64,000 nt of DNA, from the NCBI GenBank assembly GCA_002633005.1, contig NMRA01000135.1, positions 803,681 to 867,680 of the forward strand, read 5' to 3'. Of this stretch, positions 1 to 64,000 are shown piece by piece (the stretch's first letter is position 1; each line of letters begins with the position of its first letter). Below the pieces are notes generated by a model that saw only the letters and a program-made list of their open reading frames with translations, made no database searches and had not been told where the DNA came from. This DNA comes from Phoronis australis (taxonomy: Eukaryota; Animalia; Phoronida). A program made the position numbers and the translations under genes.

Positions 1-333
1 AGTTGCTATGAATGTTTTTGATAAGTTTAATTTTAGAGAGGTGAAAATCACCCCTGTAAATGTTACTGCAATTCAAAGTAGTTGAGTCTACGCTCGTAAA
101 CAGGAATAGGAAGTGAAATCGCCTAAGCGTAGCCAACAGCAGATACCTAATAGCTTGGTGGCCATCCTTACGTCAGTCTATAGATGGAGTTGTGAACACT
201 CGTGTGTTATTTGATGAGATAAGTCATGAGTCTACCAAATAATCATAATAAAATAACAGCAAAAGTAAAAAACTATTAACCACACCTTGTGAGAGCGACA
301 AAATGTGCAGAGCGCATCAATCACACACATTTT

Positions 334-508
334 CCCATACGAAAATATTCAATAGGATCCTATAGGAATTCCTATAGGAATCCTATAAGATTTCCTATAG
401 GAATCCTATAGGATTTCCTACAAAAATCCTAAAGGAAATCGTATAGGAATTCTATAGGATTTCCTATAGGAATCCAATAAAAAATCCTATTGGAATTTTT
501 CGTAAGGG
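334..508. mobile_element. MITE-like foldback element filled with a palindromic CCTATAGGA(A/T)T minisatellite
   Basis: Terminal inverted repeats CCCATACGAAAATATTCAATAGGA (334-) and TCCTATTGGAATTTTTCGTAAGGG (-508). The interior is a run of 11-12 bp self-complementary units. No clean TSD. Confidence 0.6.
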
Positions 509-984
509 ATCGCCCGGGTGACAATACACACGATCGAACGGCACATATTGTCCAACTCGGCATACATCATCGCTCGGGCGACAATGCGAGCTGAGAGCGA
601 CAATATGTGTTTCAACTGCCTCGGGTTCAGACCAGATACGTACATACCTTCAGGCACCAATAAAGATGGGAGGCCGCCTAACGCTACGTTCGAACTGAAT
701 ACATAATGTGGCATTTCGCTAACCATGCATATTGAGGACTGGATACCTATCAGAACAAGAGTGTCTGCCATACTGTAAAATCTTTCATATTTTTGGTTGG
801 TGGTAACCCGCATATATGAATATAGTAAGTAACCAAGATACTGACTTGGACAGTTATCATATTTTTTATGTCAAAATAATTTTTCCTTAGGATTCCAACA
901 ATTTCACAGGTTCAAAAACAACATTATACAATGTCAAATCTACACAAGAAATGAACACTACAGTTCTGGCACTATGAGTAGTGT

Positions 985-1845
985 TGGAGGTATTGGTGGT
1001 GCTGGATGTGGTGACAGTAATGACGATGATAGCGGTGGTGACGGTAGTACATTGTAAGGGTTAAGATGGACTTGATAATGGCACTGATGATGATGAAGAT
1101 AGTAGTAGAGTGGTGCCGATGATGGTTGTAATGATGATGTTGTGATGATAGTGATGGTTATCATGACAGGGATGATAGTGATGGTGGCGATGATGGTGGT
1201 AATGATGGTGATGATGATGGTGGTGGTGATGGTAACGATAGTGAAGGTTGTGGTAGTGATGATGGTAATGATGATGATAGTGATGGTAATGATGTGATGA
1301 TAATGATGGTTATGGTAGTGTTGTGGTAGTGAACACAGGGATGATGTAGGTGGTGATGAAGTGATGACGTTGTGATGGTACGTGTAACGGTGAAAAAGAT
1401 GATGGTGGTGGTGGTGAAGGTGGTGATGGTTATGATGATGGTGGTGGTGGTGGCTGTAGTGGTGGNNNNNNNNNNNNNNNNNNNNNNNNNNNNNNNNNTG
1501 GTGGTGATGATGGTGATGATGATGACGATGGCGGTGATATTGGCAAGGATAATGATAATCATTGTGGTAAATATAATGGTGGTGGTGGCAGAGATGGGTG
1601 TGGTGGTGATGGTAATGGTGGTGGCGATGGTAATGGTGGTGGTGGTGATGGTAGAAATGCTGATAACTGTGGTGGTGATATCGGTAGTGATAATAGTGGT
1701 GGTGATAGCAGTAATTACAATGGTGGTTGTGATGGAGATGGAAGAGGTATTGGTGGCAATGGTGTTGGTAGTGGTGGGGCACACTTGACCGCAATGGTAG
1801 CAACAGTTGTGATGGTGGTGGAAATGGTGATAGAGTTAATAGTGG
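985..1845. repeat. Degenerate (GGT/GAT)n trinucleotide microsatellite with an assembly gap (N run 1466-1498)
   Basis: Directly visible low-complexity GTG/GAT/GGT repeats, just downstream of the DDB2 stop codon. Confidence 0.95.
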
Positions 1846-1953
1846 CTGCAGCTGGAATATTACAAACAAAACAGACAAAAGTAAAGACTGGTAACATGGT
1901 AGCCATCCTATAACGCTACTCTCCTCTATCTCATTCTATGTCCAACATCAAGC

Positions 1954-4900
1954 CTAGTGCTTTCCACTCAGTTTCATGGAAGTCTTTGTCTGCGAGTGAT
2001 CATCTTTCTTCTGCCCACGTCGTGTACCACCCCTTCTCCTCCTGCCCTCCATGTTTAACTCAAGCCCATCACTTTTCATGGCTTCCAACAGGTGTTTCTG
2101 TTTCTCTTCCACCACACTCCTCTTACACCAGGCAAGAATATGATAACCCATACCTGACACCAAACAGTCTCCTCGCGGGCTGAACTTATTGAGAGACACT
2201 ATGCCTGGAGTTGATGGGTCATCTAACTGACACACTATCTCTCCAGAGTCGGCACTGAATATATCAATGGTACGACCTTCTTTAGCACTTGAGTCCTTAT
2301 CTGGATAGCGACCAACGACTATGAGATCCACTAGAGGGTGCCATGTTGCCTACACAACAAATTAATATGAAATTCAATGTAGTTATTCAACATTGCACAC
2401 ATACAAGTTACAGTACATGAAAGATGCACTGAATTACACCAAACCTGAATCAGAGTACCATTTAAACAGCCAAGGAATTCAAGCTGGGTGTGGTAATTTG
2501 AGTCATCAAATATTTCTAACATGAATAACAGTTTTCAAAATTATCAGTCTGGAATTCTATTAAAATAGTGCACTACACATGCAAGTATCATTTCAGACCA
2601 ACAAAATTTCTAATAATTATATTTTTACTAGAAAATTGCATTTTACAATAATGTACAACAGTATTTTATCATTTCTTACCCACATTTTAAACAAGCAGTG
2701 TAAAATTTAATGCAATAAAATGCCATCAATTAAATTTTTATTTCTAAGATCTTTTAAGTAAACATGAACAGTGAAAGCCCAAAGTTTCTTGAAATATCAT
2801 TATTAATACTAACAGAACTCGAAAGAGATGAAAAACACACCACCATAAGTATCACTTAAGATATCCCCATTTTGTGTCTAGCTACCATAAATATCACTTA
2901 AAGTACCCCAATTTTGTGTCCGGCCAAGACCCATTTTGATGCTCTTTGTTCAGGGACGTCAATCAAACTCTTGCCAAAGAGCCAAACTCGTACAATGGCA
3001 GGGTCACTCTTCCCACTAACAACTCACTTCCCATTCACTGCAAGAAATTTTACCTCGCACAAAAAAAAAACTGAAATACACAATACACAAGTGCACTTAT
3101 CATGTACAATTTCTAATGCGCGATAAATATCGAGTACCGAGTAGTAAGGCTTCAGTACCATTTCTGTGGCACGCCTTACATGGCCCAAGGTCGCAGTTCG
3201 ACCACTAATACTTGATACTGCTATGCAAAACGTGGTGGTCCAAATTCATTGGCATCTTCAGTACACAAAGATGACACTGTTAATGCAACACTAACCTTAA
3301 TACTCGTAAGATGTTGGAACTGGCGATGTGGGTGACGTATTGTCCTCTCCAGTCGCCATTCTGGTCCTGCAAACAGACGCAGTTGGTCATACTGGTCAGT
3401 TGTGAGCAGACGGATACCATCAGATGGACTGAAGTGTGCTGAAAGAGACAAAGCAACTTGTGTTTGGACTGTGACTAAGAAAATCAACTAATATAGTGAA
3501 TGAAGGAAGGTCGTATGAAGGGAGCACAGGCTGTCTGGACTACAATTAGTGCCGAAGATTTGTTCATATAAGCCAAGGGTGTATGTTCATAAAGTATCAG
3601 TTTAGGGATGAAAAATAAAAATTAATACAAATCTATGCTTGGTCGTATATTTCGAATATGATGAATATATGCTCAGGCGTATCAACACTGCGACCGACTT
3701 GCAAAGTGAAAACAAGAGCGTTGATATACAACATTGCTTATTTATGATTGTCCCCTAAGTACACGTAGGAGTTTATTTGTAGTCAATTTCACATGACACT
3801 GAGGAAATTTTAGGATTCAACAATGCATAGTTTACACCAAATATATGTTCTGGGAATACCTGTGGAAAATTTTCCTTATTTAAACCCACTACGCGAACCA
3901 TGACTGGGCATATCGGCAGATAACTCCGGTGAATGCAAATATTTTATCAAAACATATCCAGTGAGAACAAAATACTGAACAGCACAATGTCTTCATCTTG
4001 AAATTGAGGTATCTATTGAAATATGGGAAACTGAAGTTCTTAGCAATTATTTTTTGTGAAAATAAAAGACTTTACCATACACACAAAATTTTAACAGTTG
4101 TTGACGACACCCCACACCCATAACCATTTACACGTTTAAATGCCCCTGACATATTAAATGCTAACACTTATACAGTAGGGATTTGTAGTTCCTTATACCA
4201 ACCTGTCTTTGTAATCGTTCGCATTCAGTTAAAATGCAAGTAATATACAGCGTGAAAATTAAAAGAACACCCATTCTGACAGTGTTTTATATACCTCTCA
4301 CCCCGATAAGGCTTTAAATCAAAACATTTGAGAAGTTGTTAACTTGAACCGACAATCTAGGCAACCGTCCAGATCAATCTTTCAAAACTTAAGTATACAC
4401 CCATGTTCAGCTTAATATAATATAAACATACCACTGTTGACCGGTTTGTCATGCTCCAAAACACAGAGTGTACTGTTGCGATCCTTGACCATGCGGACAT
4501 CCCAAAGTTTAACAGTACGGTCGACCGAGGCAGTACAGAACAGAGAGGGCTCTATAAGACTGAACTCAACATGTGTTACTTTGCTCTTGTGCAGACGATG
4601 TTTCCAACCCTGGTAACAGTAATTCAATATGAAATTTTACTCATGAACAAACACTTAAATGTATCACCAGAAAACATAATTCCCAACAAAGTTGCCATGG
4701 CGATTGCTTTTAAATTAACCATTATAAATAACAATAGAAATGTTCATAAAAATCAAATTTTAATCAAAACAATTATAGTAGTGATCGAAAGACATCCATT
4801 TGTGACAAACTACTGCAACAAAACACAAGAGTCAGTATAATTAGCTGAATAGCTTTGTCTCCAATGGCAGTCGATATCCATGCTTATTTATTTCTTTACC

Positions 4901-7900
4901 AAACACAATTTCTATGCAGACTTAACAAGTAAGTAGTGGAACAGGTCCCCTTTTACACACTTCAAATTAATAGCAGAAAAACATTTCTATTTCAGTGAGA
5001 AAAAAGGTTTTGGTTTGGTTAACTGTATAAAAGCTGAAAGTTAAAACCATATTTACCCAGTCGACCAGCCTTTTTTATTTAGAAGTTCAATGTTTCTAAA
5101 CAGTTCATTTCATATTTTCACACATGCCCCATAGTGAGAACATTACTCACCTTCTCAGCTCTTGATGACACTATCTGAGTGTACCCCAAGTTGTCACCAG
5201 CGATCACCATGTCCTGTTTTCCTGATATATCAGCACCGCAATACCAATGTCTGGACAACAGAAAGAGGTTAGCAGTTATGAAGAACATGCATTAACAAGT
5301 CAGAATGACAAAATAGAGCGACCTCAGCAGAAGCAAAAGCACAGTAAAAAGGATACCATATGCGGCTTTGTCCTATTAACAGATATTAGAAACGATTTTC
5401 CCATCCAACTCCCTGGAACAAAATAATGCTCCATAACCTTCGACAACCTTCAAAAGTTTGGAGGAAAATTTGAGTACTTCTTTTAAATTCTGCAAATCCG
5501 GCAAGCATAAATTGGAGAAAGACCACCCACCAAGAATAACAATTCCCAATCTGTGGCATTAGAGAGTTTAAGTTTTTAGTTGAATCCTGCTCTTATCTGT
5601 CTAGATGATGCCAATGATGAATTAACAGACGACAGAATGAGGATTGGCTGAAATCACCAACACATGGTTTAGTATCCTTTTAACAAATATGTGAAGTAAA
5701 ATCAAAGCATTAGCTATTAATTTTGGCAATATTGAACCTTAACTTTAATTTGGCAAGTGCTCTTAAACACAATGTCTAATGGCACACGAGTCACTCAATC
5801 TACCAGTGATAAGAAAGCACAGGGGAATATATGTGTGGGCTATAAAGTGGCCCTTATGTCAGCACATGCAGGAAAAAGCAAACAATATACATTGAAGCAC
5901 TGATTGTAGATAAATAAATCTGTTTACAAGCAGAATGGCCAATGTGGAAATTCAACTGAACCATAAAGATTGACCTCAATATGCTTTTCCATTTGGTGGA
6001 GCTCATCATTACAAGAACAGATAGGATGTCCCCTCTCTCCTGTTTATGCACTCCAATACATAGAACATATATTTACTGTGAATTAACAACTGCATTTTAC
6101 ATAGAAAGAAACAAAAAATTGCATTTTGAAACCATAAAACATCTTGACAGAAGTTTGAAGAACAATGTGAACTGCTTGGCAACATAACTATTGTAAGTAT
6201 GACAGAGAGTTTTAACTCTTTGATAAATTATTAAGTGATTTGACGGAAATCTAAAAACAGATGAACTTACTCAACAAAGTTCTGAGTATCCAGCAACACT
6301 TGACTTTGTTTCCCACTTAAGTCGCGGAATTGCACCATGCCATTAGCGGAGGTGGTCATAAGCTTGCTGTGATCAGACGGTACAAACTTCATGGAGTTGA
6401 TCTGGTCCCCAACACCTCCCTAGCAAAGAACAATTATTACACAATACGTAACAGCTCTTTAAGTCATTCAGATACCACGTACATCTTTAGAGATCTAAGT
6501 TTAGTCCTGCATATTTGGTTGTAGAGGATTTGTACAGACTTTGCACTGTGGATGGGTGTATGTCAAGCTAGATTTATTCTCATTTGAAGTTGGTGACCAT
6601 TATTTGACCTAATTACCATTATAGTACAACCTTTAACAGCATTGGAATCGAGATTAACCATTAATCTCTGATACGGTAATTATTCACCTATTCAGCACAC
6701 AATATGGTCGACAAGTGAAGCTTGATTTTCAGAAATTTTACAAAAGAAATAAAGATTAAAATGTCTTAGTTTATAGTTTATTACTAGCTTTGTTCGTTTT
6801 GTGTAGATGCTATGAAACAACACAACAGTTTTCCTTATGAACAGCTAAGTACTCAGCTTTTGAGATGTAGAGAATTAGAACAATTTTGGGAATTACTGTG
6901 CAAAATGAATGAAGAGTTACCATACATGCAAATCTTACGAGCCAAAATGCACCAGTTAAGCAGTTCAAAAAATTATTACACATCAAATCTTGCTTCACTA
7001 TAAAATTGTACCCCTGGAAGTATCACGTCCTGGTTGATTTGGTCAATGTTCCACAGAATAATCTCTCCAAACTTGGAGGCCACAGCTACTGTGGTTGGTG
7101 AGACCGGGTGCCAGTCGATAGCTTGGACACGCCTCTGGAATGGACTGGCAGTACGGTACAAAGACAGACCTTTGACCATTTCAATTACTGGCTGACTGGT
7201 GACCTGAAAACAGAGCAAAACATTCAAAACCAATGCAGACTGGCAGCAAGAATGATACAAAATGAAAGATCAAGTTGGTGTGTGTGTGCAAGAATTGTGG
7301 GATACATTTTACTTTCACAAAGTTACACGGACATCAAGGACTTGGCCTACTTCTCAACACCTTGTACTTTGTTAAGATTTGTATAAGAACTAAGAAAGCC
7401 ATGAATCTTTGATAACATTAAGTTCCTTTAGTGTGGAGTGGAACAATTACAGCTTTAGCAATGATCTCACTACAATATAACATTGCCTGAAATTTAATTC
7501 TGTGCTATTGACGTGTGAATCGTGATGCCACACAAAAGATGGTAGTAACTCTTAACAATGTCCTAACTGGATGTGGAAACTGCTTCTGTCTGCATAGAGA
7601 TATATTTATGTGAAATTGATGAGACAATGCCGTGTAAAGAAACAACAAGATAAAGCTGGAGATTAGGAGTTAAAAATGCTTTGAGTATGGTGAAGTTGAA
7701 TGCTGTCTAGTGGCAATTATGGTGTAATTTCAATGTGACAAGTGCAAAGGGTACAGTAAACAGCAAAATCCAGACACTTGCAAGTGCTCACGCAAACATT
7801 TCTGTGTTGCCATAGCAATGCAATCCCGTAGCAGAGTAGGAACATTTCCTAAGTCACAACATACATGCTTATCATTGTCAATTTAATATCGGAAAATAAT

Positions 7901-8901
7901 CTCTGGATCGCATTATTCGACGTATAATTATCATTTTGAGTGGGTGATTTGTCACACAATGTTCCATTAAGTCCCAACAAGACTACAACGGAGTCAGCAA
8001 GTTGCGCCTAACTGTACACCTGCGTTGTTTGACAACTTGATTCCCCCTTGTGTTGGCTAGTGCCGTACAATTGTGTTCTAGAAATAATGAGCTGGCTTCG
8101 TAACAACACTGTAGTAAAATCTTGCCTATTTTCAAAAACCATATGCCATATGTGCCTTTTTCATTTTTCAAAGGCTGCTAACATTGTTGTGAATGCCCAC
8201 AAATTCCTGAATTTTGTCTGGTGGTAGCTGTGATACAAAACTTTAACTTGGAAAAACATTAAATCTGGTGTTAGGTGTGTTTCACGGAAAAATGGCAATA
8301 TAAATTTCACTGATCGGCCATATTGTGTCCTAAATTGATAAGATTTTACCCTATACACACTGGTTTAACAGACACTGGATACACAAGTGGAACTTGAAGG
8401 TATACACACCGTTCTATTCCTAATTCCGCCACAAGTTCTGCCCAGATATAGCTGATGAAGAATGCTCTGGGCGAGAGGTTTACGCTCACCATACTGACGT
8501 ACAATATGAATACGAGGAGAACACGCTTGGGAGGCAAAGTTCACTTGGAAGTCCTTTGTTAACCTGGAGGTCACAGATGGTTGATTTTCAATGTCTTCTA
8601 TCTGTCTTAGAGCAACATCAGTTGGCAGATTCTCGCAAGAGCTTTTTGTTGGTTCGTTTTTCTCTTTGTGTGCTTTTGTTGTCGCTGCAAAATTTCCATT
8701 TGATCTGTTCTTACGATTTGTAATTTGGCTGCCTTCCTGAGTTCTTGAATCCACTTTAGTCCTCGGTGACTGTCTCCGCACATCCTGTGAGAACGGATCA
8801 GTACCAGAGTTTCTGTATGTTTGTTCACCGCGCTTAACTTTGCTATCAGTTGTAACATCACTGGTGACTTCCGATGGCTTCTGTCTTTTCCTTCTGGTCA
8901 T
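1954..8901 (-). CDS. DDB2: DNA damage-binding protein 2 (WD40 UV-lesion sensor), 7 coding exons, 549 aa
   Basis: Exons 8901-8410, 7203-7012, 6419-6271, 5250-5151, 4609-4432, 3438-3296, 2349-1954. All GT-AG, phases consistent, 1650 nt total. DDB2-typical motifs: [86 protein letters not shown]. An acceptor just upstream of the ATG (exon start 8913) implies a further 5-prime UTR exon toward TPI. Confidence 0.95.
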
Positions 8902-9309
8902 TTTGTTGTTCAGCTAAAACACATTAAGACATGCATTAAATGAGAACTGCTGTTTTACACCTATGGTACACCCTCATCAACAAAGTTCAGCCTAACTGGC
9001 ATTCAAGAGACTGAGAAAATTGGTTCTACTTCAGGGACAACTATTTAGACAAGCTATTATCACAAATTGCAAAAGGAACATTTGTAGGGTCATGCGAAAC
9101 ATCTTTTTACTGAACTAGTAATGGAAAAGAAAGTAATATATGCAGCAAAACAAGGATATGCATTGACCAAATTTCATAAATGTTCTCAATAAAATCTCAA
9201 AAATGCTGAACCATTCCACTACCAGTACTGGTGGAACTGAAACTCAAATGTAGAGAAAGCGGAAGATACTTGCACAACCGCAATATGTGCGAACTAACTA
9301 ATTAACTGA

Positions 9310-9819
9310 TAGACAGTGACCACCGTCTCTAGCTGGCTCAGTAGAAGTGGTGAAAGAGCTTCATATGCTGGAAGCTTTTCATTGATTTATGCCTCACACT
9401 GATTAAAACATCAAAGTCACATTGTTATACCTACCTTTCGCGCATAAAGGGACACCTAATTCTTTCAAACTCGAACAAATCCGTACTCAAACTTTTCCTT
9501 CGGTCAATTGCCCAAATCGGCAACTAGACATTTTTAACACTGTGCATGTTCCTGGCAGGCGCAGTAAAAATAGGAGCGCGCGCAGTGTAAAAATGGCCAG
9601 TTGCCGATTTGGGCAACTGAACGAAGAACTGCTCAAAGAAAAACTTTGATTATAAGAGTATTTGTTTGAGTTTGAAGTAATTAGAGACATCAACGGCTAA
9701 GGTGTTCCTCTATGCGCAAAAGGTACTTATAAAAACGTGACTCTTACTCAGTGTGAGGCATAATTCCCCAAAAAGCTTACGGCGTACGAAGCTCCTACTG
9801 GGGCCAGTAAGACACGGTG
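9310..9819. mobile_element. Foldback MITE family A, copy 1 (almost fully palindromic)
   Basis: Starts TAGACAGTGACCACCG. Arms are reverse complements, e.g. TTGCCCAAATCGGCAACT / AGTTGCCGATTTGGGCAA and GCGCATAAAGGGACACCT / AGGTGTTCCTCTATGCGC. Confidence 0.75.
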
Positions 9820-10420
9820 TAGACAGTGACCACCGTTTCTAGCTGACTCAGTAGAGACAGTGTAGCTCGATCCTCTAGGAGCTTCATATGCAGGAAGCTT
9901 TTCGTAGAATTATGCCACAAACTGACTAAAAGATCAAAATCACCTTGTTATAAATACCGTTTGCACATAGAGGGACACCTTAGGAGGCCATCGATGTCTT
10001 TAATTACTTCCAACTCGAACAAATACTTCATTGTCAAACTTTTTCTTCGACTAGAGGCAGTCCCTCGTTAAGTTTCCAAAATTGGTAACTCACACTGCGC
10101 ACACCAGGGGGTATGACAACATACCACCTGCCGCTGGGATTGGGAGTGTTAAAATGAACATTTTGGTTGGATTTAGGGAACTGAATGAAGGACTGCTTGA
10201 AGAAAAAGTTCGATAACAAGAGTTTGAGTAGACAGGAATTAAAGAAATCGATGGCCTCCTAATTAAGGCTGTCCCTCTATGCGCAAACAGTATTTATAAC
10301 AAGGCGACTTTGATGCTTTAGTCAATATGAGGCATAATTCTCCAAAGAGCTTCCGGCTTGTAAAGGTTATTATGAACAAGCTAATGTAGAGAGTGTAGGA
10401 GCTACACCGACTCTGGCTTA
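9820..10420. mobile_element. Foldback MITE family A, copy 2 (directly abutting copy 1)
   Basis: Restarts TAGACAGTGACCACCG at 9820 with the same GGAAGCTTTT..AATTATGCC..AAAGTCAC..ATAGAGGGACACCTTAGGAGGCCATCGAT arm, and its reverse complement at about 10245-10350. Right boundary approximate. Confidence 0.7.
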
Positions 10421-10559
10421 CACACTACACAGCGAGCAATACAATTTCACATAGGCAAACCAACTTCTTGCAGTTTTGCAAAACATCTAGAACGTACAAC
10501 TCGTCGATTTGGAATCAAGATCAGCAGTCAGAAACATGCACACGATCGCAATCCGTATC

Positions 10560-10923
10560 ACCACATGTCACTGTCGGCCATAGCAGTTTACGTAAATAGA
10601 AATAACCTATTTAAAATTTGCGCGAAAATAGCGACATCTTCAGCCTAGAATTGTCAAAACGGTCAAAATTGTCATTCGGTTTTGTTTTTTACAAGATTGA
10701 ACTTCAGCCACTTTTTCGAGTATTTAATTAGTGCTAAATTATTATTGGTGTTGAATTACGTTGCGTAAAATTTGCAACTCAAATACGAAAGTTATTACTT
10801 GATGATATTTCACTCTTCATCGAATGACCTTGACTCTCGGTTGACATTTGTAACTTTCTGCCGGTTGCTGACAGTTTTGGTTTTGCGTTTTCTTTGGTGT
10901 GGTTCCTACAACACTCTTTCACT
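10560..10923. promoter_or_regulatory. Probable bidirectional promoter region shared by DDB2 and TPI
   Basis: Inference from the divergent gene orientation. This is the main repeat-free stretch upstream of the TPI ATG and contains an E2F-like GCGCGAAA at about 10620. TSSs were not observed. Confidence 0.4.
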
Positions 10924-15234
<4,311 letters not shown>

Positions 15235-17424
15235 TGCCAGAGTTTACTATAGGTGGCGGTAGTGGTGCATGAGGTAGAGGTCTTGAGATTTCATCTGTTT
15301 GTGTTGTGATGAAATTGCAACAAATTTTCCTGCTTGCAGTCTGCAGTGTGATTGTCCCCAGAACAATTTTGTAGCGTGGCTGTTAGTTTGTTAGACATGT
15401 AATGATTTTTGTTTTTGTTTACTGTTGCACCAGTGCTCGATATTTGGATGTTGTTTTTTAAGTTTAGGGGATACCGAACACTCTTTTAACCTTTGATAGG
15501 TATTTAAAGGATTGCATGTTGACTTGAGAAATTAAAAATGCTTTGCTACCATTGTCAGTCCTCAAATGTTTGAAGCAAACTTCTAGTAAAGTGTCTTCAG
15601 TTGCATTGAGTTGAACTAATCTAAATTCATAGGGAAATATGACTCACTTCAAATCACAGGCTCCACAGCTCTTAGGGGATGCATGAATTTTTAAGCGGAA
15701 CTAGTGATGTTGAAATTGCTAAAACAAGGTTTAGTATCCTTTGATATCTTGGGAGTTGAATGGATGATAGTACTACTGGCTGGTGTCTGTTGAATTTTCT
15801 GGTAATGAAGAATAAATATATCATTCTAGGGATGCAACCAAATTTTAATCCAATTTATGACTGGACGCCTGGTGAAAATATTCACCTTGCCTTGAATGTA
15901 ACGTTTCCAAGTCATTAGAGCTGAGGTGTTTTTGTTTAAAGAGTGTGCTCGGGGACGAGCGCAAAGTGTGCGCTACAAAAGTGCGAACTGGTGAAATTCA
16001 GGCGTTAATGAATTAGTGAGAATCATTCACAAACTTTATTGCACTATTTTACAGTGTCATTAGTCACATCTGTTAACTGTCATTTAAATGGCACATATCT
16101 CTTCACAGGGGTCAGCAAGCAACCACTTTCAATTTAATAACATCAGTCACAATACAAATAAATTAACACAAAATTGACACACACATTAAATTTGCAATCA
16201 CAGGTTAAAATGCAGAAGTTCAACAGGAGTGCCCTGTTACATAAAACAGTTTATTAGGAACTCCACAATGTTCCCTAAATTTTCTGGGCATTTGTGGACT
16301 TGGTGCAAGCACAGATTGTTCTTCTATTTTACAAGGATTGTTGGTCAAGTTTTAGCTTTGGCCATAGGAGACTGCACATTTAATTCTTAATATTATTGTA
16401 AATAAACGCTATCCTTTTCATGTAAGTGCCTTAATTTAGGATTAAGTGCTTATCTTTTTCAAATGGAATAAGCGCGCATATTGTTGGAAAATGTCGTAAA
16501 GTAGTAGAGGAGATCACCATGAAGATCAAGTGATGGAAAGGGAACTTGAATTTGTAAATCTAAAATGGGCTGGAAACGCAAGCATCATATGGCGGGGTGT
16601 CTATTGGGACTTTCGTGCAACGGGCCGCAGAGGGCCTTTTCAGCAAAAGATTTGCGTATGTTAGTGCTCTCCTTACCAGGGACGGAGTACCGCGTTATCC
16701 TTTAATTTACAACTTGCCTGTATATAATTGTGACACGACTCCCGTGAGAGAGAGATTCTTTAAGTTTTGTTAATACACCGCTTGGTGTTGTACAACTATT
16801 ATGCAAATATCATGATCTAAACAAACACCAATGCCGCACGACTGACGGCTGTTGATCTCAAACAGTTTACTCAAACTTTAGAAAATAACTGAAGCATTAG
16901 ACACAGAACTTCACCCTTCACTACTTTTGCCATTAAGGGTTGGGAATTGCACTACAGTCAGTTGATGGCACCAAAAACATTTGTGCTCAATAGTCGGATT
17001 TATGGTAGCCCGTGCACAACCAAAATGACTGCGCCATCAAGACAAATCGATGCTGCACACAAGCCGAAATGTGACAGCCCAGATACCCTGGTTTGAGAAT
17101 TGGTGTATTTAGGTTCGTTCGCATCTCGCTAGTCCAGGTTAGAGATGCGCTCCTGTGTCTCGCAAAACTCCAAGCGCGAATACAGCGCTGTTGGTGTAAG
17201 GATTGTATACATATTCCCGAATTCTCCTATTAATCTCTGCATAACAGATTTTCAGTAAAACGGTTAGGACACGTAGCGAGACTCAGGTATTTTATAAACT
17301 AGGTACCATATTGCACTCTCCAGGTGGCGACTGAGAAACGAGGCAAGATGTTGGAGAGGCTCTAAAAAGCTTGTCATTCATCTGACAAAACGACGCCGCC
17401 TGGTTGGGAGAAACGAAACCTGGC

Positions 17425-17752
17425 TAGGGGCGGATCGAGGATTTTGAGTTAGGAGGACTCCAGGGCATAGGAATAACCAGAATTTGGCCACATGCGCGCG
17501 TCCAGCCTAAAATGTAGGGATGCAGGGGTCTCGAATTTTTGGGTTCGTGGACCTTATTCCAAAAAAATATCCGTAAAGTAAACAGAGTTTGTTCAAGACA
17601 TGTGCATTGTGCATTCGCCCCCCGAGCCCCCTTGGGTGCACGCATACGTTAGTCAGCAATTCGCACCCCGGACTGCCAAATGGTATCAGCCTGAGGGCGA
17701 ATTTTAGGGGGCCATGGCCCCCTTGCCCCCACACCTCCTAAATCCGCCACTA
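17425..17752 (+). mobile_element. MITE family B (hAT-like YAGGGGCGGAT..ATCCGCCACTR ends, 5-bp TSD)
   Basis: TAGGGGCGGATCGAGGATTTTGAGTTAGG..CCTAAATCCGCCACTA. TSD CTGGC at 17420-17424 and 17753-17757. Confidence 0.8.
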
Positions 17753-18880
17753 CTGGCTACCATCGTTTAGTACCTAACCCACAGTCGCAGCCACTTTAAG
17801 CTGGTCTGTGTACGTTATGCTCTCTTGGCGTCAGTGTATCCATGATTTTGATCCGGGGACGGGTATTTTTATGAATTTCATTTCATTAAAGTCCCTATCA
17901 AGAGGATGAACTAGTGGCAAAATCACTCTTTAGATGGCGCATAAAAGTCACGTGGGGAACTCCATTTTACCGCGGGGCTACGAAATAATGAAAAGTAGCA
18001 TCAGTCAACTGGAAAATCCAATTCATTAGTGGTCAGTTTTGCAGTTCACTTTGTTACTCTGGATAATACTTTGAATGTTATGATCTTTGGTGTCTCAGGT
18101 TCCGGCCCTGTGTTAGAAGCTTTTTCTCCGGCTTTTTAGCATAGTATCCATCCAAGTGTTCTTCACGTAGGAAACCGGTTATAGACATAACTTTCTATTC
18201 ACTCCCGTCTAGTCTTTGCGTGATCAGCATTTGTGTTTAAATACATAAAATAAAGCGGCGAATACAAATAAGTTAAAACCTACGTCTAGTGTGCATTGTA
18301 AGCATTGCTAGCAATTTTACATTAAAGGAATCCTACGTTGGTTCCCTCATCGGTCGATATTAGGCAATTCGATTGGAATGCGTACCTCAAAATCCAGTGC
18401 CGGCATGATCAAGACACCATGTTGTGTAGTTAACTCCATCACCTCATGCAGGCTGCTGATGCTAGTTATCGTTCTCTAGATAATCAGACCCATCATAAAC
18501 ACACTGGCGACGACAATTGTGTTAAGTTTTTAAATAGCATATTTGTATAGTCCTGCCTGGAAAATTACGCCGGCGGCGTGGTTAGGTTTTTGAATTTTTG
18601 AAAGTCGGACATGAAACGTGACTTACTACCTGAAACGTTTTTGGATAATGTTGCCATCTGATGTTCCACATTAATTCTACTAGTTGTGCAACATAATTGG
18701 ACCAGCAGGCAGTTGGATTTTAAGGTAAGGCAAGTATCATCATACAAGTCTTGACAGTAATTCTGAGCATGAACCGAGTAACCGTTGCCAGAACCTCCGT
18801 TCGGGCTTCAAACATGATTCTCGATTCCTCTCCATAAGAAGTACGCTCTATATAAAAGAAATAAGTGTAACATTGTAAGG

Positions 18881-21800
18881 CTATGACAAGAGCAGTTGCA
18901 GTAAAACGGAATTCTTGTCACGGACATTTGTTCGGACCAGTTCTGGTTTGGGTGATGCAAGCAGTTCGGGCTGCAGGTGAGTTGTGATCTCCACGCCGTC
19001 TATTGGACGAGTCATGTTGCGTGCCACTATCTGAGGAATGTCTTCCTGGACTTTGAGTTGAAGTTGCTGGGCCTGAAAAATATCAAACAAGTTTTCTATT
19101 GCATTTGAAAAATGAATTAGCTAAACTTAAGCCAGTCAGTCGTACTGTCACGATTTATAGCTATCGATGCTCTAAAGTAAACCATGGGCGGATTTCGGGC
19201 ACTGGCGGGGCTCCGGCAGCCATCGGGCGCAGCAATTCGTGATGATCGATGAACCGTAACGATGAACGCGTGCAACGGTATCACCACACCTAGTCCACCG
19301 TAGTGTAGTGAAGTTGTACCGATCACTCGTGACGTCAACCTCTCCTCGACCACTTAGGTACAGTCCGTAGATCCGTAGCCGGCACCGCCGTCATGATGAG
19401 TCCAATAGGATGTTCCAAGTCTTCCCCAGAGCAGCCATGGTCGAAACCACTACGGTTTACAGGGACGGATCCAGAATTTTGAGTTAGAGGCAGGCCATCA
19501 GCCAGGATTTTGGCAGTCAGACATTCGCACCTCAGAACTGCCAAATGGAATCTGGAAGAATTAATTTTAGGGGGACATGGCCCCCTTGCCCTCCCCCTTA
19601 AATCCATCGCTGGTTTAGAGCCGTGACGTGAATCGCGGGACGATCCCGTACTGGCTTGGCACCCTCGGACACCGGGACAGTGATTTTCGGGCAGAAATTA
19701 GGCACTGCCGAGGCTTTTTCTAGGTAGATCCGTCAGTCGTTTGGATAGACATTTTTAAAACTATATCATTAGTATTCGGGCAATCTGAACGAGAGATTGT
19801 ATATAAACCGGATCTAACATTTACCTCAGCTGTGTTCAGGGAACCGACTTTCATGGCTGTGGCCAAGACAGAGCGGATGATACCTAGCATGAACATCTCC
19901 AGTGTGTTGGTCAGACTGATACTGAGACAGGAACAGATGTAGCCAAATATTGGCGCGTGGTGACCGCGGATGGCTTTACAGGTAATGAGGTTTTGGAGCT
20001 GTTGGAAGCGATCTGAGCGAAATGTTCGTCGTGCGCAGTAAATGAGTGATGTGCCCTGTAAGATGGAGAATAATAACACGTTATTTTGGTCCTGAGAATT
20101 GAATAAACGAGATGCAATTGCTGCGGTTGGATAGAAAGCGCTGAACCGTCAGCGACAGTACTATTGACCGGGATACTTGCCAATTCATGCAAGATAGGGG
20201 CTTCTTTGTACATTTTATTATGGAAACGCTAAGAAATCATCCACGACATCAGATGTTTATATGTCAACATTATGTTTTTGTGTCATTCTCTCGCCATTTT
20301 CTTGGTGACGATTTCGTGATTGATTCGCCAAACGCCAACGATTATAGATTTTTACGGGTGGTGATGTATACAAATTATGACCAAAGACTAATAGTACTCA
20401 GCATCGCAACGAATAATACAAAAGTGTAACCAAGGTTTCGAAGGTCGGAGAAAAAGTAGCGTAATTACAGTGCCTAAGATCAGGAGCTGGGATCTAAACT
20501 TTGATTGTTGCTTAACGTCATGAGCATTGTTCATCAATAACAACGTGACGCGTGATCATGCGACGTCATTGTTGCTATACGGCGTATAACTTTTATGCAA
20601 CTGGGCCCAGGATTACACGGCAGTTAACCACCACAGCCATTATGTGCTCGACCATAGAATAATAGACATTCATCTTGAGTTTGCAAAGTAGAACAGAAAA
20701 TGCCAAAACTATTTTCGAGTTCGATCTCGGGTAAAGAGACTCCAATTCCAGAACTGAATAACGTGCCGAAATCTGTCCACGTCAGAAAATCATTAAAAAA
20801 AATATCTTCGTTAGGACCCCCAGAACATTCCTTTAGTCATACCGTCAACACCGAGAGGAGTCTACAATCAAATGCATATTTTTCTTTTTTGAAGTCTGTT
20901 CAATTAAAATTAACCTCTTACCTGTTTTATACTGGCCTTGCACGCCTTTGTATTATTAGCTAAGTGTATCTCTTGAGCCTCGTCCAACTTAAGAAGATCC
21001 ACAGGTGTCGCGGAGTGTCCTTCTCGTACGAAAGGAAGGTTGTATGAACCTAAAATAGCAATTATCGTAATGTCCAATGCCGTCTTCCAAATAAAGCGCT
21101 CTTTGGAAGGCTAAAAAAATCTATGTGTTCAAAGTGAGACGAAAACATCTCTTGAAGACATGGGATTAGTGGGGGACCCAGCGTGCTTGATTTTACTTTT
21201 TGTAAAAGTACACACCTTGCATGTTTATCTTGGAAATGCGTTTTTATTGTTCCCTTGACGTATGCTTGGTATCAGGGGAACAATAGAAAGTGACGTCAAC
21301 GGTTCAGAAAAAGTGAGTAGCTTGGGTCTGTTATCACATTTATTGAGGAAACATAATCATTCTACTCGCTAATGCATACAGTCTGTGCAGATCACTCGTG
21401 TTTTCCCAATGGAAATCGAGTGAAGGTGACTGCATGTAAGATGGATGCCTTTTACGTGACCGTCTATGTTACTCTTTGCTGCTGTCGATAGCAGGGGCGG
21501 ATGCAGGATTTTGAGTTAGGGGGGGCCATGACATGGAAATAACCAGAATTTCGGCAGATGCGCGCCCAGTCAAAAATGTGGGGACGGGTTGCGGACCTGT
21601 TGACTAAAAAAACCGTAAACGGGGTTTGTTCAGTTTGTTCAGGGCCCATGCATTGTTTATTCACCCCCAACGAGCCCGTGCTTGCGCGCACCCGAACTCA
21701 CAAATGGTGTCTGGTAGAATTTTACGAGGGGCATGGCCCCCTTGCCCCCCTCCTAAATCCGCCACTGACCGGGGCAGAGTATTAGCCAGGATTTTGCCCG

Positions 21801-22347
21801 TCAGACGTTCGCACCCCCGTACTGCCAAATGGAATCTGGGAGAATTTTAGGGGGGTCATGGCCCCCTTGGCCCCCCTCTAAATCCGCTACTGGATAGTAC
21901 ATACACGACATGAGAATATTAAGTAACACCGTCTCTACGAGATGACTAGTTTTATTAATGACATCAAAAACCGTTGCTTTCAATTTTAATTGAGACACTG
22001 AAACGATGTAAATACAGCAAGCGCGATCGTGGAGTACAATCAAGGGACAAGTTTTATTAAAGGTCGTACTCAAAAGTTCTCACGCCTGTAATTAAAGAAT
22101 CTTTTTCAAAAGTATTTCTAGAGAATTGCTGGATTTAGATTTTACTGTACAGTTCACGCCAGCCGTCCATTTGCCTTCGGCAATCACCTTATGGACTCAA
22201 AATGAAAAAAATATAAGCAGTAGGTAATATATGACTTAAATACAATGTTCATGTCTACATAGGCGAATTCCGTTAATTGAGATACCGTACAAATGTTAAG
22301 GTAGCGACTCTGCCGGACTAACTCATACCTGCGGACAGGTGCGCCAT
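18881..22347 (-). CDS. Urease accessory protein UreF-like (divergent), about 220 aa, 5 predicted exons
   Basis: Firm exons: 21049-20922 (SYNLPFVREGH..LLKLDEAQ..NNTKACKASIKQ), 20055-19825 (GTSLI..GHHAPIFGYICSCL..EMFMLGIIRSVLATAMKVGSLNTAE) and 19072-18881 (AQQLQLKVQEDIPQIV). These follow the eukaryotic UreF pattern LPFV..LD..N.VA.RAS..QG..L..HHAP.FG..C..L..MF...R..AVRLG..GP.EAQ.LQ. Upstream exons 21997-21905 and 22347-22329 (MAHLSA) are phase-compatible but less certain. Confidence 0.7.
19460..19612 (+). mobile_element. MITE family B, short copy, in a UreF-like intron
   Basis: CAGGGACGGATCCAGAATTTTGAGTTAG..TAAATCCATCGCTG. TSD GTTTA at 19455-19459 and 19613-19617. Confidence 0.75.
21492..21892 (+). 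mobile_element. MITE family B, composite copy with two right ends
   Basis: Starts CAGGGGCGGATGCAGG. Right-end motif occurs at 21767 (AAATCCGCCACTG) and again at 21892 (AAATCCGCTACTG). TSD GATAG at 21487-21491 and 21893-21897 brackets the whole unit. Confidence 0.8.
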
Positions 22348-24759
22348 GTCGCCTGACTAAATCAACGCGGAGGTGAATATAGTCAGGTGACCTTTATTGG
22401 CTGAAATTTTTGAAATTGCATGAAATAAGATATATATGTTAATACATGTTAGTGATGACTTTCAAGAGAAAGAAACCGCGAATGTCATTCGCGATAAAAA
22501 CTAAAAGTACACGGCTGGTCTATTGTTTGAGACAGTCTCGGAGTTTATGTGCTACTGAGTTAAAAACAAAAAATGCAAATGCCTAAATAAAAATACTTCC
22601 TCCTCTTGTTTCTTTTACAAGTATAGCCGTATGTTCGAATTCCGACAAACTAAAAACTGCTATCTTCAGAAGTCATGATCATCTTAGAAAATCTGACAAA
22701 TTAGTTAGACAGAATAGAAAACATTGGTGCGGACATGACTTTATTCCTTTGTTCACCCAATCCCAAGTTCAACTAAGGGTCCTTGCTCCGGACAGCTGAC
22801 CACAGCCTCAAGTATACAAATGACTGAATCCCGATATCAACCAACAACAGCGGCATTGTACCAAAAAGTAAACATGTTAGACCTCGCTGACCTCTGACCT
22901 ACTCCCGCGTAACTTCGGAGTTGTTTATCTCTTGTCTTACAGTGCGCGCCTGTGGTCTTACCTGCGTTTTCTAAAGAACATTTCAGCAACTCTTCATACT
23001 TTTCTGAAAATAACAAAGCACACGGGTCAAGCGTTTTTGAGGCTAGTTATCAACTGTAAATTAAATTGGTTTGCGGTGCTTTGTCGTAATGCGTCACGAT
23101 TAATATTGAAATGCTATCTAGAATTTGTAGAGTTCATTACTTCGGTTTTGATAAAGGGCTAGACGACTAAGTATTTTCTTTGAATGCTCTTTTTTACGAA
23201 GAATTCCCCACTAATTCGTCTAATTTTGTACAGTACATAAGGAAATGTGTTTGATTTCGACATCGCAGTAAAATTAAATATCATGAATTTGAAAAGTGTT
23301 TACCTTTGTTATGAATGTGGCCTTGACGAAGAAAACCTTCTAACTCTGTAGGGGGCTTTAAGTAGTCTGAATTGGGAAAAGCTAGAAATAAAAAGTCAGA
23401 AATGAAAAATACAACGGGTAAATTAAGTTGTAAACTTATTTAAGTCAATTACCATTATTCAATAATGCTGCAATGAGTTCTTCGTGCCCGCCATGGAAAA
23501 CAACTGTCTCGTTGTACGTGATATTATACGAGATCTTTCCGACAAGCTTGTGCAGTTAGCCAAATACTAAGGTGTAAAACTTAACAGAAGATAAATTTTA
23601 AGAAATTAAAATTTGGGTAACATAACTATATTTTTATTAAACTCTAACAACAAAAATGAACCCATAACTAAGCAAAGGTATTGATATAAACATTCAAGAT
23701 AAAATCTCCAAAGCTCTGTCACCGTTTGCTAAATTATACCTTTGTTTTCGTATTACACGGCAATGCGGATAGTTTTGATATTTGACAGCCCCAAAGCGGA
23801 ACCCTTTAAAAACAATTAACAAAGTCTTCAGAACAGTACATGGTACACTATCTTCAGGGTTAAATTCAACTCCCCATCTCTGAAATACCATATTCCGACG
23901 TTAGTCAAATTCGAACATTTTTTCTAGGATTTCACATGTTAAGTTACTCGTATAAAGAAATTTTTATTTTATTAAATTACTCGTAGAAATTTTCAACAGG
24001 TTAAGTGACACGCACAGAGTAATGGAGGTTAACTTCTACTGACTTGAAAATTTAACCAAGTGAAATTACAGAACTTTTGTCATTCTGTTGATTTTTCCTT
24101 CATTTTCTCTGGTTTCAGTTGTATTTTCAAATTTTCAATTACACTGAGCCTTATTGAAGCCGACTGCTGTTCATTTAATGCGATGTAATAGGTTTTTCAT
24201 TGCTTTCCTATATGGAGTTCATTAATGTCCGTATAAGTAGTATGACCGAGCTGTGAACTGGTGATACGAGTATTTTTTATCGGAACAAAAACTGAGGTCG
24301 GGTTCATTGACCGAATGGCATGAAGGAGGCGTGGCCTCGCGAGGATTGAACGAGCGCCTGACAAACTGTTTTAGACAGACTATTATAATAGAGGCCGGAA
24401 TTAATTGTTAACACTAAGTGCTAAAGTTGGATCAAAATAGCATTTCGCAGTTGGTTAGCGTCAATGATGAATTCGTAACCGAAGCGCTTTGGTGTTTAAA
24501 AAACATTACCAAGCTCATCTTATCTTGAATTATTACCGTGGAATGAACAAGCAACTCAAGTCACAGGCAATCTCTTAATATGCGCCATTTTCGCGAAATG
24601 CAGTTCTAGGGTTGGCCAACCGCATTGTACTATGACAAATAGTTTCGTGTGCCGCGAATTTCTTGCCACGTATGCGTATAATAACCGATCAGAAATCTGT
24701 ACAGTTCGGTAGAGTTTTAAACGGGCTTTCATGAGATATTTTTCATTTTTCGATAGCCG

Positions 24760-25203
24760 TCATTATCGTCGTCGTCGTCCTCCCCATCGTCCTGTTTTCG
24801 CGTAATTTCGCCAACTGTCGCTCCTCCGAGCGCTCTCGCACTGTTGCCAGTTTACCGGGTGCGTGAACAAGACAGCAGGGTATTTCTTACTGATTTGTTC
24901 GCTAGTAACATGAATGTTATAGTGTTGTTCATAATCTCCGCCTTCATCGTTATGATTGTCGTCGTCGTCCTCCCCATCGTCCTGTTTTCACGTAATTTCG
25001 CCAAGTGTCGCTCCTCCAAGCGCTCTCGCACTGTTGCCAGTTTACCGGGTGCTGAACAAGACTGCAGGCTATTTCTTACTGATTTGTTCGCTAGTCACAT
25101 GAATGTTGTCGTGTTGTTCATAATCTCCGTCTTCATTGTCATGATTGTCGTCGTCGTCCTCCCCATCGTCCTGTTTTCGCGTATTTTCGCCAAGTGTCGC
25201 TCT
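24760..25203. repeat. Tandem repeat, unit about 190 bp, about 2.3 copies
   Basis: GTCGTCGTCCTCCCCATCGTCCTGTTTTC recurs with TCCCC at 24781, 24971 and 25160 (periods 190 and 189). Confidence 0.9.
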
Positions 25204-28200
25204 CGTTTTTTGAGTCGCAAATTAGAGTCCAATGTTCTTGTTGGAAACCGAACAGTATACAGTAGAATTCTGTCATGACCTAATGACTATTGTGAGATAG
25301 ATTTTATTCGAGTGAAAAACCTAATTAGATTGTCGTTTTTAAGCCAGCTAGACAGGGCAAAATGCAGCTTTAATTATAGTTTACAGACCATGTCAAATAC
25401 TTTGTGGTCTTATGGATATACAGCACCAAATTGCCTTCATTAATTTTCTATATTCAGCTGTCACAGTGATACGACACCCCATCATACTTCAACTGCCGGA
25501 ACTCGACCAGTTATGGCTTTATTTTCCGCCGGTACGATCAAATTTCACACACTTTTTAATTTTCGTCTGAGCTCCATGTACTGCTTGAAATTGAAAGGTG
25601 TCCGTCGCATAATACCTAAGGTGAGACAGGTGTCGTTTTGTCGATATACGGTATTATTTTAATTTGAATGTAATTTGCTTAGTCTCATGTCTTCTCCGTA
25701 GCGGAGTCTTAATACAATTCTTCTATCTCGATGATAATAAGATCTCTTACAGTATCAAAGTCGAGGTCTTCGCTTCTGTTGAAATCTTATAAATACCATT
25801 TTTCCAACCCTATCGGCAATAGCGTCCTTCAGGATCGATAATGTGCTCTGTGTTTCAACCTCTGTAAAGATCTTGAGTCGATTGCAGCGGTTATAATAAT
25901 TTTACTGCAAAAACGGGACTATACTAAAGAGAACATTTTTTTACTCAATTTCGGTGCTCGCGTGAATTAACTTGCTAGAAGCTCGTGATGTTGTCAAAAT
26001 CTACTTTCGGTGAGGTACATATTTGATGTAACAAAATTTGAATCAATTAGAATCCTCGTACACGTTTTGTGACGTAGACTAGGATACTTCACTGTAACCT
26101 GTTTATAACGTAGTTCTGTTTAGTGCACAATGCTTTCTCAAAATTTTCTTGAATAACTTAGTGTCATAAAATATAACAGGGCACTGGTTGTCAAGGCTCT
26201 TAGTCGAAAGTAATCAATTTTTTTAACATTATGAGCCTGAAAATCTTTTAAAATTTACATGACATTGCATTGTAAAAGTTTCCACGAGCTTACTCCCAAG
26301 ATAAATTAATAACAAACTAAAGTAGTACCAGTGTTCCTAATGTGTTAGAATTTACCTACGCTCCAAAACATCAACTTTCCCCGAGTTCGTGAATAGAAAT
26401 ACATTCCACTGACCCATGAGCATGAAGACGGAAATGCTCCTTGAAATTCGCGATTAAAAATTACTCGGAAATGAGTGGACAGAAGAATTATGTAATTAAT
26501 TTGTTACATCGATTCCGCAAATAAAATAAATTTGCCACTGATATTGATAAGTTAAAAATCCACCTACCATTGTCACTGAGATCAAAGATCGTGAACATTT
26601 TATCTTCCAATTTCGACTCACTAATTCTCGGTTGTTTGCTGTAAAATGAAAGCATAATCAAGTCCGTCGCTTCTGCAGTGGTCGCTTATATACACACGCA
26701 TTTACGTGCTTGATTTACGCGCTTTCTCGGCTCCCTGTTTATGGCAGGGGTGAACGATGGGTGATTGCCTTCAAGGTCTCGGTTACAGCTGGTCAACGGT
26801 TGACCCTTCTTGACCAAATGACCCACTGGGTCAGTTTATAGTTCCTTTGATTATCACTAGGTGGTGTCAGGGACGAAACAGTTCTTTGTTTGTTTATTAA
26901 TCACTCACCAGGTGGTCACGTCCGTCTAGTCGTAGAACTGGGTCACCTGGAACTGCCGTAATTCCGTCAAAGAAAGGTTAAAGCAGCCTCATTGTGGGCC
27001 ACAGTACATTATAATATGTTACAATTAAGCAATAGAAATACTTGTATATGATGGTAGTTACTATCTCATAATTATCATTACATTTGACATAAGATCGGAA
27101 GACTGAAACATGAATCAAGAGTAAGTACTTCAATAAATAAATGAAATAATTAGCCTAAATCTAACACCTTCGTAAAAACAAAATTGTCAAAAGCAAAAAT
27201 GATCGCTTGACATTAGTTGATTTGGATGTCCGGCGATATTTCAAGATGCTAGGATAATCCCGAAATGTCAAGATTTTTCGTATGGCTACAGATGCAGACA
27301 CTTACAAACTTGGATAAACCTGCCACAATTATTAAACAGTTAAATTCAAGTTTTGTTACATTTGATTACCGTTTTTTGATTTACTTTTCTCGGAGTTTAA
27401 TGGGGCATTCTTGCGCCTAGTGGCTAATTGTTTATTGATTGAGAGAAGGAAGTTCGCGCGATTTCGAAAGAACGTGAATGGAGCATCACCTGTCGAGATG
27501 TTGTCGAAATTTAGCCAGAATTTAAAAGGATTCTAGTCGAAAAGGAGTAGACATGTAGTCTCAGTTTTGTTCACCGAAACTTCGTCTAATTTCGTCGATG
27601 TCCAGCTTATTTTGAAAGCTACTATTACTTCTTAGTGTACTTAATTTATTGAATTTGAGCCAACGAACGAAGTTTGTAAATGTATGGTATCATTGGGTAA
27701 ATTCTTGATAAGTAGCGTACATCTACTGTAAAAAGGCAATAGTCGTATATAACGCGACCGTATTTTGAGAACCAGTTTGATGCCCGTTATTCAGTAAAGA
27801 AAATTAGTTCTCAAAATTCGACCATTACCCTGTAAAACAATACTCAAAATGTCGGAGTTGGAAAAACGAAGACTCACAAATAATGGCCGATTTACGAACT
27901 TATGCACCTCAAGATTGTGAGATTTTGACAGCAGAAAACAATTTATTGTTGCGGAATTTTTTCGGACATTTTGAGACAAATTCAAGTGCCAGAGCAAACT
28001 TCCTAATTTCTATTTTTAGATAGTAAAACGGTCTTTCCGAAACATTACCGGTGAACTATTTTAAACCATCTCTTTTGTTACTCACTGGGTAGGAAAAAAC
28101 AAAAAATATACAATGCTAGGAAATTCCCCAGGTACTGATTACGGAATTAAGTATTTTGTAATTTTATCAATTTCTTGGAGCCAGGAGCAGGAAACGGAAG

Positions 28201-31065
28201 GTACAAGGCAGGTACTTTTAAGTTTAGATTAGTTGTTGAACAAACTGTCTTATTTCAATAGAATGGTTTTGCAGTGTTTGACATTTATTATTCGTCAAAT
28301 TGAATCATCACAAAGTTTCGATCTAATGCATTTGCATTTAACCTTTAATTTCTCGGTGGAATAAATAAATTACCTCGGTGGTAAAAAAGCTTCTTTTGCC
28401 TTATTTTGTGAATGAGGAACACTGATGGCGGGTCGGGATTTAGAATTGTCTCGAGAGGACAGTGCCCACTGTAATTTTCAGAGGATATGAGAATTGCTTT
28501 GCCGTCATCGTTTTTTATTGTTTTTTTTTCGCTCGGAATGGAACCCATTGGAAGTAAGTTCGTCTGCGCTGGTATATTTTTGACTTAGTGGAAAATTTCC
28601 ATTATTCACTGAACTCAACCATCTGTGGTTTTAACTAAATATTTTTTGACGTCAAGATCCATTTCTCAAACATGAATCAGTGAGAAAAGGTCTAATTTTG
28701 CTAGACCGCAGATTAGGGAACAGTTTCCTTACATACAAAAATATTCATAGAAATTCAAATATCTTTGCTGGTGATGCAGTACTTTACGACCTTGAAAATC
28801 GGAGCACACTCGTGTTACAGGTCAATTCTAAAGGTCGTCACCCCAGATGGCCGGCAGTTCTCGCTTTAAGTGTAAAATCTTTGAGCAGCTGTAGCACTTT
28901 CTGGCAATGAACGGCAAACAAAGAATCAGGCAATTTGATAGACATCCGTTTAGTGAACGGGGTTATGATTGATTGTGGTGGCGGTGGTGGTGGTTGTCAA
29001 ACAATTAGTTGTATTAAAAATGCTTCACATTGATAGAGCTCTATCCCGCATTCAAGTATTTGTGACTTTAAACAATGCGGTCATCGTTTATGGCAGCATA
29101 TACCCATGTAAATTTCATAGTTCAGCGACGGAACAGTCAGTTATTTAAAAATGAATGTCGAGGAGTATATGAAAATAGGTCTACTCATCAAAGAAGCGTA
29201 TTCCATGTTCTTTTCGTATTGTCGAAACTACTGTTACCTACGTTATCGATTTTATATATGTACAAAATTTGTGACTTACTTAAAAAGACTAAATACTAAA
29301 TAATACTACATCGATGGTAATTTGTACTTTTTCAGAGGGTTTTATATTGTTTTCTAAATAATCTCATTTAAAAAACTTTTAGTTCAGCGGTCATATTTGC
29401 TTTTGAACCTAGAGATAATAATAGACGTGCGATGTGATATTTGTACTGATAAGAATAATTGTTGTTTGATTATATCAGTCCTGGGTAGAGTTCAGTAACG
29501 TTAGGACGTCGCTAAAATCAAGACTTCGCGAGATTACTTGAGATATTGTCGTGTGTATTTCAAATGCGAATACCTCATCTTGGCTAGATTATTCTAGTCG
29601 CGAGACAGCTACTGAACTTTACCCTGTTATCGCTGTTGCCATGATGGAAACGACGAGAACAGGCCTAATATTATCAAATTGTGGAAAGACAAAAATAGCT
29701 GATTTTAACACAGGAATAAATACTGCTTTTATTGCACTTCAAATTGGCAGCACCAGTAATACATAGAAGTTCAACACATGAACGGGCACGACATTTACTA
29801 GCTGAAATGTCATTTGTCATGGAAACTTTCGCGATCACGAAACACAGCGATCAGAGGTTTTATTTGTCATGGCGTTTACATTAAATCGGAAGATGTCTGA
29901 GACCCATCGAAGATAGCCCCGCACTGGATCCGACTGTTGTGTCCTCTTACACAGTTGGTGTAATTCGACTTGGTTCAGTAAATTGTATACATAGACATTT
30001 GCAAAATACATCAATAAAACTGGCAAATAAATACGTAAATAAACAAATAAATAAAAATTAATAATCACAGTCACGTTGAGCAATAAAGAATTATGAAACT
30101 AAACCTCACTTAATTTTAAATACTAGTCTACCATGCATCCTGTATTTAAGACTTAGTCTACCAGCCATTTTGCATTTAAAAGAATACCTTTATTTCACAA
30201 GAAAGTGAAAGCATCATTTTGTTTGGATAAAACTCTATCCCGGCTCACTGGTTACAAAATAGATTCGACGGTTCGAGCCGTGCGGCCTCCCCCCACAGTT
30301 GTCCTGTAACTCGCTCGAAGCGTTAGTGACATTGGCAAATTTATTTTGTACAGAATTTTCGAATCTTTTAAGGAATGACGAGCGTGCATAAAGCATTATT
30401 TTGTTTCAAAGATTTGAGTGTTAACTCGTCGTTATATTTAGTAAAATGTCAAAATCCGGGTTCAGTATCCCTTTAAAAATTAATAATAAATAACATGTTT
30501 GACCTTGTGCTGTGGACCATTTTATATCTCCTTTTCATTTGGCAAGCTAATTATGACGAATTATGCAAAAGTTTCACTGATAATTAAGTTCTACATTCTC
30601 CTCAACTAGTCACGAATGAGAGGAACCGTAAATGGTCCATTTGCTCCTGAATGGAGCTACAGCAACGGAGCCTAAGGTGATACAGGTTTGAAAGAAAATA
30701 CTGGTTCCTGACTTAACTGCTAACATTCTTCACACGCGGTAGCACTTTTCTCGATCAAAGAGTAGGCTACATATATGACCGAGCAGAGAGTTCTAAAATA
30801 CAACACATCCTAAAAGGCTGTTTTTAAAACTAACATGTTTTATGTAAGATGGTTTGTTTCCCCTCGCCCTCGTTCACTCCCCTGAGACGGGAAGGTAGGT
30901 CAGAAAATATATTTTTCTACCTCCCTGTGTTGTGCAGCACTGATTTCCTTTATACAAATGAATTATTTTTTCATTTTTGGACTATAGATAAATTTTTTGA
31001 ATCGCACACATTTTTACGGTTCGGAGGGGAAATAAACTGAATCTTAATCTTAAGTCTAACCCTAA

Positions 31066-34000
31066 TTACACGACGGGTCCATACTTCTCCGCACCTTGGT
31101 ATATGTCTGTTATCAGTTTCTCCATGGCTATCTCCCCAACTGTTCCCCGGAAGAACAGTCTCTCAAGGGTGGCGCTAGTGACTACCCGCAGGGAGGGCAG
31201 CAACAGCAGCAGTTTGCCAAATCTGGTCACTTGCCCTGGAAACTGATGACGTATGTAGTCGACCAACAGCAGTTGCGTGTGATCTTGAAAACTCTCGACT
31301 ATGAGACGATCGTGAAGGCCGAATGTTTCTGTGGAAACAGGGTGCCAGATGTTAGGAAGAAAATATGATAATTAACAAACAATTTTGGGTGGTGTTGTTT
31401 CCTAAAGTTCTGAGAAATTGTCTTCTGCTTGCTCATATTTCTCATTTATTGCAAGTCAAAATATCAATTTATCTAAGTTTTGTACTTTGAAAAATGACTT
31501 TGTAATATCTTTTATTGTTCGGAACAGTAGGTCTAAAACAGGATACCGGAAGACAAGTCATTTCATCTCTAGTTTGCATGATTTTTTTGTTGTTTTTATA
31601 ACTCAGATTCTTTTAACAAAGTTGGAGATTGTGGAATAAATTTAAAGGCCACAGTAATCACCAACTAGTGATTTTTAACTTACCTGGTCGAAATAAAATG
31701 ATGGCCTTGAGACAAGCATATTCTGTGGTGTCGATGGCAAATGCCTTAAAGCGGTCAGTGATGTCTTTTATATATCGTATGTCTGCCATTGCTGCGGCGA
31801 GTTTCTCTGAGTCGACATCTTGCGGTACAATTTTAGCGCAGTCGAGGATGCTACGTGCGTCCACTGGGATATTCCACTGAGCCATGCTGAGAATGAACAA
31901 ATCACGCCACGATTCTTCTAGCAGAGTAAGCTAAAAATAAAATACATTTGTTATTGAGAATCCTATCATGTAAGCAGCTCAGGTGAGTTTTGGTCGTACA
32001 CATGCATTTAATACGGTCGTGTGCACGAGATTACGAGCGACGTCACTGTCTTTATAACGAAACACTACATACTACGAACTTATTTAACTCAACGTCATCT
32101 TCATAAATCACTTCAATTTCCTGTGTAAGTAAAATGTAAGATAAGACCGCCTTCGATGCGACTGGGAGAACGTACAACTTCTTTGACAAAACGGGACCCA
32201 GGTGCCCAAGAAACGCACTCACTTTGGCTAGTCACGAGAATCAATTTAATTGAATGACAGTGGGTTTAAAATTGCATGGTTGCAGTACCTTACAATGTAC
32301 AAATGAAAAAGGATGCACTAATGATAAATATGACAGCGCACGGCGCACTCGTTATCAAACATTATTCAGTCTCTTGACCTGCTTGGTTGACCTACTTATA
32401 GTCTGAAGCAATTAACAAGGTTACCGAATTTTTTTAGTTCCAAGCTAAAGCGTAGTGACTAAATATACTCAAGGTTTTCAATAGAGTGCGGAAAAGATTC
32501 AAACAGAAGAACATTTCCAAATACATAATATTTTTAACTATAAAGCGAAATAATTTACTGACTCTGTAGTTGTCACACACCTTGAAAAAACTACCTTGCG
32601 TTTTCACAGGTTTTCTAGTTTTTACCATTTCCTTAAGTAGATTTGAGATTTTTAAAGAATTTTACATTACAATAGATTACGAGTGAGCGAAGGTTCTTAG
32701 GCCTTGAGCTGAGCTGTCGAGATAACCACTCCGTCATAAATGAATAATGGTTATGAACAGTATATGGAGTTCACTTGGGATTAAAAACAATCAATTTTTG
32801 TCCATTTACCTGGTCTGTAGAGGTCAATGTTCTGAATGACGGAACGTGTTTGACCCAATTAATGACTGAGAAGAGCAGACGAGCGGTCACCTCTTGCATT
32901 GACTCTTTACCACTAGGCGGCAGCATAGTCGTTCCCGCTCTTGGAATCACGAAGGCTGAATCTTCCGATTTCATAGCCAACCCGGATCTGCTATTCATTG
33001 GATTTTCCTGCAAGTGATTTTTTTTGTAATTTGTCTGTCCATCGTGCTTTTCATACAGCAAAAATAAAATGTCAGTATGAAAATATTATTCTGCATTACG
33101 TTTTCTCCAAAGAGGGCCATAAATGATTTGAATCTCCATTTTCTTGCTCTGTTTAGGCTGTTCATAAAATTGGTCTCATAGTATACCATAGTGTGGTAGG
33201 ATTCCATTTCCGTTACCAACGAGGCGCCATTTTCGCCTTGCAGTTGGATAACCCCAATAAATTCTGAAAAGTGTTCATGAGTCATGGCTCAGATGTCCTT
33301 GTTGGTAACCGTAATGTAATATTATCCCTATCAGGACAAGGCCAATTTTATGAGAGAAAAAGCCATTGAAGCGAGACGAAAAGCAGCTTCAGATTCATAT
33401 TACGTGCAAATCCGACTGACGAATATAGGCAAATTAAAGTTTTTAAGAATAGTCGCCGGAATAACGAGACTTCTTCATCTTTTGTTGCAACAACTGGCAG
33501 TGTGAGTAGAAACATTTAAGATGCTTTTTGTTGAACATAATTGAATTCGGAAGTCTTTGTCAAAATTAATCATGATTTCTCAACATGATATTATTGTGCA
33601 TTTTTGTGTTCAGCTTTTGAATTTCGTTCCGGTTACCGTATGTTTCCTACCTGGAAATGTTCCGCAGTCATTAACGAGTGCAGAAAACCCGCCTGGTAAG
33701 CCTGTTGGTATATTGACGCCACGAACGGTTCTGGCCGGGTACGGAAGTCAACGGGACTGATACTCTCCGGTAAGCTGGGACTGGACGAGGCAGATGTCAG
33801 GGAATCCGGTTTGCATTTAGGCTTCCGGGGTCCCCTTTCGTGTTGCACAGCTGGGAAACATCAAGGAATGCATTTAACATAAAAAGGTATATTCTACAAA
33901 TATATATTAGTCTTATTTTTAAAAGCCACCTGCAGCGCCATCTATAGTCATGTTTTGCTTCCTGTAGAACGTTTCCAGAGGGTTTTGACATGGCTATTTT

Positions 34001-37000
34001 TTTCTGTTTTTACTTTCACACGATGTACACAATGGACCGAGTAGAGTGTCTAGCTGCAGTATTGTTCAGCTTCATTCGTCAACGGCCTCAAACTTGATTC
34101 AGTTTCAGGTCCGTGGGTTTAAACAGGGTCCAATGTAAAACTCAAAAAGCACTGCTCCAGATTTTTATCTTTCCAATGACCAAAAATGGTTTTCCACTTC
34201 GCCATCCTTTTTGGGTAACTTAACTTTAAATCTTCGCCAGCAGAAATGAAAATTTGCTAAATCGGAAATTGATTTTGTAACTTAACCTTCAGCGCCCCTG
34301 TTGGACAAGGTGTCAAAACCAGGAGTAGCCACATACTGCAAAGGACAAGATATTTTTACGGCACTGTCTGGGTAATATATATTTTTTATTTACTCGTGTG
34401 GACGATTAAAACGTTACTTTTCAAGAAAGCTGGCACCACGTTACCGAATTAGAACCGATTGTTTCATTTTGAGGCCTATTCGCGTTTTGAGTGCATGGAA
34501 AAACCAAACGAAATCAGATACGTGTGCACGGAATTTTGTTGAATATAAAAAGCACGTTGTCAACATTCGGACAGGTGCTAACAATGACAATTATCTTGAG
34601 CAGTCGAAGATTGCAAACTTAAAATTGTAGTAATGCTTCCTCACCATCTTTATTCATGTTTGCCTCAAAGCAGCGCTTCAGTCGACATGCTCTGCATTGG
34701 TTTCGATGCGTTTTGTCTATGGGACATTGGCCTTTGTGATCGCCTTGAGCTTTGCAAGTGTAGAAACGTCCACGGTGAATGCTGCGTTTGAAGAAACCGG
34801 AACACCCTGCGAATTAAACAGCAGCTGTTGCAGATTGTGTAACAAAACGGCAATACGGAGACAATGGCGTCCTAATGAACACAATCAATTAGTGGTTTCC
34901 ACGGTTCACCATTTTTGCATTAATTAGTGACTTTCAGCAAAATTGCGCGCGCGTGGAAGTTTGAAGATTTTTGTTGAGAAATTTGTAATCAAAAGGCGAT
35001 TTTATGGTTACATGTATATTTTATTCAACTGAGACCTGAAACCACTGACTGATTCATGAAATCTCTTTTACAAAGTTTGGGAAATGTGAATCCTGACTAA
35101 CGCAGAGAAAAGCTATCCACTCTGAGATACAATGTCCACATGTTTTAGCTGAATAATGCCTTTATCTCTCAAGGAACCCACTTAATTATGCAAAAGTGAC
35201 AGAACCATTTTGTGAAATCACTAGAACACAGCGGGCTTGAATCTCATCAACACAATACAAGTAGGCTGAACATGTCAACACGATACATTACATGTTTCTG
35301 TAGTAGATAAAGCGCTTACCGTCACACGTATATATCCCGTAGTGTTTTCCAGAGCTTCGATCGCCGCATACTTTACAAGGTATGTCCAACAGTCGATCAC
35401 CTATGGAAATGTTAAACATTTTTTAATGAAGCAATTCTTCTGTTCGTTCATACGTTGCAAAAAGGTACAGTTCATAGGAGGGTTTTGAAAGCTTTCTACA
35501 GATTCGTACACATGGCGTTGTCGTAAATTGAATAAAAACGTTAAACTTTAAAATTTTCTAATAATTCCCACAACACATAATTAATTGTCGATGAGTAAAA
35601 GTACATCAGTGGTAGCAGTTACAAAGATTAAAGTTTTCATAAGCGGCTTCACAAATCCACTTGTTATATCTCGTTTGTTTGTTATGTATCGGATATCTAA
35701 GAACGCCGCGAACTTTTGACGTATTAGTTTTATAAGTAACGTGACAAACTTGTTCCTTAAAGTGTTGAAATGAAGTCAGTAAAATAACAGGTTCATGTCT
35801 TAAAGAAATATAGGCAAGACAGAATTCGTGAACGCGTCCCAAAAGAAAAATTTCCTTCAGACTTACATGTAGATCTATCGCGTCGAAAATAAGAATTGCG
35901 TCAACCAGTCACTGTTTAGAAGCAAGGAATGATCTACTGAGTGAATTTTCTGCCACGCTGAGGTCGAGATTTAAGAAAAATTAACATTATAATTCAATTC
36001 TGCTAACAGGGCATATCTCATTGCTACAGTGCTAACAAAAGTGTTTACAGCTTCGCCTCTACTTTTATGTTTACCGAATGCTTGTTTTTTCTAGAACTTG
36101 AACACTACACCTCCGAGGGATTCATTTTGAAAATTCTTAAGTGAGGGATCAAACAGGTCTATTATGACTACACTGGCATAACATGTACAATTCAATTAAA
36201 CCTAATGAGGCGTACATCCTATGAGCTGTGTTCTCTTTGTTTTGTGTATACCAGGCTAAAGACAGTAGTCTTCGATTTTAATTATGTGTTCAAGCAAATA
36301 TCAGCTGACTTGGTCCTTTGTTTGCGCCATTGATTTGTTGTTGTCGAGGGTTTTAATTAACGGCCAGGTCTGCTCAGTATTGTCGCGGGCTTAAAAGTTA
36401 ACCGACATTCTCATTAATAACCTAAATCATATGTAGAAAATATTCTTCAATTGACCATATTCCTTTCTCATTTACCGCGTTTACCCTTGCTCGACACCTA
36501 ACGACACATTGTATCGTGTTGGCTTAATCACCCTTGCACGCAGTGCTTGACATCGAAGTACGCGTAGCTTCAATAATTTCAGTTACGACTGTGGACCCAG
36601 ACAAGAAATTTCAGGCCCAGTCATGTTGATTGACCCATATATCAAATATTGTGACCAGAAACTTTTTTTCTTGTAATTAGATCTACGACAACGAAAAATT
36701 TCCATTTCACGATTATGTGCCATTTTCCATTTTCTTAGTCCGTGCTCTGCTTTTCGTTAGGTTTCAAAACCTTTCCGTCCACGCGTAACGTTTTCGTATC
36801 ATTTAGATTACCATTCACAAGACGGTATTTCTTGAAAATTTAACGTTTTCGACGTCAACATGAATACAGCAAATTTGAGCTTTAAAAATTCATTAAGAAG
36901 GACATTTTAAATTGTTTCGGTTGCCGTTTTTACATACAGATGAAGAGTTCCTGTTACTACGCACTAACTACGTGGCGCGCCCTCTTTAGGAAGATATCTC

Positions 37001-40000
37001 TTGCAGTGTCCGGCTTGTTGACGCAACTAGTTCGATTATTGGTGTATTTGGCGATCAATACATACAATCTGGGTAAGGCAGGTATGTCTGGTATTACAGA
37101 TCTATTGATGACGTATCTTCAGATGTCTTAACATACCGAAAGGCATATTTTCTATGTATCTGAGCTATACTTGTTTAATTACATTTTCTCCGTATCATGC
37201 TTCGGCACATAAACCAGTAGTGTGACACAGCGTCCCCATACGTCAGAACTCACACCGGACGTATTATGCAGCAAATGGGAAGTTTCACCAGTGCAGTCTC
37301 GTTAAACTTCTTATCTGCCTTCTTAACGCCGTCCCAAAACCAGAAGGTAGATATTTCTGCCTGCTTACATTGGGATGGCTAGTACACTCCATCGATTGAT
37401 GCGACTGTCTTGTGGTTAGGAATCTTTTTTGTTGCCCATGGGGATCCCACGTGCTGGCCATAATATTAACATTTACCATGACAATTACTCGTGAGATGGC
37501 AATCATCCCGACACTATTGCAAAGGTTTAACACGGCGGCTCATCTGCCTTTCGATCAGATGCCGACGATCTCTCTGTAGCTGCCTTCTTATAAAAAAATC
37601 AAATCTGAACGCGGTCTGAAACTGGCCAAAAAGAATTCCCTCGCGGTGAAGTCTTAATATTATTGCACGATTACCGTCACTGTAGTTAGGATGACTTTAA
37701 GAAGAGCTTAGAAATATGTACAAGCTGTTGGTAATACGAAATTTCTCACAAAAGTGGAAACGGTCTACTCCAAACAGACTCTGTCGTTGAATTAACGGTC
37801 CATGCCAGAGGCTTTTCTATTGTGCTGCTAAGACCACTTAATCGGGTTTGGAAGGCAAATGTCAATGGCTATTTCTCGTTAAGCAGTCAACAGCTGACAA
37901 GTTTCTGAAGCCTCACTTAAGGATTTTTCTTAATCTATTGACTTCGCAGTTTATCTCGCGCGAATAGTTTCAATTACGTTTGAATTACTTCCTTACACAA
38001 GTGCAATACTTTCAGTTTCAAACAGCTACACTCTCATCTTGCTGTTTCGACTTAAATGCTGTTCTTGTTTTCATCTAACAAGCTGTTTTCTCACACGTAA
38101 ATCTGCTTACTGAAATATTTTGGAAGTGAAAAATACGTTTGGAAAACATGTTCTAGTCCATGTGTGTATGTACGTACATTACTCAGTTCTATATCAGGTG
38201 CTTCCCTCAAGAAAAAGCGGGGGTATGGTCAGCGGGTATACCAGCAAATTTTTACTTTACAAGGACACACTCCTGGCTTGATTCGAGACGTTCATAGCTT
38301 CACACCGCCGATTTGGATTTTTGTAAATCAGTGCCCGGGGTCCAATTTTGTACTCGCAATCAAGTTCGAAATTATTTTTCATAAATTTCTTTTTGCATTG
38401 TACTTTCGATTTGAAGATAAGAGTCTATTACTATTTGATCGTGTGAATGTCTGCCTAGCCGGAACTTCATTTTCTTGGACTAAATCCTGGAATCAGAACT
38501 CAAAATGTCAAGCTTTCATTCGAGTTTGTAGCTCAAATCTAGAGGTCACCAAGCGCAAACTTGCAAAATGTGTAATGTACTAGAGCACGCAACCATAAAC
38601 GCTTACCTGGAGTTCGGACAAAAGCAGACCGAAACGAAAACATTAAAAATGATTTCGGTTTCGAAATTCCATTTCTGAACTCGAATTCGAACTGTTCGTT
38701 TTAACATTTTCTCAAAATAAATGTTTTCCGTTTTGTACACGAACACATTAGGCCTATGAGTTATATGCAAATGAGATTAATTATAAAATAATCCAGACCC
38801 ATTTGAGCTGACTCCCAACACTCAAGCAATATTTCCAAGTTCAGTTGAATAAAAAATTTCCAGTTAAAGCTTGAGTTCGTAGCTTGAATTTCGGGTCCAC
38901 GCTCAAGGACAAACATTTTGGACAATGTCACGAACAGGAAGGACCGATTGGTCAAGTTGCCCAGATCCGGTTTTTAATCGACTCTCGGCTTTAGATTTTT
39001 TCTGGCTTGCCAGATACTGCCTCCAAAATGTCAGAGTTTTGTCTTCTGCAAAATTACAGTAATCAGACTGCCGGTCATCTAAAAATTTCGCCTCATTAAT
39101 TTGCGCTTTCGATAATTATCCAGGAGTTGTACTCTTCCCTGCGCGTTATTTGTTCACACACTTTAACTCCACTATACAGTGGCACATCTTATTCTAAACA
39201 AGTTGTCGACATGCTAATGATTTCTCGAGTGTCGAATAAGACTTAAGTCAAAGAAATCAAACACGTTTGTCAATGATGTGGGTTAGTTAATTAGTGTCTC
39301 TAACTTTTGTCAAGACGCTTTCGAGAGTAGCGTTCCAGTAATTAGTTGTAGAATGAATAACTGTGCATTGCCACACGAATAAAAGGAAAGCTCAGCTTTA
39401 CCTTAAATCTGAAAAAATAGAAAATCTTGTCATATCCGTGTAAATTCGTATGATCGGGAATACTTTAACAAGTAGTTTTGTGTAGTCGCCATAGTTATTA
39501 TAATAAAAGGTACAAAGGTAACCAGACAGTCGTGAAGGATACATGTACGTGTACTCGCTAAATGTTCAGTAACTGGTACATACGTTTTTTTACCAGGATT
39601 GTCGTTGTTTTTGTTGTTAAGTAATATATAAGGACACATTATGTGACAACCGTTTTATGTTAAAAAGCAAAATGAAATATCTAGCCTTTTAAGATAAAGT
39701 GAAAGTTTCAGTTGTTCAACGAGACTAAGTTATAGAGAATGTATCAACATTTTAAAGCTAAATGTTAAACTTAAACTTGTCTCAGTTGGCAAGCCCGTAA
39801 TGACGTGATCTACTATATATTGTAATTGCTTAACTTACCAAACGCAGACGACATTGGCAAACATAAGCTTTTATCAGTAAAAGTTAAATACAAAATGAAA
39901 ACTATTCGTTTGCAGGGCTACATATGTTTAGTTGTCTTTTTGTTTGCTCTAAAAGGATAAAGTCAGCTTCGGGCAGTGGTCTGCATAACAAATCTACAGA

Positions 40001-40182
40001 AAACACTGCAGTTGTACATGTAAGTATCGACACAATACAGTTAAACACATAACATCAATTAAGCACTTAGAATATAATAGTTATAAAGTTCACAGGAAAA
40101 TTATAAACATTCCTATTACGTTAAGGGACACATAAAACTGAATAATTATAAGGAGCAAGCAGGGCGCCTCTGACTTACCCAT
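31066..40182 (-). CDS. dsf: Nuclear receptor of subfamily NR2E, dissatisfaction (dsf) type, 384 aa
   Basis: Exons 40182-40179 (ATGG, inferred), 35400-35320, 34806-34645, 33850-33651, 33007-32810, 31930-31684, 31328-31066 (1155 nt, in frame). DBD: [107 protein letters not shown], CKAxGDxKG and ERGPRKPK are dsf-like rather than TLX or PNR. LBD: [50 protein letters not shown]. Confidence 0.92.
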
Positions 40183-40234
40183 TATGGTCGTCTCACAGCT
40201 AGGAAGCCAACAGTTCCTTGGGATTACAATGTAA

Positions 40235-40275
40235 ACACTGCCGGGCCGCTTTTAGGTCGACCGAGTTTTATAGCA
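40235..40275 (-). promoter_or_regulatory. Candidate TATA box plus initiator for dsf
   Basis: Minus-strand TATAAAA at 40272-40266, a CAGT initiator-like motif at 40240-40237, then ATGG|GTAAGT at 40182-40173. Confidence 0.5.
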
Positions 40276-41367
40276 TGGGAAACAAAACAAGTGGTCGAAG
40301 CCAATAATCCCTTATGATCGCCTACTGCATACCAACTATTGGTATCGATTTAAGGCCTGATAGTTTTTCAATGTAACTTAATATTGACACCAAAGACATT
40401 TATCTTTTTCATCAGCCGCTCTCCAGAATAGTTGCCGCAAAAGGCAGACGACGAGAGTAGGCAGATTTTCTACCAAAATGAGACCCGAGGAGCCCAGCAC
40501 AGCTCATGGTGGATGAGTATCTCATCGCTTTTCACAGTTGTGGGTGTGCATATGGACAAGCGTCGTCCCACAAAGTTGCCGATGCACGCGCACATTAGAT
40601 GGAGTAACTGAAAAGGAGACCAGTTTTGTTTCAGAATCAAAGGCGGATACAGTTTTTTACGACAAAAGGAGATCCAAGTAAAACGACAGGTTTCTGAAGA
40701 AAATTCTACATCAGACACAATGAGTAGAAAACCGGCAATGAAGTTTAGTGTCGTGATTTCTGCGTCCAGCGGCCTATACTCATGAGCAAACAATATAAAT
40801 TTTCTACTGATTTTCCCGTAGTTTTATTTGTACTTTGGCTAGTGATCCAGTCTAAATTTGTGCATGATGATCAGTAGATTCGAGCTACACACGCGGAAAA
40901 AACGCAAGATTCCTAGTTCAGACTCGAAATCGTGCATTTAATGCTGGGGACACTAAGTGCAAAATAAGCCGATCCGTGTAAACCATGATGTATTCAAGCA
41001 GAGAATAATGGATACTTATCAAGAGTTCACAGAAAGTAAAACAGAAAAAGATAAAAATAATTTCGAGTTTTATTTCCGTTGTAAGGTTTACTGAGACCCC
41101 AGGTTCAGCCGGTAATTTAACGTTCCCTGTCACCTGTCAACAAAGGCCCAAGTCCACAAATTTTACCCAAATCTTTCCTGAAAATATCAGTCCATTTTGA
41201 GCATGTATGTATGGTATTTAACGTCGTTTCGGAAACTCTGTAGAAAAGGACCTTATGACATTAACCGTTTCAATCGATAAAACAATGCTTCTGTTTTGCG
41301 GAGTTACTATATGGACCAAATTTTACAGTGGTCAAATTTCTGCAGCTTTCACAGTGGAGAATAAGGG

Positions 41368-41522
41368 GGTGGCGGATTTAGGGGGTCAAGGGGGCCGTGG
41401 CCCCCCTAAAATTCTCCCAGTTTCCATTTAGCAGCTCGGGGATGCGAATGTCCGACTGGTAAAATCTGGTATAATATTCCGCCTTGCCCTCCCCCCAACT
41501 CAAAATCCTGGACCCGCCCTTG
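41368..41522 (-). mobile_element. MITE family B, short degenerate copy
   Basis: GTGGCGGATTTAGGGGG..CCCCCTAAAATT..AACTCAAAATCCTGGACCCGCCC is the reverse complement of the family B copies. Termini mutated. Confidence 0.7.
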
Positions 41523-44500
41523 TAAAGTATAACGTTTCAAAGTAAAATCCTCATTCGACATTATGCTTTATTGAACAAATATTTTGCAAAACCATACTCC
41601 TAATAAACACATTACTAGGGTGTAAACAAAGGCTGTTACATGTACATGTACGCTGTGGTCGTGAAACAACGAATTTCAGTTAGAAGAGCGTAGTGAGAAC
41701 TAAGCGCAACCGCATATGTTCAACAGGGGACGCTAGTGTACTCCACAGTGTCCCACCTTCTGTCGTTACAGTATTGCGGCCCGACGACCGGTTGCCATCG
41801 ATTTCGCGGATCGAAAGCTCTTTCCACCACGTCCTGGAAAGTTTCTGTTAGTTGAACATTCAGTACTGTACCTCTTGTCCTCCGTTGCTACGCCAGTGGT
41901 ACTGAGCGACTCTATGATGTCACGGTGGTCGATCCAGAGTCAAGGAATACCGCCAATCCAAAACAGGGTCAAATATTCTTACGCCAGATTAAGTACTTTA
42001 ATAAGCACCAAGCATCAAAAGAAAGCTCCTAGAAGTCTTGTATACTCCTTGAATAATTAATGGATTGTCAATATGTAAAATCACCCAGTGACAAAAAGTA
42101 ATTTTCTGCATTAATTAGACTTTATTGACATGCTATTGACAGCTTAGCACGTTCAAAGTTGACCGCAGTTACCAGCCTGGATCCAAGTCATCAACGAGAC
42201 AAAAGTCAAATAGAAAATCTATTAACTTAAGTGTGTGGGTATGAATGGATCTCTCGGAATGTTTGAAATTTCCAGGTGAGACACCGACAGAACAATTGGT
42301 CAAGCGAAGGTTAATAGACAAATCACAACGACTATAGTCGTCATCGATTACTCTTGATTCTCAAAAGGTGAACGGATACGCACCCGAATCACCAAAACGA
42401 CCAATTGAACAACCAGAATTAATAGTTTTGGTACATATGTCGAACATCACTTTCTTATATTAAAAACAGTTTTGTCTATGATCGTTATAGTAATTGCTGG
42501 TAAAATGTTACTGGATGAGTTCAAGGGGGAAATTTCTACTACACAAACATCTACAAGCTCTTGACGGTGAGACCTGAATATGTCCGTGGATCACTTGTAC
42601 TCATATGAAATAATCATATATTGATTATCTTATCGTGACTTCGGTATTCATTAGTAGTCCAGATATTACCCAAGTTAACCTGCCACTAATTTTAATAGAA
42701 TTTACATAAACGGTTAGCGACACAGAAATGCTTGCTTTTTCTAACAAAAAATCAATTGAGGAGAAGTTGCGAAAAACGACGTTTTTATATTACGGGGGTT
42801 CTCCACAGTCTTAATTCATCCTTGATTTTTTTTAATTTTCATATTTTGTTTTTTGGTCTTTATCTTCTACATAAGAGCAAAAAATAATGGAGGTCACCGA
42901 ATTAGTTTCTGTTACATCCCTCTAAACAAATGCATCTCCGGCAAAGACGTGGCATTTAAATGGGTTGCTGGAAAACCACCTCTAATTAAATTAGTGATTG
43001 AAATCCTTTTGTTGTACTTTGTCAGTTTTATGTATGACGTTTTTAATAATATATCCCGGTTTGCTAATTTTCTTACGTCGTCGCAGGCAAATGTCTAAAC
43101 TTTTTATGGATTTTGAATACCCCAAATTTTAAAAAGCGCTTTGACTTTTACACAAACAATTACACACTTAAATTTTCTATTATGTTTTTGATACCTATGT
43201 TTTTTTCAATGAAATAATATAAATAGGGGACCATTGACTTCAACTTTGAGCTATTTTAGCACAAACAGCGTCATTTAAGAATGTGTACAGTTTGATCTTC
43301 TGAAAAGCGCGCCAATTTCAAGATCACCTGCCCAGCTGCATTTCACTGAATGGCGATGGGGATTGTGATATAAGTTGAGTTGATGTGAGCAATCTAAGAC
43401 AAGAAGTTTCTTCTAATAAATCCAAAACTGCGGTTCGATTTAAATCTCACCTAGTGTCTTACGTCGCCTGTTGTTTAGTATGACGTCATTGTGAAACTTG
43501 ATGACGCACGTTGGTTTGTTTAGTATGACGTCATTTCGACGTTTGGGACCCAGTAAAATAAAATACCAACATTGAAAATAATAACAATTAGGCCAGATTT
43601 ACGTAGTGCCATAAATTAGTAAGCATTTTGAAATTATTACCTGACTATAAACCTGGTCAATCGTAATCTTTAACTTCCCAGGAGTATACGGCTGGGGGAA
43701 ACCGTTGTCGGAGCACATCCTCAATTTTGTAAAAACACCACTGCTTTCCTGAATCGGAAAAAATCACATACCTGCAAAATTTCTGAATTATTTGTTGATA
43801 CAAATCGCGTCATATTAGTAGCGGAGAGGTCATCACTAAACATCCGAATTATTAATCGCCAAATAACAAAATAATCAAAGCAAAATCAATAGTTTTCATG
43901 AGATAGTCAATGTCGTAAAATAACGCTGGTTTACGACTATTGGAAAACTGTGTCAAATTCCCTAAGGGGGCACAGAACTGTTCTCACCGGGGCTTGCCTA
44001 TCATAACACACGTCAATGGACTCTTCACCTTTTTTTCACCCTACTGCGTGCAAAGAAACAAAAGTTTTGAGTCATTTCACATCACAAGCCCTACAGATGA
44101 GCACAGAAACTTTATTCTCTGTTGTAATTTTGACCCTTTCACTCCCACTGAAAACTAAGCTAGACTAAGAAAAATATGGGCAAAAAACTCAAAATCGGCA
44201 TAGTTTACCTCAAAACCACCACTTTCCTGCCGATGCTCGACTAAAGCCAACATTAAATTCCGAAAGCAAACTTCCTACCAATTCCAAATTGTGGTCTAAA
44301 AGTAGTCAACCAACTAGTTTTTCTGAAAGTTTGGCTTGTTTGAGGGCTACCTGAAATCATGGCCAATTTCTCAGTTGCTACCCAGCAATGCACAATTGCA
44401 ACAAAGGGCCGCCATCTTGAAGATGAGTGCAGGTACAGCCAAGGGAGTGGTATTTTTTCATTCTCAACATGTTCACAAATACAAACAAACCACATTCACT

Positions 44501-45340
44501 TGGCCTACATATAATACCTGGCCTACCCTTAGATTTTAATATTTTGGGAGTGCAAATTTGCCGCGGCCGCAGTCTAACTGTTCAACGCCACCTAAGCATT
44601 TTTGGGGTTTCATAACGACTGAACGATCGCACTTCTAATTCCATAATGGAAAAACGCAGTAACTCGTATAATTTGAGGCTCCTGTCACTGGCTGAAACTA
44701 GCTGATAGTTGCTGGACTCAAACTTGACGAATAATTTTGTACGTTACACATCCAAACATTTATCCGGGTACAGTCGCCATTGTTTTGTTTACATCAAAGG
44801 TCAAAGGTCACACTTTCCATATAAGGAAAATGTAGGACAAAAATCGAAGAAAGTTCACTGGTCGTTTTTTGTAATTTAAAACTAAAATAAAATTGCTTTG
44901 AATTCAATAGAAATTCAAAATCTTTACGAACAAATCGTAAAAATGCCTGGTCACAGGTTGAATTAAGTTTCAGTAGCAGACAACCTTTTTGAATAGGGTT
45001 GTTAAAAAAACCTCGACTCCCACACGCCACAACCCCTTCGACCCACGACCCCCTCGACCAACGGCCCACAACCCCTCAACCCAGTCTACACAAGCTCGAC
45101 CGGATCTGAACATAGCACAAGTGCTGACTTGCAAGACCAATGAGTCGAGATGTGAGCTCAGCTGGCTTTTTTTGCAATTAAGAGAGTCGATTCGGCAAGT
45201 TTGAAAGCCAAAAACAGAAAAAAAAACAACGCGATCAAATCAAAGACCTACCAACCTTACAAATGTCGTTCCCGGCATAGTATAATCGTCTCGTCTGCTC
45301 TTCAGTGAATGACAGATTCAAGTTATAAGAAGTAAGTTAT

Positions 45341-45645
45341 TGTAGCAAATGTCGAGGTCAGTCTCGGCTGTGGCGTCTCTATGTTGTGATGTCCTTTTCG
45401 TGGCAATGTTGGTCATGGCCTGGTGCGACATCTGACGCCAGAAGAGCCCAGCCGAGGTCACCCTGCTATCATGTGACCGTCACCCTTCAAGACCACGTGA
45501 CAAGATCTTCTGGCTCTTCTGGAGTTCGCTGCCGTCCTGTACGGACGTAATGTGAGTATACTCCGGACTTTGCTCTTGCACCGCGTTAATAGGCCCGAAC
45601 CTGTGTGTCTGCTTTTGGCCAGCCGACCCCTTTTTTATTACAACA
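45341..45645 (+). repeat. 5-prime LTR (305 bp)
   Basis: Direct repeat of 50278-50579 with TG..CA ends. Confidence 0.95.
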
Positions 45646-45647
45646 TT

Positions 45648-45661
45648 TGGCGTAGTCGGCA
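45648..45661 (+). other. Primer-binding site complementary to the tRNA-Ser 3-prime end
   Basis: TGGCGTAGTCGGCA lies 2 nt after the LTR. It is the reverse complement of ..TGCCGACTACG-CCA, the 3-prime end of eukaryotic tRNA-Ser(AGA). Confidence 0.85.
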
Positions 45662-45974
45662 CCTATTTCCCGGTGTTGGAGCAGCGTGCGTGTCTTTCGG
45701 TGGTGGCGGGAAATAAGTTTTCATAACTTGTTTTCTCGTGCCCATTTTGACAGCCACGTGCGTCACTGCTTTTGCAGTGCCTGAGTTCAGGTTTACTAGA
45801 ATTTCAAGCGTTTGTCGTTAGTTTAGTGTCCGTTTTTGTAAATAGGTATTTATTATTGGTATAATAGTATATAGTCTGTATTAATTATTTTGTTAGAGTT
45901 TTGAACCTTTCTAGGAATTCTAGAATAGGTCACGTGACCACGTGGTTTTCCTAAGACGAAGCCCCGTGTGTGTT

Positions 45975-47379
45975 ATGTCTTTCCAAGACAGGGTTCCGGT
46001 AAACTTCTGTCTTTCCCAAGAGTTATTCAAGCTCTCGGGCATGACAGAAGATATTGCCCAATCCATTCTGGCTTTTCGGCAAACTCAGCCGATAACCCCA
46101 GATAATATTAACCACATCCATTCCGGATGGAGGTTGACGAGGAGTGCTATTTCTGGCATTGATTTCACCCAGTATGGTGATGTTCAGTCCAGAGATATCT
46201 CTCCTCTGGGTAGTCCTGTACGTACCCGTTTGCCCCAAGACTTAAGTGGTATTGCCCAGGTCTGTGACAGGTTAAACAAGTCCCCTGTTAAGAAGGAAGC
46301 ACTCTTCTTCGCCTGTGCCTGCCCAGAGTTCTGGTAGCCGAACGGTTGGTCCGTCTACCCACACCCGTCCCTATAGTTTAAGGCCAAATGCCCCGTCTAA
46401 GCTAGTGTTTCTAAGGGAAAAAGGCAAATGGGACGACTTTTTTGGAAATTTCAGCGCTTGGCTAAGGACAACTTATGGTCCGAAGACAAGTGCGTCTCGG
46501 AGTTAGGAATGTGTTTGGACGATGTGGCCTTGCATTTCTTCCTTAACTTCATGAGAACGAACCCAGACTCTGGTTTCGATGACGTGGCTGCACACATGTC
46601 AGAACATTTTTCTTCGACTGACTGCACCCAGGTCCTACGCGTTGAATTCCAATACGCCGAGCAGAAGCCGGGGGAATCTATTGAGAACTGGGCGTGTAGG
46701 TTAAACAGGTTGTTTTTAAAAGCCTTCCCGAACCCTTCGTTTCTCCCTTGGGTTACGCGATAAGGTTGTAGGTACGCAGGTGATGAACTCATCCCCTTTG
46801 TCCCTAGCTGAGGCAGAGTCTAAAGCTGCGTGGTTCGCAACGACCCAGCGATTGATGGCAAATCAAAACCGTCGGTCTGTTTGGTTTGAGGGCTCACCAT
46901 CGCGCAAAGACGAAGCTTCTGTCAACCTGCTTTCACAGAACAAAAAACCTGCACTTAAATTCAGTCCAATAGCATCCTCTGCTTCAAACTCTGCGGTTGA
47001 GTCTAGGCTGCATGCTTTAGAGTCTCAGATGGCTAAGGTCAACTCTGAAATAGGAGGTCTTAAAGAAGACAATGCCCTTATACATCGAGAAGTTAAAAGT
47101 ATGTCCCAGACTATGAGTTCGAATTTTAGAGGCTTTGCCTCAGACTTGTCGAGGGTATTAAAATTGTTGGCTTCTAATCCAAAACCATCTAGATCCCCTC
47201 CACTATCTAGGTCCCCCCAAGCTTCCCCACAGAGACCTTCAGTTATGTGTTTTAAGTGTGGTAAGTTTGGTCACTACCAGTCTGTGTGCCGTAGCCCGCA
47301 GTCTGCTAGAATTCGTCGTACATCCTTTGGGGATAAGTCCGATGATTTAAACGAGTTGGCGCTGGACGATCAGGTCTAA
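45975..47379 (+). pseudogene. gag: Retrotransposon gag (N-terminal HhH-like domain, capsid-like core, coiled coil, CCHC zinc knuckle), frameshifted
   Basis: Four consecutive ORF pieces (45942-46337, 46315-46506, 46428-46763, 46780-47379) join through about 3 frameshifts and 1 stop. Motifs: GKWDDF/WKFQRLAKDNLWSEDKCVSELGMCLDDVALHFF, EFQYAEQKPGESIENWACRLNRL, CFKCGKFGHYQSVC (CX2CX4HX4C). Confidence 0.85.
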
Positions 47380-47467
47380 CTCCAGTCCAGTCTCCTGATA
47401 CCAATTGTAGGGTATCCTCATCAAACGCCTATCGACTAATCTGTTAGACTGTTTTAGGGCAGGGAGT

Positions 47468-49392
47468 TTGTCCACTTCTTCTCGAGGTATTTCTGTGCAC
47501 GATGAGTGTCAGGGGAGAGGCCGACCTGTCTTGGCTAGATCTTGTGATGTAGTTCATGATTTGGTTGACTTGTCTACTGACATTCCTTGTACTCGGAATT
47601 CCCTTGGTGATATGGAGTGTCCAGCCTCCCTAAGTTCTGTGCTCACTCAGAATAGTCCGATTGAGTTACCCATTACTGATACTGATGTGATTAATACCCC
47701 AGTGTTAGTTCCGGTTAATTCGATAGATAAGTCTGAGTTGGGTGGAAAAGCTGTTTCTAGTACCCAGGTTGTTGCTAATTCTGAGTCATTAGATTTTGTG
47801 CACACCCTGGTTCCGGATCCCATTTCAGGGGGGTCAAAGGTGCCCCACAACCCTGTCGTTATGCAGGATCCACCTCCTGAGTTTGTAGATGCCCCTGTGG
47901 ACACTATTAATATTCAGGAGGCGTCTTCTGGTAACACCCTACACCAACAGGCTGGCTGTCTGCTTCACTGGAGGCAGAAGGTCACCCTTCCACAAAGGGT
48001 GAGGGATGCTGGTTCGCCATACCCTCGGATGTCGTGTGTGGCAAAAGTCCGCCAGCCACCTGGCCTGCCCCTAAAGGGTCGACGTTCGTCTGGGGCTTCG
48101 CCGTCCGCGTCCAAAGCTAAATCAGGACCACCTCCTGATTTGGCTGTAGATGCCCACTTCCATCTGGATCGCTTGTCGGCATCCTGGGCCCGGTCTCCAA
48201 TCTTTTTACTCGAAATGGAACTCGAAATTAGGTTTGACATTTTCTACTCTACTTTTGGGCGAACTCAACATAAGTGTCTATTATTCTATGCTCGAGTACA
48301 CAATAACTTACGTAGATAATTTATTGCCCTTACTTCACAGTTTGTAAACCCAATATTAAAGCAGTAAGTTCGAGTTTGAACTCGAAATTTCGAGTTTTTA
48401 CTCGAGTTTGTAGCACGAATATAAGGGTCTTCAAGGGCAAACTTGAACTAGAAACTCCTATGCATAAACTATAATGTATTCGAGCACAATCTGATAACCA
48501 ATTATCTTAAGTTCGCACAAAAGGAGCAGAGAAATTGCCAAAAATAGTTTCGAGTTCGTTTCGAGTACAAAGATTAGAGACTGGGCCCAGGGCTCAGCGT
48601 CATATCACTGAGAATAGGATGCTGACAATCGATCAGATGCTCAGCACCCAGCTGCCACGGGTTTCTCAAAAACCTGTGCGGTTGGTTGGTGGGATTGCAG
48701 TTTTCTGCGATGTGGAAAACTGGAAGTACGTTGAAGCTTCCTGTTTCCCACATGGCTGGAAGGCTGTGGTGGGCATCCACCCCAAACGGGTTGGAACAAC
48801 GAATCCCGGTGTTCTGGAGCGTCTCCCCCAGCTACTAAAGGAGCCCTTTGTGGCTGGCTTAGGCGAGGTCGGTCTGGAGGCCCGGGAGGACTTGGCCATC
48901 CAAAAAGAAGCTTTGGAGGAGAAGGTGCGAATCTTTGCGGAGGTTCGGGCCAGCTCCCCCAGCTTCAAAAACAAAGTCGTGGTGATCCACCTTCGTGGTT
49001 CCTCCGACAATCCACGTTTCCTGGAGGGACAAGACTTCGTCTTTGATCTCCTGAAGCGCCACTGTGATGCAAACTTGGGTTTGCATCTCCATTGTTTTGG
49101 AGGTGCGCCCGAGGATGTACTCCGGTGGACGGGGTTCTTTAGAAACTGCCACTTCGGCTTCGCCGGTCATGTGCGGCCGTTTCTTAAGTTCCAAAATAAG
49201 GGATTACAAGAGGTTCCGATGAATCGACTCCTCCTGGAGTCTGATTCACCGCACCTCGCCATTGGGCCTTGCCCAATGGCGCTCCAATACCTGGGGGAAG
49301 TAGCTATGGAGGTGGCGCAGCGTTCTCGTCGTCCGCTGCGTGACATCCTGGCTGTTTCCACCAGGAATGCCAGGCGGCTTTACCATCTCTAA
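47468..49392 (+). pseudogene. tatD: TatD-family deoxyribonuclease ORF with a Ser/Pro-rich N-terminal linker, interrupted by a MITE (about 506 aa when repaired; TatD domain about 48146-49392)
   Basis: VDAHFHLD, VGIHP, GLGEVGLE, VVIHLRG, LHLHCFGG, FGFAG and VPMNRLLLESDSPHL are the ordered TatD motifs. Joining 48186 to 48591 gives an in-frame ..RLSASWAQRH.. junction. Intronless and visibly more GC-rich than the flanks. Confidence 0.9.
48187..48587. mobile_element. PIF/Harbinger-like MITE inserted in the TatD ORF
   Basis: About 40-bp TIR GGCCCGGTCTCCAATCTTTTTACTCGAAATGGAACTCGAAA / TTTCGAGTTCGTTTCGAGTACAAAGATTAGAGACTGGGCC. CWG flanks (CTG 48184-48186, CAG 48588-48590). AT-rich interior with CTCGA/TCGAG repeats. 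Confidence 0.85.
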
Positions 49393-50277
49393 CAAATTGT
49401 TAGAGGTGGTTCAGCATCCTGGTGTGCCTGGGTCATAACCTATGCCCCAGGTTTTCTCCTAGTCCATTGGGTAACTGCCCGTTATTATAAACTCTGAGGC
49501 TGACTACGGTCTCTGGGTTTGTGCCTTACCCTTGGTCTTAGGAGAATTGTGATGTCCGTATTAAGTAGTATAATTAGTTAAGTGGCGTACTGGTCCATTA
49601 TTTTTATATAGTAGTGTTATTCGTTAAAACTATATAGTATATTTTTGTTATAAGTTTTCATACTGTATATATAGTCTATTTATATATTCAAGACTATACT
49701 TTCTATAGTATTATGTATTAGTTGTTATAGTTTATTTTTGTATATTAAGTTAAGTTTTCTATATAGTATATGTATGTTATGAGAGACTATATCATTTTAT
49801 ATCTCAATGCATCACTACTAAAGTATAATGAATACTCATTTTATGGCCAGTATGCTTTTCGTTGTTCAGTTTTTTAGTTTTTTTTTTTTAAATGTATATA
49901 TTCTCTCGCCAGGTCATCACCAACAATCAGAGTGTTGTCATAGCATAGTCCAGAAATTCTATGCTCCCTGGTACTGGTATTAGTGGAGCATATTTTTCTT
50001 TTTTTTCTTTTTTAGTCATGTTCGACTACTATAATGGATATATGCTATGACTGTGTGTCTCATTAGTATTTGTTTTTTTTTGGTAGGGGGGGGGAATAGT
50101 TAGATTAAATTTTAACCAGTAATTCTTACTTTACAAGGTCACTCCTCATCATGTTAGTTATAGGGTTTAAGGTCTTGTCACTGTTGTCTTAGGTCAAGGG
50201 TTTATGTTTAGATGTTGGGAATGACGTTCGCCATTTGCTATAAGGGCTCCACTCCTTTTCTTTAGGTAAGGGAGGAA

Positions 50278-50579
50278 TGTAGCAAATGTCGACGTCAGTC
50301 TCTGCTGTGGCGTCTCTATGTTGTGATGTGCTTTTCGTGACAATGTTGGCCTTGGCCTGGTGCGACATCTGACGCCAGAAGAGCCCAGCCGAGTTCACCC
50401 TGCTATCATGTGACCGTCACCCTTCAAGACCACGTGACAAGATCTTCTGGCTCTTCTGGAGTTCGCTGCCGTCCTGTACGGACGTAATGTGAGTATACTC
50501 CGGACTTTTCTCTTGCACCGCGTTAATAGGCCCGAACCTGTGTGCCTGTTTTAGCCAGCGACCTCTTTTTATTACAACA
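50278..50579 (+). repeat. 3-prime LTR (302 bp)
   Basis: Direct repeat of 45341-45645, preceded by a polypurine tract. Confidence 0.95.
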
Positions 50580-50583
50580 TTAT

Positions 50584-52545
50584 TATTTTATTTCCACAAA
50601 CCCGGTCCTCGATGAGAGTTACCAATATTAAAACTGAGCGTGTTAGCTGAATGATCGGAATATATAAAATCATTAATTATATTAGACTGACATCTTGAAG
50701 ACATAACAATGTCAACTAGCCAATAGCCTAGTCTACTTTGAGCTTTTAATTGTTTATCTCTCCACGAGTACTTCCTTATCCCAGGGTTTCTCATCCTCCA
50801 TACATCTATTAAACTAAAATTTCTACAGAAATTATGAATATTGTCAATAAGATTTTTCTTATGGAGGACGTCAGTTAGCCCAAGTTTGTCCAAGTCAGTG
50901 AGTGGGCAGCACAGAGGACATTACATAATTGGAGGTCACTCAATTCACTTTCAAGTCTAGACAGGAAGATCAGTTGATTTCTTAAATCGTTTGAGAAATA
51001 TACATTAACAAAAACGAAATCTTCCTCATAGAGTTTACATGAAACAATATTGAAGCCACCATTTTCATCGTTTTTTACCACAATATTCCTAATGTTTTGC
51101 GAAATATTAGAATCAAATAATATAGTGGTTCCTCTACTATGTTTTGTTCCAAAGCTTGAAAAATTAAGACCATTCCACTCTTTTTGCAGAATATGTTCAA
51201 CTTCTGGACTAAAATACGTTTCCTGTAAATAAACAATGTTGAATTTGCTATGTGATATGAAATTCAATAAACGTTTCCACTTAATATCTGAATTTAATCC
51301 CCGGACATTTAAGGATACCAGTTTTAAATTATTCATCTTCACAACAATAGAGAACCTCAATGCCCACCCCCCAAGAGAACTAATACAAAATATGCATCAA
51401 GTGATATCACTCCCAAATAATAACGATTACCTATCTCATTCACACACTTACCATTCACAACCGGGGGAAGGGGGGAAACGAACAACAAAGAAACAAAAAT
51501 GTTCAGTTCCATATGATCGTCAATCAATCTCCGGAAAGCTTTTCTGGGTTCGATTCATTTGTCACACAACAATGTCGCGGGGCGTAATACTGCTTATATG
51601 TCGTCTAAGGAATTAATTCTCTTGATGGCGCCGCTCTTTAACTTCACAAATATTTTGCCATTGGTGCTCCACGAACTGTCCACTTGTTCATGCTTGAAGG
51701 ATTGTTTCAACAAGGAATAGTTTGTCGCAGTAAGATCTTCCAAAATGAATGTTCCGGTGTCTTTGGTTTTCCTCTTTGTGTAGCACTTTCGACTTGGTTT
51801 TATACGACATAAATTTGACGATGATTGGGCGCGGTTTAATCAAGGCCGATGAATGTCTGGTTGTTCTACTATCCTTCTTTCCGACTCGGTGCACTTTGTC
51901 TATATCTTTGTCAATAACACCAATTTCCAAGATATTCTTGCAAAATTCCAACACCAGCTGTTCACAGTTTTCTTCATCATTCTCCTCTATCCCATATACC
52001 CGAACTGAAGTCGAACGCGAATACTGCTCCAGTGAATTGATCTTTTCTCTCAACATCGTATTTTCTTGTTGTAAAGCAACAATGTCTTGTTTGAAATATT
52101 GGAGCTCCTCTTTAATTGCCTGTCGTATGGAAGTGTTGAGTTTTCTCTCCAGTTGTTCCATGCGTTCATCAAAGTTGGTAACCGTGCCCGTTGCCATGGC
52201 TGCGTGATGACTTATTGTTAGACTATTATTTGTCCACCAGTAGCTTTCCTGAGGGTTTCTCTTTAGACTTTCATTGGTGTTATATAATCACCTGTCAGGG
52301 GATTTGGATGTGACACTTCATGGTCAAATCAAGACTGAAAAGAGTTTGTTCTTCACCACCAACTCCTACCTTATCTACTGAATCCATTCAGATGATATGC
52401 ACTCCAGCCTTTTCTACACAACTTGTTCCACATTCAGGTATCAAGAAATCTTCACACACCTCCAATAAAAGTTTTTTTTTCAAGAAAAGGGTCAGAGCTG
52501 AGAACACGTGCGTGTTGTTATCTCGATTATCTCCCCTGGCCTCCA
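50584..52545 (-). mobile_element. L1/Tx1-like LINE, 5-prime part: ORF1 plus the APE endonuclease of ORF2 (decayed, 3-prime part missing)
   Basis: ORF1 about 52197-51610: coiled coil, LEQYSRSTSVRVYGIEE, IDKVHRVGK, PRPIIVKF, then frameshifted EDLT..SSWSTNGKIFVK. ORF2 51336-50588: LKLVSLNVRGL, LQETY, VNVY, IDVWRMRNPG..YSW, SRL.YWL, SDHS, RGPGLWK. The 5-prime boundary is approximate. Confidence 0.88.
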
Positions 52546-53203
52546 TTAGTGATCTTAATACATGTAGTGTGTGTTACCCGAACAAGAGCCGTTGGAGCAC
52601 ACTTTTACGATAGTTATGTTACTTATGACAGTGGACTCTGGAAAATAATAACATTCATAACAAAAAGTCAATGTTATTTTGAACACCCGTTGCATACTTG
52701 TCACTGTCAAAATCCCAGAATGAAAAAATGGGAAAATGGATTAAAAAGTGGGACATCTTGGTCTATGGCAAAATTCAAGGGTGAAATGTTCGCTGCAACA
52801 CACAAAACGTCCCCACAACGTTCTTTGTCGAACAGCAGACGCAACACCCAAAAGCAACCGACGGCATTTTTTGTATTTTTAGTCCAATGGGAAATTACGT
52901 GTGCTGAAAAAAATGAAAAGTTCCGTTTTTTTCTTTTTTATCGAACGGGGAAACCAGGGTTATTTCGCGTGGAAATTACAATGGCATGCGAAAATACGTC
53001 ACTTTCGCCGTGGATCAAAAAGCGAGACATTGTGATGATGTGGACGGGAAAGTTTCAAAAAGTGGGACAGTCTGCTTAGAGCAATTGTCACGTACAACGT
53101 ACGCTGTCAGTAATATTTAACGGTTATTATTCAGCCAGCAAAAACTTTTAAATAAAGTTTTGATGCAAAGTCATGGTCAGAAGAAAGGCAACACATGTCA
53201 CAA

Positions 53204-53419
53204 TCACCCCCACCCCCCANNNNNNNNNNNNNNNNNNNNNNNNNNNNNNNNNNNNNNNNNNNNNNNNNNNNNNNNNNNNNNNNNNNNNNNNNNNNNNNNN
53301 NNNNNNNNNNNNNNNNNNNNNNNNNNNNNNNNNNNNNNNNNNNNNNNNNNNNNNNNNNNNNNNNNNNNNNNNNNNNNNNNNNNNNNNNNNNNNCAACCCC
53401 ACCCCCCAACCCCCACCCC
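53204..53419. repeat. C-rich (CACCCC-like) simple repeat spanning an assembly gap
   Basis: CACCCCCACCCCCCA - N run - CAACCCCACCCCCCAACCCCCACCCC. Confidence 0.7.
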
Positions 53420-54786
53420 AAACTATCACTGATCACTGTGTGGGAGATGCCGAAGTCGAATTTGCGAATTAACAAAGTCATTAGCGTTTTCAGTTAGGAT
53501 TATTCTCTTTAAGTTTGCTTTATGATAATAAAACCGAATGCATGCATCATTCAGCGAGTTCACTCTGTTGCAGTAAATCATTACCTCTGCCTACTATGCT
53601 TGCAAATATAAACTGTCGTCGGATTATGCCATTGGTTACATTTTTGTATATTTCAGATTCGATTCACAAGAAATATGAATGAATGTCGACTTTTTACAAA
53701 AATGATGGTAACCATAAAACGCTCGGTAGTGGTCGGCCGATCGCGGAAATTAACGAAAGTGAATTGGGTCATTGGGCACAGCTAAATCATCGACAGAAAA
53801 AGAAGAGATGCGATGGAGGAAAATGGTTGGTGAAAAACCTCTAAAAACCTTGTCTGAATTTATTTCGATTCATATAAAAGGCTAAATAAGATATTAAAGG
53901 AGGCATTTATCAAACAAATGTAAATATTTAGTCTTGAGGTCCACAGTTACATTTAGAGCTCTTCAATTTTAGTGACACAAGTAAATTTCTGTAACGCTGT
54001 TTTTGATAGAGTAATTCTATTTTGTCACAAAAACTAAAAAAATCTCAGCAATGAGGCTTTCCTTGCACTGAAATTTGATCCACTTGTCTGCAGTCACTAG
54101 TGAGTTTGCAGTGGCTTTGTTAACTTAGGTAATGTCTGTAAATTCCACCAGCTCAGAATTGTGAGCAGAATCCGTGAGTGACGTGAAAGTAACAAAGAGC
54201 AGTCATCCTGACAATCTATTGCTGTGTCACCAATTATACAGTCACACAATAATTCATCGTTTCAGCAATGTCACAGCTGGTACAAACCTTCTCTTCGGTT
54301 TGAGAAACACCAAATGATTTAGGAAGCAGACATCTTGGAAATGAGAAAGACTTAATACTTTCATTGTCGCTTCATTGACTTTTCTGATAATACTGCCACC
54401 TATAGTGGCTAACAAAATATTCGAGGCTTGTATTTTCTAACTTTTAAGATTCTTACTAAACGTGTTAGTATATTCTTGGGAACTTTGTTGAAATTGACCT
54501 TTTGAACGTCTGGAGAAGGATTTAATCCACAGTTCTGAAGTAGCCACGGACGTGAAAATACAAGAGCTGAGACTATGGCCTAGAAATCTCGGGTTCGTGA
54601 GCTCTAACAATAGAATACATAGGTCACGTGCGGAGGATGGCATTCCATATCTAGAATTTTATGCACTAACCAAATAAAGCAATCTGAGAAGTCGCCACTA
54701 CAAGTATCAAAGTCAGAAAATAATTACCCCGAAATTAGTTTCAAAAGTTTGTGCTGACTTCCAAACTTTAAATTACTAACAGTTTT

Positions 54787-55048
54787 CAGTGGCGGATTTA
54801 GGTAGGGGGGCATTTGGCAGTTTGGGGTGCGAATTGGTGACTGGCATATGCGCGCACTTAAGCGGGCACGGGGGCGAATGCACAATAGAAACCCCGTTTA
54901 CCCGTTTTTTTAGTCATAAGGTTCACAAACTCAAAAATTCAAGACCCCTGCATCCCTACATTTTAGGCTGTGTGCGAATGTCATGTGGCGTAATTCTGGT
55001 TATTCCTGTGCCCTGCCCCCCCAGCTCAAAATCCTGGATCCACCCCTG
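54787..55048 (-). mobile_element. MITE family B copy
   Basis: CAGTGGCGGATTTAGG..AAAATCCTGGATCCACCCCTG. TSD GTTTT at 54782-54786 and 55049-55053. Confidence 0.8.
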
Positions 55049-55152
55049 GTTTTCCTAGATTTAGTACCTAACTGGTTCACAATTGTTCCGTTTACTTCGT
55101 GAAATCAGTGCATTTGTCGCCACACCAGTCAGCAAACATCAATCGCGCTTAA

Positions 55153-58026
55153 AGGCGAAGGCAACCTTTTTTCGTGTCATTTTTAGCAAAAATAGGGTTC
55201 GTTGATTATCCCAGACATATTTTTCACTTATTTACTGCTTTTCGTAATTTAATTAATTACTAGTCGTCTACTCCAGAAGTGACGTTTTGAGAGGCAAGAA
55301 TTTCGCGCCAATTTCTTTTCATATAGACCCTATTCACGCCGACAGGAGGCGCGTTCCAAAACGAGGCTCGCTACGATAGCTCTGTTAGCTTATCGGCATA
55401 GGAGTCTGTGTTTCAGTCCGTGTTGTTCCCCGAACGGCTAGAAAAAGTACGGACACGCTTCACAATCTCTAAAGACGTTTAGATTCGGAAGCGTTGGGTC
55501 GTTGCCATACGCCGACGAAGCAAAATATGTCCGTGTAAAATAAATGTTTTCGAAAAGTTAGATCATATTTTGTCGCGTCTCGGTCAGTCGTCAAGCATCA
55601 TAGTAACGACCGGAGAATGGGCCAGCCAGGTTGTATTTTCATGACAACGGAATTAGGGGGGGGCTAAAATTGTATCAGATCCCATTTTAGAGTTCGGGTG
55701 CGAATTGCTGATTAGCACACGTGCGCAACCAGGGGGTCTTGGGGGGTGAATAAGCAACGCATAGGCGATGAATGAACCCCGTTTACCGTTTTTTTTTTAG
55801 TCAACAGGTCCGCAAACCCAAGAATTCAAGACCCCTGCTTCCCCAGATTTTAGGCTGGGTGCGCGCATCTGCCGAAATGCTGCTTATTCCTGTGCCTGCC
55901 CCCCCCCCTAATTCAAAATCCTGGATCCGCCCCTGCTACGGGTTGAAACATTATAATTTTTCTTTCCAAAAAGGACAGAGCCCTCAATCCCTCAAATTTA
56001 GGGCCCAATATCGGCCCTATTCCCTCTCAAAAATATTGAAATATCACGCGAAATTCCCCCCACGAGGCACAAAAATTCCCCTAGTGAAAAATCTCTCTGA
56101 GTTCACATAACCTGTAACCACACAGGTGACAATTTTTAAGAGCACAAAAGGCTACTTTAAAATGAGACAGAGCCTATGAGAGCTTGCAACAGGGCGGGGG
56201 TGCTATTGATGGTGATCGGGAGGTAGACTGTTCCCGCCCTCACTCTGCGAAAAAATCGCCTCTCAGTAGGCACTAGCACCTTTCCCCTCGGATGAACGAG
56301 GTTTCTGCAGAAACATGATAACTATGATTTCATTGTCCAGTTAACTGAAATTGAGTTCTAAAACGAGGTTACGTTTTGGACGAACGAATTAGGTGTTTTA
56401 ATTTTAAAATTCAACTTGGTCCAAATTGATACTTGAAATCTAACACATGAAATAGACGTAAGAATTATTACAACCAAGAAAGCAGAATTGATGGTCAAAT
56501 AATTTTTATTTTCAATTACGAGTCTGGTTTATTATTTTAATAAAAAATATATTTAATAACATCAATTATTCTTTCAGATCAATGACAAATCAACTGTTAG
56601 TCCCAGGGAGTGCATAGGATCAGGCTATGCTTGATTTTAATATTCTTGATCAACAAATTAAACCAGATGTGACTAATTGCACATGACAGCCACCACTGTC
56701 GAATATGTCTTCAACTCGTCAACAATACGAGCAGATGACCTGGTCCGCGTAGAAAGTATTTTGATCAACAATTTACAAGAAAAAAGTAACCCTGCATTCA
56801 GCATAATACCTAATCCGTAACACTACGATCGCCGCAATTTGGCCATATTTACTTTTCATGTTTCGAACTTAGTTTTCCGAGAAAAATTAAACCCTTTCGT
56901 CAGACAACTCTTTGACGCCTTAACTTGTTCTCTAATGTAATTTTCTACGTCTGTGTGGTTTAATTGTTGACACATTATTAAAATTCAGTATCCAGGTTGG
57001 ACTCGAAAGACCGGCTATTTAACTCACGCAATGTCTACTTTCGCTTTGTTTATCGCAGTGAGCCTCGCTTTGGATTTTAACGTCTGCCGCGTGAATAGAG
57101 TCTATAGTCTGACTGTGAGAGCAGTCGAGTCGGTCATTGTTCTACCTCGGTTGTGGTAAGTTCGGTCGTGGTTTGCTTTTGCTTACGAGCCAGTCAACAT
57201 GCTACGCTGTTGCTGCGTACTGGGGTGTACTCAATATCGTCTAAAGTACAGAGGAAGAACTGTCCCACTTGGCCGAGGGTGATCTGAGCACCCAAACTGC
57301 TTACATCCCTTCGTGTGACTCCTTCGCCACACACCTGGCACCTTCTAAATAGCTCCAATACAAGTCCACAATAAACTTATCAAACTTAGGCTCACTGATC
57401 TGTTCATTGGATGACGAACTGTCCTCTTCACTGGGTGTCGAACTGGGCCTGTTTTCACTCCCACTACTCAACATCGCTGCAGGGCTGCTTGCAGGCTTTG
57501 GTCTAGAGACAAAAGCACAAGGCGAATCACTGCTAGTTCCCGGAATTGCACGCATAATCTGACGGCAGAAAATGCTTGCCACACACTCGGTAACCCTCCA
57601 CTGCTTTGTACGTTGCGTGGACGGGTAGCGCTGCGTTCTTCACATGAACGAGTTAGCCAAGTACGGCGAAGTGTGTCGTCCTTCGGAAAGCGACGCAAGG
57701 TACCCAAAGCGCGTGTGAGACGATAATGAGTACATCCCGGCACTCAGCAACAGCGTTGCATGTTGACTGACTTGTAAACAAAAGCAAACGACGACAGAAC
57801 GTATCACAACCGAGGTAGAACAATGACTGGCTTGACAGCTCTCACAATCAGGCTTTAATGAAAAGAAATTGGCGCGAAACTCTTGCATCCCATAACGTCA
57901 CTTCCGGAGTAGAGGATGAGAAATTAATCAAATTACGAAAAGCTGTAATTAAGTAAAAAATGTGTCTGGGATAATCAACGAACCTTATTTTTGTTAAAAG
58001 TGACATGAAAAAGGTTGCCTTCGCCT
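55153..58026. mobile_element. Kolobok-type DNA transposon derivative with about 305-bp inverted arms and a THAP-domain remnant
   Basis: TTAA TSD at 55149-55152 and 58027-58030 with AGGCGAAGGCAACC..GGTTGCCTTCGCCT ends. Left arm 55153-55321 plus 57107-57242 mirrors right arm 57718-58026. Minus-strand THAP relic: MQRCC*VPGC..RRFPKDDTLRRTW..RVCGKHF. Confidence 0.82.
55326..57102. mobile_element. TIR element nested in the Kolobok left arm (TATA-flanked, degenerate THAP near its left end)
   Basis: TIR GACCCTATTCACGC / GCGTGAATAGAGTC. TATA at 55322-55325 and 57103-57106. Removing it restores arm symmetry. 55400-55520 reads like a decayed THAP (..IRKRWVVAIRR). It also contains a family B MITE ending at about 55935. 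Confidence 0.7.
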
Positions 58027-58684
58027 TTAAATTACAACAGGAAGTAAACAGACCGAAGTAAGAATTGTTCGGCAAAAGTCGGTCAAGATCGGCGAAACAA
58101 GCGCTACCAGTGTATGCGATCGTCTGCGTTCTTTGTTCGTTCGTTGGCGGGAACTGAGTTAGAGTGTCATTCAATGAATGTACATTTACGGGAAGAAATT
58201 GACGAGGTATGCATAAGATTCTGAGAATGGGGTACACAGAGCTATCTTTTTAGTCGATGATTCCGACGCCTGATTTGGCGACTTGGGATTTCTGTGATTT
58301 TCCAATTGTGGCGACCTCAGATTTCGTTTGGCAACCTGGCGTTAAGCTATGCGTCAAGGCGTCAAGCGCTCTTCAATGTGTTGCCGTCTATTTGTAGATA
58401 CGAATGATGGTCCAAAAATCAGACAATCAAAAAGTGGACGAGCATTTCAGTATATTTATGTTTTATGACATGCAATGAAGTCAGTGGTAAATGGCCACAG
58501 TAAAGGTAAGAAATCTAATCTTCAAGGAGAATGCCACCTGATTTCATTAGTCTTTCTTACCGTCTTAATCGGTCTATATCCACATCGCCTCTTATACGGT
58601 GGACCTCACCTTGCCGGGAGGTGTCGCGTTAACCTGTGAGGAAGGTGAGAAACGACGCAACGACGTCAGTGGTTCGTCTGCAGA

Positions 58685-58915
58685 GTGAATGCCGCTATAT
58701 TGCGGTGCATTGTCCCAGCTTGTCCGAACTATGAAGCTGCGAAGAAAGCGGGTATATCATTTTTTCGACTTCCTCGAGACCCCGAAATGCTTAGGAAGTG
58801 GCTCGCGGTAGTGAAGAATGAAAGGTATGCTGTTAATAGCAAGTATGAGGCCGTGAAACATCTCTGTGTCTGTGCCGGGTCGGCATTTCGTCGACAGTGA
58901 TTTCTCTGAACAATT
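58685..58915 (+). pseudogene. THAP zinc-finger remnant of a DNA transposon
   Basis: RCIVPACPN..GISFFRLPRDPEMLRKWLAVVK..HLCVC, then frameshifted RHFVDSDF. This is the C2CH THAP signature. Confidence 0.75.
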
Positions 58916-59202
58916 CGGGCTTACCAAAGAACTGTCCATACGTTCCGTTGCCTGTGCATGTTCACGGTGCCTCACTAGTATTTCTTGATCAGTGTATCCC
59001 TGTTCGAACTGATAGCCTGAAACCTAACGACCCGTGAAGTCTTCGTCGGATGCCAGTGAGCTCTTGACTAAGTCGGGATTGGCGCCGAGCAAGTTGCCAT
59101 GTAGTCGTTTATTATTCTGCGTTCTGTTTCAAAATGAATTATTCTCATCCTAAAATGATCCTAACCTGTTGCTTATATGAAACTGAAACAAAGTCTGTCT
59201 CA

Positions 59203-60480
59203 TTAGATACAATTTGTATTGCCTTGGATTGCTCGTGAGTGCCAATGTTTTGAGAAGCCAGCAATGAATAAAGCAATGCGTTACCAGCTTTTGATGCTGG
59301 CAGCAAAGGTAATTGATCGGGCACCGAGGCCGTGTGAGCGCATGCTAATTCAGTGTTTGCTGACAGAAAGGTGTTGTGAAACAATTACTCGATTTTATAT
59401 GCTATGGTCACATGTTAGGGGAATCTTTCATTTAGAAATACAAATACATTATTCAAATCATTGTTACTGTACAACCTTTGACCTGACGGTCTGTGGAAGG
59501 GGAACCCGACTTCGCGGCCCCCGACAAGTAGATTTTCAGTTTTTTGGCTAATTCACATATAATTACGTGCACATTATTTCTCTGGGGCCTTTCATACTAA
59601 CGTCGACGCGTCGATGGTTTGGGGAGTTGCGGTCAGTATGAACGCTTAACTCCGGTCCTGGATCGCAGTAAACAGCTCCATTTAACATCGCAGTTAACAG
59701 GTGGATTTAATAGCGCAGCGTCGACGCTGCGGTGCAGTATGAACACTTAACTTCGGTCCAATCGAAGTTAACGCCAGGTGCCACTGTTATCGCCAACAGT
59801 TACAGGGTAGTGCTGTCACTAATAGCTGCTTATATTTTGCTCTAATAATAACCAATCGATTTAAAAATAAGTTTAATGTCACTTAGCACATGTAAATGTT
59901 TCCAAATTGAAACATTGAAAAAATCATATCATGCAACGCTACCTTGCGATTACTTCGATGACGACAGCGGCACCAACCGCTTACTTCCATGTTCGTTAAC
60001 TACCGAAGCCAGTATGAACGGTCCAGTTAACTGCGCTGTTTACGTCGACGCTCCGCTCAGACCGGAGATAAGTCAATATGAAAGGGCCTTTAGATAGTAC
60101 AATTTGTAATGTCTTGGAATGTTCGTGAGTGCAAATGTTTTGAGAAGCCAGCAATGAATAAAGCACTCCGTTACCGGCTTTTGATGCCGGAAACGAAGGT
60201 AATTGATTGGGCACCGAGGCCGTGTGAGCGCATGCTAATTCAGTGTTTGCTGACAGAAAGCTGTTGTGAAACAATTACTCGATTTTATATGCTATGGTCA
60301 CATGTTAGGGGAATCTTTATTTAGAAATACAAATACATTATTCAAATCATTGTTCATGTACAACCTTTTCCCTGACGGTCTGTGGAAGGAGAACCAGACT
60401 TTGCGGCCCCCGACAAGTACCTAAGTAGATGTTCAGTTTCGTGGCTAATTCACATAAATAATTACGTGCACATTATTTCT
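59203..60480 (+). repeat. About 380-bp direct duplication (59203-59581 and 60090-60480) bracketing a MITE
   Basis: Long identical stretches in both copies, e.g. GGGCACCGAGGCCGTGTGAGCGCATGCTAATTCAGTGTTTGCTGACAGAAAG. Confidence 0.9.
59584..60089. mobile_element. PIF/Harbinger-like MITE
   Basis: TIR GGGGCCTTTCATACTAAC vs GTCAATATGAAAGGGCCT. Internal CAGTATGAAC x3 and GTCGAC/GTTAAC palindromes. TTA at the right flank. Confidence 0.7.
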
Positions 60481-61111
60481 TTTGCTCACTATTATAGTCT
60501 TTTCGTGACTGGAGGTTTAGTTTCCAACTCAAGCTGGTTTATGTTCGTGCCAATCCCGGCGGCCTCGACGGGCCTGTTCGAGCTACGAGCCGCGTGAACT
60601 GGCCGGGATAACAAGCGTTTTGTGTGTTTAGAACTCAAAACATCCCAAGTATAAAAACACAGATCTAGGTTATCCTGTCTGTATTTCACGGAAGAATACT
60701 TCGAATTTATCTCCGAACAGACCCCAAACTCCTGCTACGGACCTTGATAAATTGGCTGCCGAACTTTGTAGGCTACGCCTTTTGTGTCCAAATACCCGGA
60801 GTAAATCCGTAACAGCGAAATAAAACAACACGTTTTTATCAGACCTCGGTGTATTTTTAAGGGTTTTACATCCATTCGAAGTTTGATGATTTATTAGTGT
60901 AAAACGATAAATTCAAGCGATAAGCTGACACCACTAATCCGTGTTGTGAACTGCTGAACAGACTGCATATGAAACCAATTACGCCATTGGAAAATTTCAA
61001 CACCTCCGTCTGCCGCCAGGTGTCAGGTAACGCAACCGAACCTGCCGTTATCGAGTAGAACTACTCGTTCTTAATTGATACAAAATAGGTTGTTTCTCCT
61101 TTAATTTTATT

Positions 61112-61490
61112 GCAGGTGGATAAACAGGCTCAGAACAGGAGTTCACCATTTCACCACCAACTTGTACATGATCAAAACAGAATTATTTTATTCTTGGTCT
61201 CGCTAAAACATCTATATCAGCTGGTACAACACGCTCGATTGCGACAGGGCTAGATTAGAGCTACTGTCCTTGAATAAGCTCCGCTCCACTTGTCAGTCAC
61301 TGAGCTGGTGAGCAGTCAAGACATATTATTTACTGAAGCTTGGTCAAATATACTTTAAAAAACAACTTTGGATCTTTAGAATGTTTTTATTTTTTTCACT
61401 ATACTGTGCATCAAGAATTAAAGATTAGGATGACATAAAAATGTAAAGAAACAGTCAAAATTATTTTTTTTGTGTATCCACCTGCCTTAA
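61112..61490. mobile_element. Small Kolobok-like MITE (tentative)
   Basis: GCAGGTGGATA at about 61112 and TATCCACCTGCC-TTAA at about 61475-61490. The left TSD is not preserved. Confidence 0.4.
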
Positions 61491-62730
61491 TTGGGCTTTT
61501 TCTCGGCATCGGCAAATCGACTTAATTTGTACTTAAGAACATAAGTTCTTACGGCTTGGTGGATTACGCCGAAACCTTCCAGATTCAATATTTATTCATC
61601 AGTCTCAAGAGCGCTGTTAGGATTTTTGAAAAAATGCCTAGTTTTGCTTACTGTAATAAAATACCTTACGTTTTGCGAGTTGATTTGTCATAGAAACCAA
61701 ACAAAAATGCTAATAAAAAAAACTAACAACGTTTTTGAGGTGAGTGGTGAAGTTTTCTTTTAAAAAACGGTTTCATTAAAATTGACCGAGGGATTATTGT
61801 GCTATGAATGTACCTTTCTTAAACATGGAATTTTTATATTTCCTGATTTTTTTCTTTCATAAAATGTATATTTTCACTAGTTGAAAAAGCCTAGTTTTTT
61901 GATATAAGAGTTCTTAGACTAATGGAGGCCACTAAATAAGGTTTGGTATAATCTTCAGAGAGCACTAGCTTTTTAGTGTAAATGTGCTACTTAAACTGCT
62001 GGGCCTTTTCGAATGTCAAATGCTTGAGGATTTATGCCTACATTTGGTGAAAAGACTGGAGCTACGACCCATTTCCCACTATGGGTTTTCGCCTTTTTGT
62101 TTGAGGTTTATTGTACGCTGTAATTATCTGTCGTGATGGTAATGATTTGCCGCTTAGTAGACATAAGCCCTGTGGAGTCTGAGGTAGCGTTCATTGTGTT
62201 TAAATTTATTATGCAACAAATGCCATCCCTCAGTGACATGTATTGACCTTTGTGATAGTGCAGGCTCTCTCAATATTACTTATGACTTATACTCCATGGC
62301 TCGGGTCTAATCTTTACACTCGAAATTGTTCTTGACATTTTCCGCCCTGCACTTGTGCGAACTCAAGCTACATGTAAGTGGCACTTATTCTGTATTCGGG
62401 TATCACTACAGTTTATTTGTATAGCTGACTTGTCACAGCTCGCTTTTGAATTAGAAATTTAAAGTTTTTACTCGAAATATCATGATCTCTCTTTTGTAAC
62501 TCGACTGTAGGACTGGCCAGTCCTAGAGTTCTTTGCTCGAATCTTTAATCTAGTGGTCATCAAGTGCGAACGTGACTGTACTAGACACTAATCTGAGCAA
62601 AGGATGCCCTTGATCATAGAATAATACTCGGACATTTATCGTACAAAAGTATAACGGAAAATTCAAGTTCGAGTTCAGAGATCAGATGCCGGGCTGTGAA
62701 CAGAACGCGACATGTTTAATCACGGTAGTT

Positions 62731-62919
62731 TCATTGGATTCTCAATGAAACACGATTCCTTGAAATGTGCCTAATAAAGGGTGGCGCCACACTGACATTC
62801 CCCTTTCTCATAGGGCGCACAAACCGATGCCATTTCGGTGCAATTTTCATGACTTTAGGAAATTTGAACACAGATATGTTCTCATTCAAGTTGCTGCCTC
62901 CACAAACGCACCTTTTCAT
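62731..62919 (-). pseudogene. THAP zinc-finger remnant
   Basis: MKRCVCGGSNL..ISVFKFPK..KWHRFVR, with an out-of-frame AHF further on. Degenerate THAP signature. Confidence 0.6.
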
Positions 62920-63284
62920 GTGTGAAACAGGCGGCTATCCGAGTAGTTTCCTCACAACTCCCCAGTATTGCACTGGTAAAAACAACAATGGCGGAGACGG
63001 TATTCCACCCATTACGTACAACCCCGATAACAGAATTTTTTTTTTTTAATTTTTGGCTTCTTTCTTAGCAACAGGTATGCTAAAGGCTATCAAATCTCTT
63101 AAGATATATTAACAAAATTCTTTTTGAGACACAGGGTCATGGTGGGAGCTCTTTAAATTGTGTATTCGATAAATGCAACAATAAGAAAGCGGTAGGTAAG
63201 GGAGCGTTCACTACCGTCCTACTGCCCCCGTCACCTCTCAGCACTCACTGCTGTTATCCTTTTCGAAATGGGTGAGCGCTACGC

Positions 63285-63585
63285 CCGTAAGTTAATTACA
63301 AATACATCACTTTATACAAAATAAGGGGTGGTCCAAAGTGACAAGTGTCCCTATTGTGATGACTTACAGACTTTACTTCATATGTTTTATCATTGCTCCT
63401 GTGTCAGGACTTTCTGGGAATCAGCGCAAACACTCTTAAATACTCAATACATGTTTACGATTTGGGACACATTAGATTTTGTTCAAAACTCTGATTCAAA
63501 TCATAAATTAATTTGTAATTCCGTTAATACACTTGCCACTTTACTTCATTTATCAGACAGCAAAGGTAGAATATCCTCTCTTTTC
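63285..63585 (+). mobile_element. LINE ORF2 C-terminal cysteine-rich (zf-RVT-like) fragment
   Basis: RKLITNTSLYTK*GVVQSDKCPYCDDLQTLLHMFYHCSCVRTFWE matches the CxxC..H.F..C...FW tail of L1/Tx1-type ORF2. Confidence 0.75.
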
Positions 63586-64000
63586 CATGCGCGCACCCAG
63601 CCTAAAATATAGGGTGGCTCGAATTCTTAGGTATGCGGACCTTTTACTGAAAAAATGGGGCCACTAGGTTCATGCCTCACATTCGCGCTGAATATTCCTG
63701 TGGGCTTTGTGGACCTTCGTCTCCTTTACTCGGACTTTTTGTTTCGCTGAGGCAGACCTTTTGCCCAATTCGCCAAATTGGGGTGTGCCCATGTTTTTTA
63801 ACTATCTCAAGTTGAAATTACAAACGTTCATAAACACAATTTAACAGATACCTCGGACACAAATGTGGATAAATGGAGAGGTCTGCACGCATGCTTTAAA
63901 TTAGTATTCTAGAAATGATCAAAGTTCTACTGTTATTATTTTCATGTTTGTATGTATTTATATAGGACATAATTTCATCAGACATCATATCAGCACGGCG

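Follow-up and report, generated by a model that had tools for sequence, protein, structure and literature searches.

Positions 45341..50579 of the window (the whole 64,000-nt stretch of Phoronis australis DNA analysed here) hold what is probably a decayed member of a multi-copy LTR retroelement family that carries gag and a TatD nuclease gene and has no pol. The family likely arose by deletion of pol from a Gypsy-type, TatD-bearing lineage, its copies being made and integrated by the enzymes of a relative.

Layout of the element

The features of this copy are given below with strand and basis.

45337..45340, no strand: left target-site duplication TTAT (sequence)
45341..45645, + strand: 5′ LTR of 305 nt with TG...CA ends (LTR comparison)
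45648..45661, + strand: primer-binding site (PBS-like TGGCGTAGTCGGCA; sequence)
45975..47379, + strand: gag, broken into three frame pieces, 45975-46337, 46401-46763 and 46720-47379 (profile matches)
47248-47289, + strand: CCHC knuckle in gag (profile match)
47346..47399, + strand: predicted −1 frameshift signal, comprising the slippery heptamer TTTAAAC, a 6-nt spacer and an H-type pseudoknot at 47359-47399 (sequence prediction)
47346..47447, + strand: 33-codon −1 frame up to a stop, a putative pol stub by position (no Pfam match)
47411..48182, + strand: 5′ part of ORF2, 257 stop-free codons rich in S, P, V and L, first ATG at 47612 (frame analysis)
48149-48163, + strand: DxHxH motif of TatD, within the 5′ part of ORF2 (sequence)
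48183..48591, no strand: very high-copy MITE of ∼400 nt with 33-nt inverted arms, inside TatD (repeat and depth)
48589..49392, + strand: remainder of the TatD barrel, 267 codons, with E at 48865, H at 48988, H at 49090 and D at 49243 (profile and model)
49393..50267, + strand: AT-rich non-coding 3′ region (no noteworthy protein family match)
50268..50277, + strand: polypurine tract (PPT) of 10 nt (sequence)
50278..50579, + strand: 3′ LTR of 302 nt (LTR comparison)
50580..50583, no strand: right target-site duplication TTAT (sequence)

The paired LTRs, 4-bp target-site duplication and PPT of the original prediction are all present. The LTRs agree in 291 of 305 columns (11 mismatches, 3 gaps) and carry the TG...CA ends of Ty3/Gypsy elements, and the TTAT flanking both element ends falls within the 4-6 bp duplications of that group, an AT-rich 4-mer being modest evidence by itself. 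The PBS-like site starts with TGG 2 nt past the 5′ LTR and is presumably of tRNA-Ser type; the 64-kb window holds no tRNA gene for comparison. Gag runs from an N-terminal helix-hairpin-helix-like motif (E 0.0023) through a capsid-like region to the CCHC knuckle. A gag with a zinc knuckle had likewise been predicted, and is borne out by matches to Retrotrans_gag (E 3e-4), PNMA (E 1.4e-4) and zf-CCHC (E 0.018), though all lie under the Pfam cut-offs; with the top match of an Atlas search, again Retrotrans_gag (score 0.93), they indicate a Gypsy-type Gag. No match to gag was obtained in the PDB.

The heptamer TTTAAAC is the only one in phase in the 220-codon 3′ gag piece, and the score of the predicted pseudoknot was reached by 9 of 300 shuffles, plain folding (z −0.07 and −0.52) lending it no energy support. 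The 33-codon −1 frame may, from its position, be a stub of pol. The idea of a Gag-TatD fusion by −1 frameshifting was rejected for the present copy, as the −1 frame stops at 33 codons, short of ORF2; for other copies, no frame change at the gag/ORF2 junction was found among the 12 listed of 22 indels. Between gag and the 3′ LTR, 19 of 73 listed fragments (four from the minus strand, the others plus-strand pieces lying outside gag, MITE and TatD) gave no Pfam match to protease, reverse transcriptase (RT), RNase H or integrase at E up to 10, in agreement with the reported absence of pol motifs, and in a weak search none of 25 candidates proved to be a Gag-Pol relative. As the pol order PR-RT-RNase H-IN of Ty3/Gypsy elements is missing, the element is a non-autonomous derivative working like a Gypsy element and no full member. 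The description of TatD as standing in place of pol holds for its position, whereas nothing suggests that TatD replaces pol.

The TatD domain scores 86.8 bits with PF01026 (E 2e-24, cut-off 27), and its predicted model (pLDDT 88) finds only TatDs as best Foldseek matches (E 2e-13 to 6l25), showing the TIM-barrel TatD fold at 21-24% identity to solved TatDs in structural alignment. The N-terminal HxH and the E, H, H and D metal ligands that mark group II TatDs are in place. Besides the five metal ligands, 16 other conserved columns are kept, out of 20 checked plus HxH; 18 of the 20 checked columns match the majority at ∼40% identity to the nearest relative, and changes fall at two columns that are near-invariant in the relatives (P in 50 of 51, D in 51 of 51). 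These two changes and a long end branch (1.21 versus a median of 0.5 in a quick tree) fit relaxed selection. Both parts of ORF2 (257 and 267 codons) are stop-free, whereas the two alternative frames of the 5′ part contain 11 and 25 stops. Nothing pointed to a means of translating ORF2: the −1 frame ends at 47447, no acceptor-like splice site matched in 47381-47720, and 402 RNA reads contained no splice joint. An Rfam search returned one chance-level match.

The MITE, with a depth of ∼475,000 versus 500-1,800 in the adjoining sequence, separates the HxH motif from the remaining barrel. A joint skipping it is present in the data sets X1 (depth 790), X7 (8 reads) and X8 (6 reads); the insertion is specific to this copy and missing in other copies. 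The intronless TatD ORF described earlier thus retains a domain with all its metal ligands and is discontinuous here, and the copy, with gag in three frame pieces and TatD split, is indeed decayed.

Read depth and copy number

In X1, contigs sharing 95-97% identity with this copy had a word depth of 688-752 in gag and 797 in TatD, with 485 for the linker of ORF2, compared with 32-68 for divergent single contigs; in X3, from the same sample, the values were 85-141 versus 4-24. In another individual, the element stands at ∼12-20 times the single-copy read depth, word depth not being equivalent to copy number. The linker value corresponds to ∼12 times the single-copy level and belongs to one gap-free contig of 514 nt. 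Depth is continuous (640-760) across the gag stop/ORF2 junction, where no joint or loose end was found among the 24 listed of 158 loose ends. The LTRs exceed twice the internal depth, the MITE is missing from the high-depth copies, which diverge from this copy by 3-5%, and 15 RNA reads join a diverged LTR end to a flank that differs from both flanks of this copy; a search of sequencing runs listed no RNA run containing the element. The raised depth points to a young, mostly pol-less family and argues against a one-off capture, and a TatD confined to a single copy, the case that the original prediction had set against itself, is not what is seen. It is likely that the element amplified recently, with enzymes borrowed from a relative.

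Relatives of the element TatD

Relatives of the element TatD comprise 414 representatives at E<=1e-10. The best identity over most of the domain is 42% among 1.84 billion representatives, a set that lies apart from the host's own genome; within this set, the near-identity to a host TATDN mRNA also raised against the prediction was not encountered. In a quick tree of 50 of the 119 clade domains, composed without eukaryote host TatD, the element TatD nests among 48 relatives and apart from 25 bacterial TatDs (SH-aLRT 99). Mya arenaria has 13 clade members on 11 chromosome-size scaffolds, seven of them, each of 824 aa, being 97.3-99.9% identical; one clade cluster has 125 members, on Mb contigs, and further members occur in Mytilus, Mactra, Haliotis and Lytechinus. 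Judged by these sequences, the clade is divergent, invertebrate, dispersed and multi-copy, and its spread and near-identity in Mya arenaria suggest mobile behaviour. Several relatives are named 'putative deoxyribonuclease TATDN2' by NCBI, and databases treat the clade as ordinary host genes.

In each of the 95 longer relatives scanned, TatD forms an ORF of its own; no pol domain shares that ORF in any of them, and a lone zinc knuckle occurs in three. Upstream, most relatives have an undescribed domain, HWR, of which the element keeps only a trace in the 5′ part of ORF2 (3.2 bits versus a median of 127); for one relative, HWR has a predicted fold with pLDDT >90, its fold-search matches were filled by the TatD barrel, and its Atlas matches all scored <0.9. 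By profile, the element TatD is nearest to YcfH (135 bits, versus 59 for TATDN3 and 56 for TATDN1), and its putative kinship with TATDN2 is based on database names together with the HxH motif. Locus scans with a generic TatD motif covered 1 of 64 parts of the metagenome and of the genome contigs (80 loci from each) as well as viral contigs (8 loci) and returned only bacterial TatD, hence no LTRs or pol beside a clade TatD: none of 177 loci reached the clade range (best 148 bits versus 210-355). None of the 9 loci from a motif scan of viral contigs had TatD, and clade-type TatD, sought as host contamination, was absent from 400 Gammaproteobacteria genomes (one genome unscored).

Origin of the family and role of TatD

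The original prediction had offered two origins, a family of Gag-TatD elements mobilized in trans or a pol-deleted derivative of a TatD-bearing lineage. The frameshift signal, the stub in the position of pol and the separate TatD ORF of the relatives favour the latter. In such a family, RNA would start in the 5′ LTR and be packaged by Gag, and a helper would supply both the RT that primes at the PBS and PPT and the integrase that makes the 4-bp duplication. The weakest part of this reading is the role of TatD, which is possible though doubtful: made as a separate protein without Gag fusion, it might be a two-metal 3′ nuclease that attacks RNA at the element's loci, in substrates that are structured or resemble R-loops, and so sustain transcription against silencing. 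This role would explain why the metal ligands are kept beside an eroding neighbouring domain. According to excerpts of PMC10085689, HxH is the mark of group II TatD, shared with TATDN2 and YcfH, and in the consulted portion of PMC10711561 human TATDN2 degrades the RNA of R-loops with little DNase activity; the same source has it scarcely attacking plain RNA-DNA duplexes, which counts against an RNA role.

That TatD is instead a drifting passenger from the same parent, in a family spreading through its cis signals and gag, appears rather unlikely. The long branch and the two changed columns, the loss of HWR and the missing translation route would suit it, as would the rotifer ORF3s described in part of PMC5408684, which do not clearly deviate from neutrality within the genome; at ∼40% identity, however, the metal ligands and most conserved columns persist, the two parts of ORF2 remain stop-free where other frames do not, and the erosion of one domain next to a kept barrel looks selective. 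An action on DNA in or beside the particle, through trimming of cDNA 3′ ends or cutting at abasic sites during integration repair, is improbable: YcfH, the best structural relative by profile, is a ssDNA 3′ exonuclease and AP endonuclease (excerpts of PMC10085689) and gag has its helix-hairpin-helix-like motif, but neither a Gag nor a Pol fusion would package TatD, the −1 frame falling short of ORF2 and the relatives being unfused to pol and all but three devoid of a zinc knuckle.

Two readings would deny the family itself. If this copy were an individual deletion derivative, the high-depth copies would be autonomous gag-pol-TatD elements or a duplicated block. The linker indeed has ∼2/3 of the depth of gag and TatD, so that a third of copies may differ there, possibly holding pol; the LINE flanking the element has a similar depth (515), so that part of the signal could come from a duplicated block; and no contig spans the whole element, short contigs being able to hide a pol-bearing branch. 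The gap-free linker contig, the MITE-free divergent copies and the excess of LTR depth make this highly improbable nonetheless. A one-off capture of a host TATDN mRNA, to which the NCBI names might point, is barely credible given the multi-copy element, a TatD nested in a multi-copy clade, and the best identity found. Extending the preferred reading of a pol-less family, one may imagine a two-partner system in which a satellite, having lost its replication genes and the extra domain of the clade, and its helper both profit in trans from a selected, active TatD as anti-silencing nuclease. The system would belong to an ancient mollusc and echinoderm clade of LTR elements with TatD, the hundreds of genes of which carry the annotation of host TATDN2; this we consider unlikely.

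Non-autonomous LTR elements keeping gag only or gag plus protease form a general class, and the present element resembles them in its intact cis signals, lack of RT and integrase, and amplification in trans; it differs in the enzymatic accessory gene in the pol slot and the predicted frameshift signal. No paper on TatD in LTR elements was found, judged from literature listings, although a curated Repbase, Dfam or GyDB entry may exist, and TatD does not occur in the main text of PMC6238403 or PMC6431247. Enzymatic accessory genes of LTR elements are known from rotifers, TatD not being among the cargoes in the literature searched. Juno and Vesta of bdelloid rotifers bear a DEDDy exonuclease ORF3 (Rodriguez, Kenefick, Arkhipova 2017, PMC5408684, in the sections consulted). 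They appear similar in being Gypsy-like, with a non-env accessory ORF of 3′ exonuclease type whose catalytic residues are kept, and in that the accessory genes are nearer each other than to host genes. In the same sections, however, all rotifer families encode pol with dUTPase, ORF3 lying downstream, whereas the element here has a TIM-barrel TatD and no pol. If the clade is element-borne, many TATDN2- or YcfH-like genes of bivalves, abalone and sea urchins would be transposon genes and claims of gene-family expansion in these genomes would be affected, and an amplifying pol-less family with TatD would be a natural experiment on the role of accessory nucleases apart from pol. With E. coli YcfH and human TATDN2 and TATDN3, the element TatD shares the HxH, E, H, H and D ligands and the TIM barrel (portions of PMC10085689 and PMC10711561), and its long low-complexity N-terminal extension resembles that of TATDN2. 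It differs from these group II proteins in its low identity to solved TatDs, in being multi-copy and element-borne, and in having relatives with an extra folded domain upstream.

Anatomy of the element and its interrupted TatD frame

The LTR retroelement at 45341–50579 encloses gag and a TatD-encoding second frame (ORF2) between two LTRs that are identical in 291 of 305 columns:

45341–45645, 5′ LTR with TG...CA ends
50278–50579, 3′ LTR with TG...CA ends

A TTAT target-site duplication lies on either side, a primer site starting TGG, presumably of the tRNA-Ser type, is located 2 nt past the 5′ LTR, and a 10-nt purine tract directly precedes the 3′ LTR; no tRNA gene occurs within the 64-kb window. 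Gag is split into three frame pieces in this copy and matches Retrotrans_gag, PNMA and zinc knuckle in Pfam below threshold in each case, with Retrotrans_gag (0.93) the first match in an Atlas search. The signals and zinc-knuckle gag announced in the original prediction are thus present, the gag domains at sub-threshold level. The start of gag (45975–46090) bears a helix-hairpin-helix-like motif (HHH_3 E 0.0023, under cut-off), to our knowledge not a usual Gag feature. The claimed absence of pol is borne out in that no Pfam pol family matched any of the 19 fragments tested between gag and the 3′ LTR. Judged by its sequence, the element behaves as a non-autonomous Gypsy element, lacking the pol that full membership would call for.

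A −1 frameshift signal is predicted at the end of gag, consisting of TTTAAAC in the gag frame (the sole in-phase slippery heptamer in the 220-codon gag piece) and an H-type pseudoknot separated from it by a 6-nt spacer. The pseudoknot score is reached by 9 of 300 shuffles, and plain folding lends it no support. The −1 frame ends at a stop after 33 codons, and ORF2 begins at 47411 in the third frame. From its position, rather than from homology, we read the 33-codon frame as a remnant of deleted pol.

The TatD domain (PF01026, E 2e-24) gives a predicted model with a pLDDT of 88, the top structural matches of which are all TatD, and keeps all five metal ligands, in agreement with the full domain originally described. 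The HxH motif is a mark of group II TatD, including TATDN2 and YcfH (PMC10085689), and its presence places the element TatD in this group. In a comparison of three proteins, the clade profile scores YcfH at 135 bits, TATDN3 at 59 and TATDN1 at 56. The intronless frame that had also been described is broken in this copy by a ∼400-nt insertion with 33-nt inverted arms (48183–48591), which parts the HxH motif from the remaining barrel. The insertion is a very high-copy MITE (read depth about 475,000) that is missing from other element copies, as indicated by a skipping joint in DNA contigs (depth 790) and by 8 + 6 RNA reads. Its ends look, we presume, like those of PIF/Harbinger MITEs; the arms are long and imperfect, and related pieces lie at 20639–20739, 38496–38563, 40846–41076 and 62318–62475.

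Copy number of the element

In the DNA read run X1, contigs together cover the whole internal region at word depths of 688–752 (gag), 485 (linker, the 5′ part of ORF2) and 797 (TatD), against a comparison level of 32–68 for divergent single contigs; X3, from the same sample, gives equal depth ratios. The X1 sequences are 3–5% distant from the window copy and therefore stem from another individual. Depth is no copy number, yet these values suggest about 12–20 near-identical copies, and such near-identity at high depth points to recent amplification. As depth is continuous where gag meets ORF2, and none of the 24 loose ends listed (of 158) falls at that point, most copies appear to be without pol. 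The proposed family, as opposed to a one-off, is upheld by multi-copy depth and by one more insertion site revealed by 15 RNA reads; against a pol-less family, no single piece covers the entire element, linker depth is two thirds that of other regions, and the adjoining LINE is at similar depth. RNA coverage of the element is thin (depth 1–25), and no splice joints are listed in the RNA reads over it.

The TatD clade in other animals

The closest proteins are 30–42% identical to the element TatD, with 414 representatives at E 1e-10, a count that takes in some ordinary TatDs. Members from Mya, Mytilus, Mactra, Haliotis and Lytechinus are frequently annotated as TATDN2 or YcfH-like, and one cluster counts 125 members. 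Going by these relatives, the element's host is likely a marine invertebrate. In Mya arenaria, 13 members are distributed over 11 chromosome-size scaffolds, and the seven full-length ones are mutually 97.3–99.9% identical. As judged from proteins and scaffold positions, the clade genes act like transposon genes. In a quick tree the element TatD nests, on a long end branch, among 48 relatives and separate from 25 bacterial TatDs (SH-aLRT 99).

Of the 83 relatives with sufficient upstream sequence, 78 have ahead of TatD an undescribed, conserved folded domain with an HWR motif at its end; this domain matches no Pfam family over cut-off, and its model in a relative exceeds a pLDDT of 90 in most blocks. 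A profile built from 45 relatives finds a mere trace of it in ORF2 (3.2 bits vs a median of 127). The domain starts CP..GC..H..H and ends PxNSPAxLxHWR (e.g. residues 28–165 of P0017 and 330–480 of P0034, both clade relatives). Another conserved helical motif, missing from the window element, is found near the N-terminus of 24 of 47 long relatives:

First 100–250 residues, second N-terminal motif (P0033, P0034, P0036, P0037, P0039, P0047, P0049)

None of the 95 longer relatives scanned, out of 290 proteins fetched, carries a pol domain within the TatD ORF; an extra zinc knuckle is present in three of them and a PHD finger in one (P0047, P0105, P0155, P0252). Four relatives (P0003, P0032, P0053, P0066) are deposited on short contigs of clam-symbiont MAGs (Thiodiazotropha, Sedimenticola), where they are likely host DNA binned along with the symbiont. 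The giant squid Hox cluster contains a gene named TATDN2 next to transposon-like genes, according to a figure legend in PMC6962438, and this gene may belong to the same clade.

Origin, possible role of TatD and surroundings

Most likely, an ancestor with gag, pol and TatD as an accessory gene would have lost pol, and the derivative, retaining LTRs, PBS, PPT and gag, would most likely have continued to spread via helper reverse transcriptase and integrase, with TatD made as a separate protein. TatD could instead be a drifting passenger, consistent with its long branch, two altered near-invariant columns and the lack of a found route to ORF2 translation, but the ligands are kept and 524 codons remain without a stop while the adjacent domain has eroded, which favours a TatD function. 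Processing of DNA within the particle is a less likely function because no fusion exists that would package the enzyme. Our own guess, to which we commit tentatively and against the odds, is that TatD is an RNA-directed nuclease that keeps element loci transcribed.

The nearest described systems are Juno and Vesta of rotifers, elements in which ORF3 encodes a DEDDy exonuclease and all of which retain pol (PMC5408684), whereas the present element is without it. A literature search, judged from its listings, brought up no paper on TatD in retroelements, and the main text of reviews PMC6238403 and PMC6431247 makes no mention of TatD. We rate as probably new the TatD type of cargo, in a pol-less amplified LTR element.

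The element adjoins a decayed LINE (50584–52287, minus strand) at the point where the endonuclease region of that LINE ends; its frames at 50588–51396 (minus) are, by their motifs, presumably endonuclease-like:

51691–52287, minus strand, LINE ORF1-like frame with a weak Transposase_22 match

On the element's other side the LINE frame runs for a few codons more, followed by another repeat. Two more repeats lie on the left flank (45030–45090 and 45190–45320): one is a short tandem tract rich in CGACCC, the other a repeat that reaches a depth above 20,000. Elsewhere in the window, an exon-like frame at 1954–2349 (minus strand) points to an animal host, as it resembles what we take to be the last part of a WD40 protein, for instance DDB2.
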